Source: Folioceros fuciformis
Taxonomy: Eukaryota
Reading direction: 5' to 3'
Length of the DNA stretch: 45,587 nucleotides
Assembly: GCA_049999805.1 (NCBI GenBank)
Contig: JBNGIO010004138.1
Span: 1-45,587, forward strand
In this document: positions 1 to 45,587 of the stretch, piece after piece
Numbering within the stretch: position 1 is the stretch's first letter
Layout: each line of letters starts with the position of its first letter
Position numbers and translations under genes: made by a program
The notes under the pieces: model-generated
Told to the model about the DNA's origin: nothing
Database searches by the model: none
Seen by the model: only the letters and a program-made list of their open reading frames with translations

Positions 1-897
1 GGTGGTCGTGGGTGGCATCCCAACTGAACTATTTTGTTGTGGGTGTTGTCACTTTCAGGCTTGACTTCCGTTGTTTACTTCTTCTTTTCCAATCCCTCCT
101 TTCTTCTCCCAGTGCTCCTACTAACACCAAGGGACTCTCACCATAGGATTGTTCGAATATCCATCCTCCCTTGAGTCGTTTTTGACCTACCAACATTTAC
201 CACTTATATTAGCTGGCTAGCTAGAATGTTTGCTTGCTTGCTACCTTAACTTACTCCGGTAGGGGCTCAGCTCTTGCAAACTCCTTACTAACAGTGATTT
301 TATGTTCTTCCTTGATACTAACATGTCTCAGGTAGGTTTAACCTAGCGCTTGTGGGCCCGTAGAACATCGTTTTAGAACTAACTGATAGATTAAAAGATC
401 CTCCTCTCATGAGAGCTGCATACTAGCTGCCATGGAAGTTGTTAAGGGAAATGCTGCAAGAGTGAAGATGATTGGCTAGAAGAACTGGTGGAGGAAGAGG
501 AGCCTCAGAGCCTCAAAAGTGTTGAATGGTGACTTGTTGCCAACGAGTCAATGATTAGCAAAATAAAAAATATCGTCAGCCGTGAGAGAATTAGTTGTTT
601 GTGAGGATGCAAACAATTGAGAAGGGAGGCATGTGGATCTTCAAATTTTGGGGCACTGGTTCAATTTGGTTAAAAAAGACTTGGATACGGCTTAATAGGG
701 TTTTCAAAAAAAAAAATCTTTTGGTCATTTTTTTTCTATTTTTCTTTTTTCCAATGAAGTTAATTTGCCTGGAAATAGTTGGCGTGGTTACTAGAGTGAT
801 TATAGGTTTGGTATAAGGCTTAAGGAAACTTAGCTTTGGTGTTGGATCGTAGATTTAGCTTAGTCTTAGGTTCTGGTATGGGTTTGGTCAAACCTTC

Positions 898-1005
898 AAG
901 GAAAGAGATGCATTTCTAAAAAGTAGGAAGTAGAAAGCCAAAACTCTAAGAACTCTAAGAATGCCAAACCTTACAAATGAAGACGAAAACACCAACCTTA
1001 AGAAC
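898..1005 (+). repeat. Dispersed repeat, copy A (inverted homolog at 39100-39215)
   Basis: aaggaaagagat..agtaggaagtagaaagccaaaa..aaatgaaga..cgaaaacaccaaccttaagaac aligns by eye with the reverse complement of 39100-39215. Confidence 0.75.
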
Positions 1006-1913
1006 TAGAAAGATGAAAGTACATAAAAACATACATCTAATTTTTGAAAATAATAATAAAATATAGTACGTCTAAAATGCCAACTTAAGGAATCGGAAAG
1101 ATTGAACACAGAACTGAGGAGACAACCACAAAGATGAAACACCAAACGCATAGGTAGAAAGGAGATAAGAAGTCCAAACAAAATATAAAGAAATTCAAAA
1201 CATAAAGACAAAAGATGTACAAAAAATTAGAACTACAAAGTGACTAATAACAATTATATGACCCAACAATTATTCCTACACAACCATAAACAAGTTGTGC
1301 ATTAGGGTTGATGAAACTCAATTGAGAGATCATTAAAGATTCTAATAAAAAAAATGAATAAATGAGGGTTGAACAAGTGAAAGGAGAATTCAAATCTATT
1401 AAGATCGAAGTATTTTAAATTATGAAAAAATTAGAGTCTTAGGATCCCACATGATTCCAAGTTGTTTACTTGTTCCACAAAATTGGAATTTCATGTTTCC
1501 CATGTATGGTTTCAATTTTTTGCTTCTTTAATGAGCTTATGTCATCTAGCTTACCCTTCCTAATCCAGGGGTTCTATGAAAAGAAAAAAGAAAAGAAACT
1601 CATTAAATAAAATTTTATGATTAATTAAAAATTATATTCTAAAATTGAATAGATATATAATCTTAAATAAAATGTTCCCAAATATATGCCTTATAACCCT
1701 TCTCATGCCTTCTCAACAAATACTTTAGGGTTTGAATTGTTCTAATCTTGCTTATATGATACACACATAAAAATATATCATTTTACCAAAACCAGGTTTC
1801 ATAGATATATTTGTATTACATAAGGGTACACAAAGAACCTAAACAAATACGAAGAGAATAATGCACCCAAAGATGAAGAGAAACATAACACACTAATTTG
1901 TGAGCAAGGGTTC

Positions 1914-3149
1914 ATGAATATGAGGCAACCATGGATATGTAATAATATGTTTTCCATTACTCGGAATGAAAATGCTGAATGTACAAGTGTTGAAAATTTA
2001 CCACGCGTGGGCCATGTTTTTGAATCCGGACAAACTATAGAAATGCAAAGTGTGAGTCCATGGGAGAAGTTAAATGAAGACTTAGTGGAAAGGATTTTAG
2101 TTTACTTACCCTTGTCCCAAATATTCCAATCCCAAATGGTATGCAAGAAATGGTGCTCTATTATATCTCAAAGGTCATTCTTAAAACTACGTGCTCAAAT
2201 GTTTGCAAGGCCTATAACCTACTTTCCTTTGTTCATTTCTTTCAATCCTACTCGAGAATGTTTTGCCCACAATTTTGTGGGCAATGTGTGGGAAAAACTA
2301 CCAGCTCTTTCTTTCTTACCTCCCTACATAACTGGACCTGTGAAAGGTGCTGGGTGCTTCCTATGCTTTTATTACCATTCAGAACCTCTAGGACTCATAA
2401 CTCATGTGGTGTGTAATCCCTTCACCAAGAGGTGGAAAACGCTACCACATATGAAACATAAACGAGTTCGTCCCTTGCTGAATCACATGGTCATAGTGGA
2501 CAAAACAACAAAGGCTTACAAGATTGTTGTGGCTGATGACGATCATTGTTTTGTTACACCTTCTCAAGATAAGGTTTTTATGACCACCGAGGTGTATGAT
2601 TCCACATTAAGCTCATGGTGCGTTACTAGTCGAGTTCCTCTGAAGCTTGATAGTAGTGGCACAAGCGCGTTTTGTAATGGGCTGATATATTCTGTAGCTA
2701 CCGATGATGATTCGAAAAACCAACTGGGTATTATTTCCTACAACGTAGCAGAAGAAAAATGGAATGGTGTTCCTCTTAGATTGTCTGATAATTTTTGCAT
2801 CACTGACCTTGTAGAGTGTAATGGATATGTGATTGTGGTGGCAGAACTATTCAGGCACGGTCTGTTTGTTAGTGTCAATATATTCAAACATGAACCAACC
2901 ACACAAAGTTTTCTTCACTTAGCAGCAGTTCCTGATAACCTTTTCATTCTCTGTCTGAAAAATGGATTTTTTTGTGTAGGACATGATGATCTTCTTTGTT
3001 TCATAAGTTACACTAGTTTGATAGTTCTTGTTTTCAATATCACATTGACTTCTTGGAGTACCTTGTGTTCCTGCCCATTTGCACATGCTGAGAATGTTTA
3101 CAGAGTAGCAACGTTTCCATTACAACCTCATCTTGATCAAATTGTGTGA
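1914..3149 (+). CDS. Intronless F-box protein with C-terminal kelch/FBA-type beta-propeller region
   Basis: 411-aa ORF with F-box motif WEKLNEDLVERILVYLP..SQMVCKKWCSII..FL, followed by VCNPFTKRWKTLP, YKIVV and TEVYDSTLSSW, typical of plant F-box/kelch-like proteins. The true start Met is uncertain. Confidence 0.9.
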   Translation: MNMRQPWICNNMFSITRNENAECTSVENLPRVGHVFESGQTIEMQSVSPWEKLNEDLVERILVYLPLSQIFQSQMVCKKWCSIISQRSFLKLRAQMFARPITYFPLFISFNPTRECFAHNFVGNVWEKLPALSFLPPYITGPVKGAGCFLCFYYHSEPLGLITHVVCNPFTKRWKTLPHMKHKRVRPLLNHMVIVDKTTKAYKIVVADDDHCFVTPSQDKVFMTTEVYDSTLSSWCVTSRVPLKLDSSGTSAFCNGLIYSVATDDDSKNQLGIISYNVAEEKWNGVPLRLSDNFCITDLVECNGYVIVVAELFRHGLFVSVNIFKHEPTTQSFLHLAAVPDNLFILCLKNGFFCVGHDDLLCFISYTSLIVLVFNITLTSWSTLCSCPFAHAENVYRVATFPLQPHLDQIV

Positions 3150-3555
3150 GATCAAAACACTTAGACTGCGGGGGGGACAGACAATACAAAACAAAAAGAC
3201 AGACTTTTTGTATATTAATAAAAGAAATGCACAGATGTACTAGTCGTTCTCTTCCCCTTCCCTTCCTGTTCCCCCTTCTCGCGCAGCGACGCGACAAGAG
3301 GGGATTAGGATGTGGCTGTTTTGGCTTGATGTGTGTTACAAGATTTCTAAGAAACACATCACGCCCTGAGGGTTGTTGGTTGGCAACAAAACATGTCAAA
3401 CCTCGGCTTGGTTGTGTTCAGATAATGCGACACACTGAACTCCTCCACAGCCATTGATGTAACTGATTGTATAGACCCATGGTGGATGAAGGGCAGCTGC
3501 ATTTTTGCAGGCCTGACAGACGGGCTTTCATCCTTGGGTGCAGGCTTAGCAGGGC

Positions 3556-6551
3556 ATGACTATGGAGAGGGTGCCAGGCAGGTGGCAAGCATCCCAAGGA
3601 GTGGGTGCTGAAGGGGATGATGCTGCGTCTGCTTCCAACGTGACCCACCTGTCCTATGACGTTGATCACCGCCAATCCAAGACGCCAAGACCTGATTCTA
3701 AGTACATTCGCCACCTCTCTAAGCATGGCTGGCTGGCCTTTGTTGTTGGTACACGGTGATGGTCATCCTGGCCGCTGCTTGAAGCTGGGTCGCTGTATTG
3801 TCTTCTGTGTAACAGTAGATGAGATGTCGGGTGGGGTTTCAGGTGGCCGACGCTGAATGATGACGACAGCGGCACCAATTGCCTGGCGAACGGATTGGAG
3901 ATGACAGTTCTGTCCAACCTACCGGGGCCAGACTATGCGCTATGTGTGGAGCCGTTTGTGCCCTTCGAGTTGCTCCCCCGCGAGGGACTGAATCAGCGGC
4001 TCAAGGATGCCGTGGAACGTGCTGAACATCGCCAAGTATCCACATCTGCAGGCCCTGTCCCCGCAGAGCACGCGCCTGCAAACACGGGCCCTCGCAGCTC
4101 CATCAAGAAGAAAAGGAGGCGGGTTTCCCTGCAGGCAGCGTTCGGAGGAAGCAGGAACGTGTGGGAGGGCATTTCTGCTGCTAACAGGGAGCGGAGGCGG
4201 CCGTCCGACCTGGTGGCATCGCCTGCCCCGCTTCTATGTGCTGGAAAGACGGGTCCCGGCTCGGGACCTGCAGCCGCCGACAAGGAAAGGAAACTTGGCG
4301 GATGCGGAATCGGAATGGCATCCGGAGACGCGCCGGCTCCCTTCCGTGCTTCCAAGCCCAACTTTCTGTCAGACGACAGCGACAGCGACAGCGACAGCGA
4401 CTCCTCCTGCTTCTCCGACGGGGCTGCCTCCTCGGAGGAGTCCAAGCTGCAGGAAGACTTCCACCGGAAATTTCACCAGGAGCTGAGCCGCACGCTGGAG
4501 TTCGAGCAGCACGGCGGGCACAAGGGGAGGTGCATCAAAGTCCCCGAGCTGAAGCCGAAACGCAAGGCTTGTCTCCCGCACTGGCACTGCAGCAACAGCA
4601 TCAGAGTCACCAGTGACCGGATGAGCCTGGGCCTCCCTCCAGAGCCGATGCTTCCGCTCCACCTCCCCCTCGACGGAGTTCGTTTGGGCGGGGCGCCTCT
4701 GACTGGAAACGACTCCATTCCCCCTGGNNNNNNNNNNNNNNNNNNNNNNNNNNNNNNNNNNNNNNNNNNNNNNNNNNNNNNNNNNNNNNNNNNNNNNNNN
4801 NNNNNNNNNNNNNNNNNNNNNNNNNNNACCTTAAACCGATGCTGCCCAGGGAAGCTGTGCAGCGGCCCCCTGCAGATCACCACGGCCACGGGGGTGGAGC
4901 GGGAGCGGGGACTCGGAAGGCACCCCCAGCAACGGGTCCGCAGGGAAGACTGTCCCCATGGCCAGCCCACCGGCCCATGAAGGTGCCCCAGACTCCCCCT
5001 GCGCTTCCGGCTGCACCAGGAGGATGGGTACAGCAGAGCGGTCCGGAGTCGAGAGCAAGCTCCCGAGCGAGCTCTCGCGCAGCGTCTCCCGCTCCTGTCC
5101 AAGAGGCGAGGGAGATCCGGATAGGCCCTTGGAACAGCTTGTCGCCGAGGACCGATCTGCTGGGCTGCGCGGCGCCCGGCGGTGCTGGAAATGTTGGAAA
5201 TGGATCCGGAAAGGAGCAGTGTGGCGCCTTCTGTTTCAACATCCCGCTGCCCGGGGAGCGGTCTCTGCTGGTAAGGGCTGAGACGGGTCCCAAACAGGTG
5301 CATATATCGGTCTCGTTGCAGGATGTGAGCGGAGAGTTGGACGGGACGTTGCTGGCAGAACGAGACCGGGTTTGCGATCAGCAGCGGCATGGGGAGCAAA
5401 ATAGTCAGGCCCAGTTCTCGACACCGTCCTGTAAGAACTGGACGGCAAGGAAGCGTAGCGTGTCTTGGAGCTGTCCTGAGATTCTAGGCCCCGGTGTGGC
5501 GCCTTCTGCTACCAGGCCACCTCCTCCTGCACGGTCGCGAGGAGTGCCTGTGAGTGGGCCCAGAGCGGCGTCTCCTGCATCATGGAATCTGCCGCTGCAA
5601 GGTCCGGTGAGGCGAGAGCCGTCTCCTGTCTCATGGAACATATCAGTACAGGGCGGAGCAGCAGCGAGGACACCTTCTCCACCATGTGACCGTCCAGACT
5701 GCGGACAGCAAGCGGAAGGGGATCATGGCCATGCCGATGTCACCACACCCCTCCAGGCATTGACCCCGGTGGCTTGCCCAAGCGCAATACCGGCGCAAGA
5801 TCTGGCATACCAGCATCTTGAAGCAGTGGTAGTGGAATCCAGCGACGGCAGCGAGCATACCGTGCTGCTAGAACCTAGCAATGACAGGGAGCCTACGGTG
5901 CTGCTAGAACGTAGCGATGAGAGGGAGCTTACCGTGCTGCTAAAGCCTGGGGATGGCGGGGAGCCTTCTCCTCCAAAGCCGTTGCACCTGTCCGAGCAGC
6001 ATCTGGCAGCAGTATCTTCACTGCATGAAGGCATGGCCGGGCTTGTGTCCTGCCGAAACATCCAAGTGCAGCCGGGTGTGATACGGGACATCCTGGACTG
6101 CCAAAACGCAGCTAGTTTCCAAGAGGTGAAGGCGGTGGATGTAGCAGTAGTGGCAGTGGCCCGGTGTGAGCAGGATGATCACAAGAGAAGGACGTCGGAT
6201 TTGAAGTTCTCCAAGTCCAATCACAATTTCTTGGAGAAACTGGCAAGAAAGGCAGGGTCAGGGGATCCCCACTGTGTGCGGGCCTTGAAACCGTTCCAAG
6301 AAGAGGCGGGGAAGGAAAACGAGTGCGGGGAATGTGAGCCCCAGAAGTGTAGCAGGAGGTGTTGCAGGATGGGAGCGAGTCAGAGTCATCGCATCCTCGT
6401 TGGCGCGCAAAAGGAACTACCAAAGGCACAGGTTTCTGCTCACTCCCAGACGGAGAACGGTATTCCGTTGGATGGCGGTAAAACACATTGGCTTTCGCTT
6501 TTCAAACGAGCAATTCGCCAGAAGTCGAAGGAGTTCAACGCCTATGTGTGA
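3556..6551 (+). CDS. Uncharacterised, largely disordered Pro/Ser-rich protein; probable intron 3756-3842; interrupted by an assembly gap
   Basis: GC-rich open frames 3843-4727 and 4830-6551 lie on either side of the N run. A short upstream ORF from ATG 3556 joins in frame through CG|gtgatg...tttcag|G. No domain recognised. Confidence 0.6.
4728..4827. other. Assembly gap (100 N)
   Basis: Run of exactly 100 N. The reading frame differs across it, so the true length is unknown. Confidence 0.99.
5841..5966 (+). repeat. Coding 36-bp (12-aa) tandem repeat, ~3.5 copies
   Basis: SDGSEHTVLLEP / SNDREPTVLLER / SDERELTVLLKP / GDGGEP. Confidence 0.9.
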
Positions 6552-7178
6552 GGGAGGCAGGACTGGACTGTCTTTGCCTCGATGGCAGTGACAAATAGTT
6601 TAGTCATATCCGCGCTATGACGTTGTTGCCCACCTGAACACACTTGTCCAAACCGAAACCAACATGTCAATCCTGCGCAATGGTGGAAATATGGAAAGGA
6701 AGGGCATAGCAACTTGACCATTGCAATCTATGCCCTCCATTGTGTTGCTACCACTCTTTGTTTGTCCTTCTTGCTTTGCTTTGCTACCAAATCCTTGTCC
6801 TTCTTGCTTGCCTTTGTGTCTCTATTGATTACTATGCTATAACACATGTGCAAAGGCCTTTGTCTCAATTACAAGTGACGAATTTCTATGAACTTATATG
6901 GACATCCTTACCTTTCACATATGTTTGTGTAGAAATCTATGAAATCCCTAATCCCTACTAATCATAACTATAATTAACTATCACTTAATCTCCACAAAAT
7001 ATTATGCTAAGATTCTTAGAGAGTTGAGATGCTACAGAATCATTCGGTTTTGTTTTTTTTAGAAGAAATCCTCGAGTGGAGTTGTTAAGGAATCACTTGA
7101 TCAATTCCAGCAATTGCGAGTTTACTTACATGTGATATAGATATCTTTTAAACATATAACATGTATATTTCACATAAT

Positions 7179-7634
7179 ATGGAAGTCTTTGCTTTAAGGT
7201 TTGTAGTGATATTGCTCATAGCTTTTGCTGTCAGTATTCAATATGTCACAGCAAGGAGAAAATATTTGTTCACCCCACTTTTTTTTTTTCCTATGAGAAT
7301 ATGGTTGGTAAGTAGGTCTTTTGTTGTTCCACGTCATCACAGTAAATAGTTTTTGAGAATGATGTTCAAAAGGGGCTAACACCTTTTGACCTTGCCGGAT
7401 TGTTCCTTCAATCAATCTTTGGAGTAGATGTGATTTTTCATATTATAAAATATATTTTAATATTATATTTTTGAAATTAATCTAACTTTGATAATTAGTA
7501 GTGACCCAATAGAAATCACCTACACTTGTTGCATCAAAGGATAATGCTAGATGATATTTGGCAATGAATAGGCAATCGAAAATATCACATGTGTTTGAAG
7601 ACAAGAAAGAAGGTGTGTATGTATTAAATTTTAA
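7179..7634 (+). pseudogene. Possible pseudogene of a small secreted cysteine-rich peptide
   Basis: Signal-peptide-like MEVFALRFVVILLIAFAVSIQYVTA from 7179. Frame 7503-7634 reads DPIEITYTCCIKG*C*MIFGNE*AIENITCV*RQERRCVCIKF*. The splice junction is unresolved. Confidence 0.3.
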
Positions 7635-8058
7635 TTTATTCTATATTAATAATAAATATTAAAAGTTCTCATCAATTGGATGATATTACCTAGGACAGCG
7701 GAAGAGTTACTACCAATGATGGTTAATAGGCAGATAGCCAAGAAAACTCTATCTTCACATACTCACTTGGCCACCCGACAAAAATTGATCTCCAGAATCA
7801 CCGCTCGGACCACAGCGTAAGGATCGATGGCAAGAAATTCCATCCATTATTTCCTAGGATGCCAGTCTTCCCGGTCGACGCTTAACATCATATTATGCCT
7901 TGAAGGATAGGGTTCTGCATCTTCCACCTGAATGATCCGCTGAAGACAAGTTCACAGCAACGTGAATGTCAAACATCTTCATGTGATACCCTATTGAATT
8001 TGCTTGAATCGGATGACGGGTGCAGGCCGAATGCTGCGTTGCTTTGATAAGATGCTTG

Positions 8059-9351
8059 TTAGACAGCTTCAAAAATCATGACTCCATTGGTGATGTCGGT
8101 TTTGTGGTGTGCAAACTCCCTGGCCTTCTCGTAAGCTTTAGGCCAAGGCTGCTTCCTTTCTTTGTCCTTGTGAGCCCCACCCCATGCACTCTTGTATGTG
8201 GACGGATTGATGTCAAACTGGTCAGGCCTTCCCCCGCCAGGTGCAGGTGCAGGTGCAGGTGCAGGTGCAGGTGTCGGTGCCGGTGCCGGTGCCGGTGCGG
8301 AGGCAGGTGGAGACGCAGGCTTTGAGGATGCACAGGAGGTGGCAGGCTTGCAGGAAGTTGGAGGAGAGGCTGCCTTTGGAGATGATGCACACGAGGTTTC
8401 AGGCTTGGAGGAGGCCGGAGGAGAGGCTGGCTTCGAGGATGCACAGGAGGTTTCGGGCTTAGAGGAAGCCGGAGGGGAGGCTGGCTTCGAAGATGCACAG
8501 GAGGTCTCAGCCTTGGAGGAGGCCGGAGGAGAGGCTGGCTTGGAGGTTGGGGGAGTGGCAGGGTTGGAGCACGCAGGAGGAGAAGCAGGTTTTGAGGATG
8601 CACAGGATGAATCAGGCTTGGAGGAAGGGGTAGGAGCGGGAGTCTTGGAGCCTGCAGGAGGAGATGCTGGCTTGGATGAGGGACAGGAGGAGGCAGGAGG
8701 GGAGCTAGGGTTTGGGGGAGAGTCAGGTTTCTTGGCTGGGCATGCGGGAGGGGAGGCAGGCTTGGAGGATGCGCATGGAGGAGATGCAGGTTTAGGAGAG
8801 CTTGTTACCGTCTTGGACTGCAGGACATTGTCAGGCTTGGGTTGAGGGTCTCCCAGGGCCTCCGGATGGGCAAACACATGCGGGGTAAGCTCCTTGACGC
8901 CGGGCTCCGGCACGGAGCGTGTGGTGAATTTGGAGGCCGTGGTGTAGGGCTTCTCGCCCACATGCGTACTCAGGCGCAGCGGCTTGGTGTACGACTTCTC
9001 CTTCTCTGGCTTGGTGGTTTCCTTGAGGATGGGCGCCGCGTACGTCCTGGTGTCCGTCGGCTTGGCCGGCTTCCGGGCCGCCTGCAGCGCGTAGTCCGTC
9101 TTGGTGGTGTGGTCGATGGCGTGCACAGGCCACTCGTATGGCGTGTAGTCGTAGGGGTTGATAGGAGGCCTGCCCTCGTCGTAGGGCGGAGGCTTCCCGG
9201 AGTGAGCTGGTGGAGGCGGGTGCAGCGCCAGGGTCACATCCGTGGATTTGCGCCCCCACCATAGTTGATCCCAATGCGGATCGAAGTTGGGGTTGTCTGT
9301 CCACATGGATTTCCTGCGCGCCCCCTGCGGCTTCCTCCCCCTCGACGCCAT
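8059..9351 (-). CDS. Uncharacterised 430-aa Pro/Ser/Ala/Lys-rich repeat protein
   Basis: Long GC-rich ORF. Likely start MASRGRKPQG at 9351 (the frame is open to 9543). Complex N- and C-termini flank a degenerate repeat whose variation is largely synonymous. Confidence 0.75.
   Translation of the reverse strand: MASRGRKPQGARRKSMWTDNPNFDPHWDQLWWGRKSTDVTLALHPPPPAHSGKPPPYDEGRPPINPYDYTPYEWPVHAIDHTTKTDYALQAARKPAKPTDTRTYAAPILKETTKPEKEKSYTKPLRLSTHVGEKPYTTASKFTTRSVPEPGVKELTPHVFAHPEALGDPQPKPDNVLQSKTVTSSPKPASPPCASSKPASPPACPAKKPDSPPNPSSPPASSCPSSKPASPPAGSKTPAPTPSSKPDSSCASSKPASPPACSNPATPPTSKPASPPASSKAETSCASSKPASPPASSKPETSCASSKPASPPASSKPETSCASSPKAASPPTSCKPATSCASSKPASPPASAPAPAPAPTPAPAPAPAPAPGGGRPDQFDINPSTYKSAWGGAHKDKERKQPWPKAYEKAREFAHHKTDITNGVMIFEAV
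8239..8795 (-). repeat. Coding minisatellite: ~54-bp units (SCASSKPASPPASSKPET) plus a (PA)n hexamer microsatellite
   Basis: Recurrent gaggatgcacaggagg..ggcttggaggaggc.ggaggagaggctgg at 8299-8795; (ggtgca)n(ggtgcc)n at 8239-8298. Confidence 0.95.
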
Positions 9352-9612
9352 CCTGCAAGTCACCACCACACCAATTTTCCAGCAGCATGGAGATGGCGCC
9401 GCACGTCCAGTGCTGTGCACTGGATCCCAACACCGATACGGGAGTTGGTGGGTGAAACGGCGGGTCCAGCTGGACGTTCCTTTGATGATCTCCCACCTCT
9501 TCTGCTGCCACGTGGCTTGCAGATAGCCACCTCGTCCTACCATGCAGCACCATCATACATACCGTCTACGTACTGTACGTGTCAACCTACAAGTGTGCTA
9601 CATGTGTATTGT

Positions 9613-9623
9613 ATCCCACATCG
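9613..9623 (+). promoter_or_regulatory. Plant snRNA-type upstream sequence element (USE)
   Basis: ATCCCACATCG is an exact match to the plant USE consensus RTCCCACATCG. The nearest TATAA is at 9670, which is atypical spacing. Confidence 0.5.
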
Positions 9624-9669
9624 TCGTAGAGGGTGGCCAGGTGGCCTTCTCTGAAGACCCTACGGTGGG

Positions 9670-9710
9670 TATAACGGCTCCCGGCCTTTTCTGCGACAGG
9701 GGTAGGGTTT
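9670..9710 (+). promoter_or_regulatory. TATA-like box and telo-box of the putative snoRNA-cluster promoter
   Basis: TATAA at 9670-9674 and TAGGGTTT (reverse complement of AAACCCTA) at 9703-9710. Telo-boxes near the TSS are typical of plant snoRNA and ribosome-biogenesis promoters. Confidence 0.5.
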
Positions 9711-9819
9711 GGGGCGGAGGACTTGTCGGCTCGGTCCGACTTGAACAAGGGCCGTCTTCAGGAATGTTTGATGCGTTTCCAGGCCTCTGGTCGGTCGACT
9801 ACCGGCTTCCGTTCAAGCT

Positions 9820-10019
9820 CATAGCTTTCGGTTGTGGCGTCGCGTTTGAATGGGACACCCATGGCTTTCTGTTGTGGCATCGTGTTTGAACGGGATACCC
9901 ATAGCTTTCTGCCGAGGCGTTGCGCAAGAGCGGGGTTCCCATAGCGTTATACTGCGGCGCTGCGCCAGAGCGTGATTCCCATGGCGTTGTACTGCGGCGC
10001 TGCGCCAGAGCGGGATTCT
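9820..10019 (+). repeat. Five degenerate tandem units of exactly 40 bp (sixth related unit at 10297-10336)
   Basis: Units start CAT(A/G)GC at 9820, 9860, 9900, 9940 and 9980, with no indels. Confidence 0.92.
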
Positions 10020-10069
10020 CTCCCGGCTTTGGAGTGGCCTGTCAGGGTTTCTCGTTGCTTTTCTCTCTC

Positions 10070-10148
10070 GCTCCGATGATGAGTGCTATTTCGAAAAGTA
10101 GTGGTCTTAGCTCTGGCCAGATGCTGAGAAGTACAGCGCATGAGGAGC
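10070..10148 (+). ncRNA. Box C/D snoRNA copy 1; D' guide antisense to 25S rRNA ACCACUACUUUU (SNORD75-type site)
   Basis: Terminal stem GCTCC/GGAGC; box C ATGATGA at 10076; guide AAAAGTAGTGGT at 10094-10105 then D' CTTA; C' ATGCTGA at 10121; box D ATGA at 10140. Confidence 0.8.
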
Positions 10149-10385
10149 TCAATGATGCCCGTTCTTCTTGTTTTTCGTCCTGAGTATGATTGTTTTAGGG
10201 TTGCATGTGCCTACGGTTCTCTCAGCCTGGTGGGAAACATCTGTACCCAACAGGAGTAGACTTTGTTTTGTGTGTGGGGACAGGTCTGTTCCAACCCATA
10301 GGTTTCTCGCGCGTAGTTCCGCAAGAGCGAGATTGTCTCGCGTCCTTGGAGCGGGCTTCCGGGGTTTTTGCTTTGTTTCTTCGTT

Positions 10386-10460
10386 GCCCCGATGATGAGT
10401 GCAATTTCGAAAAGTAGTGGTCTTAGCTCAGGATGCTGAGAAGTTCAGCGCATGAGGGGC
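10386..10460 (+). ncRNA. Box C/D snoRNA copy 2 (paralog of 10070-10148)
   Basis: Terminal stem GCCCC/GGGGC (compensatory change versus copy 1); box C at 10392; identical guide at 10410-10421; C' at 10433; box D ATGA at 10452. Confidence 0.8.
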
Positions 10461-11026
10461 TTAATGATGCATGTGATGCATGTTCTTGTTTCATGTTTAT
10501 GGCGCTGGGTATGGTTTTCTTAGGTTTGCTTGTGACTGGGATTCTCTACAGAACTAGACAAACCTGTAGGTCAAGTTTCGTGATACCGCGTAACTTGTTT
10601 TTTGTGCGTCGGGCTTCCTTTCTTTTCTGTCCGGAATAGGTGAGATTTACCCTGATTGACTAGACGACTGCCAGGGTTCGGTGTATATCAATACGCGAGT
10701 GTGCAGGGAAGCTTTCTTGCTCTCATTTGTCAATGGCCTAGATTCGTTTCGTTTCGTTTGTCCGGTCACTTGCGGTCGCTTACTGTCGGGGTTCTTTGAG
10801 TTTGTTTCGAAGCCTTGGACCTATCTTGGGGTTTAGGGCTGATTCGTCCGTGGTGTTTGTTTATGTTTGATTTGGAGTCCTTGTTTCCAGCTAGGAAAAC
10901 TGCAGGGTCCCTTGGGCTGGCTGCTTACATGCGCCCGTAATGTCTTTTTGTTTCTCTTGAGCGTAGCGGTATGGCTTATGGCTTGTGGGAGAGAAAGGCT
11001 TCTCTTCTTAACTGGCTGGCTCGGTT

Positions 11027-11106
11027 CTCCCCGGGATTAACCAAAGATTTCAGCCTTGTCTGAAGTGCGATGAAGGACGAACACTAAATTCTAGTGAATG
11101 AGGGAG
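11027..11106 (+). ncRNA. Box C/D snoRNA; D' guide antisense to 18S rRNA CAAGGCUGAAA (yeast Gm1126/snR41-type site)
   Basis: Stem CTCCC/GGGAG; degenerate box C GGGATTA at 11033; guide TTTCAGCCTTG(T) at 11048-11059 then D' CTGA at 11060; C' GCGATGA at 11067; box D ATGA at 11098. Confidence 0.7.
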
Positions 11107-11177
11107 GCAGCCACTAGCGTGTTGATGACATCCTTCACCATTGTTTTTAGTTTAGCTGTGAGTCGGAACGTGTTGCC

Positions 11178-11255
11178 GCTCCCTATGATATTACAAATCT
11201 CAGCAGGTTCTGATTCTGCATGATGTACAAAATTCTCCAACGGATATGAGGGAGC
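11178..11255 (+). ncRNA. Box C/D snoRNA; D' guide possibly to the 3'-terminal region of 25S rRNA
   Basis: Stem GCTCCC/GGGAGC; box C-like ATGATAT at 11185; guide AATCTCAGCAGGTT at 11196-11209 then D' CTGA at 11210; C' ATGATGT at 11220; box D ATGA at 11246. Confidence 0.72.
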
Positions 11256-11968
11256 TCTGAAGACGGTCTGTTTTTTTCCGGATGCTGTGCAGTATGGTCT
11301 GGGGCCTTCTGCTCCATCGCTGGCTAGTTTCTCACGTGAAATGAAGTGTTTCTGCGAGTGTCGACCAGGAAGCCGTGGTCAAGAATGGCGTGCCTGTACC
11401 AATGTGCATGGGGCCCGGCCATGCTTCCGGATGACGGTGTTGCCGTGGTCACTTCCCTCGTTACCCATAACAGACGAAAGTCCCTAACGGTGCACACTGG
11501 ATCCCCTCAAGTCGAGTATGCAGACACGAAGAGACATGGAAATGAAGGGGCAAGCACCCGATGAAGCGGGTGGAACGTAGTCATTCTTCGCATTCACTGT
11601 TGTAGATGTCCGCAGAGTTTCTTATCTTATGTACTTATTGTTATGGTAAGTTTGATAAACCACGTGTTTCCCAACGACTGCGTGGCAATAAAATATTACT
11701 TCCTGCAAACTACCTAGGGATAGGTGTGACAGCTGACTTTCCCTAATATCCTTTGAGATTGTCTTGGGCAGAATCAGGCCTGACAGCCTGGGCGGCTCCT
11801 TTGAATTAGTTTTTATTTTATTTGCTTTTGGGGACTCGATATTTTACCAGACTTTGTTAACCACACTTTTCATCCAAGTAGCCTAGGGTTATGTATCATC
11901 GGAATTTATTAGAAAAACAGCAAAAGATTTTGATCCTTCAAGCCAGCTATTGGTGCCATGGTTCGATA

Positions 11969-12018
11969 CTTCACTCAGTTAGGAGGGTTTGCTCTTCACT
12001 CAGTTAGGAGGGTTTGCT
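11969..12018. repeat. Perfect 25-bp tandem duplication
   Basis: cttcactcagttaggagggtttgct x2. Confidence 0.95.
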
Positions 12019-12179
12019 TGTTTACTTGGTTTTGAACGTATTTTCTATGATTGAAAAAGAGATGGAAAGTCCCATCTATTCCAAAGATTGGAGGAACAAC
12101 TCCATTATGGCCAAAGGCAAAAAGAGGTATTCTCCCATGTGAATATCATTTTCAAAAACTACCTACTGCTCCCAAAATG

Positions 12180-15035
12180 TCATGATGTGGAATAATAAGG
12201 CCTACCTACCACTGGTGCCGAAGAAGCCGCTTGACCTGCGCTTGTTGTTGTTCTAAAAACTGCATTGGCCAATGCTCGTTGCAAAGCAATGGATACACGT
12301 TGTCGAAAGAAGGCTACCACAGAGAAAAGAAGGAGAACATCATTCCTATTGCTCTAATAAACCTTGGTGCACTCCTTGATAAACCTTGAAAAGTCCCTGC
12401 CCATAGCTCCATGAGTCTCAAGAGCAAGGGGGATGAAAGTATGCTCGTCTTGCAAGGGAGAATACTTATGGACTTTGGCACTTGCACAACCCTCTGCTGC
12501 CCAAACAGGGGGGTTGATGATGACGTGCTCACAAATCGAATCCCTAGTGGGATCTGTAACAACCACATTAGCAACACAAACCTGTTCTCCTCTAGTGAAG
12601 AAAAAGTCGGCTCTAAGTGAAACCCCATTGCGCAAAGTATATGGATGCTTTCTATACGGAAGAAACCCACACTCCCTAGCCATTGAGAACATGACATTCG
12701 GAACTGCATCATGAGTGCCAATGCGGTGCCCCCCAATGGGACAAGGTGCCAAATGGGACCCTGTATCGACAATGGCAACCCCACAACTGCATGTAGAGAG
12801 AGAAAAAGCCAAGGGGTGGGCCAAACCTAAGCAAAGTCTCATTGCGGTGGCGAAAGTTGCTGGTGCGATTCGAAACGCTTGGATGCAAGGTCGAGCTAAA
12901 AGCCAAGAGCCCGCTCCTTTACCTGAACAAGAGCAAATACGAGCTCGAGAAGACGTAGGGATGGATGAGTCTGAAAGAAGGGCTCTTAGTGCTTGGCCAT
13001 ATTGCTTTTCTAGGAGGGAGGCTTGGAGACCCTTCAACCCTTCCCTAGAAAAGGAGGTGAAAGGAGGTAGAGCCTCACGAGCCTCCAAAGGTAGAGAATC
13101 CCTCACTTGCCTAAGAGATACCCGTAAAGGGAAAACGCCCTCCTCAACACCTGAAATAAAACTGTCAAGAACAGGGGAATCTTGTAGCAAAAACGAGAGG
13201 CCAAAATTGGAGCTGAGAGGGCCCAGCTGCCGAGAAAGGCAGCTGGGGCAGAGGCCGCCATGGCCAAAAGACCAACCCCTCCAAAGGGGATTGGCAAAGA
13301 AGCCTGCTTTCGAGCCAAATCATGGACAACACACTCCAACGTGCCCGGACTTATGATGTTCCCAAGAGCCTGCATAACTTGTTTGTCAAACTTCCTGAGA
13401 CTTGATAAGAAAATGGAGAAGGTGCAACAGTTCTAGTAAGGTAACCTGGTCACAATGTAAAACAAGAAGAAAGGATACCAAACGCAATAAGAGGATCACT
13501 GATTTGTGAGAGGTCCATGATATGAGCCAAATCTTCATCCAATGCTTCATCTACAAACTTATGAACAAAATCAGGAGGTCCCACAGGCACACCCAAGACT
13601 CGAAGTCCCTACGAGGGGGTGATATCCCCCCCCCAAATATTGAAGGCGAGGAGTGATGCTTGAAGGGGACCAAACCCTGCATTTAGATAGCTTGACCCAC
13701 AACCCCACCTTGGAGAGCTCTGATGAGAAGAAATCAAATGTTGCTTTGACTGTGACTCCTTGCCCAAGAATATGAGTGTCATCAGTCATGGAAGGGAAAA
13801 GGCATTCCCGAAATGCTAAGGCAGTAGAGGACAATGCACGAAAATGCGCCATAGCAAAAAGAGCACCCCCCAGCCGATCCCCTTGCCTTGTGCCTGTTGC
13901 TGAATCAAGAACTGAGACCCCCTCAATAGTCGGGCCGTGTTGGTAGTAGAGCTTGGATGGCGAGCCATAGAAGGAGCGAACAAAAGGGATAAGACTTGAC
14001 AATTGATCTCCTGCACTCTTGAGCTCCGAGAAGATGTCGACCTTAGAGACGGTATTGAAAGCATTCTCAATATCAACCTGCAAAGCTACCCAGTGAGGAT
14101 GTAACTCAAGGGCCGCTTGGATGCCGAGAGCGGCATATTCACACCTACCTGGGGTAGCAATCCCAAATTAGTGGGGTGCAAGATGTGCTTGGAAGTACTC
14201 CCGAAGTTGAATTGCGATGCTTCGGCTGATAAGGCACAAGAAAACCTCCCCCACAGCAATGGGGCGTATTCCTGAGGTGGGCTGTTCCAATGCAAGTAGC
14301 CTACTAGCCGCTAAAACTTGAGAGATTCGATTGGGAACTTCGCCCCTAGCCACAACAGCTGCTAGTGTATAAAGCTCCGAAAAACCACTTGAGGGATCCT
14401 CAGGAGAAAAATAATCTCAAAAATGGTCATAAATTGTGCTAGACAGACCCCCGGCAGAAAGTCATGGCGCAGAAGAGAGTGCATGCTCAAAAACAACCCT
14501 ATCCAAGCAAAAAGGCTCCTCAACCGTGTGGTCAAGAAGATCTTCTGGTATAGTGTCATGAGGTTTTGGATGAAGGGCACGAAGTGCAGCAATGGTGTCC
14601 TCGGTTGCAGATGCAGCCGACTTTGGGCGCAATGCTCTAGCAACCCGAGCATATTCACCATCCCTGCCCAACATGAGACACCGCTTGAGACGAGCTTTAA
14701 ATGGCTCATGGCATACCTCGTAAACCTTAGTTGACTCCAATTAAGATTTTGCTGCTAGTAAATCCTCCTCCTGAATAGCTTGCCAATCTTCGAATAAAAA
14801 ACGGTGAAGACGAGAGGCCACCTCCCTATGACCTGACGGACCACCCCTAGAGCGTTGAAGGCACCATCTAGGCAGGAAAAGCAACAAAATCCAAGCACCC
14901 TCATCCCTCGGGTCCCGAACAAGGCGATCCAAAGAAAGACGATAAGCAAGGCGAATATCATCATGTAGGCGCATAGGGAGACGTCGAAAGAGACGAGGAC
15001 ATGGAAAACAAGCATGGAAAAGAGCCAACTTGTTT
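12180..15035 (-). mobile_element. Decayed, 5'-truncated non-LTR retrotransposon with RT, zinc knuckle and restriction-like endonuclease (CRE-like); 3' boundary approximate
   Basis: Minus-strand fragments in order: IRPIAVGEVFLCLISR, LQVDIENAFNTVS, GTRQGDRLGGALF, SMTDDTHI, KLSKCRVW, LPIPFGGVG, GAGSWL, CSCG..GSHLAPCPIGG.RIGTHDAV, LRADF, NVVVTDP, AKVHKY, FIPLALETHG. Multiple stops (14741, 14462, 14168, 12354) and frameshifts. Confidence 0.9.
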
Positions 15036-15541
15036 TTTGTCATATATAAATATTTATTATTTTATATTTGATTTATACATAAATATTTTTTGAAAATGCA
15101 GATACATCATATGGAGATCACTTAGAAGGAGCCTGGTTTATAGGGCTAGCCCTTCGTGGCTTGGTCACCGTTTATCTTTGGTGGGTTGTCTCACCTCTTC
15201 AAGGGTGTGTGAGTTTTCTATCTTGTTTTTCAAGAGTAATTAAGATGTTGAAGATCATTTTATTTTTGTCAAGTAATAGTCCCATAAATCTTCTCTAAAG
15301 ATTATCTTTACCCTATTTAGTAAAGAGAGAAAGCCCATAAAATCCTTATTTCTGCATAAATAAAATAGTTGATCTTTATTACTGTATAAATAAAATAGAG
15401 ACAAAGTTGAGCAATATGCTTGTCCAAGCTGCAAACAAGGGATCTAAGCTTCTCCTCCTTGGAAGAGAAGCTCAAGGCCTTGAGGGAGCCGAATGAACAA
15501 GGGCTATCCAATTAGAAAAATCTAGAAACGGACCCACAAGG

Positions 15542-15619
15542 GCTAAAAGAGAAGAGGAGCCATGGGGCTACCACCCACGAGCGCTAAAAGAGAAGAGGAG
15601 CTATGGGGCTACCACCCAC
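15542..15619. repeat. 41-bp-period tandem duplication
   Basis: gctaaaagagaagaggagc(c/t)atggggctaccacccac at 15542 and 15583. Confidence 0.9.
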
Positions 15620-16360
15620 CACCCATGCGGAAGTGGAGGAATACTTGTGAAGTTTTGTGTTTCCAATGGACCTCATCCAAGACTTGATCTACTCCTCCAC
15701 CAAGCCATTGGGAAAAAACAACACTTTGCAGGGTCGTCTTTTCCGAATAGGGGTTGAAGGAGTCCAGAGAGGGAGATAACCGTAAATTAAAAAGAACAGG
15801 TTGAAAAAGTAGTTCGGTAACTTCATCCTATAAAATAGTAATTATATCATAATTTCTAGGGATGAGAACTTGATCTGGGAGACCTGAATGGTACGGGGAC
15901 CGTGTGATGCGCAAACAGGGGCATCTCTCAGCCTAGCACACCTCGTTCGTTCAACCAAGCTGGTGAGGACCAGTGTCACAGTGTGTTACAGGTTCCCAGA
16001 CTCCGTCAATTGGGATCGCGCTCAAAAAAATGTTTTGTACATACAACGGACAGTACTGAATGTGAGCACACGAGAAGGTGCCTTGTTTGTGCACGTGGGT
16101 GCTGCCTTGTAGCCCTTGGCAAAAGATGCGGCACCACAGATTTTCTCAAGCTGGAGAAGGAGAAGCTTGGCCACGTTACGACATCGCTCTTTGCCCGGCA
16201 CTTACAGTTTCGGGGAAGCTTTGTACTGCCTATTATATTATTACATGCACTAGTGTGGCGGGGCGAGGAGATTCGCTGTCGCTGGAGAGCCCTTGTCTTG
16301 TCTTCTCTTCTCCTCTCTTGGGGGAGATTCGTAGTGCGCCATTCTTCGTCGGGACGTCTG

Positions 16361-16388
16361 CAGTGCATACCATGCATGGTATGCACTG
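16361..16388. repeat. Perfect 28-bp palindrome centred on an RY motif CATGCATG
   Basis: cagtgcataccatg|catggtatgcactg equals its own reverse complement. Confidence 0.95.
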
Positions 16389-17282
16389 GACTGTGTAGTT
16401 TACTTTGCAGCTTTCCAGGAGGCTGCAGAGCGTGTGAGTGGTCGGCTCCGCCCTCTCATCTCTTCTCCGGAATGTCGCACTTTTCGTTTTCGTGGACCCC
16501 CCCAAAAAAAGGATAAAAGGCTGCAACAACTGATGTATTGTATACATTATTACATATGCACAGTATCGTATGTGCGGTCGTCAGGTACCCCCGTGGCATA
16601 GACTGGCCTGGCCTGGCCTGGCCTCTGCGGGGCCTGAGGCGCGAATTCATGAAAGGGACCGGGTTCGCGTGCGATGGCTGCCTTCTGGGCCACGCGGGAG
16701 AAGCGCAACCAGGTTGGTGGAGCTGCCTGCATATGTACTCCACACTCCATGAAGATGGTGGGACGATGAAAAGCGAATTCCATCCACTTCCTCATGCTTT
16801 CGGGGCCGGGCCACGGCGCCGGCGCAAAGCCGGCCTCCCCCGCCTCTTCACGCTCCCTGCTTGCAATCGGAGATGGCACTAATCTTGCACTTATTCAAGA
16901 TCCCGATCGTCAGGTCTTGCCTCACAACCACCTTCATCAAGTCGGTGGCAAGCAGCTGTGGATCACCTAAACTATGAGTATGGAAGTGACGCCTTGTTAG
17001 CCTGTCGCCGCTCGCTATACACCAAAGCCTGACACTCCTGTCACTGCGACCTCTCTCAAGAGGTGAGGTGAGGTTGAGGTAGAGGTAGAGGTAGAGGTTT
17101 GGTTTGGCGCTGCGTCCGCTTGCAATTCATACACGGCCCTCGGTGTGGCGAAGCTGTGCAGACGCTGTAAAATAAAGACACTGCCCTAGTCTCCAGCTGG
17201 CCCACGGGCTTAAACATTTTCGTGACGCTCCCCCCTCCTCTGCGTTCTCCCCACACTCTCACTCCTGGAGTCCTGGGCCACC

Positions 17283-19391
17283 ATGTTGGCCTTCTCGCAA
17301 CGCCTTGCTCTCTGGAGCAGCTCCAAGTCCAGGAGGCGTGGAGACAGGGAGCGCCATCTTCCTGGAATGCCAGCGCTCAGGGATGTAGATGCGTCTGGCG
17401 GCCGCGGGGGACCCGTCTCCTGGACCTCCTGCGCATGCTGCACCACGACTGCCACCTCCAGGCGAGCCTGCAAATCGTTTCTTCTTTCCGAGGCCAAGAG
17501 ATGGACAGGTGCGGGAACGGTACCAGGGCTGCGCCGTCGACTCGTTGCACTGCTCGCGCTCTTTGCGCTCGGCTGCATCTGGACAACGTCATCGCCCGCC
17601 AGCTGGTATACTCGGTACCGTGCTACGGGTCCAGCTCCGGATCCACTTGCACCACAGGTAGCTGATTCAGCGTATGAAGCTCCGCAATGGCAACCGCAAC
17701 CGCAACGGCGACCGGAGGCGGTAGCCGAGGAATGTGATGGTAGGCGCGTCTTCATGTACCACCTTCCCCCGCAGCTGAACACGGGAGTCCTGGAGCGCTG
17801 CTCAGGGGGGATGGTCTCTTGGCTCAATTTCTGCCCCCACGCTCTGAACGGGGGGTTCGGCAAGCTGCTGGATTTCCAGTCCGGGGCCGTGCCTTCCAAT
17901 TCCTCTCTCTTCTCCGACTACTTCACCCGCCGCGTCCCTCCAGCCAGTTCCCACGACTGGGACGCCACTTCAATCCAGCAGCAGGTGCTCCGGGACGCAC
18001 ACGCCTACGCTGGTTCCCGTGATGCGGACTCCAATTCGGAATCGTGCGGGGAAAAGGTGCAGGGCAGGGGAGGCTCCTGGTTCGCCACCGACGCCTATAT
18101 GCTGGAACAGATCTATCACACACGCATGTTCCACTACCCGTGTCTCACCTCCGATCCGGACCTCGCCTCCGCCTTCTTCCTGCCCTACTACGCCGGCCTG
18201 GACGCCCTGCAGTACCTCTACGGTGACAATCGCGGGCGAGGGAACGAGCACGGCCAGAACCTCATCGCGTTCCTGGAAGGGAACGCGTCCATGCGGCCTT
18301 ACTGGAAGCGCAGGGGGGGGCGAGATCACTTCATGGTGGCGGGGAGAACAGGGTGGGACTTCGGCCTGGCCTTGGAGTCGGCCAGTGACAACTGGGGGAC
18401 CGCGCTGTTCGCGCAGCCGGCGCTGGAGAACGTCACCTTCCTGGTGCTGGAAGGCCGGGGCTGGAGGCACGGGTTCGAGCAGGCGGTACCGTATCCTACC
18501 AGCTTCCACCCGCCGCTGGTGACGAAACGGGAACGGCCCGGCCGCGGGGGAGCAATTGCAAGCAAGCTCCTTGCGGACAGCAGAGGCGACGGCTTCGGCA
18601 AGCAGGAGCTTCGGGAATGGACGCGCAAGGTGAGAACAGCCCGGAGAACCTCCCTGATCGCATTCGCCGGGGCCATGCGCCCCGGGATGGCGACCAGCAT
18701 CCGCGGCATCCTCCACAGCCAGTGTCTCCACGCCAACTCCAACTCCAACTCCAACGCCAGGCCCTGGTCCACCACCCTTAACCTCACGACGGAATCCCCG
18801 TCGCTGCTGGCGCACAGGCGCTTCCACCCGGTCTGTGCGTTTGTGGACTGCGGCAGCGTCAAATGCAGCCACAATTCGCAGCCAGCCATGGACACCTTCT
18901 TGCACTCCGAATTTTGCCTCCAGCCGAGCGGAGACACGGCCACCAGGCGATCCACGTTCGACTCCATTGTGGCGGGATGCATCCCCGTCTTCTTCCACCC
19001 GGACTCCGCTTACACGCAATACAAGTGGCATTTGCCGGAGGAGGCCAGCAGCTACTCGGTCTTCATTCCGGAGGACAGTATTCGACAGGGCACCAGGGTG
19101 GAGGAGGTTCTGCGACGATTTTCTCAGCACCAGGTGCAGCAGCTTCGCGCAGCCCTATTACGCCTACTCCCTCGCGTCATCTACATGGACCTGGTGGACG
19201 ACTCGTCCAGGCGCCGCTGCGATGCTGCTGCTTCTTCTCAACACGGCGCTTCCCGTCCACCTGCCTCATCCGCCCATCAGTGGGAGCCTTTCATGGAAGA
19301 CGTTCAACCTGAAGACGCCTTTGACGTCAGTATCAAAGGCGTATTGACCAACATCGCTCCCATCCCTTCCTTAACTCCATACAAAACGTAA
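17283..19391 (+). CDS. Exostosin family GT47 clade A glycosyltransferase (MUR3/XLT2/GT19-like xyloglucan galactosyltransferase type), intronless
   Basis: 702-aa ORF with N-terminal TM segment (LVALLALFALGCIW) and motifs CDGRRVFMYHLPP, FFLPYYAGLD, WKRRGGRDHFMVAGR, QAVPYPTSFHP, FCLQPSGDTATRRSTFDSIVAGCIPVFF and DAFDVS. Confidence 0.95.
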   Translation: MLAFSQRLALWSSSKSRRRGDRERHLPGMPALRDVDASGGRGGPVSWTSCACCTTTATSRRACKSFLLSEAKRWTGAGTVPGLRRRLVALLALFALGCIWTTSSPASWYTRYRATGPAPDPLAPQVADSAYEAPQWQPQPQRRPEAVAEECDGRRVFMYHLPPQLNTGVLERCSGGMVSWLNFCPHALNGGFGKLLDFQSGAVPSNSSLFSDYFTRRVPPASSHDWDATSIQQQVLRDAHAYAGSRDADSNSESCGEKVQGRGGSWFATDAYMLEQIYHTRMFHYPCLTSDPDLASAFFLPYYAGLDALQYLYGDNRGRGNEHGQNLIAFLEGNASMRPYWKRRGGRDHFMVAGRTGWDFGLALESASDNWGTALFAQPALENVTFLVLEGRGWRHGFEQAVPYPTSFHPPLVTKRERPGRGGAIASKLLADSRGDGFGKQELREWTRKVRTARRTSLIAFAGAMRPGMATSIRGILHSQCLHANSNSNSNARPWSTTLNLTTESPSLLAHRRFHPVCAFVDCGSVKCSHNSQPAMDTFLHSEFCLQPSGDTATRRSTFDSIVAGCIPVFFHPDSAYTQYKWHLPEEASSYSVFIPEDSIRQGTRVEEVLRRFSQHQVQQLRAALLRLLPRVIYMDLVDDSSRRRCDAAASSQHGASRPPASSAHQWEPFMEDVQPEDAFDVSIKGVLTNIAPIPSLTPYKT

Positions 19392-20139
19392 CTAAACTAA
19401 ACTAAACTGACGGATAATGTTAGACGTGGGAAGTACAGTACAGTACTTCAGGGGTAGTCTCCTCAACTCTCAAGAGAGGGAAGGTGCCAGCCAACTCGGA
19501 AGCTGTGCGAGGGACCAGCCTCAACAAAACTAACAAACAAACAAAATTAGGTAACTCTCTCAGATTTAACCAGGAAGCTCATTCGATTTGGCACAACTGG
19601 CTTTCGTTGCTCCCGGTAGACATGTGGCAAAAGATGGTGAATTCTAGTCACGCACATTTGCAACTACAGTACTACTGTATGTATCATGCTCGTCCAACAA
19701 AATTTGCAACCATGTTTTCTCAACCCAAGTTGCCAGCACCAGAGTACACTGTCATGTATGGCAGTGCCCCGACTAACGCGTCACTTACTAGTTAACTCCA
19801 TTTTGTTGCAGAATCGTGTTTACCAGTCGGAATTCGGTAACAGATAGCACCTCTGCCACATCCCCTCTGCTCGCATCCGGTTGCTCAAGGCACATCCAGT
19901 TGGTGTCTGGACTCCACTGCTCCTTCCCGGATCAGAATGCTGGCGAACCCGATACTACAACTCGGAGGGCATGTGGGAGAATCCAAAACAGAAGCAGGTA
20001 TTGGGACCTACATCAAGGTGGCCGGCGGCAACATCAACAGAATGGTGGACAAACTTGTAACTCCTCCTTCGTCCACAGGTCCTCCTCTATCCGCGGTCTT
20101 TCCACTCGTGCACAGCCTGCACTCGACGTACAGTTTAGT

Positions 20140-21887
20140 CTAGGGAGGGATCTTCACCAGCCTGAGGATGGCTTTCACACTCACGTCAAAGGCTTCTTTC
20201 AGTTCAACCGGCCGCCCGCACCCCATGTTGTCGGATCGATCGAGTGTCCCACACTAATTCCGGCTCTCGCACTTCGGGAGCTCACGAGCCGCCATGAGCC
20301 ACGAAGGCAGAATACAATAAAGGATGAATTGGATGGCAAAGTGCCCGCAATTACCGAAGCTCAGGACTCAACGCAGCACAACGGTGTCACAATCCATGAA
20401 ACGAACGATTCCATGGGAATCTCGCTTCGGGTGCTCCGAAGCTTGAGTGCGTGTAGACTAACACTCAAGTCCCTGGAACAGACACAAGAGTCATGTTTGC
20501 GGACATCATGACACTTCTGTACCTCATGCGCAATCGGAACCTGCTGGGATGATTCTATCGCTGGGAGCGGCAACCCGTTCAGACATAGTGTGTACAGGAG
20601 GTCAACTTACGCCACCAGGCACATGGCCGGAGTCTAGACAGGGCCCCAACATGGGATCTATTGCTGTGCTGTTGGTGGAATCTTAATTATTTTGCAAGTT
20701 GAAACAGGTTTGGTCACCGATGCACGTACTTTCTCCGTCAATTAACCTGGTTCTTTGCTCAACAGATGAGATAGGCCATCCGCGACTGTCCAAGACACCG
20801 AATCCAGGAGAGACTGCCTGGAAAGACTTGAAAACCACATGCCTATTGCATGACTGTCCCAGAAAGTTGAGCTCATGAGGCAGCATTGAATCTCTCAGTC
20901 TTGGGACATAAGCCTTGGTCCCTTTTCCCTCGGAGTTAGCCTTGGGCTGCCCTGAGCTCATACCTGTGAATCCCTGGAACTGCCAGCCTGAATCTTAAGA
21001 GCTCCTACCCTCCAAACACCCCCATCGAGTCTGAAATACATCGGGTCAGCTCCACCTTGCTTCCGTCTGTCACTTCATGTCCAGATCCTCAGATGCTCCC
21101 AAGATTCAACAAACCACGACGGCCCCACCAAGCTCCGGTACTCTGCTTATGAACTTCAAGAACAACTTTCTCCATCTCAGGATACCGCTCCAGATCCACC
21201 ATCCTCCTCCTCTCCACTAGTCCACAGTATCTCAAGCCTTCGCATAAGCTGAAACGGCCAGCCTGAACTCGCAGATATCCTCACCCCCAAGCTTCCACTC
21301 TCCTTAGATTAAGAAATTCCACCGGCAGCCTCGCCCTAGACCGCCACCACCACGCAACACACTTCCTCCACAACCACACAGCTCTGAATCTTCGTTGCCT
21401 GTGGCTTTCGTACACAGATTGACCAAACGCCAGAATCATAACCCTTAATCATCGCCATTCGTGACCAGCTCCGAGCCCTAATCTTCGGTGGGTGTATCCG
21501 ATTGTGAGATGCAAAGGCGTGCTGTGCGAATTTGAATTTGGAGCCTTGGACGTTACATCGTGGCGAGTATGCAAAAATTGGGTGCAGTGTGGCATGGCGG
21601 ATGGAGGCTGCACTCCCGGTTGGATAGAGTCCGAAGCCTTGAAGACAGCCAGCCAGCAAGTCAGAGGATAACAAGGTCACAGTACAGAGGGATTGCAGGC
21701 GTACTTCCATAGGTTTGTTCAGCAACGACCACCTGGTGCGGAGGCAGACATGTGCGGAGGGTGAATTACCATTAGGCGGGATCAACCTCATGAGAAGTGG
21801 AATCGTAGAAAGAAGAGGAGCTGCTACGACAAAGCTAACCAATCGGGGCTTGCTGGATGCACCGAATCTTCTCGCGGCTGCATTCAT
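20140..21887 (-). pseudogene. Heavily decayed inverted GT47 paralog
   Basis: The minus strand ends KEAFDVSVKAILRLVKIPP*, versus EDAFDVSIKGVLTNIAPIP in the intact gene (22/27 nt identity, 20170-20196 versus 19314-19340). Collinear frame-shifted remnants upstream: TM-like RLVSFVVAAPLL, LPP, QGFG, WKLGGED/AGRF, PEMEKVVLE, VYTH, LRA. Confidence 0.6.
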
Positions 21888-22034
21888 CTTATGCAAAGTG
21901 AATCGCAATCTCTCAGTTCAAATTGTCAGTCATTTGGGCCCGTAAATTCAACTCCTACTTTTTGGGAGTGAGGTCTCCAGATCTGGACTGCCTTTTCCTC
22001 ATGCTGGTGGGCAAGCATCACCTTTACCTGAAGC

Positions 22035-37489
<15,455 letters not shown>

Positions 37490-39099
37490 CAGCTGTGACG
37501 ATAATAGTTGGATTTTTTCGGCGGTGATTACTGTCGGATCAGCTCTTCGGGGATACAACTGTCTCATCTGGCTGCTTTCTTATGGATTTCACGTGGAGGT
37601 GGGAGCGGGAGGTAAGACGTTCTCCGTTTGTTGTTACCGATCGTTCTGTTTGCTCGGTGCCGAGAGTTAATTCATGCCGTTGAAATGTGAAGGAGAGCTT
37701 ACATGGGCAAAATGCGACGACTGCGACAACATTCTAACCGTAACTGTAGATTATGTATTATGGGCCTCAGCTAGTTTCTAGGTCAGTCGGCGATTTCGTG
37801 CACCTAATTGTTAGATAGTGTGGTTGGGATCACGCAAGTGAGCAGCCGTTGGGCAAGGCAGTCGCTCCAGTTTTTTGTGCACATCCCGTTCGGGGGTGTG
37901 GATAATGTTGCCATCGATAGGAAAAGATGTATAATTCGGGGCGACCAAACCGGGAAGCAGCGGCGAAGTTCCGTGATCGACAACGTGCCTGACAACTCTC
38001 TTCTTTACTGGTCGAATATTCACTGGTACATAACTTGGGAACTACGAGCTGATGCCGCTCAGCAGATTGCCTTAGCTTGGCTGGATCTCTTCGGCGCACG
38101 CTCGTCATCCTGCACCAGCAAAAATCCTTCAGTAAATATCTAGAGGGAGCTAGGATAGGAAGTGATAATCAAATACCGCACCTCGTTTTCACTGGTCACT
38201 CTGATCATAAAGGATGAGCTCAATGTGGCACGGAGACAACATGTCTGCCAACCATGACAGAAAACATTTTTAGACCCAAATCCCCAGGGTGCGGGTTTCA
38301 ATCATCGATTCACTATTTGGCCCATCTGATTGATTCGTCCATGAACACGGTAGGTAGGCCTGCGTTGTTGCTAAGCTTCGCTGAATGTGCGTAACACCTA
38401 GGCTTCACAGATGGAACCCCTTCACCTGTAACGCGAGCGTGAGCTAAGCAGCCAGAACTTGTAGCAACTATAGAACAAAATTCGTCTACCCTCAGCGTGT
38501 CACACATCCTGACGCACCTCGGAGTTCCTCTGTGCATTCTTCGAAAGTCCCAACAAGAAGGTGGCGGACTTTGCAGGCCATCGCACTTGACCATTGGAAT
38601 GCCTTGCCTTGGCCTGGGCTGTCCGGCCCACGGCATCACAAAGTCTACGGAAAAGACCGGCCTGTTTGTGGGCCACAACATCCTCCAGAAATCTCTTCGT
38701 TTTCTCATTATCCATCTTAATGGGCTGTGCCGTCTCGCGAGTGTTCTACATGACGATGCGGCAGGAGGTGAAATCGGGCAAAACTATCCATCTGACACCG
38801 TAGCATGTAGTTGCTCAGAATTGCGGAGATGCAATCACATTGAAATGGACCCGCAGGTCCAACCCCCTGGCCTTCATTGCGTGTCCCCTTGAGTACTTCA
38901 CCTGTTACCAACACAGGACCGGACGTGAGAACAGCACAAAGGCACATCCAGTTGGCGGAGAGTACCACTGTGTTGTGCTCCGTCCACGAGCTCAATTGTG
39001 TTCGGGAGTTTGGGAAATTAGTCAAGCTAAGGAGAAGCCGATAACTTAAGAGTAAGCAACTCTTCCAAGTGGTTTGGGCGTTGGTGATTCCGTCTATAG

Positions 39100-39810
39100 G
39101 TTCTTAAGGTTGGCGTTTTCGAAGATCTTCATTTTCATTTTTGCTGGGTTTGGAGTTCTGAACGTTTTTGGCTTTGTACTTCCTACTCTTTGAAAATACA
39201 TGTATCTCTTTCCTTAATGTCATAAATAGGTGAGTAAGTTCAACCTCTAAGTTTCTTCTTTGTCTCCATCTAGCCCTTAATGTTGTGAATAACGAGTAAG
39301 TTTTGCGGTCTAAGCTTTTTCCTTCTCTCCTTTCAGTTTGGATACAAGTTTCAGGTTGGTTTTGGGTTTGGCGTAACGGTTTCATATTTGTGGTCCTTAA
39401 GGTTGGTGTTGTGTTATTTCGCCTTCGTTTGTTGGGTTTGGCATTTCGTCCTTTGGTTTGGTGTTTGTTTTTTAGGGATTAGGGTTTAGGATTTAGGTTT
39501 TATGGTTTGTAATCACTATTTTCTACGTATCTTTTGTTCGGCATTATAATTTTTTTGAGTTTGCACCTACCCCCTTCTTCGTTGTATAGATAGACTTCTA
39601 AAGAGTCTATGCTATCCTTCATGTTCAATACACTGGATGGTGGTTTCGACATTGATGGTTTTCAGGATTGGGGATCGAAAGAAGTCTTCATTTTCATGTT
39701 TGGTGGGTTTTGACTTCGTGAGTTTCTTAGGAATGTTTACAAATATATATATCTCTTTCCTTTAATGTTGTGAATTGTGAGTAAGTTCTGCGTTATGAGT
39801 TTCTTCTTTC
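39100..39810 (-). repeat. Dispersed T-rich repeat element with internal duplication (homologous to 898-1005)
   Basis: 39100-39215 is an inverted homolog of 898-1005. tcttcattttcat..tatctctttcct.taatg..tgagtaagtt recurs at ~39125-39330 and ~39685-39810. Confidence 0.65.
39471..39505 (+). repeat. Degenerate interstitial telomere-like array
   Basis: TTTAGGG ATTAGGG TTTAGGA TTTAGGT TTTATGG, five 7-mers in register. Confidence 0.65.
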
Positions 39811-40649
39811 TCTCGAGCCAGTTTGTGCACAGGTGTGAACGCAAAATAACTGGAGTGTTACTCCAGTGGGCCAGTGCCCACGTTGGACCTGAGTCTTATG
39901 TTTGTTTTATTTTTATTTTTAGGTATGAATGACTCTTTAGTAACTACTTCCAGATTCCCAGAGTCTGAGCCGTGGGATTAGTGGTGTGAGGTGTGCTAGT
40001 TGTCGGCCCCAAAAAGTATGGACCCTGAAGAGACAATTTTGAGGATCTTGGTTTTTTTAAAAATTGTGCGACAGTTTGAAAATAGCATTAGATCAGCAGT
40101 GCCATCTTGGACCAGAGTGGTTTCCGTACTAGGTCCGTTGTGACACCGGACTGTCTCACGTTCAGAATTGGAGCTAGATACTCCGATAAGAAATGAGGAC
40201 CAGCTTACAACTCAGGTCCGGCTACCCATGGGACTCCGGTGTAAATCGAATTTCCAGTCCGATCTGAACAGGACTCCCGCAAATCCCCCAGTTGGCAGAC
40301 TCGGCTAGAGCTCGCAGCTCTGTGGATCGAAGTCCAGTGCCTGATCATGGAGTGCCTGATGATGTTTCAGCTCACGTATGTGTAATCCGGGTTTTGGTCT
40401 GAGCACGACTGGCGGAGGCCCTACTTAACTACGCCAGGCTCCTAGACAGCAGGTTGTGCCAGCGGATGAGCTTCTTTGCGACACTCTACCTGGAGCCATG
40501 GCTTAGGTGGAACAAGCTTTCTCGCCAGTGTAGATGGTTAAGAGCGTGCTCCAAGAGGTGAGCCGCAAGCACGGCGGTGACGACACCGATGGACAGTCGG
40601 ACATAGCCCGTGATGCCATGCAAGCTCTCGGATATGCATGCAAAAGGGA

Positions 40650-41315
40650 TCACACATGAAGGGTCCTAGAAAAACACATGGTGTATAGCCTATACCTAGG
40701 AGGAGGGACTGTTGGTAGTGGCCTTGGTAAACTCACAATGTCTAATGTAAGAAATGAAGAGCTTGGACAAGAAGGTGGCACCTTAGAGTTGTCCTTAGTG
40801 TCCACTGTGTCAGTATCATGCAAGTCAAACAGTGGAGTGCTGAAATCGCTGGAATCACTCTCTGGAATGATGCCTACTCCACTCCTTGGATTTTGAGCAT
40901 TAGGAATACCTACAAACTTGGGGTTGCCTTCACAAATAGAAGCCATAGCTTGAAAATGAGGCCAAGTAGAATTTACTTGACCTGTGCTTGACTTCATCTC
41001 CTTCTCCTTGCAGTACCGTTTCTTAAGATTCTCTAGCTTCTGCTTGCACTTCTTGCCACATAGACCATCCATGTGACAAATACTAGCCACCTCTTTGGCT
41101 GTTTTAGACCAATGCTTGTTCCCCAAATTTCCAGCTTTAAGATGCACAAGATGCATCTCATGGTATGTGTCGATTAGTGTGGACGTTGCCTCTTCTGAAG
41201 AGATGAGAGACTTGAGAGAGTTTGACCGCTTGCTTTGTGCTGCCTCGTATTCACTTGCAGATCCGAAAGCCAGAACTTCATCATCCAGATCTAGGAGTTG
41301 AGAAAAAAGAGCCAT
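40650..41315 (-). pseudogene. Myb/SANT-like (trihelix) DNA-binding ORF, probably truncated; trihelix TF fragment or PIF/Harbinger accessory ORF
   Basis: SEEATSTLIDTY..GNLGNKHWSKTAKEV..KCKQKLENLKKRYCKEK..STWPHFQAM. The first conserved Trp is replaced by Ser, the C-terminus degenerates, and the context is repeat-rich. Confidence 0.7.
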
Positions 41316-44300
41316 CGCTTCATCCTAAACCCTTAACCCCACAAGGCCAAGCCACATGCACACCCTGTAGATGGAACAAGCAAGAACACTATCTTGTGGG
41401 ACGGCCGCAACAAGTAGAAATAGGATCTTGCATATGGCCACACCAACTTAATCGTAGAGTTTGAGTTTTAGGGCACGTTTCGATAAGCTTAATCCATTTC
41501 AGTACAAATCTCAGGCCAACCCATGAGACCAGAAGCTTAAAAAGTCCTACCGTACATCAAAACATTATTGTGTAAGCCTGACAAACGGAGGGCCAAAAGA
41601 TGGCAAAAAGATGTTTAAAATAACATTCTCCTTTCTTTACAGTAGGTAACTATCATTGCGCGGTTCCTTTTGTCGGCTTCATTATGAAAGGCGCTTTAGC
41701 TACTAAAGTTACGTTATGCTAGGCCAGGGAAACAGTCGAGGAAATTTGGAACGAGAAACAGTCAGAAAATTTAGAACGAGGGAATTCCTCGAAACCTCCA
41801 TTAGTGGTGACAGCCCTGGTGGTGGTTCTGGCTCACCATGGCAGGGTGAGTCATTGAGGTAGCATCTTGGAGAATCCGGTGGCAGGATTTTCCGAGACCG
41901 GCCTCAGATTCCTCATTCCGTTCAAGAGGCCACTCCTCATTAAGAGCCCTGCGCGCACTGAACCTCTAAAATTAGTGTGGTAGGTGCGGTGTGAATTTTA
42001 GATAGCAATGAGCATCTAACACGGTGTTGTGGATGTCATTAGGTAGCTGTAAACAAGGTGTCATTTTGACCAAGTACTATCTCAGTCCCCAGGACCACCT
42101 AGCCTGGCTATGCTCGGCCCCGGACCAAGTAAGAACCGTGCCTGTTTGCGACCTTTGGTCATTAAATATAATAAATATTAAATAAATTAATGATAAAAAA
42201 AATATACCAAATACTAATCTATCTCTTAACAAGCTGATCATTTATGGATATACTCATTAATGTATTTAGGGTCAGAATATTAAGATTTATTATTGTAGTA
42301 AATAGTATTAATAAATAGTAAATTAAATAATTTACAAAATTTAAACCAAACCTTTTATGAACCCTCAGTCCCCTTTGCTTTTGGGGACCAAGGGTGGGGA
42401 CCGAACTCATGAAGAACCTCCGATTCCATGGTTTTTTTAACACATGTCGGGACCGGGACCGAGCTTGGGATAGGGTCGAATGACACCCTAGCTGTAAAGG
42501 TAGCTGGAAGGACGCCAAGTGCCGTCGATAACAGTGGCCTCCGTCTAGAAAATGTTCTCCACTCTAGTCAGACATAGCCACTTCTCCTAGCTCTTGGCCA
42601 TGGAGGATTCCTCCCGCTCAAGGGGAGGGGAGGACCCCCGTTGGCTGGCATGTGTGCCACCATCTCGGAGAAGGAGGTCAGGAGGGGTTGTGGTCGGGTT
42701 TTCTAGCAGCCAGCCTAGTGCTCTGCAAGTTCTCACCCTTTCCTAAGGTCAGTGGTGGGTGTGGTTGCCGTTAGCCGAAGGGGTAAAGCCGTGGGAAGGA
42801 ATCCCTAGAGGTACCTGCTAACCAACATTGGTAGCCTCGACACCGCTGGTTGAAGAAAAGAACTAATGTGTTGATCATTCATGGTCAACGGGAAGACTAG
42901 AGGAGCCTGTAGTGGATGGAGACACTTCTCTTCTTCAGCGTCCGGTGGTTTCTAGCCATCTACTTCAATAAATGTGTGTATTGAGAGTGACTTATAGTTC
43001 GTATTTTGAGTTGAGTGGTAGAGTAGGTAAGTAGATAGCCACTTCTAGCAGGACACCGGACTCATGGGGACGGACTCCGGGAATGCTACTACAACGACCG
43101 TGGATGATTTAGCCGTGACCGTGGGATTAACAACCCCACATGGTACCTAGTACTTGGGTGGCCCCTTAGTTCTCTCTCGCACCCTGTCTCCTCCCTTCCA
43201 CCTTCTTCTCCACCTTCATTTCTAACCCCATTCTCACCCCCTTCTTCTCCTCCATTGCTTCCACTTCCGCCGTGTCTCATCTTCTTCCCTCACTCCTTCT
43301 CCTTTAGTTTCTGCCCTAAGTACCATCCGTACACAACCCTGGCACTACATGAGTTGGTGACCGAATTGACATGACTCACAATTGGATCAGCTTTCGTCGC
43401 ACTTGTTATCATGAGGACGCGCAAGCATACCCGTCTCCGAGCAGTTGCAGGGGCGGTAATAAGTTATTATGCCGAGGTATGGTCAGTGTTACGCTCCCGT
43501 CATGCTCTACTCTCCTCCGGATCACCTCCCTCTGCACCATTCCGAGCTTTACCACCACTCCGCTCTCCCCCGCACATTGCTCCATTTTGTTGGTTGCACC
43601 AAGTGCCCCAAATTCTTGGGTACCTTGCCTCCTCTAGCCTTTCCTTGCTCCGCTCCCTTGCTTTCACAGATAGCTCCAAAGTAGTTCCCTGAAGCCGGCA
43701 ACCCTTACTGGATTAATGAAGACCAGATATAGAAGTGGGTGTACCCAAACTTCTCGCCTTGGATGGCAGCCGCAGTGATCTCATGGAGTAGTGCAAGTTG
43801 GAGCGGGAGGTTTACATGCAGCCAGCTTCAAAGCGCGGAGGGCTCTATCTCAATTTGCAACAGAAGAAGGCTTTGGTTAAAGAAGCTACTTAGGCTCTCC
43901 TAGTGGACAGATCCTTCAAGACCACCAATGGGTGGCTTACTCACGACATCGAGGACTTGAGGATCCACGAAGTGGTCCAACTCATCGTAAAGTGGCTTCT
44001 CGTTACGGAAATGGACCATGTGGCAGACAGAGTATTGGTGCTCGTGCATGGATTGGCTCAGGGTTCCCCAATGGATTTGGGGGTAGTAGCACATTGGACC
44101 CAATCTGATGTTAAGAGGTTAAGGGAAGAGAAACCGTTTACTTCAGGCTTGTTTTCTTTCCTTTTCATATTTAGAGCCATTATAAGACCTTAACGAACTT
44201 GGAAAGGGTGACGATGGCCCGACTCACCGCTTCCACTCCGGCACCCCCTCCTGTTGCTACTCCGACTCTAACGCCCGCTCCCAAAAAGAAGGTGGTGGTA

Positions 44301-45587
44301 CTAGCCACCCAACTCATAGCTCTGCCCACAGCACCAGTAACATTTTCGGTCTCTAACAACATAGAAGAAGAAGTGGCTAGCAGGGCTCCTAAACTAAAGT
44401 CTTCTCCGATGGCTCAAGCCTCCATCCCCAGCTCTCCTACCAACCCTCCTCCGGCCAAAGAGTGGAAGACGACAACACTTTGACCAAGTAAGCTCTTATG
44501 CCAAAATGCTAGACTATCCGACCCCAAGTTCCAACACCCAAGAGGATTCCCCTTTAGAGTGCTTTCCCACCTACCAGTCCGGAGCCAGACGATTTGTTGG
44601 TTAATTAGACGAGATATCACTTAATTGGCTAATAATTAAGTGATGTTAATAAATGGTATTAGTCATAATTAATAACTATTTAGTGAAGATGATTAAAATA
44701 TATATTATAATATAAAGTGAACTAGATAGACACACAACTAGATGTGTGGATGTGACCGCAGTAGGTCTCAAGTAGCAGGCATAAAAGACTAGCTCAGCGG
44801 TGTCCGCTGTAGCTGTAAGCTTGTATTCTCTTGCTTTCTGGGAATAGGCTTTCTCTTAAGGGAGCATCCTCTTGTTGGAATCCGGTTGAGGTGTGCGTGT
44901 GCGCAGTGTGCAAGATCATGTGACCCGATCGAGGATTTGAGAAGCCAAGTTACAGCTCTGAGAAGTGTGGATGCAGGTGGAGAAGATTTTGTGGTGTCTA
45001 AAGGAAGCTTCACTCTTATATAGCTGCAGCACCATCATGCAGTGTTTAATGTTTGTAATGTGGCGTGGTGTGACTATTGTTAACTAATGAACCATGCATG
45101 AGTGCGATGTTTAGCGGCACGGTACGACAAGCATCTGGAGCTCGGGCCAATGGCTGATAAACCTATGGGGAGAAACAGCTAGAGGCTTCCCAAGCAAGGT
45201 CTTGCAATCCGCTCTTGCGGCAAAAATTACTTTAGGCATAAATGAGCATGGGGTGGACCAATGGTATGACTAGTGGTGCTCAAGGATCTGTAGCACACCG
45301 AACTAGGAAATCAGATAGTTGTGATAGTGCCAAGGGCGCCGCAAGCTGTTGGAGGCTATGGCTGTGGGCATTGCTAGATCGAAGTCTGGAGTTGGGAAAT
45401 CGTGGAGATCACGAGCTCACGGCTAGACTAAGTGTAGGACAACTCTTTGGATATAAGGCCGGAGGGGGATTTAGGGCCAGGCCCCACGATTTTGAGCTGG
45501 AGGAGGGGTTGTTGGGCTAGACCAGCAACCACGCTGCCCAATCTCTCAACGCGCTACGTGCCTTACCCTGATCCCGCTAGCACATCC

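What the first reader, a model, noticed from the sequence alone, without database searches (positions are those of the whole stretch)
10070..11255. Unannotated polycistronic cluster of four box C/D snoRNAs
Seen: four 75-80-nt modules on the + strand (10070, 10386, 11027, 11178), each with a GC terminal stem, C, D', C' and D boxes, separated by T-rich spacers in a region with no credible CDS. Established: plant snoRNAs are often transcribed as polycistrons. From recall, the D' guides pair with conserved rRNA segments. Possible splice signals (ag|GTGAGA at 10640, tgcag| at 11292) suggest that two of the snoRNAs may be intronic in a non-coding host RNA.
Basis: partly seen in the sequence, partly recalled or inferred. 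Interest (0 to 1): 0.8.

Follow-up and report, generated by a model that had tools for sequence, protein, structure and literature searches.

The report
Plant box C/D snoRNA gene cluster
Four small RNA genes sit in a row in a plant genome and look like guides that mark ribosomal RNA for methylation; this is an ordinary kind of gene cluster, but every copy carries an uncommon spelling of one signature motif.

Summary
The four modules are real, at the stated coordinates and far beyond chance. A stem + C box + NUGA + stem scan gives 4 hits in the window, 3 of them here, against 0.17 expected.

M1 and M2 are tandem paralogs. The module is 70/75 identical while its flanks are 130/217 identical. Four of the five substitutions form two compensatory base pairs.

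M3's D' guide lies flush against a canonical CUGA. It pairs with 18S GCAAGGCUGAAA, the yeast snR41/Gm1126 site. Entamoeba and Chlamydomonas CrCD32 snoRNAs use the same guide.

The M1/M2 D' guide is a perfect 12-mer complement to plant-type 25S. M4 has good boxes but no target in the partial rRNA set I could assemble.

- All four D boxes read AUGA, not CUGA.
- M3's C box is degenerate (GGGAUUA).
- The M1/M2 D' box is CUUA.
- No Rfam family reaches threshold.

Expression, polycistronic transcription and the proposed intron could not be tested.

Verdict: very probably genuine box C/D snoRNA genes, new members of a known kind, in a land plant that is probably not an angiosperm. Interest is modest.

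The parts
10070..10148 (+). M1, box C/D snoRNA-like gene. Stem GCUCC/GGAGC; C AUGAUGA 10076-10082; D' guide AAAAGUAGUGGU 10094-10105; D' CUUA 10106-10109; C' UGCUGA 10122-10127; D AUGA 10140-10143.
   Evidence: The guide is a 12-nt perfect complement to plant-type 25S.
10386..10460 (+). M2, tandem paralog of M1 (repeat unit about 316 nt). Stem GCCCC/GGGGC; same C, D' guide (10410-10421), D' (10422-10425), C' (10434-10439) and D (10452-10455).
   Evidence: The module is 70/75 identical against 130/217 in the flanks. Two compensatory pairs: columns 3/77 and 18/64.
11027..11106 (+). M3. Stem CUCCC/GGGAG; degenerate C box GGGAUUA 11033-11039; D' guide UUUCAGCCUUGU 11048-11059; D' CUGA 11060-11063; C' CGAUGA 11068-11073; D AUGA 11098-11101.
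   Evidence: the guide pairs with 18S GCAAGGCUGAAA (11 Watson-Crick pairs + 1 G-U), flush to CUGA. The same guide + CUGA occurs in Entamoeba Me-Eh-SSU-G1152 and Chlamydomonas CrCD32.
11178..11255 (+). M4. 6-bp stem GCUCCC/GGGAGC; C AUGAUAU 11185-11191; D' guide region 11195-11209; D' CUGA 11210-11213; C' AUGAUGU 11220-11226; D AUGA 11246-11249. No rRNA target found.
   Evidence: (snoR53Y 26.7 bits, below the gathering score of 43).
9817..10017 (.). Five tandem 40-nt repeats just upstream of M1, with one more copy at 10294-10334 upstream of M2. Role unknown; possibly part of the duplicated unit or the promoter region.
9703..9710 (.). TAGGGTTT, a telo-box-like motif in reverse orientation about 360 nt upstream of M1. 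Weak promoter hint only: 5 such motifs occur in the window.
   Evidence: The link between telo boxes and plant snoRNA or ribosomal-protein promoters is recalled knowledge.

Best explanation
The stretch 10070-11255 holds a cluster of four same-strand box C/D snoRNA genes. They arose by tandem duplication, as two pairs (M1/M2 and M3/M4) that probably share one ancestor.

Proposed mechanism. Each RNA would be cut out of a longer T-rich precursor. Its 5-6 bp terminal stem and C/D kink-turn would protect it, and it would assemble with Snu13, Nop56/58 and fibrillarin. It would then direct 2'-O-methylation of the rRNA nucleotide paired to the fifth guide position upstream of the D' box.

Predicted targets:
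- M3: the G in 18S CGCAAG*GCUGAAAC, the site methylated in yeast as Gm1126 by snR41.
- M1 and M2: the C in 25S GAAAUACCAC*UACUUUU.
- M4: an intact-looking orphan.

In M1/M2 the region that would normally be the D guide is instead paired with the sequence just after the C box. That makes them single-guide RNAs.

Shown: the architecture, the excess over chance, the structural covariation, module-specific conservation and the guide complementarity. Inferred: processing, snoRNP assembly, methylation and co-transcription.
For: (1) Motif architecture is far above chance. There are 4 hits in the window, 3 of them in this 1.2 kb, against a mean of 0.17 in 200 shuffled windows. The terminal stems appear in 4 of 4 MFE folds.

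(2) M1 against M2: the module is 70/75 identical and the flanks 130/217, Fisher p = 8e-9. A 26-nt block covering the guide and D' is invariant.

(3) Four of the 5 substitutions form 2 compensatory pairs, U-A to C-G in the terminal stem and U-A to A-U in an internal helix. All 32 of 32 cells pair, against 31-59% when the partners are slid by 1-3 columns.

(4) M3's guide UUUCAGCCUUGU is flush with CUGA. It pairs with GCAAGGCUGAAA in 10 of 15 eukaryotic SSU loci, and an eleventh locus has a perfect 12-mer (L172 and L161 confirmed as SSU rRNA). The identical guide + CUGA is printed for Entamoeba Me-Eh-SSU-G1152, which its authors equate with yeast snR41/18S G1126 (PMC3542256, passages). It is also printed for Chlamydomonas CrCD32-1 to -4 (PMC5122169, supplementary file 9).

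(5) The M1/M2 guide is a perfect 12-mer complement in 5 of 5 plant-type LSU loci: L097 and L114-L117.

(6) Positional control. Only 13 of 20000 random genomic 79-mers have an exact rRNA complement of 11 nt or more flush with CTGA. With one mismatch allowed in the box the count is 203 of 20000.

(7) M4 resembles M3 (z 6.1), M1 (z 4.8) and M2 (z 5.3), with 0 of 500 shuffles reaching each score. This fits one duplicating family.

(8) AUGA D boxes occur in accepted snoRNAs: 2 of 41 in Entamoeba and 'a small fraction' in Dictyostelium.

(9) DNA-run depth of about 5-9 across the cluster, against about 3000 on the neighbouring repeat, indicates a single-copy locus.
Against: - No expression evidence. 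No listed run is on record as RNA, and only contigs could be laid.
- No Rfam family reaches its gathering score; the best is snoR53Y at 26.7 against 43.
- All four D boxes are AUGA. In M1, M2 and M4 this replaces the G-C pair of the kink-turn with a mismatch (inference).
- M3's C box is poor, and the M1/M2 D' box is CUUA.
- Without the positional requirement the complementarity is not significant. A 12-mer complement appears in 84 of 3000 shuffles of M1 and 127 of 3000 random 79-mers. An 11-mer appears in 407 of 3000 shuffles of M3. With G-U pairs allowed, the modules' best scores (10.6-12.8) sit around the random mean of 11.7.
- Neither predicted site is in the Arabidopsis RiboMethSeq table. 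It lists no Gm between 18S Gm599 and Gm1275, and no Cm between 25S Cm2366 and Cm2683 (PMC8583080, Table 1).
- M4 found no target.
- The organism's own rRNA was never seen. The references are contaminant or metagenome pieces from other organisms.
Confidence: 0.78

Rival explanations
1. The modules are decaying relics of snoRNA genes, that is pseudogenes left by tandem duplication. They are no longer assembled into stable snoRNPs because the D box has mutated to AUGA and, in M3, the C box as well.
For: All 4 of 4 D boxes are non-canonical. M3's C box matches 4 of 7 positions. M4 has no rRNA target. No Rfam family reaches threshold. No expression was shown.
Against: M1/M2 show compensatory changes and 93% module identity against 60% flank identity, which needs selection after the duplication. 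The same AUGA is kept in copies whose guides have diverged completely, which points to retention rather than decay. AUGA D boxes exist in accepted snoRNAs. Decay of M3 alone remains quite possible.
Confidence: 0.14
2. Chance co-occurrence of short motifs in a T-rich, repeat-bearing intergenic region.
For: The boxes are short and degenerate. A fifth stem + CUGA candidate at 10570-10660 is about what chance predicts once no C box is required. Guide complementarity without positional constraints is not significant.
Against: Three hits fall in 1.2 kb against 0.17 expected per 45 kb. Two compensatory pairs are present. M3's guide + box is identical to published snoRNAs of two other lineages. The flush-guide frequency is 13 of 20000.
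Confidence: 0.02
3. The RNAs are real box C/D RNAs, but some of them, M4 above all, act on targets other than rRNA: a snRNA, a tRNA, an mRNA or a pre-rRNA folding step. Alternatively they may be processed into smaller regulatory RNAs.
For: M4 has four good boxes and a 6-bp stem, yet no rRNA complement next to D' or D in the references available. The D-guide regions of M3 and M4 are also orphan.
Against: The rRNA reference was incomplete. Plant-type sequence covered only parts of 18S and 25S, and no snRNA or tRNA set could be tested. The absence of an rRNA target is therefore weak evidence.
Confidence: 0.06

Closest known systems
Yeast snR41, Chlamydomonas CrCD32 and Entamoeba Me-Eh-SSU-G1152 (guides for 18S Gm1126 in yeast numbering)
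   Same: M3 carries the same 12-nt antisense element UUUCAGCCUUGU directly followed by CUGA. It therefore selects the same 18S nucleotide.
   Different: In CrCD32 and the Entamoeba RNA this element sits before the terminal D box; in M3 it sits before the internal D' box. M3's terminal boxes are GGGAUUA and AUGA. I saw no sequence similarity outside the guide. The snR41 sequence itself was not examined; the equivalence is as stated in PMC3542256.
Plant polycistronic snoRNA gene clusters (Arabidopsis and rice; recalled from Brown, Echeverria and Qu 2003 and Chen et al. 2003, neither of which could be read here)
   Same: Several 75-80-nt C/D modules lie on one strand, separated by T-rich spacers of 70-570 nt. 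Tandem paralogs are present, and there is no nearby coding sequence on that strand.
   Different: Co-transcription is not shown. All D boxes are AUGA. None of the module strings I searched for occurs in the held supplements of the 296-family plant survey PMC5122169, where one file is cut.
Rfam snoR53Y (RF01279)
   Same: M4 aligns end to end with the model, sharing a G:UCCC...GGGA:C terminal stem and the box positions.
   Different: The score of 26.7 bits is below the gathering score of 43. M4's guide regions do not align with those of the snoR53Y consensus, and a scan of full-length 18S found no complement flush with M4's D' or D box. AtsnoR53Y is assigned to 18S Am801 in PMC8583080 Table 1. 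M4 is therefore not a member.

Membership tests
Box C/D snoRNA | C box RUGAUGA close to the 5' end | tested here: inconclusive
   M1 and M2 have AUGAUGA, an exact match. M4 has AUGAUAU (5 of 7). M3 has GGGAUUA (4 of 7, with the GA core kept).
Box C/D snoRNA | D box CUGA close to the 3' end | tested here: not met
   All 4 of 4 read AUGA. The GA core of the kink-turn is kept. AUGA is a documented minor variant: 2 of 41 in Entamoeba and a small fraction in Dictyostelium.
Box C/D snoRNA | Terminal stem of 4-6 bp joining the two ends next to boxes C and D | tested here: met
   Perfect 5-6 bp stems in 4 of 4 modules, all present in the MFE folds. One compensatory change separates M1 from M2.
Box C/D snoRNA | Antisense element of 10 nt or more to rRNA or snRNA, ending at the D or D' box | tested here: met
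   M3: 12 bp (1 G-U) flush with CUGA. M1/M2: 12 Watson-Crick bp flush with CUUA. M4: none found. Controls: 13 and 203 of 20000.
Box C/D snoRNA | Accumulates as a discrete small RNA bound by fibrillarin, Nop56/58 and Snu13 | not testable with these tools
   No RNA reads were available; only contigs of guessed type.
Any curated Rfam snoRNA family | Covariance-model score at or above the family's gathering threshold | tested here: not met
   0 hits at gathering thresholds in the whole window. The best sub-threshold hits are snoR53Y at 26.7 against 43 and sR60 at 20.6 against 50.
Polycistronic snoRNA transcription unit | All modules lie on one precursor transcript | not testable with these tools
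   One contig of run X1 (kind guessed as RNA) spans 8310-11709 without joints. This cannot show a single transcript or its strand.
Intronic snoRNAs (M3 and M4 in an intron, 10640-11292) | A splice junction joining 10639 to 11293 | tested here: inconclusive
   No joint at these places in 3 of 3 runs laid. All three are contigs and none is on record as RNA.

The most novel reading that the evidence does not exclude
This is a lineage-specific snoRNA family that works with an AUGA D box in every member and diversifies by tandem duplication and guide turnover. It would include:
- a land-plant counterpart of the snR41/CrCD32 guide for an 18S G that Arabidopsis does not methylate;
- a guide for a previously unlisted 25S Cm in GAAAUACCAC*UACUUUU;
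- a freshly re-targeted orphan, M4.

If so, this plant keeps an ancient 18S modification that Arabidopsis lacks and has added a new 25S one.
Probability: 0.35. Interest if true: 0.4.

Novelty: new member of a known kind. Interest (0 to 1): 0.3.

Why it matters
Box C/D snoRNA clusters are textbook features of plant genomes, so the class is not new.

The modest value lies in three points:
- It gives testable methylation predictions for a poorly annotated plant lineage. One is at the yeast-Gm1126-equivalent 18S site, which the Arabidopsis map lacks. The other is at a 25S C that no map I could read lists.
- It is a natural set of four paralogs that all carry an AUGA D box, which bears on how much the kink-turn tolerates.
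- The M1/M2 pair is a clean small example of compensatory evolution after tandem duplication.

Tried and rejected
**Own genome.** None is held, so the organism's rRNA and snRNAs could not be used.

**Sequencing runs.** No RNA holder is listed. The three runs laid are contigs. X1, guessed to be RNA, gives one colinear contig over 8310-11709 with no joint. It ends 22 nt after an AATAAA at 11687. With one run of guessed kind, I draw nothing from this.

**rRNA references.**
- The metagenome scan with a plant 5.8S primer gave 88 loci. Many proved to be truncated rDNA fragments inside repeat-like plant DNA. Only the 18S 3' end (about 570 nt) and 5.8S plus the 25S 5' part were usable.
- Handles to extend these records are not held.
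- Three primer scans of genome contigs recovered eukaryotic rRNA contaminants. A fourth scan, with a string copied from L114, recovered the plant-type 25S 3' end.
- Plant-type sequence is still missing for roughly 18S 1-920 and 25S 1600-2370. Only non-plant eukaryotes cover those parts.

**Targets rejected.**
- M4's D' guide matches a fungal-type 25S 3' end over 11 nt (L108, L119). The plant-type sequence there differs (L307-L309).
- M4's partial match to GACCCUGUUGAG and M3's match of its C-box region to 18S GGUUAAUUCCG are not flush with a box.

**Complementarity without position.** It is not significant, so I do not use it alone.

**Arabidopsis numbering of the 25S site.** I could not reconcile it exactly, so the site is given by its sequence context.

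**Fifth candidate, 10570-10660.**
- It has a stem GUCAA/UUGAC and a canonical CUGA. It also has a 15-bp complement, including G-U pairs, to 25S just 3' of the M1/M2 target.
- About one such hit is expected by chance.
- The duplex lies 5 nt away from the box, and 57 of 400 random 91-mers score as well.
- The segment looks to me, by eye on the alignment, related to the 40-nt repeat.

**Literature.**
- Full-text search for six guide strings found only the Entamoeba paper.
- Searches of the PMC5122169 supplements found only CrCD32; file 9 is cut.
- The rice snoRNA papers PMC156054 and PMC3716300 are not held, so rice Z-series snoRNAs with these guides cannot be excluded.

**Other look-ups.** Earlier-findings look-ups gave nothing for this genome or these sequences. 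The ORF at 8059-9543 on the minus strand has no homolog.

Full report
**Context.** The window is plant nuclear DNA. Its ORFs match an F-box/At3g26010-like propeller, a GT47 exostosin, neurobeachin/BEACH-WD40 parts and a Myb/SANT-like domain. The GT47 ORF finds its best relatives at only 37-50% identity, and the named ones among the top hits are Sphagnum, Ginkgo, Diphasiastrum, Physcomitrium and Selaginella. The organism is therefore probably a land plant outside the angiosperms. No whole genome is held.

**Observation.**
- Each is 75-80 nt long with a perfect 5-6 bp GC-rich terminal stem. That stem appears in the minimum-free-energy fold of 4 of 4 modules, with z-scores of -2.4, -1.1, -0.9 and -1.5.
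- Box readings: M1 and M2 have AUGAUGA / CUUA / UGCUGA / AUGA. M3 has GGGAUUA / CUGA / CGAUGA / AUGA. M4 has AUGAUAU / CUGA / AUGAUGU / AUGA.
- None has a canonical CUGA D box, and M3's C box is degenerate.
- A scan for stem, C box, [C/A]UGA and stem complement gave 4 hits in the window, 3 of them here and none of the CUGA type. The mean in 200 shuffled windows was 0.17.
- Spacers are 34-40% T, and no ORF of 120 aa or more overlaps the cluster.
- DNA-run depth is single-copy, unlike the repeat that starts near 11920.

**Evidence of selection.** M1 and M2 belong to a tandem duplication of about 316 nt.
- Within the module, 70 of 75 aligned positions are identical. In the flanks, 130 of 217 are (Fisher p = 8e-9).
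- Of the five substitutions, four form two compensatory pairs. These are U-A to C-G in the terminal stem and U-A to A-U in an internal helix that joins the sequence after box C to the sequence before box D.
- All 32 of 32 cells pair, against 31-59% when the partners are slid. With two sequences the shuffle control is uninformative (134 of 500). By my own combinatorial estimate, two complete pairs among five random substitutions has a probability below 1e-3.
- The remaining differences fall in the D'-C' linker.
- The internal helix occupies what would be the D guide, so M1 and M2 look like single-guide (D') RNAs.
- M4 resembles M3, M1 and M2 well above shuffles, while M1 and M3 do not resemble each other. 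This fits one family that duplicated and then changed guides while keeping the stem and AUGA.

**Targets.** I had to build rRNA references from contaminant and metagenome pieces. Four of them were checked with Rfam as SSU or LSU rRNA, as were L127 and L069 and L051.
- M3's D' guide UUUCAGCCUUGU ends directly at CUGA. It pairs with GCAAGGCUGAAA (11 Watson-Crick pairs and 1 G-U) in 10 of 15 eukaryotic SSU loci. L139 has a perfect 12-mer, three others carry variants, and L159 is cut inside the motif.
- The same guide + CUGA is printed for Entamoeba Me-Eh-SSU-G1152, which its authors equate with yeast snR41/18S G1126 (PMC3542256, passages). It is also printed for Chlamydomonas CrCD32-1 to -4 (PMC5122169, supplementary file 9).
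- The M1/M2 D' guide AAAAGUAGUGGU ends at CUUA. It is a perfect complement to ACCACUACUUUU in the 5 plant-type LSU loci. The 9 other LSU loci that cover this place read differently at the 3' end of the match. 'Plant-type' rests on my recollection of plant 25S, not on a named record.
- Controls matter here. Without a positional requirement such complements are common: 12-mers appear in 84 of 3000 shuffles and 11-mers in 407 of 3000, and G-U-tolerant scores are at the random mean.
- Requiring an exact complement of 11 nt or more flush with CTGA leaves 13 of 20000 random 79-mers. Allowing one box mismatch leaves 203 of 20000.
- The M3 target is therefore strong and the M1/M2 target moderate.
- Neither site appears in the Arabidopsis RiboMethSeq table (PMC8583080, Table 1 read in full).
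- M4 found nothing next to D' or D, and the plant-type 25S 3' end does not fit it. Plant-type coverage of the reference is incomplete, so this is weak evidence.

**The AUGA D boxes.** In the kink-turn, the first D-box base pairs with the sixth C-box base; this is established structure, recalled.
- AUGA makes that pair a mismatch in M1, M2 and M4. In M3 (C-box U6) it makes a U-A pair. The GA cores are intact in all four.
- AUGA is a known minor D-box variant: 2 of 41 in Entamoeba and a small fraction in Dictyostelium.
- Its retention in four copies with unrelated guides argues for tolerance rather than decay, though M3 alone may be decaying.

**What could not be shown.**
- Expression, processing and co-transcription are all open. 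No listed run is on record as RNA.
- The laid contigs show no joint at 10640/11292.
- The intron idea is untested. The GTGAGA string also lies inside a chance-level fifth stem + CUGA candidate.

**Comparison and verdict.**
- No Rfam family reaches threshold.
- None of the module strings I searched occurs in the held supplements of the 296-family plant survey, where one file is cut.
- The rice papers were not readable.
- I file these as new members of the box C/D snoRNA class. M3 shares its guide, not demonstrable homology, with snR41 and CrCD32.
- Confidence that they are genuine snoRNA genes is about 0.78. Interest is modest.

Noticed in passing
window 9817-10017 and 10294-10334: Five tandem copies of a 40-nt unit lie directly upstream of M1, with one more copy upstream of M2. 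Each unit contains a GC-rich near-palindrome (GGCGC-T-GCGCC type). Function unknown.
   Followed up: partly
window 10570-10660 (+): A fifth snoRNA-like candidate. It has a stem GUCAA/UUGAC, a weak C box GUGAUAC and a canonical CUGA. It also has a 15-bp complement (3 G-U pairs) to 25S AUUUUACUUAUUCCG, only 6 nt 3' of the M1/M2 target. The duplex lies 5 nt from the box, and 57 of 400 random 91-mers score as well.
   Followed up: yes
window 8059-9543 (-), repeats 8238-8697: A 494-aa ATG-started ORF rich in Pro, Ser and Ala, with repeated SSKPASPPA-like units encoded by 27/54/111-nt tandem repeats. It has no Pfam hit and no homolog. It may be a low-complexity protein gene divergent from the cluster, or a spurious frame in GC-rich repeats.
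   Followed up: partly
window 11687-11709: An AATAAA lies at 11687. The single contig of run X1 that covers 8310-11709 stops at 11709, while the DNA-run contigs continue. This is a possible poly(A) site of a host transcript, but it rests on one run whose RNA nature is only guessed.
   Followed up: partly
window about 11920-13500: A high-copy repeat. Summed contig depth is about 2000-3900 in the two DNA runs, against 5-16 for the neighbouring sequence, with many variant joints. It is presumably a transposable element.
   Followed up: no
loci L010, L052, L074, L075 and others of L001-L088: Many metagenome contigs that hold the plant 5.8S primer site are not rDNA arrays. They are truncated rDNA fragments (18S from about position 1230 onward, ITS, 5.8S and a short 25S start) embedded in unrelated, repeat-like plant DNA.
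   Followed up: partly
window 31926-32057 (+): A 132-nt hit of the stem + C box + AUGA + stem scan, outside the cluster. It is longer than typical snoRNAs, consistent with the chance expectation, and was not examined further.
   Followed up: no
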